A DNA stretch of 64,000 nucleotides from Candidatus Ferrigenium bremense (GTDB lineage: Bacteria; Pseudomonadota; Gammaproteobacteria; Burkholderiales; Gallionellaceae), in NCBI GenBank assembly GCA_019449635.1, contig JAGRPI010000002.1, positions 21,749-85,748 of the forward strand, written 5' to 3'. Within the stretch, counting starts at the first letter, position 1. Each line of letters begins with the position of its first letter. The notes under the pieces were generated by a model. The model had not been told where the DNA came from, ran no database searches, and worked only from the letters and a program-made list of their open reading frames with translations. Made by a program: the position numbers and the translations under genes. Of this stretch, positions 1 through 64,000 are shown piece by piece.

Positions 1-359
1 TGGCGATCAAGTCACTAAATTTCCGCAAAGGCCGATGACCGGTCGTCGGCCGAGCTGCCTGTTGCAGCTACATCATTGACCGTCGGCTTATGGCACTGAG
101 TTACTCGTCGGTCATTGTAATAGCCACCCCGGAAGCAGTCAGAATAGTTGCAAACGAACACTGCTTGCGTGTCTGTAGTGATCTTGCACAAAAGCGGTGA
201 GCAATTGACGATGAAATTCATATCCATACAGCATAGATAACTATCTGATACAAATAGAAGTATTTGATTTTTCTCCCATCTGTGCCGCATAATGTTAAAT
301 GCTAAAAGCCTTTCTCACCCGGGAAAGCGCAACGCAGAAAGAAGTAAGGTGGGCGAAAA

Positions 360-761
360 ATGATTAAACACGGGCTTGACCGCGCATCCGTCGATTTCCT
401 TGCGAAGCTGTCGAAAAGGCTCAAGGCCGAGTCCGGCTTCCATTTCGATACGGTCGCTGACGTTCCGGAGCGCCTCCTGTCAAGGTGGCGCGTGGAAAAG
501 GTCTGGGCGGATGAAGATGCAACCTTTCATTTCTATGGCTACGATCACGGGGGGTCATGCGGTCGGGTTTCGACGGCGATTCTATCCTTCGATCCCAGCA
601 CCATTACCGGGAAGACCGAGAGTGGTCGGATCTATCATCTGATCGGCAAGCCCGGATTCTGCGACGATGCGGACTACGTCATGACAAATTGGTTCTCTCG
701 GTTCAGGCATGAGGACGGAACCGATGAGTTTATCCGGAAATACATGGTCCAAAAGACATGA
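360..761 (+). CDS. Hypothetical protein (133 aa)
   Basis: ATG-start ORF with plausible composition (GRVSTAILSFDP...GKTESGRIYHLIGKPG); overlaps the next ORF by 4 nt, as in an operon. No function recognised. Confidence 0.6.
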   Translation: MIKHGLDRASVDFLAKLSKRLKAESGFHFDTVADVPERLLSRWRVEKVWADEDATFHFYGYDHGGSCGRVSTAILSFDPSTITGKTESGRIYHLIGKPGFCDDADYVMTNWFSRFRHEDGTDEFIRKYMVQKT

Positions 762-1087
762 ACAAAATCATTCTCAAGCACTCGATGACTGACGCCCGTG
801 ATTGCACCCTTGACTGGGAAGCAGATTTTGAAAAAATGGAGATGGTGCTCTACGTAACACTTATTTCACCAGGGCTGATACTGGATTTTTTAAGTTCACT
901 CCCCAGCAGGGATCAACGATTCGCCAGGATTGGCATTGCCAATGCGCTACAGATCAGCAATCGCTTCAATATCAAACTGTTCGTTGCCCATAGCGGCAGC
1001 AAGGTTTGCTACAGGCCAAGGCTATTTTTGTTGCAAGCAATCAGTGAGAAGAATGACCGGCTGGAAATCGAGTTGCTACCTTGCTAA
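758..1087 (+). CDS. Hypothetical protein (109 aa)
   Basis: ATGA start/stop overlap with the upstream ORF; no motif recognised. Confidence 0.5.
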   Translation: MNKIILKHSMTDARDCTLDWEADFEKMEMVLYVTLISPGLILDFLSSLPSRDQRFARIGIANALQISNRFNIKLFVAHSGSKVCYRPRLFLLQAISEKNDRLEIELLPC

Positions 1088-1184
1088 ATTTCTTTCAAAA
1101 TTTCCTCAGTGGATGATATTTTCGAAAGTTTTGGCAACCACCGCCTCTGGCATCGAGCTGTTAACACCGTTGCATTAACCTGTC

Positions 1185-1859
1185 TCAATCTTCAATTTCG
1201 ATACACTTTTTATACTGCCCAAAGCTAGGCAACGGCCTTGAGGGATCCCACCCGCGCCACTCTTTGCCGGGGTACATCCGGGACCAATTCTGGTGAGCGC
1301 GGCGAATAAGACGCGTTAACCAAGTGCGGATCCCGTGGTGCATTGGCCTCCTCGTCTGCATCTCGAGGAAGCCAGCCAGCTCTTGAGGCGCAGTCTTCAA
1401 AAGCTGACCGATATGGTGGTCAAGCTGCCGCTGCACGTCAGGCTTGATATGCCACGACCACCTTGTCCCACCGCCCTCTAACCTGTGCCGTTGATCTGAG
1501 TAGAGCACATAGTCGTTCCAGACAACGCGCCCGGGGTTCGTCCTTGCATCCTTCAACTTGCTGTTTTCCTGGATCGGGCCACCGCCATCACTGGCAATCA
1601 GGAACCAGACATACCCGCCCTCCAGCTCATGTTTTGAGGTAGGCGCGACCACGAGGTGCGCATTCGCCAACCCCTTTTTCTTTCGCCAACTTCTTTGGTG
1701 CGGCTTCAGATCCGTGCCGTAATGCTCGCTGAATTTTGCAGCCAGACTATCAAGTTTTTCACGACTGTCGACCACCCCGCCAACCCACCAATGAAAGCCT
1801 TTAGGCACTATACGCAACAGGAATCGCTGCGCTTCAGATTGTCTTGTGAATAGGTTCAT
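1185..1859 (-). CDS. Hypothetical basic, Trp-rich protein (~224 aa) divergent from the permuted intron RNA
   Basis: Long ORF; ATG at 1859 preceded by AAAGGAG RBS (MNLFTRQSEAQ...). Confidence 0.8.
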   Translation of the reverse strand: MNLFTRQSEAQRFLLRIVPKGFHWWVGGVVDSREKLDSLAAKFSEHYGTDLKPHQRSWRKKKGLANAHLVVAPTSKHELEGGYVWFLIASDGGGPIQENSKLKDARTNPGRVVWNDYVLYSDQRHRLEGGGTRWSWHIKPDVQRQLDHHIGQLLKTAPQELAGFLEMQTRRPMHHGIRTWLTRLIRRAHQNWSRMYPGKEWRGWDPSRPLPSFGQYKKCIEIED

Positions 1860-1965
1860 TAAGTTTTCTCCTTTACGACTATAACGCAATTCAAGCGAAT
1901 CGGTTGACATAAGTCAAGCATAACTTAGTGATTGCAATACATGATTAGTTCAACTTCTATAAATA

Positions 1966-2000
1966 GGTTTTTCTGTATATGAAGGTGGTATAGAAAAACC
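1966..2000 (+). promoter_or_regulatory. Candidate extended -10 promoter for the intron RNA, inside a 9-bp inverted repeat
   Basis: TG-G-TATAGA at 1986-1994; arms GGTTTTTCT (1966-1974) and AGAAAAACC (1992-2000). Predicted start ~2001 coincides with the start of the 5' strand that pairs with the RNA tail. Confidence 0.45.
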
Positions 2001-3335
2001 ATCTTCTTTTTTGTTGAACAACATTTATAGGCACAACGTGCTGGTTTTTGGTTAGCGCATCATCGGGGATGGCGTTTCCTACTTCCTTCTTTCACCAAAG
2101 AAAGAGGAAAGCAGGGAGCGTCAACTCCGCCAGATTCCACACGTCAAGGGACGTATGTCCCGGGGTGCCAACCCCAGCTGTTGTTGCTAACAACGGCAAG
2201 CGCTGCTTTGAGCCGTGTGCAGAGAAATTTGCATGCACGGTTCAAGGACGGGGCAGCAGGGTAATCCCGCGCAAGCGGAGTAAACCTGTTGTTCCAGTCC
2301 ATGACTTACATGAAAGATGTAAGGCGTGCGACCAAGAAACGGGGATACGGAGGAAATGCCGTAAACCCTGCTCCATTAGGCAAGGAAGGAAAATCTTGTC
2401 GACGTGTGAATCGTCAACCGTGGGCTGCATGAAAGTGCAGAACGCGAGCCACCTGGGATGGCAGTCTATGCGGAAGAAATTTCTCGCATCGGGCTCATAG
2501 CGAAGTGTTAGAGAGTTCGGAGTACCTGATTGTGAACGTCGTCACGGACGGAAGCATGAAGGACTGGCTGATAGCTTAAACCGGCAAAGCACCTGCAATG
2601 GTGCAATTGGTGGAGTTGCAAAAAAGCCATTGAAAAATGGCCTGGCACTAGGGGTTGAGATACCCCGCTGCTCATCGAAACAGAGTCAATTCCGTAACCT
2701 TACTACTTTACCGCCTTCAGGAGGGTGAAATCGTGGAGATGTGCCGCGAGATAGAGGGTTGATGATCTGGATGATGTCTATGCAACGCAATAAAGATGGA
2801 AGCTAATTGGGGAAATATCAACGTTTTCGCGTGGGGTGGCACTCATGCGGTAGTCGCGTAACGAACGACCGTCAAACGTAGATATGAGAGAGTGGTCCGA
2901 ATAGAGTAAAAAACCGTTGCCCGAAAGGCGCGGTGACCCGGAACATTGGGCGATCGGCTTTGCAGCTGGTCGGAGAGTCTCGAAAGGCTGAGGTAGTGCG
3001 AAACGTGTGGAAAGACCGGGGAACCGGTACTGGTGATGTACTTGAAGGCCGCTTGGCGGCGGCTGGAGAGAGATGTAGCAACCGATGGGATCTTGACGGA
3101 TCCCATCTCAAGAAACACGGCCATTTTTGGCTAATGAATGCCCGTGAGGGTAGGACGAAGCTCGTCCATATTAAGTGGCAGTCACCGTTTAGCTGACTGT
3201 TGTTCTTCAACAAAAAAGAATGCCGTAAGGCAGGATAAGTAATGGGCGCAAGCCCGATAACGCCGGCATAGTCCCGTGCCGGAGAATCGTTCGAGGACAT
3301 AGAAGCCACCTGCAAAGGTGGCTTCTTCTTTTTTA
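2001..3335 (+). ncRNA. Circularly permuted, ORF-less group II intron ribozyme
   Basis: Canonical 34-nt DV at 2210-2243 (GAGCCGTGTGC-AGA-GAAA-TTT-GC-AT-GCACGGTTC; AGC triad). DVI 2246-2300 with bulged A2296 at -7 and terminal AT (2301-2302). Then a 23-nt spacer, then GTGCG at 2326. Many GNRA hairpins follow and a terminator closes the unit at 3301-3334. No DI upstream of DV and no DV downstream of GTGCG. Confidence 0.88.
3301..3334 (+). terminator. Intrinsic terminator of the intron RNA
   Basis: AGAAGCCACCT-GCAA-AGGTGGCTTCT (11-bp stem) followed by TCTTTTTT. Confidence 0.85.
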
Positions 3336-3574
3336 TTGTTTTGTTGTCAAGGGGTCTGCGTAATATGCACCCCCCCAACTTATTCGCGACCAACGGGAGC
3401 CCGCCATACCGTTGAATTTTGTAGTTTTCATCGCCCCCTACATGGGATAGGGAGGGGAGTGATGAGGGGCAGGGGAAGCCGCGAATGAGGCATCCCATCC
3501 CCTCGTCGTTGGGGATGGCGGCCGCCGGGGCGTTTCAAACGCCCCAAAAGGCGAAGTTCAACTCAGGGAGATTA

Positions 3575-3607
3575 AAATAAAAGACCACCTCCGAAGAAGC
3601 GGTCTTT
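3575..3607 (-). terminator. Intrinsic terminator after the 127-aa gene
   Basis: AAAGACC...GGTCTTT stem followed by a T-rich tract on the minus strand. Confidence 0.55.
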
Positions 3608-3616
3608 ACTTACTGT

Positions 3617-4000
3617 CTACGCCACGCCTGCTTTCGCACATTCCAGCGCTTCCGCCAGAGTCGCAAAACAACCCCAGTACGTCGGTCGATCCCATGCTCC
3701 ACCGTCAAGACAATGCACATCAAATCGAATCCCGTTAGGCCAAGCTTTAAACCACTCATCACAACCAATCGCTTCCCAGTAGGCTCGCCGTTGTTCTGCG
3801 TATTCGTCGGTGTGTTTTGCCAAATAAAAACCAGCCTCACAATACGACACAATATATGGCAGCCCGAAGAACTTTTGATGCGATTGCGGGCGTTGATCGT
3901 TAGGCGTGAAATCAAAACCTTTTGGCAACTTCGGATCGACAAGAATGCCCTTAATGCATCTATTGGCTTGGAACGACTTGCCATTGATAATAAATTTCAT
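3617..4000 (-). CDS. Hypothetical protein (127 aa)
   Basis: ATG with GGAG RBS, downstream terminator, conserved-looking C-terminus (FDVHCLDGGAWDRPTYWG). No function recognised. Confidence 0.7.
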   Translation of the reverse strand: MKFIINGKSFQANRCIKGILVDPKLPKGFDFTPNDQRPQSHQKFFGLPYIVSYCEAGFYLAKHTDEYAEQRRAYWEAIGCDEWFKAWPNGIRFDVHCLDGGAWDRPTYWGCFATLAEALECAKAGVA

Positions 4001-4118
4001 GTTGTTCTCCTTGAAAATTGAAAATTAAAAAGCCTCCCGGCATCAACTTATAATTGGAAATGTAATTCATCCACTTGTAAGACGAACGAGATTCCACCTT
4101 TCCGCCCTGCGCTTTCGA

Positions 4119-4250
4119 AAAGGCAAAGGCAAAGGCAAAGGCAACAACATAGTCGCTACGCTTGGAAAGTTTCTGGCCGCCTTCCTTGGCTGCAGGATGG
4201 CAAGAGCGCCATCCGCACCCAATTCCTTGCGGTTCCCTCGCTGCGCTCGG
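4119..4250. other. Candidate replication origin / single-strand initiation region downstream of rep
   Basis: (AAAGGC)x4 at 4119-4142; CTCGCTGCGCTCGG at 4237-4250, a motif I recall from ColE1-type origin regions. Confidence 0.35.
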
Positions 4251-4354
4251 CCAGTGTTGGGGGTCATACCGCAATCAACGTCAAAGTCAAAGGCCTACTG
4301 GCTGCGCCACAACACCTAGTAATACGCACGGACTTTGGACAGGCTGAAAGCACA

Positions 4355-5755
4355 CTAGGAACACCAGATACTTACGATTGACTTCGATACGCATAACTCT
4401 GCAGCAATCTCGCGAATCGACTTACCCGTTGCCCTCAGTAAACGAGCTGTAGCGCGTTTCTTATTGTTGGATGATATGTATGCCTCACGGCTTACCATAC
4501 CGGCACTCCTGCGCCGTTCCTGTTCGCGGATTCGATGGCGTTCTGCAGCGACGTCGCCACAAATGATTGTCCGAAGCTGCCGCTGCTCTTCATCTGTAAT
4601 CTGAAACAACTGGATCAGCGTATCGTTCTTCGGCGTGTAGAGCGCCGGCATCTCCTTGCCGCCCAGTATCACTGTCCTGCCAGCAGTAAAGTCCTTCGCT
4701 TTTAAGTACAGCGTTGACAGCTCATCGCGGCGCTTAAAGTCGCCAAAACCGAACTCGCGGCACAGCTCAGCGGCCTCATGCCACACCTGGTCAGGATTGG
4801 TTGCGCCAGATAACAACAGGAAATTAAGCGACCAGAACAGCGTATTCATTGACATGCCAGCCGGCACACCACCGCGCAGCTTCATCAACGTCCGGATATC
4901 TTCGACCCGATGCCACGCAAGTTGGCGACCAGAGAAACCACGGAGTCCAGAAGACTTGTTCTTTCCGCCCGGCAACAGCTCCAGATGAGCCTTTTTCGCT
5001 TCTCGCGCTTCCCTGGCTGCGACCATCCGGGCTTTTTCTTCTTCGCTGAAAGGATGGTTTTGCTTCTTCTTGTCGAAGACCGAATCATCCATACGATAAA
5101 CCGATAGCTCCTCAAAGTCATAGCGCTTGGGCAACCCGTCATCGCCGTCGGTAAAATCAAGTACGCGAACCGTGGCGCCTGACTTCGTGTTTATTGTGTC
5201 AACAAGGCGCAACACTCGAGATGCATCCTTCGCATTGGCGTCGGCGCCGATCTCGGCAAACAGATCAACCAACATTGCTTGAGTTGCATTCCAGCGCGGT
5301 AGCGCATGGCGTGGCAATGGCTTTTCCAACAGCCATTTGAGCTGGAGGCCTCGACCGGAGTGGATCGCGATCGAGGGATAGGGAATGTGGTTTTCCTCGC
5401 ACAAATAACGAATTGCTTGGTACGCCCATTCCGGAGTGACGCCGACGTTGTAGCAATCGATGTCAACAAACAACAAGCCAAGCCTCGCAAGATTGACGAT
5501 CCGGCGATTGGGCTTTGTGAATTCAGCTTGCGAGATCCATGTGTCGCGATCTTTCGGCAGCAGCCTGATTACCTCAGGCATGTCCGGCAACCTGTAGCTG
5601 CGCTGATGCTTCCTGTTTGTATCGGGAACCTGATACAAAACTGAGAAAAAGCCGAACCTACTAATGTCATGGTAATAGCTGGCCTCGGCTAGGGGGTCGA
5701 ATAAATCGAGTTGTTCAGTAGCAGGAACGATGTCCTGCGCGACGGCAGTTGACAT
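4355..5755 (-). CDS. Plasmid-type replication initiator, AEP primase-like N-terminus plus C-terminal HTH (~466 aa)
   Basis: LFVDID (motif I), SGRGLQ (motif II-like), DASRVLRL (motif III); C-terminal GKSIREIAAELCVSKSIV HTH; RBS GAAAGGA before ATG 5755. Confidence 0.8.
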   Translation of the reverse strand: MSTAVAQDIVPATEQLDLFDPLAEASYYHDISRFGFFSVLYQVPDTNRKHQRSYRLPDMPEVIRLLPKDRDTWISQAEFTKPNRRIVNLARLGLLFVDIDCYNVGVTPEWAYQAIRYLCEENHIPYPSIAIHSGRGLQLKWLLEKPLPRHALPRWNATQAMLVDLFAEIGADANAKDASRVLRLVDTINTKSGATVRVLDFTDGDDGLPKRYDFEELSVYRMDDSVFDKKKQNHPFSEEEKARMVAAREAREAKKAHLELLPGGKNKSSGLRGFSGRQLAWHRVEDIRTLMKLRGGVPAGMSMNTLFWSLNFLLLSGATNPDQVWHEAAELCREFGFGDFKRRDELSTLYLKAKDFTAGRTVILGGKEMPALYTPKNDTLIQLFQITDEEQRQLRTIICGDVAAERHRIREQERRRSAGMVSREAYISSNNKKRATARLLRATGKSIREIAAELCVSKSIVSIWCS

Positions 5756-5782
5756 GTCCTTATTCCTTTCGGTAATAAGGAC

Positions 5783-5884
5783 TTGCACAAAACGGCGAAA
5801 GCGGTTATATTGCGAATGTCATCGCCAAACGACACGCAGCAATACCCAGGGGCTTGTCACCATAAGGTGCAAGCCCTTTCTATT
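5783..5884 (+). ncRNA. Candidate counter-transcribed antisense RNA (ctRNA) in the rep leader, with promoter and terminator
   Basis: TTGCAC-17 nt-TATATT (5783-5811); hairpin GGGCTTG-T-CACC-ATAA-GGTG-CAAGCCC (5850-5876) followed by TTTCTATTT; predicted RNA ~65 nt. Confidence 0.6.
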
Positions 5885-6269
5885 TGCTGGATTCCAGGCC
5901 CGAGATGGAGTGCTGGGCGCGGAGTTCTTTCACAGTGAGATGGCGGCGGGAGGCTTCCGCAAGCTCACTGGCTGACGGCCGGCCAGTGCGCGCCGCCTGC
6001 TGCTTAGGTGGTTTAGCCTGGATAATTGGCAGGCCGGCCAGAAAGCGAACAATCTCGTCAGGATTGTAGAGACGTTTACCAGCCAGGCGGCGGTATGGAA
6101 TGTTACCAAGCCCACCGCGCAGTCGGTCCTGGCGCAAACGAGTAAGGCCAAACGGTAAGGGAGCGCCCAGCGCACGGAAATGCGCGATGAGTTTTTCATC
6201 GGTGAGGTAGAGGGCTGCTACAGGTGCTGCGATTTGAGCCGCAGCGGGCTGTGGAAGTTGAACACGCAT
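5880..6269 (-). CDS. Excisionase/AlpA-like DNA-binding protein
   Basis: Small basic protein with Xis-like IPYRRLAGKRLYNPDEIVRF segment, located between integrase and rep. Confidence 0.6.
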   Translation of the reverse strand: MRVQLPQPAAAQIAAPVAALYLTDEKLIAHFRALGAPLPFGLTRLRQDRLRGGLGNIPYRRLAGKRLYNPDEIVRFLAGLPIIQAKPPKQQAARTGRPSASELAEASRRHLTVKELRAQHSISGLESSK

Positions 6270-6742
6270 GATGGCGAATTCCCTTTCTTTCAAAAGTTAA
6301 TTCGCCGGGTGAGTTTTTGGGTGTTGCGCGGCTGATCTGTTGGTTACTGGTCCAAGCTCACTCGCTGCCTTCACCGCAGCAATATCCTGTCGGATATGAA
6401 CGTGCTTGCCTGATTCGGCGTAACCGCCGGCTTGAAAGGCTCCTCGCTGCGGCATGCTCCGCAAAGTACCCCGTCCAATCAAGACATAGCCAAATTATAT
6501 TCATTGCTCAACAAAACACAACATCTTTTCTTTAATTTCACTTATCTCCTTTCATCCTGAAAAGAGGAAGCGAAATTTCTGTTGATTTTATTGATTTTTG
6601 CGGCAGCGGCCGGGATGCCAAACAGGAGTCGGTGTCGAGCTTTTTTATCTGCATGGCGTGCAATATGTGGAGAATGTGCGCAAGCAAATCGCCGGAAGCC
6701 TTATGCCACAAGGGTTTGAGGTGTGTTGATACTGCGGCGTTG

Positions 6743-7807
6743 TTACCGCGCAGCCTGCATACGCTCAATTCCGGCGTGCAGCTCATCAACTCCGGCGTGA
6801 TAGTACCTGGCCGCCATAGCTGGCGTCTTCCAGCCCATGATCGCCATTAGGGTGAGCATAGGGTAATGTGGCGCCATGCGTGAAGCCGCCTCGTGGCGCG
6901 TGCAGTGAAAGACGCCACCCTCAATGCCGATTTTCTTGCAAGCCGACGTAAAGGCGCGGGAAAGCCCATCAGCGCTTGTTTTGCGAACCGTCTGGAATAC
7001 AAGGGCGCTTGAGTCGAGCGCCTGCGGTAAAGTGCCCAACAATTCCATGGCGCGAGGGGAGAGGGGCACTAAGCGCTTCTTGCGCTGGCCGGATCTGCTG
7101 GATGTGTCTTTTCCCCACACTTCAACGATCCGCCGCGCCTTGTCGAGGTCGCGCCAAGCCATGCGCATCAATTCATCTTCGCGCATGCCGGTTTCGATGG
7201 CGAACTCCGCGATCACGACGTACTGCTTGTTCCGGCACTTCCTCAACTCGTCGGACAGCTTCGGCCAGATATCCGGAGGGATACGCACGTCGCGCGCCTG
7301 GCTGCCACCCGGCTTGCTGATCTTCTTGGTAGGGTTCTCGATGGCGTAACCCCAATCCCGGCGCGCTGACTCAAACACATTCGAGATGGCGATGAGTTCA
7401 TGCTTGATCGTTTGCTCAGCGACCCCACCGCCACGCTTGGATTTATCCTTCCGGCGCTGCGCGATATGGTCTGCAAAGTCCTTCGGCAAACAGCGCGAGA
7501 TCGGCCGGTCGGCGAGTGGATGACGCAACCAGGCCTTGAGGCGCACAATTTCCTGCTTGGCTCCAAGCTTCTTCAAGCTCACCTCATCAATATACCGCTG
7601 GATTAAGTCGCGCAGTGGCGTGGCATCCAGCAAGCGGGTATCATTGTGCTGCGCGCGTTTGAGGTCGGCTTCCAGCGCCTGAGCCCAGTCTTCAGCCTCA
7701 CGCATTGTCGGAAATGATTTTGATTCTCGATGCATTAGTCCGGTCGCACGATTTTTCATCTCGACCTGCGCCCGGTAGCTACTTTTTCGTTTCTGGATCA
7801 TTGCCAT
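6743..7807 (-). CDS. int: Tyrosine recombinase (phage-type integrase)
   Basis: ETGMREDEL (catalytic R), FHCTRHEAAS (HxxR), MGWKTPAMAARYY (W/Y); adjacent to the att site. Confidence 0.95.
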   Translation of the reverse strand: MAMIQKRKSSYRAQVEMKNRATGLMHRESKSFPTMREAEDWAQALEADLKRAQHNDTRLLDATPLRDLIQRYIDEVSLKKLGAKQEIVRLKAWLRHPLADRPISRCLPKDFADHIAQRRKDKSKRGGGVAEQTIKHELIAISNVFESARRDWGYAIENPTKKISKPGGSQARDVRIPPDIWPKLSDELRKCRNKQYVVIAEFAIETGMREDELMRMAWRDLDKARRIVEVWGKDTSSRSGQRKKRLVPLSPRAMELLGTLPQALDSSALVFQTVRKTSADGLSRAFTSACKKIGIEGGVFHCTRHEAASRMAPHYPMLTLMAIMGWKTPAMAARYYHAGVDELHAGIERMQAAR

Positions 7808-7821
7808 GTTTTTTCTACAAC

Positions 7822-7842
7822 CCCGCCAAAAGCCCGCCAAAA
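7822..7842 (+). repeat. Paired 10-bp direct repeats, likely integrase arm-type sites
   Basis: CCCGCCAAAA at 7822-7831 and 7833-7842, between the int start and att. Confidence 0.45.
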
Positions 7843-7898
7843 CTCAACGGAGTTTATTTTAAGTGATTGATAGAAAAAGGGCAAATAAAAAATAAACT

Positions 7899-7961
7899 AC
7901 GGACTTAAAATCCGTCGAGGCTTAACCCCTCGTACCGGTTCGATTCCGGTTCCGGGCACCA
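7899..7961 (+). other. att site: 3' fragment of tRNA-Leu(TAA)
   Basis: ACGGA-CTTAAAA-TCCGT anticodon arm, long variable arm, GGTTCGATTCC T-arm and CCA end; the 5' acceptor strand and D-arm are missing (AT-rich sequence instead). Confidence 0.9.
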
Positions 7962-7997
7962 ACGAAGGCTTTGAGCGGCAGGCCTCCGCCGCTTGCG

Positions 7998-10469
7998 CTA
8001 TTTGAGTACCGGTTTGGCTCCCCAGATCCTGTCGGCATATTCGCTTATGGTGCGGTCGCTGGAGAATTTTCCCATGCTGGCCACATTTAGGATGGCGCGG
8101 CGCGTCCATTGTTGCCGATCGCGGTATAGCGCCTCCACACGCTCCTGTGCGGCAATGTAGGCTTCATAGTCGGCCAGCAGCAGATAACGGTCCCCGAAGT
8201 GGGTGAGATTGTCGACGATGGGCCGGAAGCGGTCGGCCTGTTCGGGGGAGAAGTAACCCGAGGCGATCATGTCCAGTGCCCATTTCAGTTCGGCGTTGTT
8301 ATGGTAGTAATTCCAGGGGTTGTAACCGGAATTCTTCAGCTCGGCGACTTCCTGCGCGTCAAGTCCGAAGATGAAGATGTTGTCTTTGCCCACTTCCTCC
8401 ATGATCTCGATATTGGCTCCGTCGAGCGTGCCGATGGTCAGCGCGCCGTTGAGGGCGAGCTTCATGTTGCCGGTGCCGGAGGCCTCGGTGCCCGCCGTGG
8501 AGATTTGCTGAGACAGGTCCGCCGCCGGGATGATGATACTGGCGGTGGACACATCGTAATTGGGGATGAAGGCCAGCTTCAGCAGGCCGCGCGCGGCAGG
8601 ATCGTTGTTGACGATGTCGGCGATGCTGTTGGCGAGCTTGATGATGAGTTTGGCGGTGGCATAACCGGGCGCCGCCTTGCCGGAAATGATCACGGTGCGC
8701 GGCACGGCATCCAGCGACGGATTGGAACGGATGCGGTTATACAGGGTGACGACATGGAGCAGGTTGAGAAGCTGCCGCTTGTATTCGTGGATACGCTTGA
8801 CCTGGACATCGAACAGGCTGTCCGGGTCGATCTTGAGAGCCAGCCTGCTCATTACCAGCTCGGCCAGGCGCTCCTTGTTGGCGCGTTTCACGGCACGGAA
8901 TTCGGCCTGAAAAGTACCATCGCCGGCCAGATTGTCCAACTGGCGCAATTGCGACAGGTCGGTGATCCACTCTTTGCCAATGCGGCCGGTGATCAGGCCG
9001 GCCAGTTCCGGGTTGGCCTGGTTCAGCCACAGGCGCGGGGTGATGCCGTTGGTGATGTTGGTGAGCTTGTCCGGGTAGTAGCGGTGGAAATCGGCGAAGA
9101 TGGTGGTTTTCATCAACTCTGAATGGAGTTGCGCCACACCGTTGACATGATGGCTGCCGACGATAGCCAGATGCGCCATGCGCACGCGGCGGCCATGTGT
9201 TTCGTCGATGATGGACATGCGTTTGAGCAGCTCATTGTCGCCGGGGAAACAGTGCATGACTTCCTTTAAAAAACGCTGGTTGATCTCGTAAATGATCTGC
9301 AGATGACGCGGCAGCACCGACTCGAATAGAGCCACCGGCCAGGTTTCCAGCGCTTCCGGCATCAGCGTGTGATTGGTGTAGGCAAAGGTGTTGCTGATGA
9401 TTCGCCAGGCATGATCCCATTCCATGTGATGGATATCCACCAGCAAACGCATCAGTTCCGGAATGGCGATGGAAGGGTGGGTATCGTTGAGCTGGATCGC
9501 CACCTTGTCCGGCAGTTCGTCGAAGGTCTCATGGTGCTTGTGGAAGCGGTGCAGGATGTCCTGCAGCGATGCGCTGACGAAGAAATATTGCTGCTTGAGG
9601 CGCAGTTCCTTGCCCATGTCGGTGGTGTCGACGGGATATAGCACCTTGGAGAGGTTCTCCGATTCATTCTTGTCTTCCACCGCCTTGATGTAGTTGCCCT
9701 CGTTGAAGTACTTGAGGTCGAAATCGCGCGAAGCCTTGGCCGACCACAGGCGCATGTTGTTGACGGTGTCGAGTCCGTAGCCCGGAACCGGCGTGTCGTA
9801 GGCCATCGCCATGACATCGTCGGTGTCTATCCAGTGATGATGCAGCCGGCCGAGTTCATCGGCGTATTGCACCACATGGCCGTAAAACTTCACCGGGTAC
9901 AGTACTTCCGGGCGCGGGAATTCCCACGGATTGCCATAGCGCAGCCAGTTATCCGGATGCTCCACCTGCCAGCCGTCTTCTATCCTCTGGTTGAACATGC
10001 CATATTCGTAACGGATGCCCATGCCGTAGCCGGGCAGGCCGATGGTCGCCATGGAATCGAGAAAACAGGCGGCCAGCCTTCCCAGACCGCCATTGCCGAG
10101 CGCGGCGTCGAATTCCAGTTCCGTCACTCTGTCCAGATTGACGCCGGCTTCGATGCAGGCCTGGCGGACTTCCTCGAGAAAACCGACATTGAGCACGCTG
10201 TTCATCAGGCTGCGCCCGATGAGAAATTCCATGGAGAGGTAGTACACCCGCTTGGCATCGTCACGATAGTAGCGGCGCATGGTTTCCATCCAGCGCTCGA
10301 TCAGGCGATCGCGAACCACTCCCGCAAGGGTGAAGAACCAGTCGCGGTCGGTGGCAGTGATGGGGTCCTTGCCGATGGAAAAAATGAGATGGTTGGTCAG
10401 GGACTGCCTGACCGAATCCAGGTTGAGGTTGAGCGGTTCATGCTGGGAGATTTTCGGTGCTTTTGGCAT
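7998..10469 (-). CDS. glgP: Glycogen/starch phosphorylase (GT35)
   Basis: LGNGGLGRLAACFLDS, QVKRIHEYKRQ and EASGTGNMK (PLP lysine) motifs. Confidence 0.97.
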   Translation of the reverse strand: MPKAPKISQHEPLNLNLDSVRQSLTNHLIFSIGKDPITATDRDWFFTLAGVVRDRLIERWMETMRRYYRDDAKRVYYLSMEFLIGRSLMNSVLNVGFLEEVRQACIEAGVNLDRVTELEFDAALGNGGLGRLAACFLDSMATIGLPGYGMGIRYEYGMFNQRIEDGWQVEHPDNWLRYGNPWEFPRPEVLYPVKFYGHVVQYADELGRLHHHWIDTDDVMAMAYDTPVPGYGLDTVNNMRLWSAKASRDFDLKYFNEGNYIKAVEDKNESENLSKVLYPVDTTDMGKELRLKQQYFFVSASLQDILHRFHKHHETFDELPDKVAIQLNDTHPSIAIPELMRLLVDIHHMEWDHAWRIISNTFAYTNHTLMPEALETWPVALFESVLPRHLQIIYEINQRFLKEVMHCFPGDNELLKRMSIIDETHGRRVRMAHLAIVGSHHVNGVAQLHSELMKTTIFADFHRYYPDKLTNITNGITPRLWLNQANPELAGLITGRIGKEWITDLSQLRQLDNLAGDGTFQAEFRAVKRANKERLAELVMSRLALKIDPDSLFDVQVKRIHEYKRQLLNLLHVVTLYNRIRSNPSLDAVPRTVIISGKAAPGYATAKLIIKLANSIADIVNNDPAARGLLKLAFIPNYDVSTASIIIPAADLSQQISTAGTEASGTGNMKLALNGALTIGTLDGANIEIMEEVGKDNIFIFGLDAQEVAELKNSGYNPWNYYHNNAELKWALDMIASGYFSPEQADRFRPIVDNLTHFGDRYLLLADYEAYIAAQERVEALYRDRQQWTRRAILNVASMGKFSSDRTISEYADRIWGAKPVLK

Positions 10470-10644
10470 GTCACTTCCTTCTCTGTGAACGGGCTGTATA
10501 GGCATGGTTTCTGCGGGCAACAGCCTATTTTGTATTCATGAATTAAGGCGCATAATCCGTACGGTCATCAGGATAAACAATTATGCTGTTCCACGGCCGG
10601 CGTGAAGCGATGACGCAGTTTACATTATTTCTTCGGGAGGATTT

Positions 10645-11565
10645 ATGCGGCTGGCGATGATCGGACTGGGCAAGATGGGCGGCAACATGGTGCGCAGGCT
10701 GCGCCGCGGCGGAATCGAGGTGGTCGGCTATGACCGGTCGGCGGAAGCAGTCGCGCAGCTTGCCGCAGAGGAAGGCATGCTGGCCGCCGCCTCGGTGGCC
10801 GATGCGGTGGCGCAATTGTCCGGCCCGCGCGTGGTATGGCTGATGCTGCCGAGCGGCGAACCGACCGAGCAGCAGGTTCGCGCATTGGCGCCGCTGCTGT
10901 CGCAGGGCGACATCATCGTGGACGGCGGCAATTCCAATTACCATGACAGCCAGCGGCGCGGCGACTGGCTCGCGGAGCAGGGTATCGGCTTCATGGATTC
11001 CGGCACTTCCGGCGGCGTGTGGGGACTGGAGAACGGTTATTGCCTGATGGTCGGGGCGACGTCCAAAGTGGCAAAGACCATGACGCCCATCCTGCAAGCC
11101 CTTGCTCCGTCAGCGGATCGCGGCTGGGCGCATGTCGGGCCGGTCGGCGCGGGGCACTTCACCAAAATGATCCACAACGGCATCGAGTACGGCATGATGC
11201 AGTCCTTCGCCGAAGGGCTGGAACTGCTGCGCGGCAAGCAGGAATTCGCGCTCGACCTGGCGCAGATCACCGAGCTGTGGCGGCATGGTTCGGTGGTGCG
11301 CAGCTGGCTGCTCGACCTCACCGCGGAGGCGCTGAAGCATGACCAGGAATTAACAGCAATTGCACCTTATGTGCCGGATTCCGGCGAGGGGCGCTGGACG
11401 GCGGTGGAGGCCATCGACCAAGGCGTCGCCGCACCGGTGCTGACGCTGGCGTTGCAGATGCGCTTTGCCAGCCAGAACGAGACCGGCTACGGCTACCGCC
11501 TGTTATCCACCATGCGCAATGCCTTCGGCGGCCATGAGGTCAAACACGCGGGCGGGGAAAAATGA
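10645..11565 (+). CDS. gnd: 6-phosphogluconate dehydrogenase, decarboxylating (short form)
   Basis: IGLGKMGGNM, DGGNS, GTSGG, KMIHNGIEYG motifs. Confidence 0.93.
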   Translation: MRLAMIGLGKMGGNMVRRLRRGGIEVVGYDRSAEAVAQLAAEEGMLAAASVADAVAQLSGPRVVWLMLPSGEPTEQQVRALAPLLSQGDIIVDGGNSNYHDSQRRGDWLAEQGIGFMDSGTSGGVWGLENGYCLMVGATSKVAKTMTPILQALAPSADRGWAHVGPVGAGHFTKMIHNGIEYGMMQSFAEGLELLRGKQEFALDLAQITELWRHGSVVRSWLLDLTAEALKHDQELTAIAPYVPDSGEGRWTAVEAIDQGVAAPVLTLALQMRFASQNETGYGYRLLSTMRNAFGGHEVKHAGGEK

Positions 11566-13067
11566 AAACGTCGGAACCTTGTACGCTGGCGATATTCGGC
11601 GCGGGCGGCAATCTGAGCCGCCGCAAGCTGATTCCTGCGCTGTTCCGCCTGGAGATGGCAAAGCGCCTGCCGGAGCAGATGGTGATCCTGGGTTGCGACA
11701 TCGCGCTGCGGCAGCGCGACGAATGGTTGAGCATCGTTGCGGGAATCTTGCGGCCGGTCTATCCGCAGGGAATCGATGAAAGCGCGCTGCAACGCTTTTG
11801 CGCGCGGCTGCATTATTTTGCCATCCCGCCCGGCGATGACGCGGCCTATTCGCGTTTGCAGCAGATGCTGGACGGGAATGCGAATTTTCCTCCGAACATG
11901 ATCTATTACATGGCGGTACGCCCGGCGGACTATCCCGCCATCGTCGAAAAGCTCGGCAATGCGGGCCTGCTCAAACAGAAGAACGGCTGGCGGCGCGTGG
12001 TGATCGAAAAACCCTTCGGTTACGATCTGCTCAGCGCGCAGACGCTGCAAGCGAGCCTGTACCGGCACTTGAACGAACCGCAGATCTACCGCATCGACCA
12101 TTACCTCGGCAAGGGCACGGTGCAGAACGTGATGGTGTTCCGCTTCGCCAACCTGCTGCTGGAGCCGCTGTGGAACCATCACTACATCGACCATGTGCAG
12201 ATCACCCATTCCGAGACCTTGGGTATCGAGGGGCGCGCCGATTACTACGAAGGCGCCGGTGCGTTGCGCGACATGATCCAGAGCCATTTGCTGCAATTGC
12301 TGGCGCTGGTGGCGATGGAGCCGCCGGTGACGATGTCCGCCGAACACCTGCGCGACGAAAAAGTGAAGGTGCTGAAGGCGATCCGCCCGATCACGCAGAA
12401 CGCGGTGCATGCCCACGCCTTCCGCGGCCAGTACGCCAGCGGCAGCATCGACGGCAAGACGGTTCCCTGCTACCTGGAAGAGCCCGGTGTGGCGGCGGAT
12501 AGCACCACGGAAACCTACGCGGCGCTCAAGCTGTTCATCGACAACTGGCGCTGGGCGGGGGTGCCGTTCTACCTGCGCACCGGCAAGCGCATGGCGGAGG
12601 GCAGCTCGGCGATCTGCGTGCGCTTCAAAAGCCCGCCGCAGGATTTGCTGCGCCACACGCGCCAAGGCCCGCCGCAGCCGAACTGGATCATGCTCGGCAT
12701 CCAGCCCAATGATTGCCTGAAAATGGAAATGCAGGTCAAGGTGCCCGGCCTGGACTTGCATACCCGCGCGATCAGCCTGGACGCCACGTACCGCAAGGGC
12801 GATGACGAGGATTACGATGCTTACGAAGGGCTATTGCTGGATGTGATTCAGGGCGATCATTCGCTGTTCCTGCGCATCGACGAAGTGGAAGCGGCATGGC
12901 GCGTGGTCGATCCGATCCTCAAGGTGTGGGCGATGGAACGCGATTTCATCAACGGCTATCCGGCGGGCAGTTGGGGGCCGCGCGGCACCTACCGGCTGTT
13001 CGACCGCGATGACCAGTTCTGGCGCCATTCGTTGAATCTGGACGGCGCTGATTTGCAGGCCTATTAA
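11562..13067 (+). CDS. zwf: Glucose-6-phosphate dehydrogenase
   Basis: EKPFG and YRIDHYLGK active-site motifs. Confidence 0.96.
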   Translation: MKTSEPCTLAIFGAGGNLSRRKLIPALFRLEMAKRLPEQMVILGCDIALRQRDEWLSIVAGILRPVYPQGIDESALQRFCARLHYFAIPPGDDAAYSRLQQMLDGNANFPPNMIYYMAVRPADYPAIVEKLGNAGLLKQKNGWRRVVIEKPFGYDLLSAQTLQASLYRHLNEPQIYRIDHYLGKGTVQNVMVFRFANLLLEPLWNHHYIDHVQITHSETLGIEGRADYYEGAGALRDMIQSHLLQLLALVAMEPPVTMSAEHLRDEKVKVLKAIRPITQNAVHAHAFRGQYASGSIDGKTVPCYLEEPGVAADSTTETYAALKLFIDNWRWAGVPFYLRTGKRMAEGSSAICVRFKSPPQDLLRHTRQGPPQPNWIMLGIQPNDCLKMEMQVKVPGLDLHTRAISLDATYRKGDDEDYDAYEGLLLDVIQGDHSLFLRIDEVEAAWRVVDPILKVWAMERDFINGYPAGSWGPRGTYRLFDRDDQFWRHSLNLDGADLQAY

Positions 13068-13071
13068 AATC

Positions 13072-14073
13072 ATGAACCGTTTTCTTGCAGGCGACATCGG
13101 CGGCACCAAGACGCGCCTCGCGACCGTTGAAGTCACCGGCACGCAAGTGCGGATTGAGCGCGAAGCCGATTACCCGAGCCGCGATTACGCCAAATTTGCA
13201 GACTTGCTCGGCGACTTTCTGGCGGATGCTGATATTCCCCATCACGCGGCTTTCGGCGTCGCCGGCCCGGTGCGGGGCAGGGTGGTGCAAACCACCAATC
13301 TGCCGTGGCGTATCGATGCCGATGCCTTGCAACGGCAATTCGGATTTGCGCATTGCACCCTGCTCAACGATCTGGAAGCGACTGCTTATGGCTTGCCGGC
13401 ATTGGGTGCGGATGACCTGCTGACTTTGCAGGCCGGTGCGCCTGACGCCAGCGGCAATGTCGCCGTGATTGCCGCAGGAACCGGCTTGGGCGAGGCAGGC
13501 TTGTTTTGGGACGGGCAATGCCACCACCCGTTTGCCACGGAAGGCGGGCATGCCAGTTTCAGCCCGGGCGATGAACTGGAAATGTCGTTGCTGCGCTACC
13601 TGCAGCAACGGCATCAGCACATCAGCTGGGAGCGCGTGGTGTCCGGTATGGGCTTGCTCAGCCTGCATGAGTTCCTGTGCTTGTATCGTCGCGTTGCCGT
13701 ACCGCAATGGCTGGCTGAAGAAATGCGCAACGGCGATGCGGCGGCCGCCATTGCCAGCGCCGCATTGTCCGGCCGCGATAAAATATGCATCAAAACGCTG
13801 GATTGGTTTGCACGTCTGTACGGGGCGGAAGCGGGCAATCTCGCGCTCAAGGTGATGAGCAAAGGCGGCCTGTATCTGGGCGGCGGGATCGCGCCGAAAA
13901 TATTGCCGCTGTTGCAGGATGGCGCGTTCCTCGATGCGTTCCTGAACAAGGGCCGGATGCGCCCATTGCTTGAGACCGTACCGGTCAGGGTGATCCTGAA
14001 TGACCGCACCGCGCTGTTCGGACCGGCTTTGCGCGCCGCACGATTGGCCAACAACGCAAATGAAAATCGCTGA
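13072..14073 (+). CDS. glk: Glucokinase
   Basis: GDIGGTKTR, LLNDLEA, GTGLG, EGGH motifs. Confidence 0.95.
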   Translation: MNRFLAGDIGGTKTRLATVEVTGTQVRIEREADYPSRDYAKFADLLGDFLADADIPHHAAFGVAGPVRGRVVQTTNLPWRIDADALQRQFGFAHCTLLNDLEATAYGLPALGADDLLTLQAGAPDASGNVAVIAAGTGLGEAGLFWDGQCHHPFATEGGHASFSPGDELEMSLLRYLQQRHQHISWERVVSGMGLLSLHEFLCLYRRVAVPQWLAEEMRNGDAAAAIASAALSGRDKICIKTLDWFARLYGAEAGNLALKVMSKGGLYLGGGIAPKILPLLQDGAFLDAFLNKGRMRPLLETVPVRVILNDRTALFGPALRAARLANNANENR

Positions 14074-14081
14074 CTTGCCGA

Positions 14082-14873
14082 ATGCGCATGGCAAATATGC
14101 CGCCCCTGATGATGAAACCCGCCATGCCCGTTTCCCTCTCTCCTAGCTCTCTCCCGCAAGCGAGAGAGAGGGACGCAGTCTCGCTGCGCGAGTTTCATAT
14201 TAATGCGCAGGCCGTTTTTGTGCATGAAGACACTGAAGGTTTGAGTGCCGCAGCCGCGCAACGCGTTGCCGAACTGGCCGCACAGGCGATCGCGGCACGC
14301 GGGGTGTTTCATATTGCATTGGCCGGCGGCGCAACGCCGCGCCGCTGTTATGAAAAGCTGCGCCGCCTGCCCGTCGACTGGGAGCACGTGCAGGTTTATT
14401 TCGGCGACGAACGTTGCCTGCCTGCCGGTGATGCCGGACGCAATGACCGCATGGCTCGCGAGACCTTGCTGGAGCATATCGCCATTCCGCCGGACAATAT
14501 CCATGCCATTCCGGCTGAACTGGGCGCGCGCGAAGCGGCAGCCAGGTATGCGGCCATGCTGGAAAATGCCGCGCCGCTCGACCTGGTGCTGCTGGGCATG
14601 GGCGAGGATGGGCATATTGCCAGCCTGTTTCCGGGCAATCCGGCGACGGATAGCAAGGCGCTCGCCGTTCCGGTATTCAATGCGCCCAAGCCGCCCCCCG
14701 AGCGGGTTTCGCTGGGCATGGTCACATTGAATGCGGCACGGCAGCGCATCTTTCTGGTGGCCGGAGCGGGGAAACGTGATGCATTGGGGCAGATGTTGTT
14801 GGGGAAATCGTTGCCTGCGGCATGTATTGCGGCCGCCGAGTGGCATCTCGATCGCGCGGCATTATCGGGGTGA
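14082..14873 (+). CDS. pgl: 6-phosphogluconolactonase (start uncertain; N-terminus includes a REP-like insertion)
   Basis: LAGGATP, FGDERC, LGMGEDGHIASLFP motifs. Confidence 0.9.
   Translation: MRMANMPPLMMKPAMPVSLSPSSLPQARERDAVSLREFHINAQAVFVHEDTEGLSAAAAQRVAELAAQAIAARGVFHIALAGGATPRRCYEKLRRLPVDWEHVQVYFGDERCLPAGDAGRNDRMARETLLEHIAIPPDNIHAIPAELGAREAAARYAAMLENAAPLDLVLLGMGEDGHIASLFPGNPATDSKALAVPVFNAPKPPPERVSLGMVTLNAARQRIFLVAGAGKRDALGQMLLGKSLPAACIAAAEWHLDRAALSG
14127..14203 (+). repeat. REP/MITE-like hairpin element, short form
   Basis: CCCGTTTCCCTC...TCCCGCAAGCGAGAGAGAGGG...TCGCTGCGCGAGTTTCATATTAA; both ends shared with 48003-48234 (minus strand). Confidence 0.6.
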
Positions 14874-14990
14874 TGGCAAGCACTGCCCGCGCAATGCGGG
14901 ACACTGTAAAAAGTCAGAGGACAGGGCAGTTACGCTATAATTCATATTCCCACACAAATACAAATCTGACTTTTGATTGGGCATAAAACC

Positions 14991-17552
14991 ATGGAAAAAA
15001 GTACCCCATATATTCTGCAAGTCTGCCCGAAAATTCCCGCCCGTCTGGCGCGTCTTGAAGAGCTCGCGAACGACCTCTGGTATAGCTGGGACCGTCCTAC
15101 CCGCGCGCTGTTCGCGCGCCTGCACCCGGGTTTGTGGAAGGCCACCGGACAAAGCCCGAAAGCATTCCTGAAGCGCATCGATGAACAACACCTGCTGGAT
15201 GCGGCAGAAGACCCGGTATTCATCGGCAATCTCAACCGCGTGCTGGCGGCCTACGATACCTATCAGTATTACCGTTTGCCGCCGAGCGGTTCAAATTTGC
15301 TGCACAAAGATGATCTGGTCGCCTACTTCTGCGCCGAATTCGGTTTCCACGAGAGCCTGCCGATCTATTCGGGCGGCTTGGGCATTCTGGCGGGCGACCA
15401 CTGCAAGGCGGCGAGTGATCTGCGCCTGCCGTTCGTCGGCGTCGGCCTGCTGTATCGCCAGGGCTATTTCCACCAGACCATAGACGGCGACGGCAACCAG
15501 ATCGCCACAAACAGCGACTCCCATTTTGAAGACCTGCCCATCGCGCCGGCCAGGCACGCCGACGGCTCCGAAGTCTACACCTCGGTAAATCTGCCCAATC
15601 GCAAGCTCAACATCAAGATCTGGCAGGCCAAGATCGGGCACATCACGCTGTACCTGCTGGACACCGACCTGGAAAGCAACAATGTGCATGACCGCGACAT
15701 CACGCACCGCCTGTATGGTGGCGACAAGGTAACGCGTATCGAGCAGGAGATCGTGCTCGGTATCGGCGGCGTGCTTGCCTTGCAGGAATTGGGGATCAGG
15801 CCGACGGTATGGCATATCAACGAAGGGCATGCGGCGTTCATGGCGCTGGAAAGGATCCGCCAGAAGATTGCCGACGAAGGCATGGATTTTGCAGCAGCAC
15901 TCGAATGTGTGGCGGTCAACACCATCTTTACCACGCATACCCCGGTGCCGGCCGGGCATGACCATTTCAACGAGGGCATGGTGCAGGAGTACTTTGAACA
16001 CTATTACCCTGAACTCAAACTGAGCCGTGAGGAGTTTCTGGCGCTTGGCCGCGCCAAGGACAGCCCCGATTTCAACATGACGGCGCTGGCCATCCGCTGC
16101 ACGCGCTTCAACAACGGCGTATCGCGCATCCACGGCGATGTATCGGCGGCCATTTGCGGCGACATGTGGCCGGAAATCGAGCACAACGAAAATCCGATGA
16201 CTTACATCACTAACGGCGTACATGCACCGACTTTCCTTGCGACCGAGTGGATCGAGGTGCTGGAGCGCCATCTCGGGCTGGAATGGAGCGCGCGCATGAA
16301 TGACGTGGAATTCTGGGAAGGCGTCATGCGCATCCCGGATCACCTGTTCTGGAGCGTGACCCAGTCGTTGAAGGCCAAGATGTTGACCATGGTGCGCGAG
16401 CGCGTCAGCGCGCAGCACTTCCGCAATCACGGCTCCGAGGCGCACCTGGACCGCCTGCTCAAGTACGTTAACCCGGAAAACCCCAACATCCTCACCATCG
16501 GCTTTGCACGCCGTTTTGCGACCTACAAACGTGCGGCCATGCTGTTCGCCGACCTGGACTGGCTGCGCGAAATCCTGAATGACCCGGAGCGTCCCGTCGT
16601 ATTTATCTTTGCCGGCAAGGCGCATCCGGCGGACATTCCCGGCCAGGACCTAATCCGCCGCATCACCCACATCTCCAAGATGCCCGAATTCGTCGGCAAG
16701 ATATTGATGGTGGAAGGCTACGATCTGGCCATGGCACGCAAGCTGGTTTCTGGAGTGGATGTCTGGCTGAATAACCCGTTGTATCCGCTGGAAGCCAGCG
16801 GCACGTCCGGCATGAAGGCCGGCATCAATGGCACCATCAACCTGTCCGTGCTGGACGGCTGGTGGGGCGAGAGCTATGACGGCAAGAACGGCTGGGCGAT
16901 CAAACCCGTATCGGAATCGTTAAGCGAAGAAGCCCGCACGCGCGAAGAAACCCACACGCTCTATGAGTTGCTGCAAGACCAGGTCGTGCCGTTGTACTAC
17001 GAGCACAGCAAGATGGGCTTGTCGCCCGAATGGGTGAAGATGTCCAAACATTCGATGGCGACCATCATGCCGCGCTTCAATTCCAGGCGCATGGTGGGCG
17101 AATATCTCGCCAAATGCTACCTGCCGGCCAGCCAGCAACATCGCTTATACAGGGAGGACCAGCTCAAAAATTCATACATTGTCGCCGTCTGGAAGGCACG
17201 TATCCGCCATGCCTGGCCTGGTGTCGCACTGCGCCGCCTGGATGCCGAGCAGAGGGAGATCAACTATGGCGAAAGCCTGCGTTTTGAAGTGGCGGTCAGG
17301 CTGAACGGCCTCCAGCCCGGCGATGTGGTCGTGGAGATGCTGCTGGGCTTGTTTACCAAACGCGAAAAATCACAGAACTCACATCACTACCGTTTTGAAG
17401 CCACCGGTGCGATGACCGAAGCGGACGAAACCGTATTCGCCCTTGAAATGCAGCCGGAGAAATGCGGCAAGCTGGAATACCGTATTCGCGCCTACCCGTA
17501 CCATGAGATGCTGACTCATCCGTTTGAGCTGGGCATGATGCGCTGGCTTTAA
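14991..17552 (+). CDS. glgP: Alpha-glucan (glycogen) phosphorylase, second family (GT35)
   Basis: YSGGLGILAGD, FARRFATYKR and EASGTSGMKA motifs. Confidence 0.95.
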   Translation: MEKSTPYILQVCPKIPARLARLEELANDLWYSWDRPTRALFARLHPGLWKATGQSPKAFLKRIDEQHLLDAAEDPVFIGNLNRVLAAYDTYQYYRLPPSGSNLLHKDDLVAYFCAEFGFHESLPIYSGGLGILAGDHCKAASDLRLPFVGVGLLYRQGYFHQTIDGDGNQIATNSDSHFEDLPIAPARHADGSEVYTSVNLPNRKLNIKIWQAKIGHITLYLLDTDLESNNVHDRDITHRLYGGDKVTRIEQEIVLGIGGVLALQELGIRPTVWHINEGHAAFMALERIRQKIADEGMDFAAALECVAVNTIFTTHTPVPAGHDHFNEGMVQEYFEHYYPELKLSREEFLALGRAKDSPDFNMTALAIRCTRFNNGVSRIHGDVSAAICGDMWPEIEHNENPMTYITNGVHAPTFLATEWIEVLERHLGLEWSARMNDVEFWEGVMRIPDHLFWSVTQSLKAKMLTMVRERVSAQHFRNHGSEAHLDRLLKYVNPENPNILTIGFARRFATYKRAAMLFADLDWLREILNDPERPVVFIFAGKAHPADIPGQDLIRRITHISKMPEFVGKILMVEGYDLAMARKLVSGVDVWLNNPLYPLEASGTSGMKAGINGTINLSVLDGWWGESYDGKNGWAIKPVSESLSEEARTREETHTLYELLQDQVVPLYYEHSKMGLSPEWVKMSKHSMATIMPRFNSRRMVGEYLAKCYLPASQQHRLYREDQLKNSYIVAVWKARIRHAWPGVALRRLDAEQREINYGESLRFEVAVRLNGLQPGDVVVEMLLGLFTKREKSQNSHHYRFEATGAMTEADETVFALEMQPEKCGKLEYRIRAYPYHEMLTHPFELGMMRWL

Positions 17553-17600
17553 GAAGCTGTCTCCAACGCATTCCATGATATTCATTGTGACAGCTTCTAA

Positions 17601-19061
17601 ATGGCCGAATTGAAAGTCCTGTTCGCGACTTCCGAAGTCGCCCCGTTGATCAAGACGGGCGGTTTGGGCGATGTCAGCGGGGCGCTACCCGCAGCCTTGC
17701 GCGCCATCGGCGTGGATGTGCGCATCTTGGTGCCGGGATACCGGCCAGTCATCGCGCAACTGGTGCAATACCAAGTCGTCGCGACTTTCGGTGCCTTGCC
17801 GGGCTTCCCGCCGGCACGCCTGTTGTCCGGCACGATGGTGCACGATGTGCCGCTGCTGGTACTCGACTGCCCGGTCTTGTATCAGCGCGACGGCGGACCC
17901 TACCAGGATGCCAGCGGCCATGACTGGGCAGACAATGCGCTGCGCTTCGGCCTGCTCTCCAGGGTTGCCGCCGTACTGGGCTGCAACGAGTCACCGCTCG
18001 ATTGGCATCCCGACCTGGTGCATTGCAACGACTGGCAAACCGGACTGACGCCCGCCTACCTGCACTTTGCGCAAGGCTCCGCGCCGAGCATACTCGCCAT
18101 CCATAACCTGCTTTTTCAGGGAAATTTCCCGCCCGCAACGGCGAACGAACTGCATTTGCCGCCTTCCTGTTTCAGCATCGACGGGGTGGAGTATTACGGC
18201 AACCTGTCGTTCCTCAAGGCCGGGCTGTTCTACGCCGACCATATCACCACCGTCAGCCCGAACTACGCACAGGAAATCCAGCGGGAACCGCTCGGTTTCG
18301 GCATGCAGGGCCTGCTGGCCATGCGCCGCAACGAACTCACCGGCATCCTCAACGGTATCGACACCGGCGAGTGGAACCCGGCGGCCGACCCGCACCTCGC
18401 CAAAAAATACAGCAGCGCGCGCATGGCCGGCAAAGCCGCCAACAAGCAGGCGCTGCAGCGCAGGATGGGGCTGAATCTCGAACCGGACGTGCCGCTGCTC
18501 GGCGTGGTCAGCCGCCTTACCCACCAGAAGGGGCTGGACCTGCTGCTGGAGATCGCACCGCGTCTGATCGAGCTGCCGGCACAACTGGTCATGCTCGGCA
18601 CCGGCGAGGCACAAATGCAAAAAGCCGCGCTTGAACTGTCGCGCCGCTACCCCGGACGGATCGGCGCGCATATCGGTTTCAGCGAAGACCTCTCGCACCA
18701 GATCGAAGCCGGGGCGGACCTGTTCGTCATGCCGTCGCGTTTCGAACCCTGCGGCCTGAACCAGTTGTACAGCCAGCGCTACGGCACCCCGCCCATCGTC
18801 CATGCCACCGGCGGCCTGGCCGACTCGGTGGTGGACTGCACGCCGGAAACGCTCAAGGATGGTACCGCCAGCGGCTTTGCGTTCCTCGGCATGACCGCCG
18901 AGAACCTGTTCGCCACGATCCAGCGCGCGATCGGCCTGTACCGCAATCAGGCCAAATGGAAAGTGCTGCGCAAGAACTGCATGGCCAAGGACTTCAGCTG
19001 GCAGCGCAGCGCTGAGGCTTACCGCGCGGTGTATCTGAAGGTGCTGGGGCGGCAGGAATAG
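17601..19061 (+). CDS. glgA: Glycogen synthase
   Basis: KTGGLGDV, HCNDWQ, SRFEPCGL motifs. Confidence 0.97.
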   Translation: MAELKVLFATSEVAPLIKTGGLGDVSGALPAALRAIGVDVRILVPGYRPVIAQLVQYQVVATFGALPGFPPARLLSGTMVHDVPLLVLDCPVLYQRDGGPYQDASGHDWADNALRFGLLSRVAAVLGCNESPLDWHPDLVHCNDWQTGLTPAYLHFAQGSAPSILAIHNLLFQGNFPPATANELHLPPSCFSIDGVEYYGNLSFLKAGLFYADHITTVSPNYAQEIQREPLGFGMQGLLAMRRNELTGILNGIDTGEWNPAADPHLAKKYSSARMAGKAANKQALQRRMGLNLEPDVPLLGVVSRLTHQKGLDLLLEIAPRLIELPAQLVMLGTGEAQMQKAALELSRRYPGRIGAHIGFSEDLSHQIEAGADLFVMPSRFEPCGLNQLYSQRYGTPPIVHATGGLADSVVDCTPETLKDGTASGFAFLGMTAENLFATIQRAIGLYRNQAKWKVLRKNCMAKDFSWQRSAEAYRAVYLKVLGRQE

Positions 19062-19118
19062 GGAGCCGCAGTATCTGGCGTTTTTTACTGTTTACTTTAC
19101 ATTAGAGGGCATTTGCAT

Positions 19119-19562
19119 ATGGCCGATGAAGAACCGAAAGGCAGTTTTGTTAGGTGGCAGGCCGTCACTATCGGACAGCTTACCTATGCAATTAATCTCA
19201 TCCTAGGCTTCTCAGTCGCAACACTCGGGTTTCAGGTAACGCTGTTACTCGAAGATAAATTTACGCCCATTGCGTGGCAAAAGTGTGCGTTCGGCCTGTC
19301 GCTACTTCTTCTCGTAGCATCTGTAATTTTCGGCATTACGGTTGTCATCAATCGGCTTCGAGCGTTTCGTGCAACCATGCGCACAGCACGAGCACGAGAA
19401 AAAAAAGAAACCGAATCAACAATCGAGGAGCACCGCCAGTTATACCGAAAACTCGACGGTAGAACTTGGTGCCTATTTTGGTGGCAGATCGGCACCTTTG
19501 CAGGCGGTATCGTTCTTACAGTGCTGTCGCTCTTGGCTATTGCTAGTCACAAGCTCTTTTGA
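19119..19562 (+). CDS. Hypothetical membrane protein (~147 aa)
   Basis: Three hydrophobic segments; codon usage looks atypical for the neighbourhood (by eye). Confidence 0.65.
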   Translation: MADEEPKGSFVRWQAVTIGQLTYAINLILGFSVATLGFQVTLLLEDKFTPIAWQKCAFGLSLLLLVASVIFGITVVINRLRAFRATMRTARAREKKETESTIEEHRQLYRKLDGRTWCLFWWQIGTFAGGIVLTVLSLLAIASHKLF

Positions 19563-19591
19563 GCCTTTCAATGCTACGACCCCTCTCGATA

Positions 19592-19660
19592 CGCCTCATC
19601 CTCGATCACCCTGAGAAACTCATCCCCTAGCGCGCCAGCTTGTTCTGCCCGACGCCGCTG
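19592..19660 (-). pseudogene. Displaced, decayed copy of the recQ 3' end
   Basis: 69 nt aligning to 21408-21477 with 5 mismatches and a 1-nt deletion. Confidence 0.85.
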
Positions 19661-19672
19661 CCCGGATTTACG

Positions 19673-21226
19673 TCAAACCCTGACTTCCACTATCTCCGTC
19701 ACCGGCAATGCCGCGATGTCAATCAGCTTCTCGTTGCGCGGGGCGCTGAGGTTCGCCAGTTCTGAGATGCGGGAATAGGACGCACCGACAAATACCTCAC
19801 GCCCGTCTGCATCCTGGCGGCGGATGCCGAACTGCACACGTTGCCGCTCTGCTGCGGTCAGCTTGCCGAGCAGGTTCTTGGTGGCCCAGATGCCGCCGCC
19901 GCGGGCGAAGTCGGACAAGCGCGCGGCGTGGTTGATGGTGTCGCCCAGCACGGTGAATTCCACCTTGGTTTCGATGTGAAAGATGCCCAGCCATTCCTGC
20001 CCTTCGTTGAGGCCGGTATTGAGATACAACTCGTTCAGCCAATTCTTGCGCAACTGCCATTCCTTGCTGATCCTGCGCATCGTGGCCTTCATCTCCTGTG
20101 CACATAACAGCGCGTTGAAGATGTAGTTGCAATCGGGCTGCGGGAAAAAGTAGTACACCATACCGTCGCCCACATGCTTGCCGTGGGTGCCATAGTACTT
20201 GCGGAAGATGGGCTCCATGGTGGACCAGATCTGGTTGATGAGTTCGAAGTATTCCTCCGGCGGCAGTTCGGTGCAGATGCGCACCGAGTTCTGCAAGTCC
20301 GCAACCAGCACGGCGACCTCCGTCAGCACAGGCAGATGTTTTTTCAGCAGGTTGCGGATCACTTCGTCGCGCCGCTCCAGTAGCCCCAGCAAGCTGTCGC
20401 TGGCGGCGTGACCGGGCTGATAGACGAGCAGGATACCTTCGCGGTAATAGGCGGCATAGACGTTGTAATGGACAACCTCGCCGTTTTCCAGGACAAGCGT
20501 GAGCGGCAGTTGCATCAGTGTCCCGCCGGGACGGGCTTCGGCCAGAGGTTCTCCCGTTTGCATGACTGGGATGTCAGACTTACCAGTGAGTACGTCCATC
20601 AGGCCGTTGCGTGAAAGGCGTCCCTTGCCCAGCAGCAGGTAGAATTGCAGCAACTCCTCGCGATTGGCGCCACTCCTGCCCAGTCGCCCCTTGAGCAAGA
20701 AGTCCAGCGCGTTGCGTTCCTTGATATCTGCGGGCAAGCGGTCAAATTCGCCCAGCAGTTCGGTGCGCGCCGCTTCGTTGTACCAGGTGATCTCGAAGTT
20801 GTAGTTGACCATATAGGCCGGGAAGGGGATGTGGTCGATCGTGAGCCGGAGTTGATTGGGTTGGGCTGGTACGGCAGGCGGGGATGCATATTTATTATCC
20901 GCAGGGACGGGCCGCGCTGCAGATTCGAGGATAGGTGCATGGGTCGACTTGAGCATTTGCATCGGTGCCTCCGGTATCTGTAAATCATCCAACTCCATTT
21001 GCCGGGTAATTTCTGCCATGGCACAGCCATCCTTTTTTAATTGCTGGATGCGTTTCAGGCGTGTCAGTACTTCGTTGGGGAAATAGCCGATCTGGCGCGC
21101 CTGGGTCGAAGCTCCCGGCTCTGGATTCTTCACCAGCGGGCGAGGCAGCAGCCCCTGAGAGATGTAGTTATTGAGCGTGGCGCGGGAAATATTTGCGGCC
21201 TGCATTACCTCAAAACTTGTCAACAT
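19673..21226 (-). CDS. MerR-like HTH fused to a class III adenylate/guanylate cyclase
   Basis: N-terminal ISRATLNNYISQGLLPRP HTH; cyclase motifs VLVADLQNS, KHVGDG, FTVLGDTINHAARL. Confidence 0.9.
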   Translation of the reverse strand: MLTSFEVMQAANISRATLNNYISQGLLPRPLVKNPEPGASTQARQIGYFPNEVLTRLKRIQQLKKDGCAMAEITRQMELDDLQIPEAPMQMLKSTHAPILESAARPVPADNKYASPPAVPAQPNQLRLTIDHIPFPAYMVNYNFEITWYNEAARTELLGEFDRLPADIKERNALDFLLKGRLGRSGANREELLQFYLLLGKGRLSRNGLMDVLTGKSDIPVMQTGEPLAEARPGGTLMQLPLTLVLENGEVVHYNVYAAYYREGILLVYQPGHAASDSLLGLLERRDEVIRNLLKKHLPVLTEVAVLVADLQNSVRICTELPPEEYFELINQIWSTMEPIFRKYYGTHGKHVGDGMVYYFFPQPDCNYIFNALLCAQEMKATMRRISKEWQLRKNWLNELYLNTGLNEGQEWLGIFHIETKVEFTVLGDTINHAARLSDFARGGGIWATKNLLGKLTAAERQRVQFGIRRQDADGREVFVGASYSRISELANLSAPRNEKLIDIAALPVTEIVEVRV

Positions 21227-21230
21227 GATT

Positions 21231-21374
21231 TAGACAGACTAACTGTATAATTTGGACAGTTGTATGTTTAACCAATTAAACTGTCTATGTCAAGAGAATT
21301 TTTACATACAGTTGACTGGCTATCTAATTGCTGCAAAATAATATTCAACTTTGTTTGTTGCGACATGGACAGTA
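21231..21374. promoter_or_regulatory. Cluster of TAGACAGTT-like sites upstream of the HTH-cyclase gene
   Basis: About 7 imperfect copies in both orientations (21231, 21241, 21253, 21279, 21305, 21314, 21366). Confidence 0.45.
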
Positions 21375-21398
21375 CAGATAGACGTCCAATATGTATGG

Positions 21399-23243
21399 CT
21401 ATTGATTCGCCGCATCCTCGATTACCCTGAGAAACTCATCGCCATAGCGCGTCAGCTTGTTCTGTCCGACGCCGCTGATCCGGCCCAGTTCGTCCAGGCT
21501 GGCGGGGCGCTGGTTGAGGATTTCCAGCAGGGTGCTGTCGTGGAAGATGACGTAGGGCGGCACGCCCTGTTCACGGGCGAGTTCCGTGCGCTTGGCCTTG
21601 AGCGCGAGCCACAGGCGGTCTTCGCTCGCGCCGGCAAACGGTTCGCGTGACTTTGCATTTCTTTGGGCCTTACGCTCGGCGCGCTGCGCCTTGCGCTTGG
21701 CCGGGTCGGCGTCGCGGCGCAGCCAGACTTCCTGTTCGCCGCGCAGCACCGGGCGGGCGGCTGGAGTGAGTTTCAGACCACCGTAGGCTTCGATGTCGGC
21801 TTCCAGCAGGCCGCCCGCCACCAGTTGGCGATACACGCCGCTCCATTGCGCGGGGCTGATCTCCTTGCCGATGCCGAAGGTGGAAAGGGTGTCGTGATTG
21901 AATTTTTCGACCCGTTCGGTGAGCTTGCCGGTCAGCACGTCGGCCAAGTGCCCCGCGCCGAAGCGTTGCCCGGTGCGGTACACGCAGGACAACGCCATCC
22001 GCGCGGCCTCGGTGGCATCCCAGGTGTCCACCGGCTCCAGGCAGTTGTCGCATGCGCCGCAGTTGCCCGGGTGCTCCTCGCAGAAATAGCGCAGCACGGT
22101 TTGATGGCGGCAGGCGGTGGATTCGCAGTAGCCGAGCAGCGCGTCCAGCTTCTGCCGCTCCAGCCGCTTGCGTTCCTCCGGGGCGTCGCCGCCGGCTATC
22201 ATCTGGCGCATCGACACCACATCGCCCAGGCCGTAGGCCAGCCAAGCGTTGGCGGGCAAGCCGTCGCGCCCGGCGCGGCCGGTTTCCTGATAGTAGCCTT
22301 CCATGCTCTTGGGCAGGTCGAGATGGGCGACGAAGCGCACATTGGGTTTGTCGATGCCCATACCGAACGCCACGGTGGCGACCATCACCACGCCTTCCTC
22401 GCGCAGGAAACGGCTCTGATTTTTGCTGCGTGTCACGGTATCCAGCCCGGCGTGGTAGGGCAGCGCATCCCAGCCGCGCTCCTTGAGCCAGGCAGCGGTT
22501 TCCTCCACTTTCTTGCGCGACAGGCAATACACGATGCCGGAATCGTTTGCATGTTCCGTCTCAAGGAAATCCTGCAACTGATTGCGCGCATTGGATTTTT
22601 GTGTGACACGGTAGCGGATGTTGGCGCGGTCGAAACTGGAGACGAACTGGCGTGCCTGTTCCAGTGCCAGCCGTTCGACGATCTCGCCGCGCGTCGGGGT
22701 ATCTGCCGTCGCGGTGAGCGCGATGCGCGGCACGGCGGGGAATCGTTCGTGCAATACCGTCAGTGCGCGGTACTCGGGGCGGAAGTCGTGCCCCCATTGC
22801 GAGACGCAATGCGCCTCGTCGATGGCGAACAAGGCCAGCCCGGAAGTTTCCTGAATTTGTTCCAATAAGGAGAGGAAGCCGGGCATCAGCAGGCGTTCCG
22901 GAGCGACATACAGCAAGTCGAGTTCGCCGCGCAGCAGACGGCCTTGCACCTCGCGCGCGGCATCGGCGCTGATGCTGGAATTGAGGAAGGCCGCTCTCAC
23001 GCCGATCTGGATGAGTGCATCCACCTGGTCCTGCATCAGCGCGATCAGCGGCGACACCACGATGCCCGCACCCGGCCGCAACAGCGCGGGAATCTGGTAG
23101 CACAGCGATTTGCCGCCGCCGGTCGGCATCAGCACCAGCGCGTCGCCACCCGCCGCGACATGCTCGACGATGGCCTGCTGCTCGCCGCGAAAGGCGGCAT
23201 AGCCGAATACGTCGCGCAGGATCTGCTGTGGGGTGGATGTCAT
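21399..23243 (-). CDS. recQ: ATP-dependent DNA helicase RecQ
   Basis: [35 protein letters not shown]-terminal HRDC domain. Confidence 0.97.
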
Positions 23244-23320
23244 GGCCGGGTGAGTATCATGTCAGGTGGCGGGCATGGCAAACAGATTGGTTTCGCCCGG
23301 AAAATAATGGTATTTTACGC

Positions 23321-24169
23321 ATGACCACCCTAACGAAGGAAAAGATATTGGATCAGTCACAGGATAACCTGCTCGAGGTCAGCGACCTCCATTTCGCCTA
23401 CAACCAACGCGAGGTGCTGAAGGGCATCAACCTCAACATCCCGCGCGGCAAGATCGTCGCCATCCTCGGCAGCAGCGGATGCGGCAAGACCACCTTGTTG
23501 CGCCATTTCGGCGGGCAGTTGCGGCCATCGCGCGGCAGCGTGAAATTCATGGGCAAGGTAGTGCACGAGCTCGGCAATGACGAGCTGTTCACGATGCGGC
23601 TGAAAATGGGTATGATGTTCCAGGTGAGCGGGTTGTTCACCGACTTGTCGGTGTTTGACAACCTGGCCTTCCCGATGCGCGAGCACACCGACCTTCCGGA
23701 GGAGATGATCCGCGACCTGGTGCTGATGAAGCTGCATGCCGTGGGGCTGCGCAACGCCCGCGACCTGATGCCGAACGAGCTTTCGGGCGGCATGGAACGG
23801 CGTGTGGCGCTGGCGCGGGCGATCGCCACCGATCCCGCGCTGATCATCTACGACGAGCCGTTCGCCGGCCTCGACCCGATTTCGCTCAACACCATCGCGA
23901 ACCTGATCCGGCGGCTGAACGATGCGCTCGGCGTGACCTCGGTGGTGGTGACCTATGACCTGTCGGAATCGCTCAAGATCGCCGATTATGTATTCTTCAT
24001 CCATGACGGCGTGGTCGTGGCGGAAGGCGAGGCCGGAGAAATCTTCGAGTCGGGAAATCCCTTTGTCCGACAATTCGTCCACGCGCAACCGGATGGGCCG
24101 GTTGCCTTCCAGTATCCGAGCATCATTCCCTACGAGGATGAGCTGAACCTCAAGGCCGCAGCAACTTGA
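23321..24169 (+). CDS. mlaF: ABC transporter ATP-binding protein, MlaF-like
   Basis: GSSGCGKT, LSGGMERRVALARA, YDEPFAGLDP. Confidence 0.85.
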   Translation: MTTLTKEKILDQSQDNLLEVSDLHFAYNQREVLKGINLNIPRGKIVAILGSSGCGKTTLLRHFGGQLRPSRGSVKFMGKVVHELGNDELFTMRLKMGMMFQVSGLFTDLSVFDNLAFPMREHTDLPEEMIRDLVLMKLHAVGLRNARDLMPNELSGGMERRVALARAIATDPALIIYDEPFAGLDPISLNTIANLIRRLNDALGVTSVVVTYDLSESLKIADYVFFIHDGVVVAEGEAGEIFESGNPFVRQFVHAQPDGPVAFQYPSIIPYEDELNLKAAAT

Positions 24170-24180
24170 AATTCAGCAGG

Positions 24181-25821
24181 CTAGACGTGCTTGCGGAAGT
24201 GGTCGATCAATCCGCCGGTCGAGGCATCATGCTTTGATGCCATCGCCGCATCGCTCAACTCCGGCAGGATTTTGCCGGCCAGTTGTTTGCCCAGTTCCAC
24301 CCCCCATTGGTCGAACGAGTTGATGTTCCACACCACGCCTTGCACGAACACCTTATGCTCATAGAGCGCGATCAGCATGCCCAGTGTGTGCGGATCGAGC
24401 CGGTCGAACAGCAGGGTATTGGTCGGCCGGTTGCCGGGAAACACCTTGTGCGGCAGCAGGGTTTCCAGCGCCTCGCCGTGCAAGCCTTGCGCGGCGAGTT
24501 CGGCGCGCGCTTCCTCGGCAGTCTTGCCGAGCATCAGGGCTTCGGACTGCGCGAAGCAGTTGGCCAGCAGGATGGCGTGATGCTCGCCGGCGGGGTTATG
24601 GCTGTGCAACGGCGCCAGGAAATCCGCCGGGATCAGGCGCGTACCCTGGTGGAGGAGCTGGTAGAACGCGTGCTGGCCGTTAGTGCCGGGCTCGCCCCAC
24701 ATCACCATGCCGGTGTCGTAATCCACCGTATTGCCGTCGCGATCCACGCGCTTGCCGTTACTCTCCATCTCCAGTTGCTGCAGATAGGCGGGAAAGCGGT
24801 GCAGGGATTGGTCGTAGGGGAATACGGCATTCGAGCACGCGCCGAAGAAGTTGCCATACCAGACACCGAGCAGTCCCAGCAGCACCGGGATATTTTTTTC
24901 CAGCGGCGCGCTGCGGAAGTGCTCATCCACCGCGCAGGCACCGCCCAGCAATTCCTCGAATCTATCCATGCCCACGTACAGCGCGATCGGCAGGCCGATG
25001 GCCGACCATAGCGAGTAGCGCCCGCCGACCCAGTCCCAGAACCCGAACACGTTTTCCGGGTGGATGCCGAACTGGGCAGTGGCGTCGAGGTTGGTGGAAA
25101 CGGCGGCGAAGTGTTTTGCCACGGCTTGCTCATCGCCCAATTTTTCGACCAGCCAGGCCCGGGCGGAGCGCGCATTGGTGAGGGTCTCCTGGGTGGTAAA
25201 GGTCTTCGAGCTGATGATGAACAGCGTGGTCTCGGCGTCCAGTTTTTTCAGCGTTTCGGCGAGGTGCGCGCCGTCCACGTTGGAGACGAAATGCGCACTC
25301 AGCTTCGGGCTGGCGTAGGGCTTGAGGGCTTCGCACGCCATCAGCGGGCCGAGGTCGGAGCCGCCGATGCCGATGTTGACGATGTCGCAGATGTCCTTGC
25401 CGGTGTGGCCGACATGCCGGCCATTGCGCACCGCATCTGAGAAACGGCGCATCAGCTCCAGGATGCGCCGCACCTCGGGCATGACATCCTTGCCGTCCAC
25501 ATAAACGGGATGGCCGGAGCGGTTGCGTAGCGCGGTATGCAAAGCGGCGCGCCGCTCGGTGAAATTGATCTTCTTGCCGCCGAACATGCGCCCGATGCAG
25601 GCAGGCAACCCGGCTTGTTCGGCCAAGGCAACCAGCAATTTTATGGTTTCACCATTAATGCGGTTCTTGGAGTAATCGAGCAGCAGCTCGCCGAGTTGCA
25701 GCGAGAATTTGCCGAAACGCGCCGGATCATCCTGGAACATGCGGCGCATTTGGACTGGTTCAATCGCGGCATGGTGCGCCTTGAGTGCTTGCCAGGCCGG
25801 GGATGAGGTTAGTTTTGACAT
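24181..25821 (-). CDS. pgi: Glucose-6-phosphate isomerase
   Basis: [25 protein letters not shown] motifs. Confidence 0.97.
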
Positions 25822-25854
25822 GGTGGTCGGTTCAAATCAACAACAAGCAATTAG

Positions 25855-28032
25855 CTAGGCTTCCGGCACCAGAATGACCCCCGCCAGCGGCGGCAGGACG
25901 ATCTCGGCGGAGCAGGGCAGCCCCATCCAGGGGACCGGCTCCGCCTGGATCAGACCGGCATTGCCGAGGTTGCTGCCCGTGTAATATTCCGAATCGCTGT
26001 TCAGCACTTCGCGGTATTTTGCCTGCATCGGCAGGCCGATGCGGTAACGGTTGCGCGGCACGGGAGTCAGGTTCAGCGCGACGATGGCAATGGAACCGTC
26101 GCGTGCGCGCCGCAGATAGGACAATACCGATTTCTCCGCATCGTTGCAGTCTATCCAGGAGAAGCCCTCGTGCTGGAAATCCAGGTCATGCAGCGCGGGC
26201 AGCCTGCGATAGAGCCGGTTGAGGTCATGCGCCAGATTTTGCATGCCGCGATGCATTCCCTCGCCCAGCTGCCACCATTCCAGTTCCCATTTCGATTGCC
26301 ACTCGCGCCCTTGGGCGATTTCGTTACCCATGAAGTTGAGTTTCTTGCCCGGGCTGGTCATCTGGTAAGTCAGCAGCAGGCGCAGGTTGGCGAATTTTTG
26401 CCAGGCATCGCCGGGCATCTTGGACAGCAGCGAACCTTTGCCATGCACGACTTCGTCATGCGAGAACGGCAGCACGAAATTCTCGGTGTAGGCATAGAGC
26501 TGGCCGAAAGTGAGCTGGTTGTGGTGATAGCGGCGGTGCACCGGGTCATGTCGGAAATAGCTCAGCGTGTCGTTCATCCAGCCCATGTTCCACTTGATCG
26601 AGAAGCCCAGCCCGCCCAGATAAACCGGGCGCGACACGCCGGGCCAGGCGGTGGATTCCTCCGCCATGGTCAGCGCGCCGGGGAACTCCTCGTGCACCAT
26701 GATGTTCATCTCGCGCAGGAAATCCACCGCGTCGAGGTTCTCGCGCCCGCCGTATTTGTTCGGTATCCATTCGCCTTCCTTGCGCGAATAGTCCAGGTAC
26801 AGCATCGAGGCGACGGCATCCACGCGCAGGCCGTCGAAGTGAAATTCGGCAAGCCAATAGTGCGCGCTGGACATCAGGAAGCTCTTCACCTCGTTGCGGC
26901 CGTAATTGAAGACGTGCGTGCCCCATTCCTGGTGGAAGCCGAGGCGCGGGTCTTCGTGCTCATACAAGGCGGTGCCATCGAAGTGCGCCAGTGCCCAGTC
27001 GTCTTTGGGGAAATGCGCCGGCACCCAGTCAAGGATCACGCCGATGCCCGCCTGGTGGCAACAATCGACGAAATGGCGCAATTCGTCGGGAGAGCCGAAG
27101 CGGCTGGTCGGCGCGAAATAGCCGGTAGCCTGGTAGCCCCACGACTCGTCCAGCGGGTGCTCGGAGATCGGCAGCAACTCGATGTGCGTGTAGCCCATGC
27201 CTTTGACGTAGGGAACGAGGTCGGCGGCCAGCTCGCTATAGGTGTAGAAGCGCCCGTCGGGGTGACGCTTCCACGAACCGGCATGCACTTCGTAGATATT
27301 GATCGCACCGTGCAGCCAGTCCCATCGTCCGCGCTGCTCCATCCATTCGTTGTCCTGCCAAAGGTGCCGGTTGGGCGGCGCGGCGAGGGCTGCCGTGCCG
27401 GGGCGATGTTCGTAGCCTTGCGCATAGGGGTCGGTCTTGGCCAGCAGATGCCCGGTATCGCGGTTGCGGATCTCGTAGCGGTACAGCGCATGTTGCGGAA
27501 TCTCGGGGATGAACAATTCCCACACGCCGCTGGAGCCGTGCGAGCGCATCGGATGCATGCGGCCATCCCAGTTGTTGAATTCGCCCACCACGCTGACGCG
27601 CTCGGCATTCGGCGCCCAGACGGCGAAGCGCACCCCCTTGATGCCATCGATCTCGATGCCGTGCGAACCCAGCATCCGGTAACCTTGGCGCAGCTTGCCT
27701 TCGCCGAACAGATACAAGTCCTGCGGGGAAATATGCTGCGGAAACTGGTAGGGATCGAAGACTTCACGGGTCGTGCTGCCATAGTGCATGCGCAGGCGAT
27801 AGGGGCGGGCGGGTTCGCTGCTGCCGCGCCATTCGAATACCCCGGCGGGGTGGATGCGCCTGAGCGCAGAGACTGTTTCGGTGTTGCTCAGCAGGTCGAC
27901 ATCCGTGGCGTAAGGTTCATATACCCTGACAACCCACTCCGCGCCTTCGCAATGCAGGCCGAGCAAGCCGAATGGATCATGGAGACGGGCTTGCAGCAGC
28001 GATTCGATAGGTCTCTTCACCTGTTCCACCAT
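25855..28032 (-). CDS. glgB: 1,4-alpha-glucan branching enzyme (GH13)
   Basis: [32 protein letters not shown] motifs. Confidence 0.97.
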
Positions 28033-28104
28033 TGTTCTTGTCTAGTGGGACGATTGTAAACGATAATGGCCGCGCGACAATAAGGTAAATGAAGGGAGCG
28101 CAAA

Positions 28105-29430
28105 ATGAAATCCGATCCGGGTTACCTGCAAAGAAAATATCATCTCGCCACAGGAGAACCGGCATCGCGCTTTGTCAGCCGCATCACCAAAAATACCTAT
28201 GCGATGGTGCTGGCCGGCGGGCGCGGCAGCCGCCTGCATCAACTGACCGATTGGCGCGCCAAACCCGCTGTTCCTTTCGGTGGCAAGTTCCGCATCATTG
28301 ATTTCGTGCTGTCCAACTGCGTGAATTCCGGCATCCGCCGCATCGGTGTTGCGACGCAATACAAGTCGCACAGCCTGATCCAGCACATCCAGCACGGCTG
28401 GTCTTTTTTGAGCGGCCAGTTCGGCGAAGCCGTCAGCTTGCTGCCTGCGCAACAGCGCGTCAGCGAGGGGCACTGGTATCAGGGAACCGCCGATGCGGTG
28501 TACCAGAACCTTGATATCCTGCGCGAGGCCGACCCCGATTTTGTACTGATCCTGGCCGGCGACCATGTATATAAAATGGACTACGGCAGGCTGCTGGCGT
28601 TTCATGTCGAGAACAAAGCCGACATGACCGTCGCCTGCCTGGAAGTGCCGCTAGCCGAGGCGACTGCGTTTGGTGTGATGGGCGTGGACGAGAACTCTCG
28701 TGTCGTAAAATTCGACGAAAAACCCTCCCATCCCGCTTCCATTCCCGGCAAGCCGGACAAGTCGCTGGCCAGCATGGGTATCTATGTATTCAATACGCGC
28801 TTTCTCTTCGAGCAGTTGATCCGCGATGCCGATGATCCGCATTCCAGCCACGATTTCGGCAAGGATTTGATCCCGCATATGGTTCAAAGGTATCGGGTGT
28901 TTGCGCAAAGTTTCGAGCAAAGCTGCGTGCGTATGGGTAGCGGCAAAGAACCCTATTGGCGCGACGTGGGCACCATCGATGCCTACTGGGAAGCCAACAT
29001 GGAACTGACCAAGGTCATCCCCGACCTGAATATGTACGATCAGGAATGGCCGATCTGGACGCACCAGGAGCAGTTGCCTCCTGCCAAGTTCGTGTTCGAC
29101 GATGACGATCGGCGCGGCATGGCCATCGATTCGCTGGTTTCCGGCGGGTGCATCATCAGCGGCTCGGCGGTGCGCCGTTCGCTGCTGTTCTCCAATGTGC
29201 GCGTCGATGCTCATTGCAACATCGAAGATTCGGTGCTGCTGCCCAAGGTGCACATCGGCTGCCATGTCACGCTGAAGCGCGTCATCGTGGACAAGAGCTG
29301 CAAGATTCCCGACGGTCTGGAAGTCGGGGTCAATCCGGCAGAAGATCGCAAGCGCTTCCATGTCAGCCCGAATGGCGTGACGCTCATTACCCCGGAAATG
29401 CTCGGGCAGAAGGTTCACTGTCTTCGTTGA
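28105..29430 (+). CDS. glgC: Glucose-1-phosphate adenylyltransferase
   Basis: [28 protein letters not shown] motifs. Confidence 0.97.
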
Positions 29431-29471
29431 CTTGAAAAACATTACCCACCCCGGAACATGTGGGCTTCCTT

Positions 29472-31193
29472 ATGAAAAGACCCGTTGATCTGGTTTTCCT
29501 CTGGCATATGCATCAGCCGGATTACCGCGATTATTCCAGCGGCGATTTCGTGCTGCCGTGGACTTATTTGCATGCCATCAAGGATTACACCGATATGGCA
29601 TATCACCTTGAGCGACACCCCAAGGCGCGCGCCGTGGTGAATTTCGTGCCGATATTGCTCGACCAGCTGGAAGACTACGCAGATCAGTTTGCCACCGGGC
29701 AGTTACGCGATCCCTTGTTGCGTTTGCTGGCACATGAGAACCATTCCGAACTGTCTTCGGAACAGCGGCAATTAGTGCTTAACGCGTGCTTTCGCAGCAA
29801 CCACACCAAGATGATCGCGCCTTTTCCGGCGTATAAGCGCTTGCTGGAGATTTACAACCGGCTGCACCCTGACGGAGAGGTTGCGCTGTCCTATTTGTCG
29901 GGGCAGTACATGACCGACTTGCTGACCTGGTATCACCTGACCTGGTGCGGCGAGAGCGTGCGGCGCGAACACGTACTGGTGGCCAAATTGATGAGCAAGG
30001 CAGAAGGGTTCGGCTCTGAAGACCGCAAGCAATTGCTCGATCTCATCGGCAAACTGATCGCCGGCATCATTCCGCGCTATCGCAAGCTGGCCGAAGCTGG
30101 GCAAATCGAAATATCCGCCACGCCGTACTACCACCCGCTGGCGCCGCTACTGATTGATTTTGCCAGCGCCAAGGAAACCATGCCCGATGCGCCATTGCCC
30201 AAGTCGCCGCATTACCCCAAGGGGCGGCTGCGCGTGACTGAGCATGTCCGGCTGGCGAAGAAAAGCCATCGCGAGCGTTTTGGTGCCGAACCGCAGGGAA
30301 TATGGCCGGCAGAAGGATCGATTTCATCGGAAACGCTGGAAGTGCTGGCTGCCGAGGGCTGCCGTTGGACAGCCAGCGGCGAGAGCGTGCTGGTCAACAG
30401 CCTGCGCCAGACACAACACGCCGTTCCGGCTCGTGCCCAATACTTGTACCGGCCTTATCGTTTGGAGAAGGGCGGCGATGGTTTGCAGTGTTTCTTCCGC
30501 GATGATCGTTTGTCCGACCTGATCGGTTTTGAATATTCACGCTGGCACGGCAAAGACGCCGCAAATCATTTCATCGATCAAATCGTGGGCATCGCACAAC
30601 AGGCCGCAGAAAATGAGACACCCGTGGTGAGTGTGATTCTCGATGGCGAAAACGCCTGGGAATATTACCCTTACAACGGCTTCTATTTCATCGATGAGCT
30701 TTATACGGCTCTCGAAACCCATGGGCAGATACGCACCACCACTTACAGCGATTATCTCAATAAACAAAATATGGCTCGCCCTGCGACTGATTATGCCCGT
30801 ACGCACAGCCTTGGGAATATCGTGGCGGGTAGCTGGGTTTATGGCAACTTCTCGACTTGGATAGGCTCGCCTGACAAGAATCGCGCATGGGACCTGCTGT
30901 GCGTCGCCAAGCAAAGCTTCGATATGGTCATGTCCAGCGGCCGGCTCAGCCCAGCCGAACAGAAAGCGGCTGAAAGGCAGCTTTGCTCTTGCGAAAGCTC
31001 CGATTGGTTCTGGTGGTTTGGCGATTACAACCCCGCAAACTCGGTAGCCAGCTTCGATCGTCTGTTCCGCCACAACCTGACCGAATTGTATCGCCTGCTG
31101 AAATTGCCGCCCCCGATGAGTCTGCTGGAGCCAGTCAGCTTGGGTGGCGGATCCCCCGAGGCAGGTGGCGCGATGCGGCGCGCTTCCGAGTAA
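29472..31193 (+). CDS. Glycoside hydrolase family 57 protein
   Basis: WHMHQP, WPAEG, ILDGENAWE, ESSDWFWW GH57 motifs. Confidence 0.92.
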   Translation: MKRPVDLVFLWHMHQPDYRDYSSGDFVLPWTYLHAIKDYTDMAYHLERHPKARAVVNFVPILLDQLEDYADQFATGQLRDPLLRLLAHENHSELSSEQRQLVLNACFRSNHTKMIAPFPAYKRLLEIYNRLHPDGEVALSYLSGQYMTDLLTWYHLTWCGESVRREHVLVAKLMSKAEGFGSEDRKQLLDLIGKLIAGIIPRYRKLAEAGQIEISATPYYHPLAPLLIDFASAKETMPDAPLPKSPHYPKGRLRVTEHVRLAKKSHRERFGAEPQGIWPAEGSISSETLEVLAAEGCRWTASGESVLVNSLRQTQHAVPARAQYLYRPYRLEKGGDGLQCFFRDDRLSDLIGFEYSRWHGKDAANHFIDQIVGIAQQAAENETPVVSVILDGENAWEYYPYNGFYFIDELYTALETHGQIRTTTYSDYLNKQNMARPATDYARTHSLGNIVAGSWVYGNFSTWIGSPDKNRAWDLLCVAKQSFDMVMSSGRLSPAEQKAAERQLCSCESSDWFWWFGDYNPANSVASFDRLFRHNLTELYRLLKLPPPMSLLEPVSLGGGSPEAGGAMRRASE

Positions 31194-31239
31194 GCGTGGT
31201 CGGAACAGCATTTCCTAATAATCGAATCGTGATACCCCT

Positions 31240-32745
31240 ATGTTAGATATGCGAGCAAGCGGCATATTGCTTCATCCCACTTCGCTTCCCGGCAGGTTCG
31301 GTGCTGGCGACCTTGGGGCGGATGCGTACCGGTTTGTCGATTGGCTGAAAAGTGCCGGTCAGACCTATTGGCAGGTTCTGCCACTGGGCGAAATCGGCCC
31401 CGGTAACTCTCCGTACATGAGCAAATCTGCCTTTGCCGGTAATGTCCTGCTTATCGACCTTGACGAGTTAGCCAGGTACGGGTGGCTGAACCAGAGCGAT
31501 TTGGAACCCCTTCCGGAATTCAATGCCAATCAGGTCGATTTTACCCTGATGCGACCCTTCCACATGGAACGCCTGCGCCGTGCTGCAAAGAGATTCTTTT
31601 TATTAAACAATGAAATGCAGTATGAATATAAAGAGTTCTGTAATGACGAAAAAGTCTGGCTTGATGATTACGCTCTGTTCATGGCAATCGCCGAACATCA
31701 CAACCATCAGGAATGGACTCTCTGGCCAACCGAGCTGGTTCACCGGGACAATCAGGCGTTAAGCAGGGCGAGGAGGGAGTATGCCGATGAGATTGGCTTC
31801 TGGAAATTCTGCCAATGGCGTTTCGCGCACCAGTGGTTCCGCTTGAAAGAATACGCCAACTCGCACGGGATTTGGATTATCGGCGACGTGCCGATATTTG
31901 TCGCCCACCAATGTGCCGACGTGTGGGCACATCAGGAATTATTCAAACTGGATGAAAACGGGTACCCATTGGTGGTTGCCGGGGTGCCGCCCGATTATTT
32001 CAGCGAGACAGGGCAGCTATGGGGAAACCCCGTCTACCACTGGGAAACCCACGAAAAGACAGGTTTTGCATGGTGGGTGGCGCGTATGCGGCATGCGCTA
32101 CACCTTGCCGATCTTGTACGCGTCGACCATTTCCGGGGATTTGCCGCCTATTGGGAGATACCCGCGGATGCGCCCAATGCCATCGACGGAAAATGGGTGC
32201 CCGTTCCCGGAGATAAGCTTTTAAATGCGCTGCAGCAAAGCTTCCCATATCTGCCTATCATCGCAGAGGATCTGGGGGTGATTACCCCTGATGTGATCGA
32301 ACTTCGCGACAAATTCAGACTTCCCGGCATGCGGGTTCTGCATTTCGCCTTTGCAGAGGGCGAAGCCAACCATTTTCTGCCGCATCACTATATTCAGAAT
32401 ACCGTTGCTTATACTGGAACCCATGACAACGATACAACCGTGGGATGGTGGAATTCGGTATCCGCCAATGAAAAAGCCTACGCGCAACAGTACCTGAAGA
32501 GCGATGGCCACGCTATTCAGTGGGATATGATGCGGGCACTCTCAGGCTCGGTGGCGAATACTGTCATTTTTCCCATGCAGGATGTCCTCGGATTGTCCAG
32601 CGAACACCGAATGAACTTTCCGGGTCATCCAGCGGGGAATTGGGAATGGCGCTTCTCATGGCCACAAGTCAGGCAGGAACATACTCAAAAACTGGCCAGG
32701 ATGACTGCCGAGTATGAGCGGCTTTCTTATGGCCTGCAGTCTTGA
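31240..32745 (+). CDS. malQ: 4-alpha-glucanotransferase (GH77)
   Basis: RASGILLHPTSLP, VRVDHFRGF, AEDLG, YTGTHDNDT motifs. Confidence 0.97.
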   Translation: MLDMRASGILLHPTSLPGRFGAGDLGADAYRFVDWLKSAGQTYWQVLPLGEIGPGNSPYMSKSAFAGNVLLIDLDELARYGWLNQSDLEPLPEFNANQVDFTLMRPFHMERLRRAAKRFFLLNNEMQYEYKEFCNDEKVWLDDYALFMAIAEHHNHQEWTLWPTELVHRDNQALSRARREYADEIGFWKFCQWRFAHQWFRLKEYANSHGIWIIGDVPIFVAHQCADVWAHQELFKLDENGYPLVVAGVPPDYFSETGQLWGNPVYHWETHEKTGFAWWVARMRHALHLADLVRVDHFRGFAAYWEIPADAPNAIDGKWVPVPGDKLLNALQQSFPYLPIIAEDLGVITPDVIELRDKFRLPGMRVLHFAFAEGEANHFLPHHYIQNTVAYTGTHDNDTTVGWWNSVSANEKAYAQQYLKSDGHAIQWDMMRALSGSVANTVIFPMQDVLGLSSEHRMNFPGHPAGNWEWRFSWPQVRQEHTQKLARMTAEYERLSYGLQS

Positions 32746-32757
32746 TAGGCGAGAAGC

Positions 32758-32943
32758 TTACGGGGGACACATGGTTTGAAAGATTGGGAAAACCCCAAAA
32801 AATTCTGGGATAAGCAGGGATTACGCTGGTTTTAGCGGGATGGGCATCAATTTTGGGTTTGAAAGATTTCCGGCAAAAATCGAACAAATTATGGCTGGCG
32901 CGGACATGTTGCGACAATCGCGGACACTTGGTTTGAAATATTT
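32758..32943 (+). repeat. Left end with three spaced 22-bp transposase sites
   Basis: GGACACATGGTTTGAAAGATTG (32765-32786), partial CAATTTTGGGTTTGAAAGATTT (32848-32869), GGACACTTGGTTTGAAATATTT (32922-32943). Confidence 0.85.
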
Positions 32944-33162
32944 CCAACACCTTGGAAGCCGCGCCATTATTGGCATCAATAGAAAATCGAGAGGTGAAAA
33001 CAGCAGAAATTGCCGCATGGAATTTACGCGGACATGCGGACATATCGCGGACATTTGTAAAAAACATGTCCGCGCCTCTGTAAACCGCATCAATTCTAGG
33101 TTTCGAGTAGTCTCAAAGAGCAGTCAGAATAAATTGGCTCATGCGGACATTTACGCGGACAT
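32900..33162. repeat. Cluster of GCGGACAT octamers
   Basis: Copies at 32900, 33028, 33036, 33047, 33143, 33155 and an inverted one at 33066. Confidence 0.7.
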
Positions 33163-33184
33163 CCTGCATTGCTTCGGTGGCTGC

Positions 33185-33754
33185 CTACGCTGCTTTAATT
33201 GCAGCTTCAATCATGCTCAGCTCAATGCGTTGCCCACTGGCTTGAGCGGCTTTATAGAGGTGCAAAATGACGCGCGCCTTACTGGAGGTCGATAGAGTCA
33301 ATTTTTTTGTGTCTAGGACAAACTCAAGTTTCTCAAGTATATCCTCAAAAAGCCTTTGATCCAGTAGCAATACAGGGCTTTTTTTCAGTAATGTCAGGAC
33401 GGCTGCATCAGCACCATCTTTAGCACTTTCACCGTGCTGGAAGGCTTTGATTTCATCGTATGCCAACCTACAGGCCGCCCCTAATTCTTCATCGTAAGCG
33501 GTAAGCTGCAAAAAAACTTGAATTGAGTTCAGTACACTCCACAGGGCTTGCTCTTTAGTAGGCTCCCCCGTCAACACATAGGAAACATCTAGCTCAACGC
33601 TTGCCCAGGCGGCCAACACGGCGGCATTGGGAAATGCTGTCCCTTTCTCCCACGCAATTTGCGAGCCTTTTGATGCCCCAGCAAGAGCGGCAAAAGCAGC
33701 TTGGGTATAGCCAAGCCGCTTGCGTTCTTTATTGATGCGTTCGCCTATGGTCAT
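33185..33754 (-). CDS. XRE-family HTH repressor (c-like)
   Basis: IGERINKERKRLGYTQAAFAALAGASKGSQIAWEKG; divergent from ner. Confidence 0.9.
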   Translation of the reverse strand: MTIGERINKERKRLGYTQAAFAALAGASKGSQIAWEKGTAFPNAAVLAAWASVELDVSYVLTGEPTKEQALWSVLNSIQVFLQLTAYDEELGAACRLAYDEIKAFQHGESAKDGADAAVLTLLKKSPVLLLDQRLFEDILEKLEFVLDTKKLTLSTSSKARVILHLYKAAQASGQRIELSMIEAAIKAA

Positions 33755-33804
33755 TTTTAACAAATGAAAATCATTTGTGATATGTAAAAAACTAAATAAT
33801 ATAT

Positions 33805-33834
33805 TTGCACAGGTTGATTATTCTGAACTATTAT
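33805..33834 (+). promoter_or_regulatory. Candidate early promoter
   Basis: TTGCAC-18 nt-TATTAT upstream of ner. Confidence 0.4.
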
Positions 33835-33873
33835 TCCCGTATTGTCGGGAATGTTACCACTTAAGGAGCCATT

Positions 33874-34077
33874 ATGCGCGAGTTAAAAACCCTTGAACAA
33901 GCCAGGAATGAATTCAATTATCGCGGCGAATCCGTGACCGGATGGGCGCGTAAGCATGGATTCAACCCGGAAAGCGTTAAGAAGGTGCTGCACGGAAAGT
34001 CCAAATGTTTGCGCGGCAACGCCCACAATATCGCCGTTTCGCTGGGTATTAAATATGGCGTGATAGTCGAAAGCTGA
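33874..34077 (+). CDS. Ner-like DNA-binding protein
   Basis: RGESVTGWARKHGF...GNAHNIAVSLGIK; Mu Ner position; AAGGAG RBS. Confidence 0.85.
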   Translation: MRELKTLEQARNEFNYRGESVTGWARKHGFNPESVKKVLHGKSKCLRGNAHNIAVSLGIKYGVIVES

Positions 34078-34081
34078 CACC

Positions 34082-36103
34082 TTGAAATCGTCCGCAAATA
34101 TCTTACTGACCGCAGCCGATGCCGCGCAGCTTTGCAGGCTGTCAGTTCGCCACATACGCCGCCATTGCACAGCCGGAAAATACACCGGCGTAATCAAACA
34201 AACAGACGGCTGGATTATCCCGCTGAACTCCCTGCCAACAGCCGCGCAACTGCAATACATGGACGCGCAGCCTGCCACGGAAGCAAGCACGCCGCTTGCC
34301 GGATTGCCCGTTGTTGCTACAGTCCCCGCCGCCATTGATGCCGACGCGATGCACCTGGCATACCGCCGCGCCCCGAAAAAATCCAAAGCCCGCGCGGATC
34401 GGCTATGCGCCGCCGTGATGGAGTTTGAAGAACTCCGCGCAACGGGCGAAACAAAGAGCAATGCCGAAGCCCACGTTAAGGCCGCATACAATATTTCCCC
34501 GGCGACGCTATGGCGCGCCCGCGACGTGGTGAAAGGATGGTCGCGCGAATTGTGGGCGGCGTTGCTGTTGCCCTGTTACAAAGGCCGTACCAAAGAGGCC
34601 GAATTAACGGGGGATGCGTGGGAATGGATACAAGCCCGCTGGCTTTCCACATCAGAGCCGCCCGCGCACGTTGTCATCAAGGAAGCCAGGAAAGAAGGCA
34701 AAGCGCGCGGCTGGGCGCTTCCATCGGATAAAACCATCATCCGCAAACTCAACGCCATGCCTGCGCCAATTGTCTTGCTGGGGCGCAAGGGCAAAGAGGT
34801 TTTCGACGCGACGTTCCCGGCAGCGGAGCGGGACTTTGCGGCGTACGGCCTGCATGAAGTCTGGGTGTCCGATGGGCGGCGCGTGGACGTATTTTGTCGC
34901 TGGCCGGATGGCACGGTAAGCCGCCCGTTTATCGTGGCATGGTGCGATATGCGCACCCGCAAGGTGCTGGGCACGCGCGGCGGAGTAAATCCATCCGGCA
35001 ATCTCACTCTGGCTTCATTCCATGCAGCCCTGTCGCGCGCAGGTATCAAACCCAAGCGCGCCCTGTTGGACAATGGCCACGAGTATGCCGCAAAGTCTGT
35101 AACGGGCGGGCAGAAGACGCGTTACCGCTTCAAAATAAAAGAGGGTGAACCCATCGGCGCGTTGACGCGCATGGATGTTACAGCGGACTGGGCGCGCCCC
35201 TATCGCGGGCAGGAAAAACCCATTGAATCCTTTTGGAAGTACATTGCCAACCACCTGGATAAACTGCCGGAATTCCAGGGTGCATACTGCGGCAAAAATA
35301 CCGTATCCAAGCCGGAAGACTTGGACAGAGGCAAAGCCATTCCGATTGAGATTTACGCCGCCAAGCTGGCGGAAGTGCTGGAAGAATTCAACCGCCGCCC
35401 ACATCGCGGGCGCGGCATGGACGGAAAATCCCCTGCACAGCTTGATGACGAGTTAATGCAAGCTGATCCGCACAAGGAATGGGCGCGTCCTACCGCCGAA
35501 CACCTGCGCTTGCTATGTCTTGAACAACGAACATTAACCCTCAACAACAAGGATGCCAGTATCAGCTTCAAATTTACCGGTTATGGCGAAGTGCGCTATT
35601 GGTCTGAGGTTTTGGCTGATTTGCCAATGGCTGCACGCTCCAAAAAATACGCCGTATTCCACAACCCGGAAGATCCAGACATTCCCGTTGTAATCTATGA
35701 CGGGGAGCGCATGGTATGCGAAGCAGCGCGTATTGGTGCGGTTGGTAGCAAGCAAGCCGCCGCACAGCACTGCATCAACAAAGCAGGATTCAAAAAACCA
35801 CGTGCAGCCGCCTTCAAAACAATCAGGCAAGCAGCACCAATTACATTGCCCACGCCCGCCGCGCCGCTGTCTATCCAGTCCGTCACCATCGAAAAACCTG
35901 CCACCCCGGTAATGCCATCCGAGCCGCCCAAACTAAAGGAATTATCGCCCGGTGTGTGGTATGACCCCGAACAGGGAAAAACTATTGGCAAGGGCAAATC
36001 TGCCAAGCCAACCAGCCAACTGGACGATGAATCAATCGAAAAATACCGGCGCATTAAGGAAGCGCGCGAAAGCGAACGCATGAAGCGTTTCGGTACGGCA
36101 TAA
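34082..36103 (+). CDS. MuA-like DDE transposase
   Basis: N-terminal HTH; WVSDG (D), LLDNGHEY (D), EKPIES (E); C-terminal FNRRPHRG. Confidence 0.92.
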   Translation: MKSSANILLTAADAAQLCRLSVRHIRRHCTAGKYTGVIKQTDGWIIPLNSLPTAAQLQYMDAQPATEASTPLAGLPVVATVPAAIDADAMHLAYRRAPKKSKARADRLCAAVMEFEELRATGETKSNAEAHVKAAYNISPATLWRARDVVKGWSRELWAALLLPCYKGRTKEAELTGDAWEWIQARWLSTSEPPAHVVIKEARKEGKARGWALPSDKTIIRKLNAMPAPIVLLGRKGKEVFDATFPAAERDFAAYGLHEVWVSDGRRVDVFCRWPDGTVSRPFIVAWCDMRTRKVLGTRGGVNPSGNLTLASFHAALSRAGIKPKRALLDNGHEYAAKSVTGGQKTRYRFKIKEGEPIGALTRMDVTADWARPYRGQEKPIESFWKYIANHLDKLPEFQGAYCGKNTVSKPEDLDRGKAIPIEIYAAKLAEVLEEFNRRPHRGRGMDGKSPAQLDDELMQADPHKEWARPTAEHLRLLCLEQRTLTLNNKDASISFKFTGYGEVRYWSEVLADLPMAARSKKYAVFHNPEDPDIPVVIYDGERMVCEAARIGAVGSKQAAAQHCINKAGFKKPRAAAFKTIRQAAPITLPTPAAPLSIQSVTIEKPATPVMPSEPPKLKELSPGVWYDPEQGKTIGKGKSAKPTSQLDDESIEKYRRIKEARESERMKRFGTA

Positions 36104-36121
36104 ACCAACGAAAGGAACGCT

Positions 36122-37159
36122 ATGCAAGATACTGAAACGAAAGACGTGTATGGTGAATACAAAAAACGCTGGAAACAGCTCACCGACCGTGTTGCCGACG
36201 AATTGGCGCAAGGCTTCACGCTGAACAGAATCGTTATCGAAGCGGAGTTACATCTGATTGGCGGTGGCGGATCATGTGCCCTGGATCGCCTACGCGCCTG
36301 GTTAGAAAGCCCAAATGCATTGCGCGGCGAAAGCCGCTACGTCGGGCAATTAAGCGTAGCCGACGAAATGGAGAAAAAACTGTCCGCGTGGTTTGAACAA
36401 TTGGATATTGAGCGTGCTGCCGCCAAAACCACCGCCCCCGCCTTTATCGAAACCGCAGTATCGCGCAAGATATGGAGCAGCTTCGAGCAAGCGCGCGAGT
36501 TGTGCGAACTCATGGAAATATCTGCTCCGCCAGGCACAGGCAAAACACATGCAATTCAGCCCTATCTAGCCCAATGCCGCAAGCGTGAGGGCTTTGGCTG
36601 TCCGGTATGGCACATCACCTTGAGCGAGTTTTCTGTATCGCTCAAAAGCGTGTTGCAACTCATCACCGCCGAAGTGCAGCCGGATCATGCCAGCAGCGGG
36701 CGCGAGGACAAGGACTTTTCCAGCGTGCGCATGATCGAAGAGCACACGGAAGGGCGTGGTGGTCTGTTGATCGTGGACGAAGCGCAGCATATCGGCGATG
36801 CCGACAAACTGCACGGCATCCGCATCCTTAACGGCTTGCGCTACTTCACTGATCGCAAGCTGTTCGGCATCGCCTTCCTGAGCAACGGCGAAATATACCG
36901 CCGCGTAGCAGGCGGTAAACATGGGCAGCTATCCAGCCGCATGGAAGCCTCGCGCGTGGAAATCAAAGGTGTGCCGGATGAAGATGTAGATTTAATCATG
37001 GCCGCGCACTGCATCGGCGGCAAACCAGCGCGCGAATGGTGCCTAAAAAAGGCCAAAGGGGCAGGGGGCTTGCGCGCCCTGACGCGCGCATTCAGCCATG
37101 CCCGGCGCGAATTCGGCGAAGTGAATCACCAAACCTTGACCATGCTGGGAAGGCTGTAA
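36122..37159 (+). CDS. MuB-like AAA+ transposition ATPase
   Basis: Walker A APPGTGKT, Walker B LLIVDEAQH; follows the transposase. Confidence 0.92.
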   Translation: MQDTETKDVYGEYKKRWKQLTDRVADELAQGFTLNRIVIEAELHLIGGGGSCALDRLRAWLESPNALRGESRYVGQLSVADEMEKKLSAWFEQLDIERAAAKTTAPAFIETAVSRKIWSSFEQARELCELMEISAPPGTGKTHAIQPYLAQCRKREGFGCPVWHITLSEFSVSLKSVLQLITAEVQPDHASSGREDKDFSSVRMIEEHTEGRGGLLIVDEAQHIGDADKLHGIRILNGLRYFTDRKLFGIAFLSNGEIYRRVAGGKHGQLSSRMEASRVEIKGVPDEDVDLIMAAHCIGGKPAREWCLKKAKGAGGLRALTRAFSHARREFGEVNHQTLTMLGRL

Positions 37160-37161
37160 CC

Positions 37162-37599
37162 ATGCCCGCCGCGCGCCGTGCCACACTATCCGCCACCTGC
37201 ATCAAGCAAGTCCAGATTGCACGGAAGCGGCTGGATATGAGCGATGCAGATTACCGCGCCTTGTTGCAGCGCGTGGCGGGTGTGTCTTCATCCACCGAAC
37301 TGACACCGGCGGGCTTCGCACTGGTCATGGACGAATTCGCCAGGCTGGGGTTTATCTCTACTGCCCGCCATGAAGCCGCCATGCAGGAAAGCCGCGCGCC
37401 GTGGGCGGCAAGCTACGCGCAGCGCAGCAGGATCGCCGCCATGTGGGACGCGTGGAAAGGCAAGCATGACCCGGATGGTTTGCGCCGCTGGCTGGAACAC
37501 CATCACGGCGTATCTGATGTGCGCTTTTGTTCGGCGGAAAAGGCCAGCAAGATTATCGGCGCACTATCGGGATTCAAGAAAAAACCGGAAACGAATTAG
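37162..37599 (+). CDS. gemA: GemA (Mu gp16)-like protein
   Basis: IKQVQIARKRLDMSDADYRALL...SSTELT...VMDEFARLGF signature. Confidence 0.85.
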   Translation: MPAARRATLSATCIKQVQIARKRLDMSDADYRALLQRVAGVSSSTELTPAGFALVMDEFARLGFISTARHEAAMQESRAPWAASYAQRSRIAAMWDAWKGKHDPDGLRRWLEHHHGVSDVRFCSAEKASKIIGALSGFKKKPETN

Positions 37600-37609
37600 C
37601 TTGAAAAAA

Positions 37610-37687
37610 GGGCGGCGGCGGGACTCGAACCGCGCATAATTCGCTGCTTTCGCAGTGTAGCCATTACCTATCGGCGGACAGCCACCC
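37610..37687 (-). ncRNA. tRNA-like fold 1 (non-canonical)
   Basis: Minus strand: GGGTGGC/GCCGCCC acceptor-like stem, D-like arm GCCG-ATAGGTAA-TGGC, CTGC-GAAA-GCAG in place of an anticodon arm, GGTTCGAGTCC T-loop; a T6 tract follows; no CCA. Confidence 0.55.
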
Positions 37688-38044
37688 AATCGGAACTATA
37701 AGCACGGTTGCCATGACGCGCAACCCACGACCGCTTAAAACGCGATTTAAGCCGTTAAACTTTTTCAGTGGCATCCAGCCATTGCCGCGTCACCGTGCGC
37801 GGCTTCGTAGTGCCTTGCGGTGGTGCTTGCGTCGATATTTAAAAGCGGGAAAGGGTGGGGTTTTGCAACTTTGCCGGAGAATTGGCGGGTGGGGTGTGTA
37901 GCTGCGGGAGTTGATGCTGCGCTTTCACGCCCCCCAACCTAAAACGTCCGAAACGTAACCGCATCTGCTACACGCTGGCAGTATGGCGCAATGCTGCGTT
38001 TACTGCAATTGGTGGGGCTGCGCCTGGTAGCCTTTCATTGATTA

Positions 38045-38128
38045 TTCAAGGCAGCGAGCGGATTCGAACCGCCTCACACAGACCGGAATCTGCCCCGTCA
38101 ACCAGTATTTCGGGTTCTCTGCCTTGAA
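38045..38128 (-). ncRNA. tRNA-like fold 2 (non-canonical)
   Basis: Minus strand: 10-bp TTCAAGGCAG/CTGCCTTGAA closing stem, GGCGG-TTCGAAT-CCGCT T-arm, two internal arms, no 7-nt anticodon loop. Confidence 0.55.
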
Positions 38129-38204
38129 AGTGACCATAACATAGGCTGCCCATCGGAAGCAATCTTACCTTCCGGCCTCTGCTGGTGGCGCACAAAAAAA
38201 CCGC

Positions 38205-38233
38205 TTGATATTTCTCCCGCTAATCCGCAGAAT
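38205..38233 (+). promoter_or_regulatory. Candidate promoter of the C4-controlled operon
   Basis: TTGATA-17 nt-CAGAAT. Confidence 0.45.
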
Positions 38234-38344
38234 GCCAACCGTCACGCAAAACTCGTGATGCGAGTTTAGTAGCTCGGAGTTCAAGGCGGACAACCGCCCC
38301 CAGTGCGGTTTTTTTACGTCCGTAAGCATGGCAGGCCAAGTTTT

Positions 38345-38415
38345 GGCGGGCTGTGCGGGGCATCTTCGGATGCGCCGGTTCCTTGACCCGGTCTACTAAC
38401 CTGCACAGTTCCGCC
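38345..38415 (+). ncRNA. C4-type antisense RNA (P1/P7 c4-like)
   Basis: Three-way fold GGCGGGCTGTGCGGG/CCTGCACAGTTCCGCC, GCATC-TTCG-GATGC and CCGG-loop-CCGG. Unpaired TCCTTGA and CTACTAA match target pairs upstream (38264-38286) and downstream (38421-38461). Confidence 0.8.
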
Positions 38416-38469
38416 TCCTCGTTTAGTAGCGGGGGAGCGGGAAATTCAAACCGTTCAAGGAGAATTACC

Positions 38470-38754
38470 ATGACTCAAGCCACACTAGGCGCAACCGCGC
38501 CCGTTCTGATTCACCCCCAAACCCAAACCCTCGCGCATCACAACATCGCGCAATATCGCGCCATTAAGTTTGTATCTGACCGCATCGCGGAAGCGGACGC
38601 ATCGCAATGGCATGGCGGCTATATCCACGGCCTGATTCAAGCCCTGACCATGACAAGCACGATCACCGTTGAACAGGCCAGCAAGCTGGAGCAGGCGCAA
38701 GAACAAGCATCCTGCAAAACCTTCAACCGCCGCGCGGCAGGGGGTGCAGCATGA
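38470..38754 (+). CDS. Hypothetical protein (94 aa), first gene under C4 control
   Basis: AAGGAG RBS overlapped by the C4 target TCAAGGA; ATGA overlap with the next gene. Confidence 0.7.
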   Translation: MTQATLGATAPVLIHPQTQTLAHHNIAQYRAIKFVSDRIAEADASQWHGGYIHGLIQALTMTSTITVEQASKLEQAQEQASCKTFNRRAAGGAA

Positions 38755-39377
38755 ACGCCAAAACCACCTTGCCGCCAGACTGGAAGCCCGCCGCCTTTAA
38801 CCCAAACTTCAACGCGACTGACGAATTCGAAGAACAGCAATACCAGCTTGACCGCTTGCGTTGTGTGCTCAATGTTTTGTCTGATCTAGCCAGCGCCAGC
38901 GGAGATGATTGCCAGCGCGCCACCGTACAACTACGCCGCGAAGATTTGGCGGGCGTTTTCCTGTTGTTGCGTGATACGGTTGCGGTCACGGCGGAACGGA
39001 ATGAGTTGACGCACAAGCATGTATGCAATCTCTGGGGCTGGGAAAAAATGCAGGCCGAACGCGAATTGAACAATGTAGCAGCAGCGGCCAATGAACGCCG
39101 CAGCGATGGCGAGGAAAACCGCATCAGGCCGACCATGCTGGCGCAGATCATCACGGCAATTAGCGGGCAGCGCCCGATTTTGGGAAGTGACATGAACCGT
39201 ATAACCCAACGGCTTCGCGATTGCGCCGAGGCAGACGAGGATATGCAACCCGCTTCTGCCGCTTGGGAAGCGTTTGTCACGGCTGAAGGCGGGCCGGCGA
39301 TTACCACGTGTGAAGGTTTCTATATCAAATACTATCCGGTGCGTGGGGAAGTTGTCGGACAAACAGACGAAGCCTGA
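38751..39377 (+). CDS. Hypothetical protein (208 aa)
   Basis: Translationally coupled ORF followed by a terminator. Confidence 0.7.
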   Translation: MNAKTTLPPDWKPAAFNPNFNATDEFEEQQYQLDRLRCVLNVLSDLASASGDDCQRATVQLRREDLAGVFLLLRDTVAVTAERNELTHKHVCNLWGWEKMQAERELNNVAAAANERRSDGEENRIRPTMLAQIITAISGQRPILGSDMNRITQRLRDCAEADEDMQPASAAWEAFVTAEGGPAITTCEGFYIKYYPVRGEVVGQTDEA

Positions 39378-39401
39378 CCACGCTGCCCACAACCACACTA
39401 C

Positions 39402-39429
39402 AGCCCCCCGCAAGGGGGCTTTCTCTTTT
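39402..39429 (+). terminator. Intrinsic terminator
   Basis: AGCCCCC-CGCAA-GGGGGCT then TTCTCTTTT. Confidence 0.8.
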
Positions 39430-39628
39430 GACGGGTTGACAATGATTTTCGCCTGACGAAACCAGCAGAGCAGGGCGGCCATAAGTGGGCGAGAAAAGGT
39501 AAGCGCCCGACCGCCCCATGCGCACTATGCCAAGGCATGGAGTCTGCATCTATAGGAACCCGTTCCGGCTTATCCCCCCGCCTTCAGGCGGATACAGTTC
39601 CGCCATAAACTTGAGCAAGGGGTAGAGG

Positions 39629-40018
39629 ATGCGCAGTTTTGTTTTATCGCGGGCACAGGCGGCCAATTATCCGGGGGTGTTTCAAGAGGCCGTGCAGCTT
39701 ATCGGGGAAGAGGCGGCGGCCAAGCTGGTAGTGCAATACGGCGGTGTGCGCCTGTATATCCCGCACACAGCTAAGCCTAACCATACCTTGTGTCAATTGC
39801 TGGGGCAGGAAATCGCGCAGCAGTTGTGTGGTGAATTCGCTGGCCTGACTTTAGATATTCCGCGCGGCTACATATTGCAGGTCGCGCTGCGCAACAAGCT
39901 GGTTATGGCGGATCGCGCGGCGGGTATGTCACAGCGTGAACTGGCGCTCAAACACCACCTGACCGAAAGAACTATCCGCAAAATCGTTAACCGTTCCAGC
40001 AGCACAAACCACCTCTAG
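39629..40018 (+). CDS. mor: Mor/C-family transcription activator
   Basis: YGGVRLYIP, RNKLVMAD...GMSQRELALKHHLTERTIRKIV. Confidence 0.88.
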   Translation: MRSFVLSRAQAANYPGVFQEAVQLIGEEAAAKLVVQYGGVRLYIPHTAKPNHTLCQLLGQEIAQQLCGEFAGLTLDIPRGYILQVALRNKLVMADRAAGMSQRELALKHHLTERTIRKIVNRSSSTNHL

Positions 40019-40031
40019 AAAAGGAAAAATC

Positions 40032-40658
40032 ATGGCTCTTACCCAGCAGGAAATGGACACATTCAACCAGGTAAAAAACATCGTTGCCGCACTGCAAGCT
40101 GAATATGCGGACGTGTGCGCAAACATTGAAGCCACCGAAAAGCAGCTTGCGGAACTGCCGCTGTTACCGGTGCCTGTTGCCGACTTAAAGGCCGCCATAC
40201 TCGACTTTGTAGATGCTCGCGGCCAAGATTATTTGGGCGAATTCGTAAAGAGCTCCATTAAGGATTTTGCGACTAACGCGATGGGTGGATCGAGTGTTTC
40301 CGCAAATCTGATGGGGTCACCTCTCAGATTCAAAGAATTGGAGAGTGCGTGTTCAGGCAATAACGGCGCCATATCTAACGCCCAACTGATAACGCAGTTT
40401 GGGAAAGGGCAGTTTAACGACCTGGCTTTGTATGCGTTTTTTGGGGATATGGTGAAGGCCGGGTTGAACAATGTCATGGCTACCATGACGGATGAGGATT
40501 TCGGTTATGCCAAGTTAACGCCGGAGCAGATCGGCACGGATCGCGCAACCCGCCGCCTCGCTATTCAAGCCGCGCAAGATCAACTGGCCGCGTTGCGCGA
40601 AAGTAAAGCAACCCTTGCAAGCAGTCTGCGGCAGTTGGGCATAACGGTTAATGGGTAA
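40032..40658 (+). CDS. Hypothetical helical/coiled-coil protein (208 aa)
   Basis: AAAGGA RBS; heptad-like N- and C-terminal helices; overlaps the protease start. Confidence 0.75.
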   Translation: MALTQQEMDTFNQVKNIVAALQAEYADVCANIEATEKQLAELPLLPVPVADLKAAILDFVDARGQDYLGEFVKSSIKDFATNAMGGSSVSANLMGSPLRFKELESACSGNNGAISNAQLITQFGKGQFNDLALYAFFGDMVKAGLNNVMATMTDEDFGYAKLTPEQIGTDRATRRLAIQAAQDQLAALRESKATLASSLRQLGITVNG

Positions 40659-41262
40659 AGTCATGAGCGCGCTGGCAGCTTGTACTGCGTCCCCATTGGC
40701 TGGGGCGGAAAAAACTATCCGCCTGATTCCGGCAGGCCTGTTTCGTACTACCGATGGCCGCCCGGCTGGCTTGCCAGGCTGGACACTGACCGCGAGCAAC
40801 GCGGCGGCGATTATCAAAGCCGCCGCATCGAGGGCGGATGATTTTCTGATCGACTACGAACACCAGACCTTACACGCCAGCAAAAGCGGACAACCCGCCC
40901 CGGCTGCGGGCTGGTTTAAACGGCTGGAATGGCGCGAAGGGCAGGGATTGTTTGCGGTAGACGTGCGCTGGACTGCGCGCGCCTCGGCAATGATTATTGC
41001 CCGCGAATACCGCTACATTTCGCCTGTGTTCGGCTTTGACGCAAAAACAGGTGAGGTACAAAGCCTGCGTGCCGCCGCTATTACCAATGATCCGGCATTA
41101 GACGGCCTGACAGATATTGCAGCGGCCAAGCGGCAAGCAAGTGACGTTACGCAACGTAGTAGCATGTCCGAATACAACCGCCCCATGACCCAACACGAGC
41201 GCGACCACGCAAACAGAGTTCTGCGCCATTGTTTTGGCGATGCCGCCACATTCATCAAGTAA
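40651..41262 (+). CDS. Mu-like prohead protease I domain, short (203 aa)
   Basis: LIDYEHQT, APAAGW, VRWTARA, EYRYISPVF, AITNDPALDGL; lacks the long scaffold-containing C-terminal half typical of Mu I. Confidence 0.88.
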   Translation: MGKVMSALAACTASPLAGAEKTIRLIPAGLFRTTDGRPAGLPGWTLTASNAAAIIKAAASRADDFLIDYEHQTLHASKSGQPAPAAGWFKRLEWREGQGLFAVDVRWTARASAMIIAREYRYISPVFGFDAKTGEVQSLRAAAITNDPALDGLTDIAAAKRQASDVTQRSSMSEYNRPMTQHERDHANRVLRHCFGDAATFIK

Positions 41263-41457
41263 CCAAGCACAAAGAATGAGGGGGATGGCGTTTGCAAGCT
41301 TCCATGCTTTCACTTGCAGACTTCTCCGCCCTTCAGGGCAAAGCAACCGGGGCGAGAAGTGCGCCATAGCCCAGGATGCGCCCGCAACATGGCACACATG
41401 GGCAACCTGTTTTAACCGACGCCGACCGCAAGCCCCGGCTGCGCAACAGGTAAAGCA

Positions 41458-41491
41458 GAGGCCGGGATTTAACCCCCGGCCTTTGTTTTTT
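41458..41491 (+). terminator. Intrinsic terminator near the right end
   Basis: GGCCGGG-ATTTAACC-CCCGGCC then TTTGTTTTTT. Confidence 0.75.
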
Positions 41492-41536
41492 GTGCATACT
41501 GCAAAAGGTTTTTGCATGGTTAAACTAGGGCGGGGA

Positions 41537-41609
41537 AAATCTTTCAAATCAAGTGTCCAAATCTTTCAAATCAAGTGTCCAAATCTTTCAAACCATGTGT
41601 CCGCCGTCA
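41537..41609 (-). repeat. Right end with three contiguous 22-bp transposase sites and terminal CA
   Basis: AAATCTTTCAAATCAAGTGTCC x2 (41537-41580), AAATCTTTCAAACCATGTGTCC (41581-41602), then GCCGTCA. Confidence 0.92.
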
Positions 41610-41825
41610 GAAGCATTAGATTCGCAACTAATTGAATGTTTATTGAAAGCACAATATTTGCGATTTAACATAATATACATTATGCGTATTAGGCGGGTCA
41701 GGAACCCGGAATGGTTTCCGGAACAGTTTCGCTCGTTTTGCTGCTCTTCCGTGCCTGGCGGTTCGCCAGAACCTGTTCGCGGTGCGCCTTCGTCAGCCTA
41801 TCGACCGCTTCCGGTGTTAGCCGGT

Positions 41826-43817
41826 TCAATTCTCGTGCGCATCCTCTTTCAGCAAGTGTACGATCAACGATCTGAGTTTGGCTGGCCTGACAGGTTTGTA
41901 TAGCAGATGATGCCCGCTCACGCTGGCCAGTTTCAAAACTGCCGGGCTGGTATCCCCAGTGATTAAAACACAAGGGATCTGTCGATTTTGATGCCGGTGA
42001 ACCAGGCTAACAACATCAATGCCGCTCGTATTGTTGTCCAGTTGATAGTCACAAACGATAAAATCCCATTCCATACCGTTGCGCATAAATTGCTCTACTT
42101 CGGCCACCGATGCTGCCGCACTTACTTGGCAACCCCACGAGTTCAGGATGCTGGCTGTACCAGACAGTACGTCCGCGTCATCATCAACGACCAGCAATCT
42201 CTTATCGCGCAAAGGCGATATTTCCGCCTCCAGCCTTGAGTCGGGCAAGACATGCCCGGCAGCCTTCTCAGTAGCCCTGTCGGAATGGCGAGCGTATTCA
42301 ACTTCCAGAGCAAACACCGATCCCTTGCCGGGCACGGAACGCAGCTCGACACGATGTCCAAGCAGCTTCACCAGACGATCCACGATGGCCAACCCCAATC
42401 CAAGTCCCCTGCTGGTATCCAGTTGCGGTTGGGTCAACTGGAAGAACTCACGGAATACGTTATCCTGATCGATTTTTGAAATGCCGACACCGTTGTCGCG
42501 TACCTCGATGCGCGAAAAATTCCCGCGGCGGCGGCATGCAACCAGAACTCTGCCGTTTTGATATGTGTAGCGTATCGCATTGCTTACCAGGTTTCCCAGA
42601 ATGCGCTCCAGCAGCAGCGGGTCACTGGTGACATATCCGGTGCATGGCCGGATAACCAAATGAATGTTTTTGACGTCGGCGAGCATCTGGTAATCCACCG
42701 CAATACGTTTCAGTATGGCATCCACACTGCAGGTACGCATTTGCGGAATAACCGCACCCGCATCCAGCTTGGAAATATCGAGCAAAGCATTCAACAGTGT
42801 GGAAAGCGCCTCGACAGAATGCTCTATCTGTTCGACCAGGTGTTGCTGTTCGGTGCCGGACATCTTGCGCTGCAATTCGGCAACATATAAGCCCAAGGCA
42901 TGCAGCGGTTGGCGGAGATCATGGCTGGCTACTGCCAGAAAGCGGCTTTTGTCGTGGCTGGCGCGTTCCGCATCTTCCTTTTTTTCGCGCAGAGCCAGGG
43001 TTGCTTCCTCTATGCGCTGTTGCAAAACCACTTGCTCTTGCTGCAGGTGTTCGGTCGTTCTATTTAACCCCTGCGCCAAAGTAGCCAGTTCATGCACCCC
43101 TGTTGACAGGGAAACGCGTGTACCGAGCTTCCCTGCGCCTATCGCCTGCACAGCCTCGCTGAGCCTGCGGATGGGTTGTGTGATTCTGCGACTGGCGATA
43201 TGCACCAGATACAAGGTGATTGCCAAAAATAACGCCGTTGCAAGCAACGCAGTCCAGAACATTCTGGTCTTGTGCCTTTCATGACGAATCCGGCTGATCT
43301 CCACGAGGACTGAGCCTGTCGGTTTGACGGCTGTCTTGGTGCCCAGATCGTCCAACGCAATTTGTGCCGGGACAATTGCGTGGTAAAGCCACAGGCCCCG
43401 CGCAGCGCTTGTTGAAGGATGAAAAACGACGACATGATTAATATTTCCGGCAGATGCCAATAGCAACTGGTTTTGTGCCGCACCCCGATCAATAATTTCG
43501 TCTTTGAAGGTGCTGGAAAACCGGCCCGCGCTGGCCAATACTTCGGAGTTTGAATCCAAAATGACCACACCGCGCACGTCCACCTGTTGCAAAGCCGCGT
43601 TGGCAATATTCTGCAAGAACTCCAGATTGTTTGAAAACACGCCATATTCACTGCTAGAAGCGAGCTGATGGGCAACTAGCTCTCCCTTTTCCAGTATTTC
43701 TTGATCCATCTCGGCAAAACGGTCATGCAGGAAATAAGATTCCAGGCCGATCGCCATAATGAATAATGGAATGAACGTTAACCAGGCAACGTACTGCCGG
43801 ATGCTCAAATATTTCAC
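41826..43817 (-). CDS. Hybrid sensor histidine kinase/response regulator
   Basis: TM segments, HAMP, ASHDLRQPL H-box, NLVSNAIRY, DNGVG, C-terminal receiver (LLVVDDD). Confidence 0.95.
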   Translation of the reverse strand: MKYLSIRQYVAWLTFIPLFIMAIGLESYFLHDRFAEMDQEILEKGELVAHQLASSSEYGVFSNNLEFLQNIANAALQQVDVRGVVILDSNSEVLASAGRFSSTFKDEIIDRGAAQNQLLLASAGNINHVVVFHPSTSAARGLWLYHAIVPAQIALDDLGTKTAVKPTGSVLVEISRIRHERHKTRMFWTALLATALFLAITLYLVHIASRRITQPIRRLSEAVQAIGAGKLGTRVSLSTGVHELATLAQGLNRTTEHLQQEQVVLQQRIEEATLALREKKEDAERASHDKSRFLAVASHDLRQPLHALGLYVAELQRKMSGTEQQHLVEQIEHSVEALSTLLNALLDISKLDAGAVIPQMRTCSVDAILKRIAVDYQMLADVKNIHLVIRPCTGYVTSDPLLLERILGNLVSNAIRYTYQNGRVLVACRRRGNFSRIEVRDNGVGISKIDQDNVFREFFQLTQPQLDTSRGLGLGLAIVDRLVKLLGHRVELRSVPGKGSVFALEVEYARHSDRATEKAAGHVLPDSRLEAEISPLRDKRLLVVDDDADVLSGTASILNSWGCQVSAAASVAEVEQFMRNGMEWDFIVCDYQLDNNTSGIDVVSLVHRHQNRQIPCVLITGDTSPAVLKLASVSGHHLLYKPVRPAKLRSLIVHLLKEDAHEN

Positions 43818-44767
43818 CGCCCCCCCTCCCCGCCTTTATTCATGCGTTCGAGTATTACTTCCTGTGAGTCCAACACAATCCCTAATGAACGTGCGACCTG
43901 TTGATTTAACGAGATACTGAACAACAAAGGATATTGCGGCTCGGGCAATTGCCGGCTTTTTGCAAATGAATCGATCATCTCTCCGGCTTGCTCGGCCAGT
44001 TGTTCAGGCGTGGAGAAAATGGCGCCAAGCGCGCCGGCATTCACGTAGGCCTGCGAGATACCGATCAGCGGAACCTTATACCGGTAACTGGTCAGCAAAA
44101 TGTTGCGCACGTTGTTACTGCTGTATATTTCGCTATCAGGAATGACCAGCAGCACGTCGCTGCTGATCAGAATGTTTTCCAGTGTGTCAAACAGAATATC
44201 GGTCGAGCGGACCGATTTGGCGTTGAGCGACATCCCCCGCGGCAAACGAGGAAGCACAATGTGAGTATTCGGCGAATACAGCACGCCGACGATATTGTGC
44301 TTGGGAAGAGCCGCCTGTATAAAATTTAACTGTCTGCTCCATGGTTGATCGAGGTAAATCGCTGATACCGTCTTTGGTAATTTTTGTGGGGAATGTTTAT
44401 CGAGCAGCGCATCATAACCGGCTTTTGGAACCATGATGCTCAGCAGGGGCGCATTGGAATTGGTAAGAGCAAGCTCCGTCGCTTTCGAACCGACGGCAAC
44501 GATCAAGTCGAACTTTTCGTTGCGGCCAGCCTTGGGTTTTTCGTCAGCATAGGATTCAACCACCACCACATCGGCATTGTTTTTGGCAAAAAACTTGTGG
44601 AATCCGGCTGAGAAATGCTGGTATGGTTGACTAGTATCGCTTAATACCACGGAAACAGTGAGTGAATCGGCGTGAACCGGATTTGCCAAGCATGCAAAAA
44701 ACAAGAAATATATCACCCGCCTTGAAACGAGGCAGTTGGCGAAGCAAAAAGTCAGGATGCCCGGCAT
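43814..44767 (-). CDS. ABC-type substrate-binding-like periplasmic protein
   Basis: Signal peptide; LIVAVG, LLTSYRYKVPLIG, YVNAGAL, SLNQQVARSLGI. Confidence 0.75.
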   Translation of the reverse strand: MPGILTFCFANCLVSRRVIYFLFFACLANPVHADSLTVSVVLSDTSQPYQHFSAGFHKFFAKNNADVVVVESYADEKPKAGRNEKFDLIVAVGSKATELALTNSNAPLLSIMVPKAGYDALLDKHSPQKLPKTVSAIYLDQPWSRQLNFIQAALPKHNIVGVLYSPNTHIVLPRLPRGMSLNAKSVRSTDILFDTLENILISSDVLLVIPDSEIYSSNNVRNILLTSYRYKVPLIGISQAYVNAGALGAIFSTPEQLAEQAGEMIDSFAKSRQLPEPQYPLLFSISLNQQVARSLGIVLDSQEVILERMNKGGEGGR

Positions 44768-44775
44768 GGGTCCAG

Positions 44776-46782
44776 TTAAAAATTAATCGTCACGGCAAGA
44801 TAAGCGCGCCGGCTAAACAATACTGGATAACGGTAAGCTGCCGGATTTGTAGGGTAGTTTGTCGAAGGCACAGAAGTATATTCCCGATAGTTATCCTGGA
44901 GCATATTCTGCAGCACCAGTTCCAACTCACCTCCTCCGATTTTCCCCGGTTTGCCGAACGACTTGGCTACCCTCAAATCCACCCTGCGCATCAGCGGCTG
45001 CAATTGCTGGGCGTCTACCACCTGCATCTTTTCCTGGTGGTAGTAACCGGCACTAAGCTGGATGTCGTGCATAACCTGTTGTGTAATCAAAATGCTTCCA
45101 CTGTCCGACGGTACCGACATAGGGCATACGTTTAAGTAATTATTCTGCACGGTTGGCAAGAAAGCCGGCTGGGTCAATATGCCGGTCAGGGTACAACTTG
45201 CCTGTTGATGGGCATAGTTGAATGTCAGGCCGCTCTGTTCACTCCAACGATATTTGACTGTACCTTCCAGGCCCCTGTAGGTTTCGGACATCAGGTTGCG
45301 GAAACTGTACGGCCTGCCTCCGAATACTAGCGTCGTCGGGTCAACAAAAATGATGTCGCTTACCTGGTCGATATAAGCCCTCGCATCGAGCGTCACTCCT
45401 ATCGCATTGAATTCGCCTAGGTAACCGATCTCTTTTGAGAGGGTTTTCTCGGGCCGCAACCCTCCCGCTGACCTGTAAATAAGCGGAAGGATGGTCAGGG
45501 TTGTGCCAAGTCCTTTTTCTTCCATGATGGCCGGGTTGCGGTAGGCGACAGACGTGCTTGCGCGCAGGGTATGTTGCGGGGTGAGATGATAATTGAGCGC
45601 AACCCTGGGTGAAGTGTTGCTGTGACCCATCCCGTCCTTTTCGTACATCGCACCCACGTTCAGCAAGGTCGATTGAGTCATTCGCCATTCGTCATGCGCA
45701 AAAAGACGCGATTGGCGGAGAGATTGCGGAACTGTCAGATTTGCCGGGCTATCCGCCCGGTCGGAACGTACACCGGCGCCCCACACCAGGCGATTGCTTG
45801 CGCCTAACTGCATGGTATGCTGCAGTTCGAGGTCATGGCGGTCAGCTACGGTATTCTCCGGAAGCTTTTGATCGCTGCCGACATCACTGAAGTCCCGGTG
45901 AATACGGTAGTATTGCAGCCGGATGTCATCGCCTTGCTGCTGTACATGCGACCAGGTGAGTTGTTGAAAATCGGAAAAAGTCTTGGTGCTCCTGAAGGGG
46001 TCGGTTCTTCTGTTCATTATGCCCAGACCCCGTGCGCCCTCAAGATAGCCCAGTTGCAATTCAAAACTGTTTGAACCGTCGTAATGGTAGTTGGCACGCA
46101 GGTTAGCCAGGTGGTCGGCACTGTGATCTTTCAATGACAACGCATCGAAACCGTCGTCTGCACGGTAACCCAGCGTCATGCGGTAATCCAGGTTTTCTCC
46201 CGTATTGCCCAAGTGCGCAGCTATATCGGACATACCGCCGTTGCCCTTAAGAACCGATACGCTGGCGCCATGCAAACTGGACGCATCGCGCGTAATGATG
46301 TTAATCACGCCCTGCGATGAATTTGCACCGTGCGAAGCTGCGGCGGTTCCGCGTATCACCTCGACGCGTTCGATGTCGGCAATGTGCATCGGGATGTCTT
46401 CCCAGTTCACATAGCTGAATGGCGGGAGGTAAACGCTGCGCCCATCCACCAAGACTTGCATGCGGCGCGAGTACTGGTCGAATGTTCCATGATAGGCGAC
46501 GATAGGGGTGTAACCGTTATAAGCGCCGACATACATTCCCGGCACCAGCCTGAACAGATCCGATAGATTGCGAAAACCGGAAGCCGCAATCATCTCGCGA
46601 TCGATCACCGTCATCGCATTGGGCGTTTCCGAAATCGGCTGGGAAAGCCGAGAAGCGCTGAGTACGACGGGAAGTTCCTGAAAATAGTCCTGCTCGGTTT
46701 GATACTCGGCGGCCAAAACGCTTTCGCAGGTCATGCCGATCAACAAAGCGGTCATAGACAACCGCTGTTGGAATCGCTTCAT
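44776..46782 (-). CDS. TonB-dependent receptor
   Basis: Signal peptide, plug (IERVEVIRG...GANSSQGVINIITR), C-terminal Phe. Confidence 0.93.
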   Translation of the reverse strand: MKRFQQRLSMTALLIGMTCESVLAAEYQTEQDYFQELPVVLSASRLSQPISETPNAMTVIDREMIAASGFRNLSDLFRLVPGMYVGAYNGYTPIVAYHGTFDQYSRRMQVLVDGRSVYLPPFSYVNWEDIPMHIADIERVEVIRGTAAASHGANSSQGVINIITRDASSLHGASVSVLKGNGGMSDIAAHLGNTGENLDYRMTLGYRADDGFDALSLKDHSADHLANLRANYHYDGSNSFELQLGYLEGARGLGIMNRRTDPFRSTKTFSDFQQLTWSHVQQQGDDIRLQYYRIHRDFSDVGSDQKLPENTVADRHDLELQHTMQLGASNRLVWGAGVRSDRADSPANLTVPQSLRQSRLFAHDEWRMTQSTLLNVGAMYEKDGMGHSNTSPRVALNYHLTPQHTLRASTSVAYRNPAIMEEKGLGTTLTILPLIYRSAGGLRPEKTLSKEIGYLGEFNAIGVTLDARAYIDQVSDIIFVDPTTLVFGGRPYSFRNLMSETYRGLEGTVKYRWSEQSGLTFNYAHQQASCTLTGILTQPAFLPTVQNNYLNVCPMSVPSDSGSILITQQVMHDIQLSAGYYHQEKMQVVDAQQLQPLMRRVDLRVAKSFGKPGKIGGGELELVLQNMLQDNYREYTSVPSTNYPTNPAAYRYPVLFSRRAYLAVTINF

Positions 46783-46901
46783 ATTCTTATTGCTCCCCAG
46801 TATATTTGTTATCGAGTAAGACAAGATAATCAATTATCGCGACTGCGCGCAATTATACGAGGGGAATAATACGAGGGGAATAATATAAATGGCGTGGATA
46901 T

Positions 46902-46978
46902 TGGGGTGGCTGATGGGACTCGAACCCACGACAACTGGAATCACAATCCAGGACTCTACCAACTGAGCTACAGCCACC
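46902..46978 (-). tRNA. tRNA-His(GTG)
   Basis: Full cloverleaf with G-1, anticodon GTG, CCA. Confidence 0.97.
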
Positions 46979-47060
46979 ACTGATGAAGCAATTAGCCATT
47001 CGGCAGAGCCGATAAACAACATCGGCGAGCCGCTGGTTATGAACTTTGCTTGTCTGACAC

Positions 47061-47137
47061 TGGCGTGCCCGACAGGAATCGAACCTGTAACCCCCAGCTT
47101 AGAAGGCTGGTGCTCTATCCGGTTGAGCTACGGGCAC
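47061..47137 (-). tRNA. tRNA-Arg(TCT)
   Basis: Full cloverleaf, anticodon loop CTTCTAA, CCA. Confidence 0.97.
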
Positions 47138-47309
47138 AATTCTTTTCTCTATAAATCCAGATTTCATCCCAACTGCTGCGTTGCGTAAAAAATTTCTTGC
47201 TTGCATATAAAGCATATGCGGCGCTGCGAAATTTTTTCCACGCCCTGCATTTGGGCGAACTCTGAATTTCTAGAGCCACCCTAGGGCTAATTAAAAAGCT
47301 GCTGAAACC

Positions 47310-47386
47310 TGGTCGGGGTGGAGAGATTCGAACTCCCGACATCCTGCTCCCAAAGCAGGCGCGCTACCAGGCTACGCTACACCCCG
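47310..47386 (-). tRNA. tRNA-Pro(TGG)
   Basis: Full cloverleaf, anticodon loop TTTGGGA, CCA. Confidence 0.97.
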
Positions 47387-47425
47387 AAGGCTGCGCATTA
47401 TACAGACGCAGGCTTATAAATCAAT

Positions 47426-47998
47426 TCAGTTCTGGTATTTTTTCAGTCTGGGCGAGGCCAGCATCAGGTAGTAGCCCATTGACCATAAGGTAAGCAGCGC
47501 GGCGAGATACAGCAGCAACGAGCCGATCATCTGGCAATCGATTCCCAGCAGGTGTTCGTGGTAGAGCAGCAGCAATATCGCGATCATCTGAAAAGTGGTC
47601 TTGACCTTGCCCAGCATGGAAACCGCGATACTCCTGCTTTCGCCGAGCTTGGCCATCCATTCGCGCAACGCGGAAATGGTGATTTCGCGCCCGATGATGA
47701 TGAAGGCGATGATCGCGTCGGCACGCCCCAGCTTGACCAGCACGATCAGGGCGGCGGCCACCATCAGCTTGTCGGCGACCGGGTCGAGGAACGCGCCGAA
47801 GGCGGAAGACTGGTTCAGTTTGCGCGCCAGATAGCCGTCCAGCCAGTCGGTTATCGCAGCCAGCAGGAAGATGCCGGTGCTGACAAAATTTTTCAGGTGA
47901 TGGTTAAGCGTATCGTCGGTCAAATAAAAAACCGTGACAAATACCGGGATGAGCAGGATTCTTAACCAGGTAAGCAGATTGGGGATGTTGCTGAACAT
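47426..47998 (-). CDS. pgsA: CDP-diacylglycerol--glycerol-3-phosphate 3-phosphatidyltransferase
   Basis: NIPNLLT, TDWLDGYLAR, GAFLDPVADK motifs. Confidence 0.95.
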   Translation of the reverse strand: MFSNIPNLLTWLRILLIPVFVTVFYLTDDTLNHHLKNFVSTGIFLLAAITDWLDGYLARKLNQSSAFGAFLDPVADKLMVAAALIVLVKLGRADAIIAFIIIGREITISALREWMAKLGESRSIAVSMLGKVKTTFQMIAILLLLYHEHLLGIDCQMIGSLLLYLAALLTLWSMGYYLMLASPRLKKYQN

Positions 47999-48002
47999 GC
48001 GG

Positions 48003-48234
48003 TTAACGTGAAACTTGCGCAGCGATTCGTTTGCTCCCTCGCCCGCCTGCGGGATAACCAGCGACTTGCCCGCTTAAGGGCTTAGTCGAATGGCTAGTTG
48101 CTCCATCAGAGGGTTGGGGTGGCGACCATGACACGGCGTTGCGAAGCATCCGGGGCGGGAATGGCCGCCTCACACCCGCTCCCGCAAACGGCTGGCTTCG
48201 CCAGTAACGTGTCGCGGGGTGTGAGGGAAACGGG
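48003..48234 (-). repeat. REP/MITE-like element, long form
   Basis: Minus strand starts CCCGTTTCCCTC (identical to 14127-14138) and ends TCGCTGCGCAAGTTTCACGTTAA; internal 10-bp stem CCTCACACCC/GGGTGTGAGG. Confidence 0.55.
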
Positions 48235-48277
48235 CGTTGCGATTTCATCATCTAAGGTCGACGGCTTTCCATGACCG

Positions 48278-48409
48278 TTAGTGTAGCTGCTGATAAATCT
48301 TTTCAGCAACAAAATATTGAATTTTCTATATGGAGTTGCTGGTAAATCGCTTCAGCAAAAAAATCTTGATTATTTCTTAATGGAGTTGCTGGTAAATCCT
48401 TTCGGCAAG
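48278..48409 (-). repeat. Three tandem variants of the uvrC 3' end (att-like scars)
   Basis: 33-nt units at 48377, 48327 and 48278 encode [20 protein letters not shown](I) and VAEKIYQQLH*. Confidence 0.8.
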
Positions 48410-50209
48410 CGCTTTGCTGATTCCTTCGACTTGGCAGAGCTGTTCAACACTGGCCTGTGCCACTTCGCGCAGCCCGCCGAAATGGGTCAGCAGGCTGCGC
48501 CGCCGCTTGTCCCCCACCCCGCTGATTTCCTCCAGGCTGGATGCGGTGCGCGCCTTGCCGCGCCTGGCGCGGTGTCCGTTGATGGCGAAGCGGTGCGCCT
48601 CGTCGCGGATCTGCTGGATCAGGTGCAAAGCGGGATCGTCGCTGCGCAGTTGTTTTGCCGTACCGTCGTGGAAGATCAATTGTTCCAGCCCGGCCTTGCG
48701 TTCCCCACCCTTGGCCACCCCCACCAATGCCAGTTCATTCAAGCCCAGCTCCTGCATCACTTCCATCGCGATATGTAACTGTCCCAGGCCGCCGTCGATC
48801 AGAATCAGATCGGGCCTGCTGCCCTCCTCCTTTGGCCCGTCTTCGGCAAGCTTCTGGTAGCGGCGCGTCAGTGCCTGGCGCAGCGCCGCATAGTCGTCTC
48901 CCGGTGTAATGCCGGTGATGTTATAGCGGCGGTAATGCGCCGGACGCATATCGGGATTTTCATATACCACGCAGGAAGCCACCGTTGCCTCGCCCATGGT
49001 GTGGCTGACGTCGAAGCACTCGATGCGCTGCAAGTCCGGCATATCCAGCAATTCTCGCAGCTTGTCCAGCCGCAGTTTCTGCCCGCCCTGCTGTATCTTG
49101 CGTTGCTGCAACGCCAGCAGCGCGTTGCGCTGCGCCATTTCCAGCCACTGCCTGCGCTCGCCGCTCGCGGCCTGGCTGATCTTCACCGCGTGACCAGCCT
49201 GTTCACTGAGCAATTGCGCCAGTGTTTCATCATCGCAGGCGGCATCCAGCACCAGCAACGGCGGCACGCTGCGATTCAGGTAATGCTGTGCGATGAACGC
49301 CTGCACAATCTCATCCGCACTCAACCATTCGGCATGCTCCGGAAAGAAACTCTTGTCGCCCAGATGCCGCCCGCCGCGCACCATCGCCAGATTGACGCAG
49401 GTCAGGCCATCCTGTTGCGCGAGCGCGATGATGTCGGCATCCGTCGCCCCGCCGACGGACTCGACGAATTGTTTCTGCTGCACGGTGTGCAAGGCGCGCA
49501 ACTGGTCGCGCAACGCGGCGGCCTGCTCATAATGCTGCGCCTCCGCCGCGCGCTCCATCGTGCTGCGCAAAGCCTGCTCGACCTCATGGTGCTTGCCTTG
49601 CAGCAGCAGCGCCGCGTTGCGGGTATCGGTCTGATAAGCTTCCGCCGAAATCAGTTTCACACAGGGCGCAGTACAGCGGTGGATCTGGTGCAGCAGACAG
49701 GGGCGCGTGCGGTTGTTGAACACGCTGTCTTCGCAGGTGCGAATGCGGAAGATTTTCTGCAGCAGCTGGACGCTTTCCTTTGCCGCATAAGCATTCGGAT
49801 AGGGGCCGAAGTATTGGTGCCGGCGGTCGGGCGCACCGCGGTAATAGGTCAGGCGCGGGAATTCATCACCGGTCAGCACGATATACGGGTAAGACTTGTC
49901 GTCTCTGAACAGTATGTTGTAGCGTGGTTTTAGCGACTTTATCAGGTTGTTTTCGAGCAACAGCGCCTCGGCTTCCGAGCGCGTGACGGTGGTTTCGATG
50001 CGCGCGATATGCGACACCATCAGGCGGATGCGCGGCGAGACATTGGTTTGCTGGAAGTACGAGGCAACGCGTTTTTTCAGTTGCCTGGCCTTGCCGACAT
50101 ACAGTATCTCGCCCTTGGCATCGAAAAAACGATACACGCCCGGCAGCAACGGCAGGCTGTCGAGTATCGGCTTGGGGGCGAATTTTTCAGTGCTCAAGGT
50201 AATTGGCAA
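48377..50209 (-). CDS. uvrC: Excinuclease ABC subunit C
   Basis: PGVYRF...[35 protein letters not shown], HhH. Confidence 0.97.
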
Positions 50210-50828
50210 TATCCCCGATGACCGCCTTGAACATCGCCGGGGTCAGGCGTTTGGTCTGCGTGTTGTAGCGGCTGCAATGGTAACTGTCATAGAGCGTCAA
50301 ACCACCCGGCAGTTCATGCCGTGCGCCGTGCCCGAAGGCAAAACTGCTCTTGCGTAATTGCAGCGCCATCAGCACCGCCTGGTGCGCGATCGTGCCGAGA
50401 GCCAATACTACCGAGCCTTGCGGCAGCATCGCCAGCTCCTCCGCGACATAGCCGTTGCAGGTGCGTATCTCGCTTGGTTCCGGCTTATTCTGCGGCGGCA
50501 GGCAGCGCACCGCATTGGTGATGCGGCAGCCCCGCAAGCTCAAGACCGGATTGGCATTCCCCGCCGCGTCCAGCGGCTCGGCGCTGCTGGCAAAGCCGTA
50601 TTCGTACAACGTGCCATACAGCAGGTTGCCCGCAAAATCGCCGCTGAATGGCCGTCCGGTGCGGTTCGCGCCGTGCATCCCCGGGGCCAGTCCGACGATC
50701 AGGAAGCGGCTGCCTGCCTCGCCGAACGAGCCTACCGGCAAGGCATGGTAGCCGGCATGGCTAGCGCGCACCTCATCGAGGAACCCGGCTAGGCGCGGGC
50801 AATTACGGCATTCAATGGAAAATACCAT
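50187..50828 (-). CDS. Uracil-DNA glycosylase (family 4/5, Fe-S type)
   Basis: [33 protein letters not shown]. Confidence 0.9.
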
Positions 50829-50831
50829 CGC

Positions 50832-52967
50832 CTATCTATGCCCGAAAAAGCCGACGTACCACAGCCCGACCAGCGAGCAGATGCCTGCCGCGATCGCCAG
50901 ATAATAAGGCCACAGCACCCGCTTTTCCGCAAACGGATCGACCAGCAAGCGGTTCGCGCCCTCCGGCAACTCGGCCATCCCGGTCAACGAAGTGCCGAAC
51001 GGGATATTGATGCGCGCCCGCGCGTTGATCGCCCAGCCGTTGGCATCCAGTATCGGGGCGAGATTGCGGCGCTTCAGCTTGAACCATGCCATCGCCATGG
51101 AAGGGCCGGAAACCAGCAGCATCAGGCCGATTAGCGCCAAGGGTATCTGCCAGAATTTCAGCCCCAGCACGCCGCTGACGATCGAGGCGAGAATGCCGCC
51201 GATGGCGCCGATCGCCAGGCCGATCGCCGCGAAGATACCGGCGAATTTGCCCACGTCGAATGGGGGCTTTGGGGGTGCGGCAGGCGCCTCGGCGACTGCC
51301 TTGCCGCTATCCACTGCCGCCTTGATCATCTGGCTGTCCACGGTACTGGCTTTCGATGCCGCCAGCTTCTGGAGCTGCTCGCTGATCATCTTGGACAGTT
51401 TCTTGTAGGGCGACCAGAACGCCTGACGGATGCTGATCGGATGGTCGATGATGCGCACGATGCTGGCATCCCAGTCCTGGCCTTTGCGGTCATAAAAAAT
51501 GCCGTTGCGCCCGACCATCAGGTAATCCGAATCGCCCGCGGTGAAGGCGGCGGCGATGCTCATCTTTTCCGTACCGCCACTGCGCACGCAATCGCAATAT
51601 GCGAGGCAGATGCCGCTCATGCTGGCGAGCCCGGCGTGCCTCGCCACGTCCTCCACCTTGACGCACAGTTCGCAACTGCGCCCGTCCAGAAACAGCGTGC
51701 CGACCTGGAATATCGCCTTGTCCTTGCTGGTGTAGAAACTGCGGAACGACACGAAGTTGTTCACCAGCTTGAACAAATCGCGGTTGTAGCGCAGCAACTT
51801 TTCCACCAGGCGGATCGCCTTCACCTCGGCCTCGACCGCCTTGTCCTGCGCCATCAATCCGTCGAGCGCCGCCTCGCGTCCGCCGCCGAGGATATCGCGG
51901 ATGCGCGCGAGACCGAGTTGCTCGACACTGCCTGCCGGCTTTTTCGCCTGCCATGCCTCGAACGCCGCAAATTTATCAGACAGCGCGACCCAGTCTTGCG
52001 CATTCAGGCTTTCCCGCTTGCCAAGCAACGGCACCACAACCCGCTCGCGCAATGCGTCCAGCCTGCCTTGCCAAGCCGGGTTGATACCGGAAACCAATGG
52101 CAGCGGCTTGTCCGCTGCCACCGTCGCCAGTGGAAAACTCGCCACCTCCTGGCTTTGCGCCGACAGCTCCTGTGCGGCGAGTCGCTGATAATCCTCGGCG
52201 GAACGGCTCAACGGCACGGCTGCGCGCGCGTCATACGCCGCCAACTGGCAGCGCGTAAAATAGTCGCTGACCTTGTCCTTGACGGCATGGAAGGCCTGCG
52301 CCGCAGCCATGGATTTTTCTCCCAGCAAGAGGATGGACGCATCGCTTTCGCCCTTGGCCTGCCAGGCCGCATAGGCGGCGGCCTCGGCAAAAAACTTGTC
52401 GGCGATCTCGCGGTTGATGCCGGCTGTGCCGCTCAAGTCCGCAACTGAGCCGGCACATTTGATGATGTCTTCGACTGTCGCGCGCAACCCGGCGTCACGG
52501 ATCTGCCCGGCACAGATCACCCCGTCGCCGTTGAATTCCAGCCCCGCCACGAATTTCTCGATATCGGCCAGGTCCGCCAGCGAGATTGTCGCCGCATCCG
52601 GCTTGCCGAGGCTTTTCAGAATATGCCGCGCGGAGGCCAGCAACTGTTTGCCCTCTTCGCTGCTGTCGTCGATATCGGCCAGCGCCAGGCTATCCGCTCC
52701 CTCGACCAGCAGATCGGCATTCTTCAGCACCCCCCCCGCCCACTCGATGGCCGCCAGCACTTCGTTGGCGCGCACATGTCCATCGGTATCGCTATCGATC
52801 ATATCCAGCGTCCTGGTGTCGAACTCCAGGCCGCGCGTCGGACAGCCCAGCGCCACCCACAGCTTCTGGTCCAGTTGTTTCAGCGCCAGCAGATCCGCGC
52901 CGCTGTCGAGCTGCACTTGGTCGAATCCACCTGCCCGGAAAAAACTCCATGTATGCGATGTGGTCAT
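50832..52967 (-). CDS. Hypothetical protein (~711 aa) with EF-hand-like loop and C-terminal membrane segments
   Basis: DSDTDGHVRANE 12-residue loop; hydrophobic C-terminal helices. Confidence 0.85.
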   Translation of the reverse strand: MTTSHTWSFFRAGGFDQVQLDSGADLLALKQLDQKLWVALGCPTRGLEFDTRTLDMIDSDTDGHVRANEVLAAIEWAGGVLKNADLLVEGADSLALADIDDSSEEGKQLLASARHILKSLGKPDAATISLADLADIEKFVAGLEFNGDGVICAGQIRDAGLRATVEDIIKCAGSVADLSGTAGINREIADKFFAEAAAYAAWQAKGESDASILLLGEKSMAAAQAFHAVKDKVSDYFTRCQLAAYDARAAVPLSRSAEDYQRLAAQELSAQSQEVASFPLATVAADKPLPLVSGINPAWQGRLDALRERVVVPLLGKRESLNAQDWVALSDKFAAFEAWQAKKPAGSVEQLGLARIRDILGGGREAALDGLMAQDKAVEAEVKAIRLVEKLLRYNRDLFKLVNNFVSFRSFYTSKDKAIFQVGTLFLDGRSCELCVKVEDVARHAGLASMSGICLAYCDCVRSGGTEKMSIAAAFTAGDSDYLMVGRNGIFYDRKGQDWDASIVRIIDHPISIRQAFWSPYKKLSKMISEQLQKLAASKASTVDSQMIKAAVDSGKAVAEAPAAPPKPPFDVGKFAGIFAAIGLAIGAIGGILASIVSGVLGLKFWQIPLALIGLMLLVSGPSMAMAWFKLKRRNLAPILDANGWAINARARINIPFGTSLTGMAELPEGANRLLVDPFAEKRVLWPYYLAIAAGICSLVGLWYVGFFGHR

Positions 52968-53019
52968 ATGCGCTCCCTGTGGTCGAGTTAAAAGCAAACT
53001 TGATTATAAGCTCGGTGGC

Positions 53020-53865
53020 TTAGTTTTCCTGATGCTCCAGCGTATACCCTGCGCCTTCGTCCTGCCCGAGATGCTGCGCCAGATACGGCATGACTTCCTG
53101 CAACACGCCGTGCAAAGTCCACGGCGGGTTGACGATGAACATACCGCTGCCGTGCATGCCGAAACCGTCCTCGCCGGGAGTCTGCACGCTGAGCGCGACA
53201 TGCATCCAGCTCTTTACCGGCAGTTGCCTGAGCTGCTCCGGCAACTGCCGCGACTCGGTGCGTTGCAGCTGCGGATACCATACCGCATATACGCCGCCGG
53301 CAAAGCGTTTCAGTCCTTCGCGCAACGCCGCCGTCACATGCCGGTAATCCTGCTTGTCCTCATACGGCGGGTCGATCAGCACCAGCGCGCGGCGCGGCGG
53401 GGGCGGCAGCAAGGCCTTCAGCGCACCGAAACCGTCGGCGGCCTGGATCAGCACCTGCGCCTCGTGTCCGGCAAAATTCTCCCGCAAGATATCGCTGTCG
53501 CTGGGATGCAGCTCGAACAGCCGCAGCCGGTCCTGTTCGCGCAACAGCTCCAGCGCGACCAGCGGCGAGCCCGGATAGAGCCGCAACTGCCCGTCCGGGT
53601 TGAGGCGCTTCACCAGTGCTACATATTCCGCCAGCGGTGCGGGCAGATCGTCGCGCTGCCAGAGCCGCGCGATGCCTCCTTCATATTCCGCATTCTGCGC
53701 GGCATAGCCAGTGTCCAGCGCATAACAGCCTGCTCCGGCATGGGTGTCGATGTACCAGAACGGCTTGTCTTTCTGCGCCAGGTAACGCAGCAACTGCACC
53801 TCGACAAAGTGCTTCAGCACATCGGCGTGGTTGCCGGCATGAAAGGCGTGGCGGTAACTCAGCAT
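53020..53865 (-). CDS. rlmJ: 23S rRNA m6A2030 methyltransferase
   Basis: MLSYRHAFHAGNHADVLKH, DTHAGAG, IDPPYE. Confidence 0.96.
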   Translation of the reverse strand: MLSYRHAFHAGNHADVLKHFVEVQLLRYLAQKDKPFWYIDTHAGAGCYALDTGYAAQNAEYEGGIARLWQRDDLPAPLAEYVALVKRLNPDGQLRLYPGSPLVALELLREQDRLRLFELHPSDSDILRENFAGHEAQVLIQAADGFGALKALLPPPPRRALVLIDPPYEDKQDYRHVTAALREGLKRFAGGVYAVWYPQLQRTESRQLPEQLRQLPVKSWMHVALSVQTPGEDGFGMHGSGMFIVNPPWTLHGVLQEVMPYLAQHLGQDEGAGYTLEHQEN

Positions 53866-53991
53866 GGGTCAGGGAACCGGAAATTGCGCAAAGCGCGATT
53901 GTGCCACGCCCGCCCGGATAATGCGCCATCTGGCAAAATATCCGGGATATCCGGTATATTGGCTACCGGGCCATTTCCGGTGGGAGGAATG

Positions 53992-54537
53992 ATGGGCAAA
54001 CAATATAAACAGTTGACCGACGATCTGGCGGGCTTCATCCAGCGGCAAAAGATATTCTTTGTCGGCACCGCCGCAGACGGCGGCAGGATCAATGTATCGC
54101 CTAAGGGGATGGACACCCTGCGCGTCGTCACGGAAGACCGTGTCGTCTGGCTCAACCTCACCGGGAGCGGCAACGAGACAGCGGCCCACCTCCGCGAGGA
54201 TGGCCGCATCACCCTGATGTTCTGCGCATTCGAGGGCGATCCGCTGATCCTGCGCCTGTACGGCCATGCACAGATATTCCACCCGCGCGACGCGGAATGG
54301 GACAGCCTGATCCCGTTTTTCCCGATGATCCCCGGCGCCCGCCAGATCATCGACATGTCGATCGACCTGGTACAGACATCCTGCGGCTACGGAGTGCCAC
54401 TTTTCGAGTTCAAGGCCGACCGGGACCAGCTGGAAGAATGGGCCGAGAGAAAAGGCCCGGAAGGCATACGGGAATACTGGGAAGAAAAAAACCAGCTGAG
54501 TCTGGACGGCAGACCCACGGGCATCATTGCGGAATAG
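53992..54537 (+). CDS. Pyridoxamine 5'-phosphate oxidase-family FMN-binding protein
   Basis: FFVGTA, NVSPKG, LTGSGNETAAH, QTSCGYGVP; GGAGG RBS. Confidence 0.88.
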   Translation: MGKQYKQLTDDLAGFIQRQKIFFVGTAADGGRINVSPKGMDTLRVVTEDRVVWLNLTGSGNETAAHLREDGRITLMFCAFEGDPLILRLYGHAQIFHPRDAEWDSLIPFFPMIPGARQIIDMSIDLVQTSCGYGVPLFEFKADRDQLEEWAERKGPEGIREYWEEKNQLSLDGRPTGIIAE

Positions 54538-54579
54538 GCAGCGCGGCAGGGAACGGCAACAGCCGGATCGAGGGCAAAC

Positions 54580-54612
54580 AAAAAGCCCGGCACTTTCGCG
54601 CCGGGCTTTTTT
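54580..54612. terminator. Bidirectional intrinsic terminator
   Basis: AAAAAGCCCGG-loop-CCGGGCTTTTTT between convergent genes. Confidence 0.85.
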
Positions 54613-54629
54613 ACCAACTCAAGAACCGG

Positions 54630-54833
54630 TTAAGCGGACTGAATGTTGGAGGCTTGCTTGCCCTTTGGGCCTTGTGTCACTTCAAAGCTGACCTTCTGGC
54701 CTTCTTTGAGCGACTTGAAACCGTTCATGTTGATTGCTGAAAAGTGTGCGAACAAATCGTCGCTGCCGTCATCGGGAGTGACAAAGCCAAAACCCTTTGC
54801 GTCGTTGAACCATTTAACTGTACCTGTTGCCAT
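54630..54833 (-). CDS. Cold-shock protein
   Basis: [15 protein letters not shown] (RNP1), LFAHFSAI (RNP2). Confidence 0.97.
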
Positions 54834-55085
54834 GTGTTTACTTCCTTATTAAAAAAACGGGAAAAACTCCCGCGAAACTATTTGAGTCGAAGATTGCACA
54901 TGGAAAAACCAGTACTGCAGTGACTTTGAATCAAATACCTGAATGCCTTGTACGCGCAATAGTTGATACCGTCAAGGTAATTCTCAAGGGGTCAGATCAA
55001 GCTGTCCCTTCGATAAGGCTAACTTCTTTGATCGTGACTCCGATATATTGCCCCCACTCCGCCACAAACACTCATTGAAACAACC

Positions 55086-55412
55086 ATGGCACGCCGCAAC
55101 CACTACCACGTCTATGTGATCGAACTGTCGAAAGACGTTCTGTGCGAAGGCCGCTTCAAGCGCTGCAACCCCGGCTACATCACGGGCAAGCCCTGCGTCT
55201 ACGTCGGCATGACCGGAATAGACCCCGACGTGCGCTTCGACAAGCACAAGGCAGGCATCCAGTCCAACCGCTACGTCAAGGAATACGGATTACGACTATT
55301 GCCCGACCTCTACGAGGGCTTCAACCCGATGTCCTATGACGAAGCGTGCGAAAGGGAGGTGGAGGTCGGCATCGACTTGCGCGAGGCTGGGTTCGGGGTC
55401 TGGCAGGCTTGA
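55086..55412 (+). CDS. Small GIY-YIG-like nuclease-family protein
   Basis: YHVYVIEL...VYVGMTG...RFDKHKAG...CEREVE. Confidence 0.75.
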   Translation: MARRNHYHVYVIELSKDVLCEGRFKRCNPGYITGKPCVYVGMTGIDPDVRFDKHKAGIQSNRYVKEYGLRLLPDLYEGFNPMSYDEACEREVEVGIDLREAGFGVWQA

Positions 55413-55441
55413 ATGCCAAGGACACGGTTTTGACACAAGCA

Positions 55442-55476
55442 AAACAAAAAGCCCGGCATCGCCGGGCTTTTTGTTT
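55442..55476. terminator. Bidirectional intrinsic terminator
   Basis: AAACAAAAAGCCCGG-CATCG-CCGGGCTTTTTGTTT. Confidence 0.85.
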
Positions 55477-55487
55477 GCAGCAACTCC

Positions 55488-58073
<2,586 letters not shown>

Positions 58074-58198
58074 GGTAAAGCACCCCCTTGGTAAACTCGA
58101 ATGCCAGCTAGGTGGGGGAAGGCAACATGAATTTCAACCCCACGCTCCATCCTTTATACTGTACGCCATACTGTATGCCCCGTGGGGGAAAGCGCGCC

Positions 58199-59038
58199 AT
58201 GCCACATCTGAACCTTGCCCAACATATTCATGCAAACGTATCTGCCGCGCTGGATGAAGACCTGCGCGGTGGCGACCTCACCGCACAGTTGCTTCCCACG
58301 GCGCAGACCGCTACCGCCCGCGTCATCTCACGCCAGGAGGCGGTACTGTGCGGCACGCTGTGGTTCGAGGAATGCTTCCTCAGCCTCGACCCCGGCTGTG
58401 AAGTCCGCTGGGCAGTGCAGGAAGGCGCACTCGTCCAGCCCAACCAGCCGTTATGCGAAATACGCGGCAATACGCGCGTGCTGCTCAGCGCGGAACGCAG
58501 CGCACTGAATTTCCTGCAGACCCTGTCCGGCACCGCCACCCTGGTGCGCCGTTATGTGGAAGCCGTGGCCGGCACTCAGGCGAAGATCATGGACACGCGC
58601 AAGACCCTGCCGGGGCTGCGCATCGCGCAAAAGCATGCGGTCCGCGTCGGTGGCGGGCACAACCAGCGCATCGGGCTGTTCGACGGCGTGCTGATCAAGG
58701 AGAACCACATCGCCGCAGCAGACAGCATCCGCGCGGTGCTGGAACTGGCGTTCCGCCTCACCCCACCGGGGATACCCATCCAGATCGAGGTGGAAAGCAT
58801 GGCGCAACTCGACGAGGCGCTCAATGCTGGCGCACGGCTGATCCTGCTCGACAATTTTTCGCTGGTGGACATGCATACCGCCGTGACCCATGCCGCCAAA
58901 CGAGCCGAGCTGGAAGCCTCCGGCGGCATCGCGCTGGACAATGTACGCCTCGTCGCGGAGACCGGCGTGGACCGGATATCCATCGGCGCGCTGACCAAGG
59001 ATGTGCAGGCGGTGGATTTGTCGATGCGCCTCACTTGA
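58199..59038 (+). CDS. nadC: Nicotinate-nucleotide pyrophosphorylase (carboxylating)
   Basis: [30 protein letters not shown]. Confidence 0.96.
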
Positions 59039-59087
59039 ACTTTGACTGCCACCCTGATTTCTGCGGCAACTGTTTCAGGAATCTGCC

Positions 59088-59522
59088 ATGAATGAATCGC
59101 TGCACATCGTCTGCCCGCATTGCGATGCGGTGAACCGCGTCCCATCAGTCAAATTGCCGGAACGGCCTGTCTGCGGCAAGTGCAAGCAGCCCCTGTTCGA
59201 TGCGCACCCCGTGGAGCTGGACAGCGGCAATTTTGCCCGGCACATCGGCCGCAACGACATTCCGGTGCTGGTGGATTTCTGGGCGCCATGGTGCGGCCCG
59301 TGCCGCATGATGGCGCCCGACTTCGCCCGGGCCGCGGAACAACTGGAACCCGGGATGCGGCTGGCCAAGCTGAACACCGAACAAGCGCAGGATCTGGCGG
59401 CGCGTTACAACATCCGCAGCATCCCTACCCTTGCGTTGCTCAGGAACGGGCAGGAAATCGCGCGCCAGGCCGGCGCAATGGACGCAGCCGGTATCGTACG
59501 GTGGGCGCGCAGCAAGCTTTAG
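59088..59522 (+). CDS. trxC: Thioredoxin 2 (Zn-binding)
   Basis: CPHC...CGKC N-terminal zinc site; WCGPC active site. Confidence 0.95.
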   Translation: MNESLHIVCPHCDAVNRVPSVKLPERPVCGKCKQPLFDAHPVELDSGNFARHIGRNDIPVLVDFWAPWCGPCRMMAPDFARAAEQLEPGMRLAKLNTEQAQDLAARYNIRSIPTLALLRNGQEIARQAGAMDAAGIVRWARSKL

Positions 59523-59553
59523 GCAAGCAGCGGATTCCCCTGAAGAAAAGCCG

Positions 59554-60288
59554 TCATTCCAGCCAGACAAACGTGCCCATGCGCCCGGTCGCACCGTCGC
59601 GACGGTAGGAAAAAAACTTCTCGCGCTCACGGTAGGTACAGCGACCGCCACCGTAAATCTGCGTGATGCCCAGCGCATCGAGACGCAATCGCGCCAATGC
59701 GCAGATGTCGGCAAACCATTTGCCGGACTGGCCGGGAACGAATGCCGATGCAGCTTGCGGTTGCACGGCGATAAAAGCGGCGCGCACTTCATCGCCCACT
59801 TCGAAGGCCTCCTGGCCGATCGCCGGTCCCAGCCACGCAATCAGGCTTTGCGGCGCAGCGCCCATCGCCCGCACGGTGGCTTCGATCACTCCAGCTGCCA
59901 GGCCTTTCCACCCGGCGTGCACCGCACCGGCCACGCTGCCCTGCGCATCGCACAACAATATCGGCAGGCAATCGGCGGTCATCACCACACACACCGACTC
60001 GCGGTGCCGTGTTATGCAGGCATCGGCCTGCGGCAGGCAGGAGGTGTGACCGGCGTCGGCGACCAGCGTGCCGTGCACCTGCTCCAGCCATACCGGTTCG
60101 CTGGGCAACAGCCTGTTGAGCAGGATGCGGTTGCGCTCCACCGCCAGCGGGTTATCGCCGACATGGTCACCCAGATTGAGGCTGTCGTAGGGGGCGAGGC
60201 TCACGCCGCCTTGCCGGGTGGTCTGCAAGGCTCTGACATTGGGCGGCGCAGGCCAGTCCGGAACGAGCAGATGTTCAGGCAGGAGCAT
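59554..60288 (-). CDS. pgeF: Peptidoglycan editing factor PgeF (YfiH)
   Basis: QVHG, MTADCLP, HAGWKG, FFSYRR. Confidence 0.93.
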   Translation of the reverse strand: MLLPEHLLVPDWPAPPNVRALQTTRQGGVSLAPYDSLNLGDHVGDNPLAVERNRILLNRLLPSEPVWLEQVHGTLVADAGHTSCLPQADACITRHRESVCVVMTADCLPILLCDAQGSVAGAVHAGWKGLAAGVIEATVRAMGAAPQSLIAWLGPAIGQEAFEVGDEVRAAFIAVQPQAASAFVPGQSGKWFADICALARLRLDALGITQIYGGGRCTYREREKFFSYRRDGATGRMGTFVWLE

Positions 60289-61264
60289 GGCTCGCCTCGC
60301 GTATTTGCCGCAGAAGCTCCGTCATATCCCCGGGCAGCGGTGCGTGCCATTCCATCGTCTCGCCGCTGACCGGATGTTCCAGCGCCAGACGCGTGGCGTG
60401 CAAGGCCTGGCGCGGGAAATCGTGCAATAGGACGCGCAGTTGCGGCACACATTTTTGCGCGCCTCTCAGATACACATGGTCGCCCACCAGCGGATGGCCG
60501 ATGGATGCCAGATGCACACGGATCTGATGGGTGCGCCCGGTTTCCAGGCGGCAACGCAGCAAGGTGCAGCTCGGGAATTTCTCTTCGATCTGGTAATGCG
60601 TCGTGGCGGGCTTGCCGTTTTCCACCGCAGCCATCTTGACGCGCTGGGTGGGATGGCGGCCTATCGGCGCATCCACCGTCCCGCCATGGCGCACCTCGCC
60701 CCACACCAGCGCCAAGTATTCGCGCTTGACGCTGCGCGTCTGCAATTGCCGCACCAGCGCGGTCTGTGCCGTCAGGGTTTTGGCCACTACCAGAAGTCCG
60801 CTGGTATCCTTGTCGAGGCGATGCACGATGCCGGCGCGCGGCACGCCTTCCAGCTGTGGGGCATGGTGCAGCAGCGCATTCAACAGCGTCCCTTCCCAGT
60901 TGCCGCTGCCGGGGTGCACCACCAGCCCGACAGGCTTGTTGATCACCAGCAGCGCATCGTCCTCGTAGGCGACATCGAGCGCGATATCTTCGGCCTGGTG
61001 CGGTTGCTCGGTGGGGTGCGCTTGCGGCTGCACGACGATGGTCTCACCACCCCATACTTTCTGTTTTGCCGCAGCGGCAACCCCGTTCAGGCTGGCCTGC
61101 CCCGCCGCGATCCAATCCTGCAAGCGGCTGCGCGAATACTCCGGCAACAGTTTCGCCAGCACCTGATCGAAACGCATGCCCGCGCAATCATCGGGCACAA
61201 TGAAGACCTGCGGGTCGGTTGCGGCTGCGTTATAATCGCGCAAATTTTTTCCGGATTCAGTCAT
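60275..61264 (-). CDS. rluD: 23S rRNA pseudouridine synthase RluD
   Basis: S4-like N-terminus, HRLDKDTSG, LETGRTHQIRVH. Confidence 0.95.
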   Translation of the reverse strand: MTESGKNLRDYNAAATDPQVFIVPDDCAGMRFDQVLAKLLPEYSRSRLQDWIAAGQASLNGVAAAAKQKVWGGETIVVQPQAHPTEQPHQAEDIALDVAYEDDALLVINKPVGLVVHPGSGNWEGTLLNALLHHAPQLEGVPRAGIVHRLDKDTSGLLVVAKTLTAQTALVRQLQTRSVKREYLALVWGEVRHGGTVDAPIGRHPTQRVKMAAVENGKPATTHYQIEEKFPSCTLLRCRLETGRTHQIRVHLASIGHPLVGDHVYLRGAQKCVPQLRVLLHDFPRQALHATRLALEHPVSGETMEWHAPLPGDMTELLRQIREASHAPA

Positions 61265-62078
61265 GCGCCATAGTTTAGCCTTATTCCTGTTGCTTACGTT
61301 AACCGCTTGCAGCATATTCGACCCGCTGCCGACCGGCTCCGCGCCAGACAAGCAGATGCCCGTCGAGGAAATATACAGCCAGGCCAAGAGCGAATTGAAT
61401 GACGAGAACTACGAATCGGCCATCAAGCTGTATGAAACGCTGCAATCGCGCTACCCATACGGACGCTATGCGCAGCAGGCGCTGCTGGAAATGGCCTATG
61501 CCTATTACCGCCAGGGTGAAGCGGAATCGTCCGTTTCCTCCGCCGACCGCTTCATCAAGCAATACCCCAACAACCCGCATGTGGATTACGCCTATTACGT
61601 AAAAGGCCTGGCCAACTTCCATGGCGAGGTCAGCCTCATCCAGTCGGCAGGGGGGCAAGACCCTACCGAACGCGACCCGAAGGCCGCGCAGGATTCGTTT
61701 GCCGCCTTCAAGGATCTGGTGACGCGCTTCCCCAACAGCAAATATGCGGCCGACTCCAGGGTACGCATGCAATATCTGGTGAACATGCTGGCCAAACATG
61801 AATTGCATGTCGCCGGCTATTACCTGCGCCGCGGCGCATATATCGCCGCAGCCAACCGCGCGCAGGGAATCCTGACGCAATACCCGAACAGCCCCTCGAC
61901 GCGCGATGCGCTGGAGATACTGGCACAAGCCTATGACGCGATGGGCATGACCGATCTGCGCGACGATGCCCGGCGCGTGCTGACAAAAAACAGCGGCGCG
62001 CCTGTTTCCCCCGTCGGCAATGAAATCCCTGCCGACGGAGCCCAGTCTGGAAAATCCTGGTGGCAATTCTGGAAATAA
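61263..62078 (+). CDS. bamD: Outer membrane assembly lipoprotein BamD
   Basis: Lipobox LTAC, TPR repeats (YPYGRYAQQA, YYLRRGAYIAA). Confidence 0.95.
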   Translation: MRHSLALFLLLTLTACSIFDPLPTGSAPDKQMPVEEIYSQAKSELNDENYESAIKLYETLQSRYPYGRYAQQALLEMAYAYYRQGEAESSVSSADRFIKQYPNNPHVDYAYYVKGLANFHGEVSLIQSAGGQDPTERDPKAAQDSFAAFKDLVTRFPNSKYAADSRVRMQYLVNMLAKHELHVAGYYLRRGAYIAAANRAQGILTQYPNSPSTRDALEILAQAYDAMGMTDLRDDARRVLTKNSGAPVSPVGNEIPADGAQSGKSWWQFWK

Positions 62079-62632
62079 ATTTCTGCTCGTCCTGCGGCGC
62101 GGCGGTTGAGTTGCGCCTCCCGGACGACGACAACCGCCTGCGCCACATCTGCACCGCCTGCGGCACCATCCATTATCAAAATCCCAAGATGGTGATCGGC
62201 TCGATACCGGAATGGCAGGACAAAATCCTGCTGTGCCGCCGCGCCATCGAGCCGCGCCACGGATTGTGGACATTGCCCGGCGGCTTTATGGAAAACGATG
62301 AAACCACGACCGAGGCGGCGATCCGCGAGACACTGGAAGAAGCCAACGCGCGCATCGCGATTGGCGATCTGTATTCGATGTACAGCCTGCCCTACATCAA
62401 CCAGGTGCACCTGCTGTTCCGCGCCAGGCTGCTTGATACGGATTTCGCTCCCGGCCAGGAAAGCCTGGAGGTCAGGCTCTTTGCCGAAGCGGAAATCCCA
62501 TGGGATGAAATCGCCTTCCGCCCGGTCAAATTCAGCCTGGAGCATTATTTTGCGGATCGCCGGGGAGGATGCTTTGGCTTCCATATGGGTAAGATAGCTG
62601 CTCCCGCAAGCACCAGAAAGCTGTCCCAATGA
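62060..62632 (+). CDS. NUDIX hydrolase with N-terminal zinc ribbon
   Basis: FCSSCG...CTACG; PGGFMENDETTTEAAIRETLEEA Nudix box. Confidence 0.9.
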   Translation: MAILEINFCSSCGAAVELRLPDDDNRLRHICTACGTIHYQNPKMVIGSIPEWQDKILLCRRAIEPRHGLWTLPGGFMENDETTTEAAIRETLEEANARIAIGDLYSMYSLPYINQVHLLFRARLLDTDFAPGQESLEVRLFAEAEIPWDEIAFRPVKFSLEHYFADRRGGCFGFHMGKIAAPASTRKLSQ

Positions 62633-62764
62633 ATATCACGGGATGCGTTGTACTTCACAGCACAGCCGTTTTTGGTTAGGATGCCGCTTGAGACTCCGCA
62701 ACCCATCCCGACACGCCGCGCATTGCATTACCGATCAACCCTTATTCAAAGCGAGACCTAAACC

Positions 62765-63091
62765 ATGAGCGAACACATTCAATACGTTTCCGATGCCACT
62801 TTCGATGCCGAAGTGTTGCAGTCTCCCCTGCCCGTGCTGGTGGATTACTGGGCTGAATGGTGCGGCCCATGCCGCATGATTGCGCCTATCCTGGACGAAA
62901 TCGCCCAGGAATACGCCGGCCGCCTGAGCGTCGCCAAGCTGAACGTGGATGAAAACCAGCAAACCCCGCAGAAATTCGGCATACGCGGCATCCCGACCCT
63001 GATGCTGTTCAAAAACGGCAACATCGAGGCGACCAAGGTTGGCGCCTTGTCGAAATCCCAATTGGCGGCTTTTATTGACAGCCACATCTAA
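62765..63091 (+). CDS. trxA: Thioredoxin 1
   Basis: WAEWCGPC; upstream of rho. Confidence 0.97.
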
Positions 63092-63255
63092 AGTGTTTAC
63101 TGTCGCACCCGCATCGCCTTCCTGTTTCGTCCGCCAAGTTTCTCTTGGCAACAAAAAACACTAAACGAATACGTTCCAGGCCATGCGGGTGCTATCTTCC
63201 GCCCGATCAAACCCCTTATCTTTTCGTTCTTCTCAATCATCATTCTCGCACCGCT

Positions 63256-64000
63256 ATGCACCTATCCGACATAAAAACCAAACACGTCACCGAACTTGTT
63301 GAAATGGCTGCGGCCAACCAGATCGAAAACGCCAACCGAATGCGCAAACAGGACCTGATTTTCGCCCTGCTGAAAAGCGAAGCGAAAAAAGGCGAGAGCA
63401 TCTTTGGCGATGGCACGCTGGAAATCTTGCCGGACGGCTTCGGCTTCCTGCGCTCACCAGACACCTCATATTTGGCGGGCCCGGATGATATCTATGTCAG
63501 CCCGAGCCAGATCCGCCGTTTCAACCTGCACACCGGCGACTCGATCGATGGCGAGATACGCACCCCCAAAGACGGCGAGCGTTATGTCGCGCTGGTAAAA
63601 GTGGACAAGGTGAACGGCGAGCCACCCGAAAATGCCAAGAACAAGATCCTGTTTGAAAACCTGACCCCTTTATTCCCGACCGAGCCGCTGATACTGGAGC
63701 GCGATATACGCGCCGAAGAAAACATCACCGGGCGCATCATCGACATCGTCGCGCCAATCGGCAAGGGACAACGCGGCCTGCTGGTGGCCTCGCCGAAATC
63801 CGGCAAGACCGTGATGCTGCAACATATCGCGCATTCCATCTCCTCGAACAATCCCGATGCCGTCCTGATCGTGCTGCTGATCGATGAGCGTCCCGAAGAA
63901 GTGACCGAGATGACGCGTACCGTACGCGGTGAAGTGGTTGCCTCCACCTTCGACGAGCCGGCCAGCCGCCACGTGCAGGTTGCAGAAATGGTACTGGAAA
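63256..64000 (+). CDS. rho: Transcription termination factor Rho (runs off the window)
   Basis: [45 protein letters not shown]. Confidence 0.97.

Follow-up and report, generated by a model that had tools for sequence, protein, structure and literature searches.

A compact Mu-type transposable element inserted beside dif that may be a phage satellite

Is a Mu-like gene set that spans less than 9 kb the remains of a prophage, or an element with a life of its own? The question is raised by a 64,000-nucleotide stretch of Candidatus Ferrigenium bremense DNA (hereafter the window), in which positions 32758-41609 of the plus strand make up a whole element of 8,852 bp. In a previous sequence-only reading of the locus this was proposed to be a streamlined transposable satellite of Mu-like phages, with a prophage reduced by one large internal deletion as the alternative. 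Here we find that it is intact and belongs to a family of miniature Mu-type transposable elements not described before. The streamlined lineage proposed earlier is indeed long-lived and recurrent, and members with this type of right end have a feature that reading had missed, namely insertion beside the chromosomal dif site. Possibly the element is a transposing phage satellite.

The element arrived by MuA/MuB-type transposition, as judged from its Mu-type ends and 5-bp duplication (Table 1). The two copies of GAAGC and a terminal inverted repeat of 33 nt (complementarity 91%) bear out the ends and duplication described earlier, and the boundary at 32758 is independently supported by a relative in run X13 that begins exactly there beside a different flank. 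A 21-nt end motif, GGACACNTGGTTTGAAAGATT, is present in five copies, all of them at the ends (two left and three in tandem right), where chance would give none. The left terminus is 5'-TT, as opposed to the canonical TG of Mu-like phages; this is not a defect, because relatives with duplications of their own also have TT. The GCGGACAT cluster and its palindrome pair are possibly enhancer- or operator-like.

Table 1. Features of the element and its target in window coordinates.
Feature	Position	Strand	Remarks
Left duplication copy	32753..32757		GAAGC, 5 bp; read directly from sequence
Element termini	32758..41609	+	5'-TTACGGGGGACAC ... GTGTCCGCCGTCA-3'
Left-end transposase-binding repeats (predicted)	32765..32942	+	L1 32765-32785; weaker copy 32855-32870; L3 32922-32942
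GCGGACAT repeat cluster and 14-nt perfect palindrome pair	32897..33170		Between left end and c
c-like repressor, 192 aa	33185..33763	-	N-terminal HTH; Pfam HTH_19, PHROG repressor families
c/ner gap	33764..33873		Divergent promoter-like boxes; consensus matches only
ner-like small DNA-binding protein, 67 aa	33874..34077	+	PHROG 925, E = 5e-25
A, MuA-type DDE transposase, 673 aa	34082..36103	+	DDE_2 (E = 3e-28), HTH_Tnp_Mu_2, PHROG 310 (E = 5e-87)
B, MuB-type AAA+ target-capture ATPase, 345 aa	36122..37159	+	Pfam AAA_22, Phage-MuB_C; PHROG 296
gemA, 145 aa	37162..37599	+	Pfam GemA, E = 3e-21
Two tRNA-like 3' halves (T-arm and acceptor)	37611..38125	-	Copies 37611-37633, 38050-38072
Conserved noncoding block	37893..37976	+	Closed by stem GTGTAGCTGCGG / CCGCATCTGCTACAC
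isrK-like small RNA	38242..38315	+	Rfam 39.4 bits, below gathering threshold 50
C4 antisense RNA (P1/P7 ImmI type)	38339..38421	+	RF01695, 61.9 bits; gathering threshold 45
orf94, no assigned function	38470..38754	+	Conserved in L004, L087, L090, L097
orf208a, no assigned function	38751..39377	+	Followed by terminator at 39402-39430
mor, Mu middle-operon activator homologue, 129 aa	39629..40018	+	Pfam Mor (E = 2e-15), PHROG 836 (E = 2e-31)
orf208b, conserved all-helical coiled-coil protein, 208 aa	40032..40658	+	Always paired with a head gene
Short gpI, prohead protease domain alone, 203 aa	40651..41262	+	Mu-like_Pro profile positions 1-151 of 330
Conserved structured noncoding region	41336..41496	+	Ends in terminator hairpin, about 41452-41492
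Right-end transposase-binding repeats (predicted)	41537..41609	-	R3, R2, R1, three tandem 22-mers; terminus ...CCGCCGTCA
Right duplication copy	41610..41614		GAAGC, identical pentamer to left copy
Chromosomal dif (target, outside element)	41663..41690	-	Minus strand reads XerC arm, central TGTATA, XerD arm TTATGTTAAAT

Profile searches with Pfam, PHROG and Rfam recovered the uninterrupted c-ner-A-B-gemA region, the C4 module and mor as first read. The early region is common, in Mu order, to Mu, D3112, B3, BcepMu and RS138, and Mu-like phages further resemble the element in pairing a DDE_2 transposase and a MuB-type ATPase, in their multiple transposase-binding repeats at each end and 5-bp duplication, and in having mor and a protease domain of gpI type. 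Unlike these phages, which measure 31-42 kb against 8.85 kb, the element lacks genes for terminase, portal, capsid, tail and lysis, the scaffold half is missing from its protease, and it carries orf208b and a P1-type C4 RNA module. Spare open reading frames in its gaps match no phage family, in agreement with the earlier claim that virion-gene remnants are absent. The single unknown gene of that reading, orf208b, is present but is one of three, along with orf94 and orf208a. The first gene after C4 is orf94, at the place where P1 has icd, whereas orf208a, which has no match in Pfam, PHROG or PADLOC, is missing or replaced in L004, L087, L090 and L097, such that its position is a variable cargo slot.

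Several noncoding parts of the element are conserved. C4 RNA lies at the same position in L004, L085, L087, L090 and L097, and the isrK-like RNA, which comes with a promoter-like box (38205-38233) and a terminator (38292-38316) of its own, has a copy in L085 that scores 52.8 bits. The block at 37893-37976 is near-invariant in five family members, with too few changes for covariation. For the region at 41336-41496, RNAalifold on seven members predicts 42 pairs, of which 10 show compensatory changes; this region has a weak ar35-like Rfam match and is transcribed in situ. Its hairpin is followed by a T-run and closes the protease gene, which confirms the clean terminator that had been noted there. 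The first tRNA-like 3' half (37611-37633) is common to L090 and L097; neither half is called as a tRNA gene, and ARAGORN finds no tRNA in the element or its relatives.

The same architecture is found in more than ten independent, diverged contigs, some of them exactly element-sized, with protein identities of 23-96%. The family is compact, at about 7.8-8.9 kb, and is without virion genes beyond the cut-down head protease and its partner protein. Gene order is the same in L004, L085, L086, L087, L090-L096, L097/L098, L053 and L113, with looser relatives in L006, L008, L015, L058, L063, L084, L089 and L122, and both limits of the 8,454-bp L087 contig coincide exactly with the element termini. 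Across diverged members the set of c, ner, A, B, gemA, C4 module, mor, orf208b and short protease is fixed, and four insertions have duplications of their own: GAAGC in the window, GGGTA in L004, ACAGC in L097/L098 and ACTTT in L090/X13. The arrangement is thus not unique to this locus, and the same gene set, for which a search had been suggested earlier, is present at other sites. Against L090, dN/dS is 0.10 for B, 0.12 for gemA, 0.17 for orf208b and 0.13 for the protease. For orf94 dN/dS is 0.27-0.36. All genes tested (these five and mor) are under purifying selection, which is weakest for mor. The family is also mosaic, the window protease being 83% identical to that of L097 and A only 38%. 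A neighbour-joining tree built from 61 sampled sequences places all short proteases in a single clade, to which no full-length phage protease belongs.

These findings bear directly on the view that the locus is a Mu-like prophage in decay, stripped of its late region by one or a few deletions, with the remainder drifting. Mu-derived remnants do occur at the same place, as decayed right-end stubs standing alone at several dif sites and as the damaged left end of L053, and tape-measure, gpG or baseplate leftovers follow the short protease in L006, L061, L080, L015 and L022. The stubs and the L053 end indicate that members decay in place. In the window, however, open reading frames and ends are all intact and the two duplication copies match perfectly; lineages with only 23-63% identity between their A proteins have the identical compact gene order and junctions; and selection acts on B, gemA, orf208b and the protease where drift and neutral evolution had been envisaged. 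Nor does the element align at the DNA level to a full Mu-like phage across a single deletion junction, a 91-bp match to one record being the only alignment among phage records. Since orf208b was absent from all 50,697 phage genomes and records searched, it is no leftover of a known phage type. Recurrence, purifying selection and the protease clade therefore argue for a streamlined, long-lived lineage and make a single large deletion very unlikely; we regard decay as close to refuted and give it very little credence.

A dif site lies 53 bp past the right end of the element, with the XerD arm toward the element. Over 24 nt this region is identical to positions 1,590,750-1,590,773 of E. coli K-12, between yneL and hipA, a site which we take to be dif, and of 5,426 E. 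coli genomes nearly all match a 41-nt query across it, once per chromosome. The sequence is unique in the window, coincides with the maximum of cumulative GC skew, and marks the point at which GGGNAGGG polarity flips (5/5 on each side). For elements with this type of right end, the right end is proximal to dif and lies 42-56 bp away on the XerD side in 12 distinct contexts, with one exception, and no dif was found elsewhere within 1.59 Mb of related loci. Insertion orientation tracks dif and not the chromosome arm: in the window malQ is on the XerD side of dif, in L004 on the XerC side. The empty site, in which malQ is joined directly to dif, is present in related populations (runs X8 and X9) at about four times the depth of the element. 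Insertion beside dif is therefore targeted and Tn7-like.

The likeness to Tn7 extends to the machinery. Tn7, CRISPR-associated transposons, Tn5053/Tn402 and Tn552 share with the element a MuA/TnsB-type transposase with an AAA+ partner and a 5-bp duplication. Like the element, they insert orientation-specifically, with the right end proximal and at a fixed short distance from a site that is recognised, and a conserved site or recombination site serves as their safe harbour. The element differs in using dif, an XerCD site, instead of glmS, a protospacer or a serine-resolvase res site, in a target gap (42-56 bp) that is looser than that of Tn7, and in regulatory genes of temperate-phage type; Mu-like phages, by contrast, insert near-randomly. 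No TnsA, TniQ or TnsD homologue was recognised among the element proteins with Pfam or PHROG.

The last two genes before the right end are orf208b and the short gpI. The 37 clusters of orf208b proteins are nearly all 203-213 aa long; the AlphaFold model (pLDDT 91) has no fold match, and the protein has no detectable likeness to known scaffolds. The short gpI keeps a conserved C-terminal tail while the scaffold (gpZ) half is missing, and its DYEHQ and ISPVF motifs are invariant across 32 short forms; H71 and S124 within them presumably form the catalytic pair. Elsewhere this domain is found in the full-length I/Z genes of the 31-42 kb Mu-like phages. The cassette also travels without the element: a Mu-like prophage harbours both genes on an integrase/primase island of P4 type, lodged where the prophage's I gene is cut short, and in an isolate they adjoin the tail genes of another Mu-like prophage. 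These occurrences in and beside Mu-like prophages strengthen the tie to Mu-like phage heads. In L089 orf208b neighbours a gpT capsid gene instead of the protease. In viral contigs the closest protease relative is 61% identical, the short form is found in only 3 of 80 viral loci, and the exact right-end sequence was not found in IMG/VR.

It is improbable, in our judgement, that the element is a transposon of Mu ancestry, autonomous and dif-specific, that no longer has any relationship to phages, in which c, ner, C4, mor, the protease and orf208b regulate its own transposition or are carried-over baggage, and which spreads on plasmids or by ordinary transduction, like Tn7 and the res-site hunters. 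Such a lifestyle has precedent, and both A and B are intact genes that selection maintains. Tn5053 and Tn552 insert at res sites. Members of the IS1202 family (ISAjo2 group), with a TnsB/MuA-like transposase, adjoin chromosomal dif or plasmid pdif in one orientation with 5-bp duplications (PMC10132070). These are 1.5-kb single-gene insertion sequences 5 bp from the XerC arm, as against 8.85 kb, more than ten genes, a B-type ATPase and a gap of 42-56 bp to the XerD arm. No helper was found, in that the 64-kb window holds no full-size Mu-like prophage. Nevertheless, none of 72,556 plasmid records has a match to orf208b; the conserved motifs and low dN/dS of a head-derived protease are hard to explain as baggage; and both the recurrence of the cassette outside a transposon, on a backbone linked to Mu-like head genes, and the capsid gene that replaces the protease in L089 point toward phage heads.

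A different use of the same cassette would be defence. The element, or orf208b and the protease alone, could sabotage the procapsid assembly or maturation of Mu-like phages and remain unpackaged, protecting the cell or a resident prophage, with the transposition genes merely placing and keeping the island at dif. In L012 the intact two-gene cassette is retained beside dif without A or B, and host benefit therefore fits that case at least as well as satellite behaviour. The cassette at the tail end of a Mu-like prophage in the isolate is suggestive in the same sense, accessory genes of Mu-type phages usually being located there, and among members with swapped transposition modules nothing in the family is more conserved than the protease domain. 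Absence from viral contig collections and the behaviour in the source sample also fit: the element is single-copy and mostly silent, its c-like repressor region being the most strongly transcribed part and A and B low, and it was not replicating, because its DNA depth equals that of its flanks. Against a purely defensive role, the element proteins match none of 5,027 PADLOC defence models beyond weak HTH similarity in the repressor; a defence island would not need mor, gemA or a full c/ner switch; Mu ends are conserved even though members' A proteins are 23-63% identical; and the P4-type island with its primase has the backbone typical of packaged satellites. We consider this account unlikely, albeit worth keeping in view. 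It overlaps with our preferred one, because a known satellite such as PLE is packaged as well as defensive.

Our preferred explanation, which we hold to be somewhat better than an even bet, is that of an intact, probably still mobile, dif-targeted element of Mu descent that is a satellite or hitcher of full-size Mu-like phages. Helper use and packaging are plausible. According to this model, the AAA+ B protein would be nucleated at dif, either by XerD bound there or by the dif DNA, and by analogy with Tn7 and CRISPR-associated transposons it would set the distance and orientation of strand transfer, dif offering a safe, universally conserved landing site. The c/ner switch and C4 module would hold the element quiet, and Mor would tie it to the late programme of the helper. 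Together with the coiled-coil protein orf208b, the scaffold-less protease might then enter or re-shape the helper procapsid, Mu-type ends would allow packaging by the helper's headful machinery, and A would reintegrate the element at dif in the next host. The net effect on the helper could be exploitation or interference. Weighing against a satellite are the lack of the exact right-end sequence and of close protease relatives in viral contigs, the DNA depth that speaks against replication in the source sample, the dissimilarity of orf208b to known scaffolds, the decay of members in place and the cassette of L012.

Known satellites (P4-like, PICI/cfPICI, PLE and PICMI) are likewise small, have an incomplete virion set, are repressed when resident and occupy a fixed chromosomal address. 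The late-gene activator of the element compares with P4 delta and its head-assembly genes with Sid, CpmB and the cfPICI protease; it too has an immunity or antirepressor-type module, and a P4-type integrase/primase island carries the same head cassette. Satellites, however, use a tyrosine or serine integrase, whereas the element moves by DDE transposition and has no primase-type replicon. A literature search found no description of a transposing satellite.

The address at dif is shared with IMEX (CTXphi, TLC, VGJ, GGI), which integrate there by Xer recombination. The element was rejected as an IMEX, as it has no flanking dif or dif-like repeats and instead has transposon ends, a 5-bp duplication and an intact dif 53 bp away. 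In the L097 contig, what appears to be an IMEX-type element occupies the XerC side of the dif site beside which the Mu-type element lies.

The compact Mu-like element of this window has inserted by Mu-type transposition at a specific site, beside the chromosomal XerC/XerD site dif, and it carries a compact gene set that is conserved and under selection. The sequence-only reading had proposed Mu-like ends and a 5-bp target duplication, and both were recovered. A 21-nt motif, GGACACNTGGTTTGAAAGATT, is present in five copies in the 64-kb window where none is expected by chance, two of them in the left end of the element and three, as tandem 22-mers, in the right end; the left end has a third, weaker repeat besides the two clear ones, and Mu attL and attR are arranged in this way. 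The earlier description needs two corrections at the ends: the left terminus reads 5'-TT rather than TG, with a right terminus of ...CA, which departs from the canonical 5'-TG...CA-3' pair, and the dif site just outside the right end had been missed. The left-terminal TT is conserved in the relatives L004 and L087; L097 has TG.

The early genes c, ner, A, B and gemA are uninterrupted and are followed by a C4/noncoding RNA module and mor, all as first described and all found with Pfam, PHROG and Rfam. The C4 antisense RNA (Rfam RF01695) scores 61.9 bits against a gathering threshold of 45, covers model positions 1-87, and recurs at 60-66 bits in five relatives, occupying the same place in six members counting the element; an isrK-like RNA in the same noncoding stretch scores below the Rfam threshold. 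Where a single unknown gene had been reported there are three (orf94, orf208a and orf208b), while the short I-protease stood; its profile match indicates a gpI reduced to the protease half, the scaffold (gpZ) half being absent. The mor, orf208b and protease genes form a separate unit between two terminators, of which the second, also noted previously, is drawn from sequence and alignment fold and is not listed by a simple terminator scan. Other than the protease domain, no virion or lysis gene (terminase, portal, capsid, tail, endolysin) was found in the element with Pfam or PHROG. The spare open reading frames in its gaps match no phage family, in agreement with the earlier statement that virion-gene remnants are absent, and the coding density leaves no space for further virion genes. 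DNA depth over the element equals that of its flanks in the source sample, in which this organism is covered ~4,500x, and in situ the repressor and small-RNA regions are transcribed while A and B are low; the element is a quiescent single copy there.

Features of the element, its surroundings and the related loci discussed in the text
Feature	Locus	Position	Size	Remarks
malQ (GH77) and neighbouring GH57 gene	window	31240-32745		adjoin dif
Target duplication	window	32753-32757 and 41610-41614	5 bp	identical GAAGC pentamers flanking the element
Element	window	32758-41609	8,852 bp	bounded by a 33-nt terminal inverted repeat, 91% complementary
Cluster of GCGGACAT repeats	window	32897-33170		between left-end repeats and c stop codon; with a perfect 14-nt inverted pair (GGCGCGGACATGTT / AACATGTCCGCGCC)
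c-like HTH repressor	window			minus strand
ner-like protein	window			early region
MuA-type transposase	window		673 aa	Pfam DDE_2, HTH_Tnp_Mu_2; PHROG 310
MuB-type ATPase	window		345 aa	Pfam AAA_22, Phage-MuB_C; PHROG 296
gemA	window			3' of B
Noncoding stretch	window		870 bp	between gemA and orf94
tRNA-like 3' halves	window	37611-37633 and 38050-38072		minus strand
Noncoding block	window	37893-37976	84 nt	closed by a 15-bp stem; roughly mid-element
orf94, orf208a, mor, orf208b	window			in that order after the noncoding stretch
Terminators bounding the mor-orf208b-protease unit	window	39402-39430 and ~41452-41492
Short protease	window		203 aa	matches only positions 1-151 of the 330-position Mu-like_Pro profile
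Conserved structured region	window	41336-41496		between protease and right end
Predicted dif (Xer target)	window	41663-41690	28 bp	XerC arm, 6-bp centre, XerD arm
tRNA-His, tRNA-Arg, tRNA-Pro	window	46902-47386		minus strand; ordinary cluster
malQ and GH57 gene	L004	11090-12619		adjoin dif
Element	L087	1-8454	8,454 bp	exactly one element
Inner right end of window type	L087	7905-7972		followed by a 111-aa ORF
Segments compared beyond dif	L097, L098	8342-16474 and 8164-8246		diverge immediately after the dif XerC arm
P4-type island	L112	7172-14768		follows the cut I gene
Cassette region	L192	9365-20684		adjoins Mu-like prophage baseplate and tail genes
Cassette	L012	9432-10634		between host genes CheR and RlmM

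The same gene order, c (minus strand)-ner-A-B-gemA-(RNA and small ORFs)-mor-orf208b-short protease, is found in more than ten diverged members among contexts fetched from metagenomes and genomes (L004, a Gallionella MAG; L085, L086, L087, L090-L096, L097, L098, L053 and L113). Relatives of the short protease number in the hundreds; those with >65% identity, the nearest, are all 186-228 aa long, several of them on contigs of 7.4-9 kb. For orf208b there are 37 relative clusters, nearly all of 203-213 aa. One contig, L087, starts and ends exactly at the element termini; its ends are of another type (TTAGGGGGGAAGATTGAA...), with both termini TT...AA, and the inner right end of the window type that it also contains suggests that family members have swapped their transposition module and ends. 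In looser relatives the early region, mor and a short protease are retained while the last genes vary, and in L089 a gpT capsid gene follows orf208b where the protease would be. Among distant compact Mu-like elements the gene after the short protease is tape-measure-like (L006, L061, L080), a baseplate gpP (L022) or gpG (L015), each variant carrying a different single late gene, and in L006 and L015 host genes come after it. The family is therefore recurrent and conserved rather than sporadic prophage debris.

Several features point to a long-lived lineage. Relative to L090, which is close enough for synonymous sites to be unsaturated, dN/dS is 0.10 for B, 0.12 for gemA, 0.17 for orf208b and 0.13 for the protease; the purifying selection that the satellite proposal would predict for the last two genes is thus present. 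The family is also mosaic: the window and L097 share 83% identity in the protease, 38% in A and 42% in B, and the two-gene head cassette (orf208b and the short protease) is the most conserved part, combined with different transposition modules. In a neighbour-joining tree of the protease domain, midpoint-rooted and computed without bootstrap, the 32 sampled short forms make up one clade and the 29 full-length forms the other. H71 (in DYEHQ) and S124 (in ISPVF) are invariant in the short proteases and are probably catalytic. The protease domain matches 287 phage records, all at less than 60% identity, those listed being Mu-like phages of 31-42 kb with the gene annotated I or I/Z, whereas orf208b matches nothing in 50,697 phage records or 72,556 plasmids. 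A DNA search of the element against the same 50,697 phage records gave one 91-bp match and no collinear full-size phage.

These data bear on the alternative raised with the first description, that the element is a prophage after one large internal deletion. Recurrence, dN/dS, mosaicism, the separate protease clade and the absence of orf208b from the phage records, together with the lack of a collinear phage there, make debris of this kind very unlikely, and we give it hardly any weight.

The insertion site was recognised from a conserved motif, ATTT(A/G)ACATAATATACATTATGCG, that lies at a similar distance past the right end in the window and in L004 and was then found in every relative having a right end of the window type. 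Twenty-four nucleotides of the window motif are identical to E. coli K-12 1,590,750-1,590,773, between yneL and hipA, which by position and sequence we take to be dif, read on the other strand as XerC arm, TGTATA and XerD arm TTATGTTAAAT. A 41-nt query over the site hits a single position per chromosome in nearly all E. coli genomes of a set of 5,426, and almost every bacterial chromosome has one dif. The site is single in the 64-kb window, the cumulative GC skew has its maximum at 38-42 kb, and KOPS-like GGGNAGGG motifs are polarised around it, five of five on the plus strand to its left and five of five on the minus strand to its right. Because of the E. coli identity, the single copy, the skew and this polarity we assign window 41663-41690 as the predicted dif of this chromosome; the window spans the replication terminus. 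Two of the plus-strand GGGNAGGG motifs are within the element, directed at dif.

In the window the right end of the element is 53 bp from dif. An exact scan of metagenome contigs for the right-end sequence returned ten contigs, nine of which have dif 42-49 bp further on. Of 13 right-end contexts in all, 12 have dif at a distance of 42-56 bp, the exception being L101, with 12 distinct spacer sequences across that gap, and in 12 of 12 dif contexts the element occupies the XerD side and turns its right end toward dif. These are independent insertions, because the spacers are unrelated, four members have their own perfect duplications (GAAGC, GGGTA, ACAGC and ACTTT) and an empty site exists: in sequencing runs X8 and X9 a contig joins the malQ 3' end directly to dif, at ~4x the depth of element-like sequence there. 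The sequence-only reading had named, as a check, a search for the same gene set at different sites with its own duplications, and the more than ten members and four duplications are its outcome. In L053 ~14 nt of the left terminus are missing and the duplication is unreadable there. One further right end of the window type is the inner one inside L087.

The malQ gene and its GH57 neighbour adjoin dif in both the window and L004 but on opposite sides, so that these two related bacteria differ in how dif is oriented with respect to the chromosome arms. The malQ arm is on the XerC side of dif in L004 and on the XerD side in the window, and the element is on the XerD side in both; being there whatever the direction of the arm, it therefore reads dif itself and not chromosome-arm direction. 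No dif was found beside the members with the other end type (L085, L086, L087) or beside the looser relatives, and dif homing is confined to one sub-lineage. Right-end stubs alone are found at dif in L102, L104 and L109, with partial copies at further dif sites. The solo right-end stubs (50-90 bp) and partial elements in L102, L104, L109, L105 and L100 lie 42-49 bp from dif with host genes directly upstream. Elements thus land at dif and some decay there, and in many genomes their remains have accumulated on the XerD side of the site.

Two other accounts of this adjacency were rejected. The conserved right-hand motif is not part of the element, for the four duplications abut the right terminus ...CCGTCA, the spacers are unrelated and the empty site joins malQ to the motif. 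Nor is the element an IMEX, from which it differs in lying 53 bp away from dif instead of within it, in having transposon ends and a 5-bp duplication, and in leaving only one dif in the window. Xer-mediated integration is nevertheless suggested for a different element at one of these loci: L097 and L098 are otherwise identical copies that diverge immediately after the XerC arm of dif, beyond which L097 has a small phage-like island with an endolysin, a DNA methyltransferase and a small ATPase; this island probably entered dif through Xer recombination. The same kind of divergence beyond dif is seen in L102 and L107.

Dif homing is a second, concrete novelty of the finding. IS1202-family insertion sequences of 1.5 kb are also dif hunters and sit 5 bp from the XerC arm (PMC10132070). 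With Mu-like phages the element shares a MuA-type DDE transposase, a MuB-type ATPase, multi-repeat ends and a 5-bp duplication, but it differs in lacking virion and lysis genes of its own, in its non-random target and in its left-terminal TT. With Tn7-like transposons it shares orientation-specific insertion at a short fixed distance, which follows dif when the arm is inverted. In Tn7 and CRISPR-associated transposons a selector protein nucleates the AAA+ partner, which determines where insertion takes place, with the right end toward the selector. Since the fixed orientation and the 42-56 bp gap resemble these systems, the B protein of the element may likewise be nucleated at the XerD side of dif. 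The likeness does not extend to the selectors: no TniQ/TnsD, TnsE, CRISPR effector or TnsA domain was found with Pfam or PHROG in its ten proteins.

Phage satellites share with the element an incomplete virion gene set, here accompanied by mor, the short protease and orf208b. To our knowledge, and in the papers searched, all phage satellites described so far integrate with tyrosine or serine recombinases; the element has a DDE transposase in place of an integrase and achieves site specificity nonetheless. The papers searched included none on a Mu-like dif hunter or a transposing satellite. The element thus combines known kinds: a Mu-like element, a target-selecting transposon and a satellite-like hitcher. 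It keeps the temperate switch (c and ner), an ImmI-type C4 module with orf94 and a variable slot behind it, and mor-orf208b-protease as a separate, terminator-bounded unit, and we infer that mor, the short gpI protease and orf208b act on helper assembly or regulation. Because Mu-type packaging is headful from the left end, normal heads could carry the 8.85-kb element along with terminus DNA, and small capsids would be unneeded for its transfer.

The model of orf208b is a long helical coiled coil (pLDDT 91), a shape compatible with a scaffold-like role; fold searches of PDB and BFVD gave generic coiled-coil matches only, all with E > 0.1. Its identification as a diverged gpZ scaffold half of gpI was unsupported (profile-profile probability 1.3%). 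When the C-terminal tails of short proteases were compared with the extreme C-terminus of full-length gpI, only P0031 exceeded shuffled controls and the window tail did not.

The link of the cassette to Mu-like heads comes from two further loci. In L112 (IMG/VR UViG_3300002520_000018) Mu-like portal, F and G genes precede an I gene that ends after 195 aa, and beyond it lie a tyrosine integrase, a relative of orf208b, a short protease of 254 aa, a primase and a DUF927 protein. This is a P4-type island bearing the same cassette at the point where the I gene of a Mu-like phage is cut, and such an island may integrate into its helper's own protease/scaffold gene; its right junction is off the contig. 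In L192, from a Craterilacuibacter sinensis isolate (WSSB01000005.1), an orf208b relative and a 227-aa short protease occur with AlpA-like and Mor proteins, with neither transposase nor integrase. A head-directed cassette on two unrelated mobile backbones is expected of a module that hijacks or blocks a helper capsid. The satellite interpretation first offered is accordingly supported in part, in that the lineage is streamlined and recurrent and its cassette is linked to Mu-like heads.

A different use of the cassette is raised by L012, in which a 190-aa relative of orf208b and a 206-aa short protease, both intact, lie between host genes; a dif-like site overlaps the protease stop codon, and A, B and the element ends are absent. 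This cassette may be kept for host benefit, and its persistence beside dif fits a defensive role as well as a satellite one. It would suit a reading of the element as an island that jams phage assembly and is not itself packaged, which we regard as unlikely; PADLOC found no defence system in the element, with no match beyond the HTH of the repressor. No helper phage was identified in the 64-kb window, and IMG/VR yielded neither the exact right-end sequence nor close short-protease relatives in its viral contig sets. A dif transposon living independently of phages we consider distinctly improbable. The combined account, namely that these are the first recognised satellites to move by Mu-type DDE transposition, that they home to dif through a B-ATPase ruler at its XerD side, and that they ride in or wreck Mu-like heads by a portable cassette shared with P4-type islands inside Mu-like prophages, has, as a whole, somewhat less than an even chance of being right.

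If it is true, a transposing branch is added to the phage satellites, and Mu-like phages, which are common in Proteobacteria, are opened as a helper group. The dif-homing elements are a natural case of a MuA/MuB machine with strict target choice and no recognisable TniQ/TnsD, in which one can test directly how the distance of insertion is set by AAA+ partners, and they suggest a compact, host-independent system for safe-harbour insertion. The orf208b-protease pair would be a new portable module aimed at phage head assembly; as it occurs on at least two unrelated kinds of mobile element, it is a candidate for a capsid-hijack or anti-assembly mechanism. For annotation, elements and stubs mark the terminus region of many Betaproteobacteria and have been overlooked by virus-finding pipelines.

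Several smaller features of the element should be noted. The GCGGACAT cluster near the left end could be an enhancer or operator array. The 84-nt noncoding block hardly varies among five members with protein identities of 25-70% and could be an RNA or a DNA site. The two tRNA-like 3' halves, each with a T-arm bearing a TTCGA loop and an acceptor strand, are present in L090 and L097 too, and for the second a nearly complete cloverleaf can be drawn, its anticodon loop having 6 nt; ARAGORN reports no tRNA at these stretches in the window or six relatives, and we treat them as putative tRNA-like fragments. The structured region before the right end is conserved in all family members of any end type, has ten pairs with compensatory changes and a weak resemblance to Rfam ar35, and shows transcript depth above that of the protease gene in metatranscriptomes, making it a candidate small RNA or cis-acting site.

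What the first reader, a model, noticed from the sequence alone, without database searches (positions are those of the whole stretch)
37604..38162. Antisense ~520-nt structured RNA bracketed by two tRNA-like folds inside the mini-Mu
Seen: no credible ORF over ~550 nt. On the minus strand, two cloverleaf-like units (38128-38045, 37687-37610) each have a correct T-loop (GGTTCGAATCC, GGTTCGAGTCC) and closing stem but no 7-nt anticodon loop or CCA; one has a GAAA tetraloop instead. A candidate promoter (TTGCTT-18 nt-TATGGT with extended TG) points at the first fold and a T6 tract follows the second. The middle has further stems (GCCGCG/CGCGGC, GTGTAGC/GCTACAC with TGCGG/CCGCA, GCAGTA/TACTGC, GCTTAAA/TTTAAGC). 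Known: RNase P/RNase Z recognise the T-arm/acceptor elbow, and P4 CI RNA is matured by RNase P. Inference: tRNA mimics used as processing signals to release a ~355-nt RNA, or decoys for tRNA-targeting defences. I do not recognise this family.
Basis: partly seen in the sequence, partly recalled or inferred. Interest (0 to 1): 0.76.

Follow-up and report, generated by a model that had tools for sequence, protein, structure and literature searches.

The report
Phage tRNA-mimic small-RNA gene array
A defective Mu-type prophage carries three separate small RNA genes, two tRNA look-alikes that cannot decode and one new junction-shaped RNA. All belong to undescribed phage RNA families that in other phages sit directly behind a virion RNase-domain gene, which suggests they act as RNA decoys or antidotes.

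Summary
Homologues show a head-to-tail array of three small-RNA cassettes on the minus strand, between gemA and a divergent isrK/C4 immunity module of an ~8-kb mini-Mu.

- **U1 (38128-38045):** a tRNA-like RNA.
- **Core (37973-37895):** a 79-nt RNA of five helices. Eight of its 26 pairs show compensatory changes.
- **UC (37687-37610, then T6):** a second tRNA-like RNA.

Each cassette has its own -10 box 6-9 nt upstream. Number, order and type of cassettes differ between related loci.

Both RNA kinds belong to families absent from Rfam 15. In 80 Mu-like viral contigs they occur singly and antisense. Their 3' ends abut the stop codon of the MuF head-protein gene. tRNA-like RNAs accompany one MuF C-terminal domain cluster, weakly matching MuF_C/PBECR. 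Core RNAs, including circularly permuted forms, accompany PBECR3.

The tRNA-like RNAs keep a covarying acceptor stem and a canonical T arm, but carry a capped hairpin in place of an anticodon loop.

Best reading (inferred): protein-binding mimics or pseudo-substrates for BECR-fold RNases. Here they would be retained as an orphan "immunity RNA" array.

No strand-resolved expression data were available.

The parts
38133..38162 (-). Putative sigma-70 promoter of tRNA-like RNA U1. It reads -35 TTGCTT (38162-38157), an 18-nt spacer, then TG-extended -10 TATGGT (38138-38133).
   Evidence: Read. The -10 box ends 9 nt before the CM start and 4-6 nt before the extended stem. The promoter is not in the simple scanner's output, which lists only sites matching at least 9 of 12 consensus positions. 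Function is inferred.
38045..38128 (-). tRNA-like small RNA U1. It has a 10-bp closing (extended acceptor) stem, a D-like arm CCCG/CGGG with a GG-containing loop, a 5-bp arm with the 6-nt loop UUCCGG, and the canonical T arm GGCGG-UUCGAAU-CCGCU. It has no 7-nt anticodon loop and no CCA.
   Evidence: Searches give the fold. The R2 covariance model, built without it, scores it 22.8 bits, E = 1.5e-3, at 38123-38050. Rfam gives only tRNA-Sec at 18.6 bits. In other metagenomes the unit is nearly invariant while its flanks diverge.
37980..38008 (-). Putative promoter of the core RNA. It reads -35 TTGCAG (38008-38003), a 17-nt spacer, then -10 CATACT (37985-37980), 6 nt before G1 of the core.
   Evidence: A -10 hexamer (TATACT, CATACT, TAGACT or TATAAT) sits 6-8 nt upstream of the core in all 9 homologous loci. 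Several of these carry an extended TG.
37895..37973 (-). The 79-nt 'core' RNA. P1 is GUGUAGC/GCUACAC and P2 is UGCGG/CCGCA, together enclosing a three-way junction. P3 is the hairpin CGUUUCGGACG. P4 is GGUUG/CAACU. P5 is the GNRA-capped hairpin GCGU-GAAA-GCGC. P4 and P5 are separated by the conserved internal loop GGGG / AGCAU.
   Evidence: Alignment A3 of 9 loci has 26 pairs, 8 with compensatory changes and 97.9% of cells paired. None of 500 shuffles reaches this, and slid controls give at most 45%. The R1 model scores it 97 bits. Divergent and circularly permuted relatives lie behind MuF-PBECR3 genes. There is no Rfam match.
37701..37894 (-). Spacer between the core and UC. It holds a C-rich tail (CCCCACCC...), a small hairpin GCC-N8-GGC, the hairpin GCCGCG-N-CGCGGC (37803-37784) and the A/U palindrome GCTTAAA-N-TTTAAGC (37752-37733). 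It is probably a read-through or processing region, together with the remnant of a plus-strand terminator of the early operon.
   Evidence: The spacer is conserved at sequence level in L009, L010, L011 and L004, without compensatory changes. In L009 and L010 the GC hairpin is followed by T5 on the plus strand. The spacer is skipped or replaced in other metagenome variants.
37695..37723 (-). Putative promoter of tRNA-like RNA UC. It reads -35 TTGCGC (37723-37718), a 17-nt spacer, then -10 TATAGT (37700-37695), 7 nt before G1.
   Evidence: The equivalent TATACT, TACACT or TATAGT box lies 6-7 nt upstream in L001, L003, L010 and L011.
37610..37687 (-). tRNA-like small RNA UC. It has a 7-bp acceptor GGGUGGC/GCCGCCC, U8, the motif GGUAAUGG, the hairpin CUGC-GAAA-GCAG in place of the anticodon arm, and a T arm with loop UUCGAGU. 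It has no CCA.
   Evidence: The R2 model, built without it, scores it 30.2 bits, E = 1.4e-5, whereas the window's genuine tRNAs do not reach E = 10. The near-identical copy in L010 carries pair-preserving substitutions.
37604..37609 (-). A T6 tract directly after the closing stem of UC. It is the only terminator-like signal for the minus-strand array and lies 5 nt from the gemA stop codon (37599).
   Evidence: L010 has T5 at the same place. U-runs also follow the closing stem in L013 and in the permuted core RNAs.

Best explanation
The region is an array of three independent small-RNA gene cassettes on the minus strand of a defective, chromosomally fixed mini-Mu. Each cassette is a host-type promoter followed by a compact, stem-closed RNA.

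Two cassettes encode tRNA-shape mimics. They have an acceptor-like stem extended to 9-10 bp, a canonical T arm, a D-like element and a capped hairpin where the anticodon arm should be. They cannot decode.

The third cassette encodes a 79-nt junction RNA. Its conserved parts are the P3 hairpin and the GGGG/AGCAU internal loop.

The cassettes are mobile 'moron'-like units of Mu-like phages. Their other home is the position immediately behind, and antisense to, the MuF head-protein gene. There the RNA type tracks the type of MuF's C-terminal BECR-fold (PBECR/MuF-C) RNase domain.

I infer that the RNAs work as folded protein ligands, not as base-pairing regulators. Most likely they are pseudo-substrates or inhibitors ('RNA immunity') for these virion-borne RNase domains. 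In this element, which has lost MuF, the array would then be the RNA counterpart of an orphan immunity-gene cluster, protecting the cell from RNases injected by related phages.

Transcripts probably start at each -10 box and also read through to the single T6. tRNA-processing enzymes could separate the modules.

Shown: the structures, covariation, modularity, promoter-box placement, genomic association and absence from Rfam. Inferred: expression, processing, binding partner and biological role.
For: Structure and strand:
- Core: 26 pairs, 8 compensatory, 0 of 500 shuffles reach the observed value.
- tRNA-like family: 25 pairs, 7 compensatory, 97.2% of cells paired, 0 of 500 shuffles.
- G·U pairs make up 13-17% of cells, so the minus strand is the RNA strand.

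Independence of the cassettes:
- A -10-like hexamer lies 6-11 nt upstream in 33 of 39 distinct loci, a six-fold positional enrichment.
- Cassette content differs between related loci: core only (L002, L004, L009); B-core-A-C' (L001); A-core-B-C' (L003); paralogue-core-C' (L011); core-UC (L010); two tRNA-likes and no core (L106).
- Other metagenome variants skip or swap modules.

Family membership:
- R2 scores UC at 30.2 bits and U1 at 22.8 bits, while genuine tRNAs in the window do not hit.

Association with MuF:
- All 13 motif-found viral contigs have the tRNA-like RNA behind MuF and before gpG.
- In 80 MuF loci there are 20 R2 and 8 R1 hits, all on the antisense strand. In 26 of these 28 the RNA's 3' end lies within -20 to +18 nt of the MuF stop.
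- RNA type follows the C-terminal domain cluster, [[20,1],[0,7]], Fisher p = 6.8e-6. None of the 23 loci with other or no C-terminal domain has a detectable RNA.
- Cluster 2 is PBECR3, above the gathering score in L087 and L095. Cluster 1 gives only weak MuF_C, PBECR2 or PBECR3 matches.
- PBECR and MuF-C are predicted BECR-fold RNases or RNA binders packaged in virions (PMC5512222).
- Another MuF-BECR fusion family carries a protein immunity candidate in the same downstream slot (bioRxiv 10.64898/2026.08.28.747851).

Ligand-type behaviour:
- The core exists in circularly permuted form, with the same junction and conserved blocks.
- Conserved single-stranded stretches are only 4-5 nt long.

Retention:
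- The mini-Mu sits behind the same GH57 and GH77 genes in the window and in a Gallionella MAG, which argues for vertical inheritance.
- The window holds no MuF.
Against: - No strand-resolved or end-mapped RNA data exist. Metatranscriptome contigs cover the whole locus at depths similar to the neighbouring genes, and DNA carry-over cannot be excluded.
- The RNA-to-domain correlation could reflect physical linkage alone. Adjacent sequences are inherited together, and the 80 loci were seeded with MuFs that already had tRNA-like neighbours.
- Within cluster 1, the subfamily without C'-type RNAs carries several different RNA types or none. One-to-one cognate pairing is therefore not clean.
- Cluster 1's assignment to the BECR fold rests on sub-threshold Pfam hits.
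- In the window and its closest relatives the RNAs lie in the early/immunity region, far from any MuF.
- The promoters score poorly against the sigma-70 consensus.
- No RNA inhibitor of a BECR-fold RNase is known.
Confidence: 0.4

Rival explanations
1. The RNAs are anti-defence decoys against host tRNA-directed nucleases or modifiers. They offer the tRNA elbow and acceptor without an anticodon and so soak up host defence enzymes. On this view the MuF-G slot and the gemA-C4 gap are simply hot spots for accessory cargo.
For: The RNAs keep a canonical T arm, U8 and a covarying acceptor stem, but not a cleavable anticodon loop. They have their own constitutive-type promoters. Their accessory, mosaic distribution resembles that of anti-defence genes, and L006 has a HEPN ORF in the adjacent G-I slot. 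Phage tRNAs are known to counter tRNA-cleaving defences (bioRxiv 10.1101/2023.03.15.532788, listed).
Against: The idea does not explain why the non-tRNA-like core RNA occupies the same slots, or why RNA type tracks the MuF C-terminal domain type. Known anticodon nucleases need the anticodon loop, which these RNAs lack. No defence gene is consistently nearby.
Confidence: 0.2
2. One long minus-strand primary transcript (~530 nt from the U1 promoter to T6) is produced, and its tRNA-like ends are only RNase P / RNase Z processing signals that release an internal functional RNA.
For: The only terminator-like signal on the minus strand is the T6 after UC. In L001 and L003 a tRNA-like unit follows the core after 4 and 2 nt, with no room for a promoter, so processing must separate them there. 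Known precedents are RNase P substrates such as P1 C4 RNA and MALAT1/mascRNA (from my own knowledge).
Against: Each module has its own conserved -10 box. tRNA-like RNAs occur alone behind MuF with nothing to release. The core occurs without any tRNA-like unit in L002, L004, L006 and L009. The D-like and T elements are invariant across distant phages, which is more conservation than a cleavage signal needs. The 541-nt fold is no more stable than shuffles. The ~200-nt spacer shows no covariation.
Confidence: 0.15
3. The RNAs are Y-RNA-like molecules. They act as tRNA-mimic scaffolds that tether a Ro60/Rsr-type protein or another RNA-surveillance factor, as D. radiodurans Yrn1 does.
For: They share the overall design of Yrn1: a long stem formed by the 5' and 3' ends on the acceptor side, a T arm, a partial D arm, and an 'anticodon' arm with a 6-nt loop (U1). 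Y RNAs also have conserved D and T elements, lack a free CCA, and are known in phages (PMC4201824).
Against: No TROVE/Rsr gene was found among the neighbours scanned. I could not find the GNCGAAN0-1G motif in the closing stems by eye. The YrlA topology is permuted relative to these RNAs. There is no Rfam hit.
Confidence: 0.08
4. The RNAs are base-pairing regulators of the lysis-lysogeny switch. On this view the core is a second C4-like antisense RNA acting on the divergent isrK/C4-ant operon or on gemA and MuF mRNAs.
For: The core is divergently paired with a bona fide C4 RNA in 8 of 9 loci. It shares the C4 layout of a closing stem that encloses two hairpins.
Against: The core occurs without C4 behind MuF. 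It tolerates circular permutation. Conserved unpaired stretches are only 4-5 nt. Where terminators exist, they stop transcription before the convergent gene. The Rfam C4 and isrK models do not match it. Duplex searches gave only diffuse, non-conserved pairings.
Confidence: 0.1
5. The units are decayed ordinary phage tRNA genes with no present function.
For: One related unit (L003 5303-5377) is called tRNA-Val(AAC) by ARAGORN. The T arms are canonical.
Against: Compensatory changes maintain the acceptor stem and the non-anticodon arm across 13-15 sequences. The D-like and T regions are invariant in phages from many samples. The gene position and promoter box are conserved. The L003 'anticodon loop' has C33 and U37, and the loop is 5 nt in the L001 orthologue.
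Confidence: 0.02

Closest known systems
Bacterial Y RNAs (D. radiodurans Yrn1; YrlA of Salmonella, Mycobacterium and phages)
   Same: They are small non-coding tRNA mimics with a canonical T arm, a partial D arm and no free CCA. D and T nucleotides are conserved as a presumed protein-contact surface. Yrn1 has its ends on the acceptor side and a 6-nt 'anticodon' loop, like U1 (PMC4201824).
   Different: Y RNAs are defined by Ro60 binding and by being encoded next to rsr, and no TROVE gene was seen here. The Ro-binding motif is absent. YrlA has a permuted topology. The RNAs here are tied to Mu-like phages and to MuF.
Toxin-immunity organisation of MuF-BECR fusions (MuF-BECR-Tox3/DUF6883 with downstream DUF4926), and polymorphic-toxin orphan immunity clusters
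   Same: Both have a variable C-terminal BECR-fold RNase domain on MuF, and a small gene in the slot immediately downstream whose type tracks the domain type. An array of different protective genes kept without the toxin resembles an orphan immunity cluster.
   Different: Here the downstream gene is an antisense-oriented non-coding RNA gene, not a protein gene. Neutralisation has not been tested.
Type III toxin-antitoxin systems (ToxIN and similar)
   Same: In both, a structured RNA would bind and neutralise an endoribonuclease encoded next to it. This comparison is from my own knowledge.
   Different: ToxI-type antitoxins are tandem repeats cut by their own toxin and co-transcribed with it, and the toxins do not have a BECR fold. 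Here the genes are single, stem-closed, antisense to the RNase gene and have their own promoters.
RNase P-processed phage immunity RNAs (P1/P7 C4, P4 CI) and MALAT1/mascRNA-type tRNA-like punctuation
   Same: Both use an acceptor/T-stem-like coaxial helix, and tRNA-like units could set RNA ends. C4 itself is the divergent neighbour. In L001 and L003 a tRNA-like unit abuts the core.
   Different: The core does not match the C4 or isrK models. The tRNA-like RNAs also occur alone and are conserved far beyond what a cleavage signal requires.
Candidate structured RNAs catalogued from IMG/VR (PMC10690425) and Rfam phage motifs such as Mu-gpT-DE
   Same: These too are comparative-genomics RNA candidates in phage genomes. 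That catalogue reports 'tRNA or tRNA-like' candidates of unknown function.
   Different: No Rfam 15 family matches. I could not check whether the 10,006-candidate catalogue contains these families, because its supplements are not held.

Membership tests
tRNA (Rfam RF00005 / ARAGORN) | Cloverleaf with a 5-bp anticodon stem and a 7-nt loop (U33, purine 37). | tested here: not met
   U1 has the 6-nt loop UUCCGG and UC has a GAAA tetraloop.
tRNA (Rfam RF00005 / ARAGORN) | Detection by tRNA gene finders or by the covariance model at its threshold. | tested here: not met
   ARAGORN finds no tRNA here. The best Rfam clan hit is tRNA-Sec at 18.6 and 16.6 bits against a gathering score of 47.
tRNA (Rfam RF00005 / ARAGORN) | T arm with the loop UUCRANY and a G53-C61 pair, plus a 7-bp acceptor stem adjoining it. 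| tested here: met
   The motif count is 5 against 0.08 expected.
tmRNA | tRNA-like domain together with a tag reading frame and pseudoknots, with an alanine identity pair G3:U70. | tested here: not met
   ARAGORN and Rfam find no tmRNA of any type. Pair 3:70 is G-C in all 15 sequences.
Y RNA / YrlA | Encoded next to a Ro60/Rsr (TROVE) gene and bound by that protein. | tested here: not met
   No TROVE domain appears among the neighbours scanned in the window or in L006, L009, L012-L016, L105 and L106. Binding cannot be tested here.
Y RNA / YrlA | Ro-binding helix motif (GNCGAAN0-1G) in the terminal stem. | tested here: not met
   The motif was not found by inspecting the closing stems. It is taken from PMC4201824.
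C4 / isrK antisense RNAs (Rfam RF01695, RF01394) | Match to the family covariance model. | tested here: not met
   The models hit the plus-strand neighbours (C4 at 61.9 bits, isrK-like at 39.4 bits) but nothing at 37895-37973 on the minus strand, even at E ≤ 10.
Mu-like-phage tRNA-like RNA family (defined here; model R2) | Significant score with a covariance model built without the window's sequences. | tested here: met
   UC scores 30.2 bits, E = 1.4e-5. U1 scores 22.8 bits, E = 1.5e-3, which is borderline. The window's genuine tRNA-His, tRNA-Arg and tRNA-Pro do not reach E = 10.
Mu-like-phage tRNA-like RNA family (defined here; model R2) | Invariant D-like segment UGUUUCCAAUGGGAAUGGUUG and T arm AUGAUCCGGUUCGAAUCCGGC. 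| tested here: not met
   UC keeps only UG...GGUAAUGG and GGUUCGAGUCC, and U1 keeps less. Both are divergent subtypes, not core members.
Core junction RNA family (defined here; model R1) | P2-P5 architecture with the P3 hairpin CGUUYCGGACG and the GGGG/AGCAU internal loop. | tested here: met
   The window copy scores 97 bits, but it was part of the seed alignment. Independent relatives score 31-53 bits behind MuF, and permuted forms align after rotation.
Type III toxin-antitoxin RNA antitoxin | Tandem direct repeats next to, and co-transcribed with, the endoribonuclease gene. | tested here: not met
   The modules are single, non-repeated and antisense to the RNase-domain gene. The window contains no MuF or PBECR gene.

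The most novel reading that the evidence does not exclude
Mu-like phages encode cognate 'immunity RNAs' for the BECR-fold RNase domains carried on their MuF head protein. These would be tRNA-shaped pseudo-substrates for one domain type and a permutable junction RNA for PBECR3. Bacteria or defective prophages would then keep arrays of such RNA genes as orphan immunity against RNases injected by incoming phages. This would be the first RNA inhibitor class for BECR-fold toxins, and the first RNA-based analogue of polymorphic-toxin immunity islands.
Probability: 0.3. Interest if true: 0.92.

Novelty: new variant of a known kind. Interest (0 to 1): 0.8.

Why it matters
- **New RNA families.** The finding adds at least two well-supported structured RNA families, a non-decoding tRNA mimic and a junction RNA that also exists in circularly permuted form. 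Neither is in Rfam 15, and both are widespread in Mu-like phages.
- **A handle on MuF-C/PBECR.** The target and regulation of this virion domain are an open question. Each RNA sits in the slot where related MuF-BECR fusions keep a candidate protein immunity gene.
- **If the link is functional.** It would show RNA-based neutralisation of a major toxin fold. It would also explain why a chromosomally fixed mini-Mu keeps these genes.
- **Annotation.** T-loop-bearing 'pseudo-tRNAs' in prophages can be selected genes in their own right.

Tried and rejected
- BLAST of the 701-nt region found nothing in phage GenBank records, PLSDB plasmids or E. coli genomes.
- Whole-region folding gave no support for a single large RNA on the minus strand.
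- RNA duplex searches of the core against the divergent transcript gave long, gapped, non-conserved pairings. I dropped them as uninformative.
- Metatranscriptome contigs (X2, X3, X5) cover the locus but carry no strand information. They break at strain-variation bubbles, so they say nothing about RNA ends.
- A GemA-based scan of viral contigs found no relatives.
- The core pattern gave three chance hits, L005, L007 and L008, which I discarded.
- A D-arm pattern from U1 found nothing in viral contigs.
- PHROGs did not name the ORFs downstream of C4.
- A PDB profile search with the cluster-1 MuF C-terminal domain gave no meaningful hit.
- Structure prediction of that domain was not possible under the tool's input rules.
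- The plus-strand 62-aa ORF (37713-37901) was considered and rejected, because its frame is not conserved.
- tmRNA, including the two-piece form, was considered and rejected.
Full report
**Context.** The finding lies in a ~640-bp gene-free gap of a Mu-like element. On the plus strand the order is:
- a repressor-like HTH gene (33185-33763, minus strand);
- MuA transposase (34082-36103);
- MuB (36122-37159);
- GemA (37036-37599);
- the gap;
- an isrK-like RNA (38242-38315, 39.4 bits, below the gathering score) and a bona fide C4 antisense RNA (38339-38421, 61.9 bits);
- two unnamed ORFs;
- Mor (39629-40018);
- a truncated Mu protease I fragment.

Host genes flank the element. GH57 and GH77 glycogen genes lie upstream, and a hybrid histidine kinase lies downstream. 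A Gallionella MAG has the same short element behind the same two genes (L105). This is therefore an ~8-kb mini-Mu fixed at one chromosomal site in Gallionellaceae. It has no MuF or other head genes.

**Checking the observation.** All listed features are present.
- The T-loop motif GGTTCGANTCC occurs five times in the window against 0.08 expected.
- ARAGORN and Rfam call nothing here at threshold. Only tRNA-Sec hits of 18.6 and 16.6 bits mark the two units.
- The 541-nt minus strand as a whole is no more stable than shuffled sequence (z = +0.95).

**Homologues.**
- Pattern scans added L006 from IMG/VR and L009-L011 from metagenomes.
- The block is a 77-80-nt RNA with five helices. It has 26 pairs, of which 8 carry compensatory changes, and 97.9% of cells are paired. 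None of 500 shuffles reaches the observed values, and structures slid by 1-3 columns pair in at most 45% of cells.
- G·U pairs are frequent, so the RNA is on the minus strand.
- A covariance model (R1) finds exactly one strong copy per locus, plus a weak paralogue in L011.

**The units are separate genes.**
- Every module is preceded by a -10-like hexamer 6-11 nt upstream of its first paired base. This holds in 33 of 39 distinct loci, a six-fold enrichment over other offsets.
- In the window these boxes are TATGGT (TG-extended), CATACT and TATAGT.
- Cassette content differs from locus to locus: core alone, core plus one to three tRNA-like units in different orders, or two tRNA-like units without a core.
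- Contigs from other metagenomes skip or swap modules.
- In L001 and L003 a tRNA-like unit follows the core after only 4 and 2 nt, so some modules must be co-transcribed and then cut apart.
- In the window the only terminator-like signal on this strand is the T6 after the last unit, so read-through precursors are likely as well.

**The tRNA-like RNAs are a conserved family.** A 21-nt motif from the L001/L003/L011 version found 13 further viral contigs. The alignment folds as a cloverleaf with these features:
- a 7-bp acceptor stem, 100% paired, with three pairs showing double changes, usually extended by 2-3 bp;
- an invariant D-like hairpin GUUUCC-AAU-GGGAAU followed by GG;
- an 8-bp central arm with an internal mismatch and a freely varying cap (GNRA, UUCG and others), four of whose pairs carry compensatory changes;
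- an invariant T arm CCGG-UUCGAAU-CCGG.

No copy encodes CCA. A model built without the window's copies (R2) scores UC at 30.2 bits (E = 1.4e-5) and U1 at 22.8 bits (E = 1.5e-3). It ignores the window's real tRNA-His, tRNA-Arg and tRNA-Pro. UC and U1 are thus divergent members of a superfamily of non-decoding tRNA mimics, not decayed tRNAs. Neither family matches anything in Rfam 15.

**A second genomic home.** In all 13 viral contigs the tRNA-like gene lies antisense, directly behind the stop codon of a MuF-like head-protein gene and before gpG. L006 has the core RNA in exactly that slot, behind a MuF-PBECR3 fusion. I then fetched 80 MuF loci and searched them with both models.
- There were 20 tRNA-like and 8 core hits, all antisense. 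In 26 of the 28, the RNA's 3' end lies within -20 to +18 nt of the MuF stop.
- Clustering the last 140 residues of MuF gives two main C-terminal domain types.
- Cluster 1 has 38 loci, with 20 tRNA-like and 1 core RNA. It gives only weak MuF_C, PBECR2 or PBECR3 matches.
- Cluster 2 has 17 loci, with no tRNA-like and 7 core RNAs. It is PBECR3, above the gathering score in L087 and L095.
- The 23 loci with other or no C-terminal domains have no detectable RNA.
- Fisher p is 6.8e-6, but adjacent sequences are co-inherited, so this is not independent evidence of interaction.
- Inspection of the unscored cluster-2 loci showed a circular permutation of the core. The ends are moved to P5, and P1/P2 is closed by a loop.
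- The permuted forms keep the same P3 hairpin, P4 helix, G-run and AGCAU. Their own alignment has 13 of 26 pairs with compensatory changes, and after rotation they align colinearly with the window's core.
- Other cluster-1 loci carry further RNA types in the same slot.

**Interpretation.** PBECR and MuF-C are BECR-fold domains (the fold of barnase, EndoU, colicins E5 and D, and RelE). They are predicted to be virion-packaged RNases or RNA binders whose target is unknown (PMC5512222). PBECR3 groups with the colicin-like tRNases, and another MuF-BECR fusion family keeps a candidate protein immunity gene in the same downstream slot (bioRxiv 10.64898/2026.08.28.747851).

The following features fit folded protein ligands better than antisense regulators:
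- compact, stem-closed RNAs with their own host-type promoters;
- invariant loop and elbow elements beside freely covarying stems;
- tolerance of circular permutation;
- terminators, where present, that stop before the convergent gene.

My best reading is that these RNAs are pseudo-substrates or inhibitors of MuF-borne RNase domains. The window's three-cassette array, kept in an element without MuF, would then be an RNA analogue of an orphan immunity cluster. This step is inference and no binding or expression data exist. The main rivals are decoys for host tRNA-directed defences, processing punctuation for a long precursor, Y-RNA-like scaffolds and C4-like regulators. They are weighed in the Rival explanations section of this report.

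**Limits.**
- Transcription is shown only by unstranded metatranscriptome contigs, at depths similar to the neighbouring genes.
- The promoters are weak by consensus, and their function rests on positional conservation.
- U1 has no divergent homologues in hand, so its own structure is supported by model score and by conservation relative to its flanks, not by covariation.
- The set of 80 MuF loci was seeded from MuFs that already had RNA neighbours, so 28 of 80 is not a prevalence estimate.

Noticed in passing
window 38205-38470 (+): This is an immI-like module. It comprises a promoter (TTGATA-17-CAGAAT), an isrK-like RNA with its terminator (38242-38315), a C4 RNA (38339-38421) and a leader. 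In the leader, GUUUAGUAG and UUCAAGGAG (the ribosome-binding site of the ORF starting near 38470) are complementary to C4 loop sequences, as in P1 c4-icd-ant. The two downstream ORFs have no Pfam or PHROG match.
   Followed up: partly
window 7897-7963 (+), next to 6743-7840 (-): A 3' fragment of a tRNA-Leu(UAA) gene lies here, with its anticodon arm, long variable arm, T arm and acceptor 3' strand ending in CCA. It sits beside a tyrosine-integrase ORF, so it is probably an attachment-site remnant of another integrated element. A glycogen phosphorylase gene follows.
   Followed up: partly
window 2208-2302 (+): Rfam reports a group II intron catalytic-domain hit here (52.9 bits).
   Followed up: no
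window 33100-41300; L105 3578-11130: The mini-Mu has a repressor, A, B, GemA, Mor and a few small ORFs, but no structural genes. It sits behind the same GH57 and GH77 genes in the window and in a Gallionella MAG. In L105 an inovirus-like region (Zot, coat B, Rep) follows it. It could be a domesticated remnant or a satellite-like element.
   Followed up: partly
L087, L088, L090, L092, L093, L097, L102 (about 2650-2760, minus strand): These loci carry a circularly permuted version of the core RNA behind MuF-PBECR3, with its own TAAAAT-type -10 box and a U-run after the closing stem.
   Followed up: yes
L066, L070, L071, L074; L073, L078; L049, L060; L028, L077, L081 (downstream of MuF, minus strand): Further promoter-led structured RNA types occupy the same MuF-gpG slot. 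One has GAGCUGUGGAAAU...CAUGGAUGGAGGGAC...CCUCCC, another has GAGGCGUAGAAA...CUACGC, and a third is a second tRNA-like type with GGUUCGAYYCC. Some share sub-motifs, which suggests a modular set of RNA types.
   Followed up: no
L064 2775-2852 and 2867-2939 (-); L106 8580-8657 and 8855-8931 (-): Two tRNA-like RNA genes lie in tandem in one slot. In L064 this is behind MuF, and in L106 it is in the gemA-C4 gap.
   Followed up: partly
L006 1782-2774 (-): A HEPN-domain ORF lies between gpG and protease I, the slot known for accessory genes in Mu-like phages. It is adjacent to the core RNA gene.
   Followed up: no
L003 5303-5377 (-): ARAGORN calls one tRNA-like unit tRNA-Val(AAC). Its loop has C33 and U37, and the orthologous unit in L001 has a 5-nt loop, so the call is probably a false positive of the same mimic class.
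   Followed up: partly
window 37713-37901 (+): A 62-aa arginine-rich ORF runs antisense to the spacer and part of the core. Its N-terminus is shared with L010, but the frame is broken in L009 and absent in L011.
   Followed up: partly
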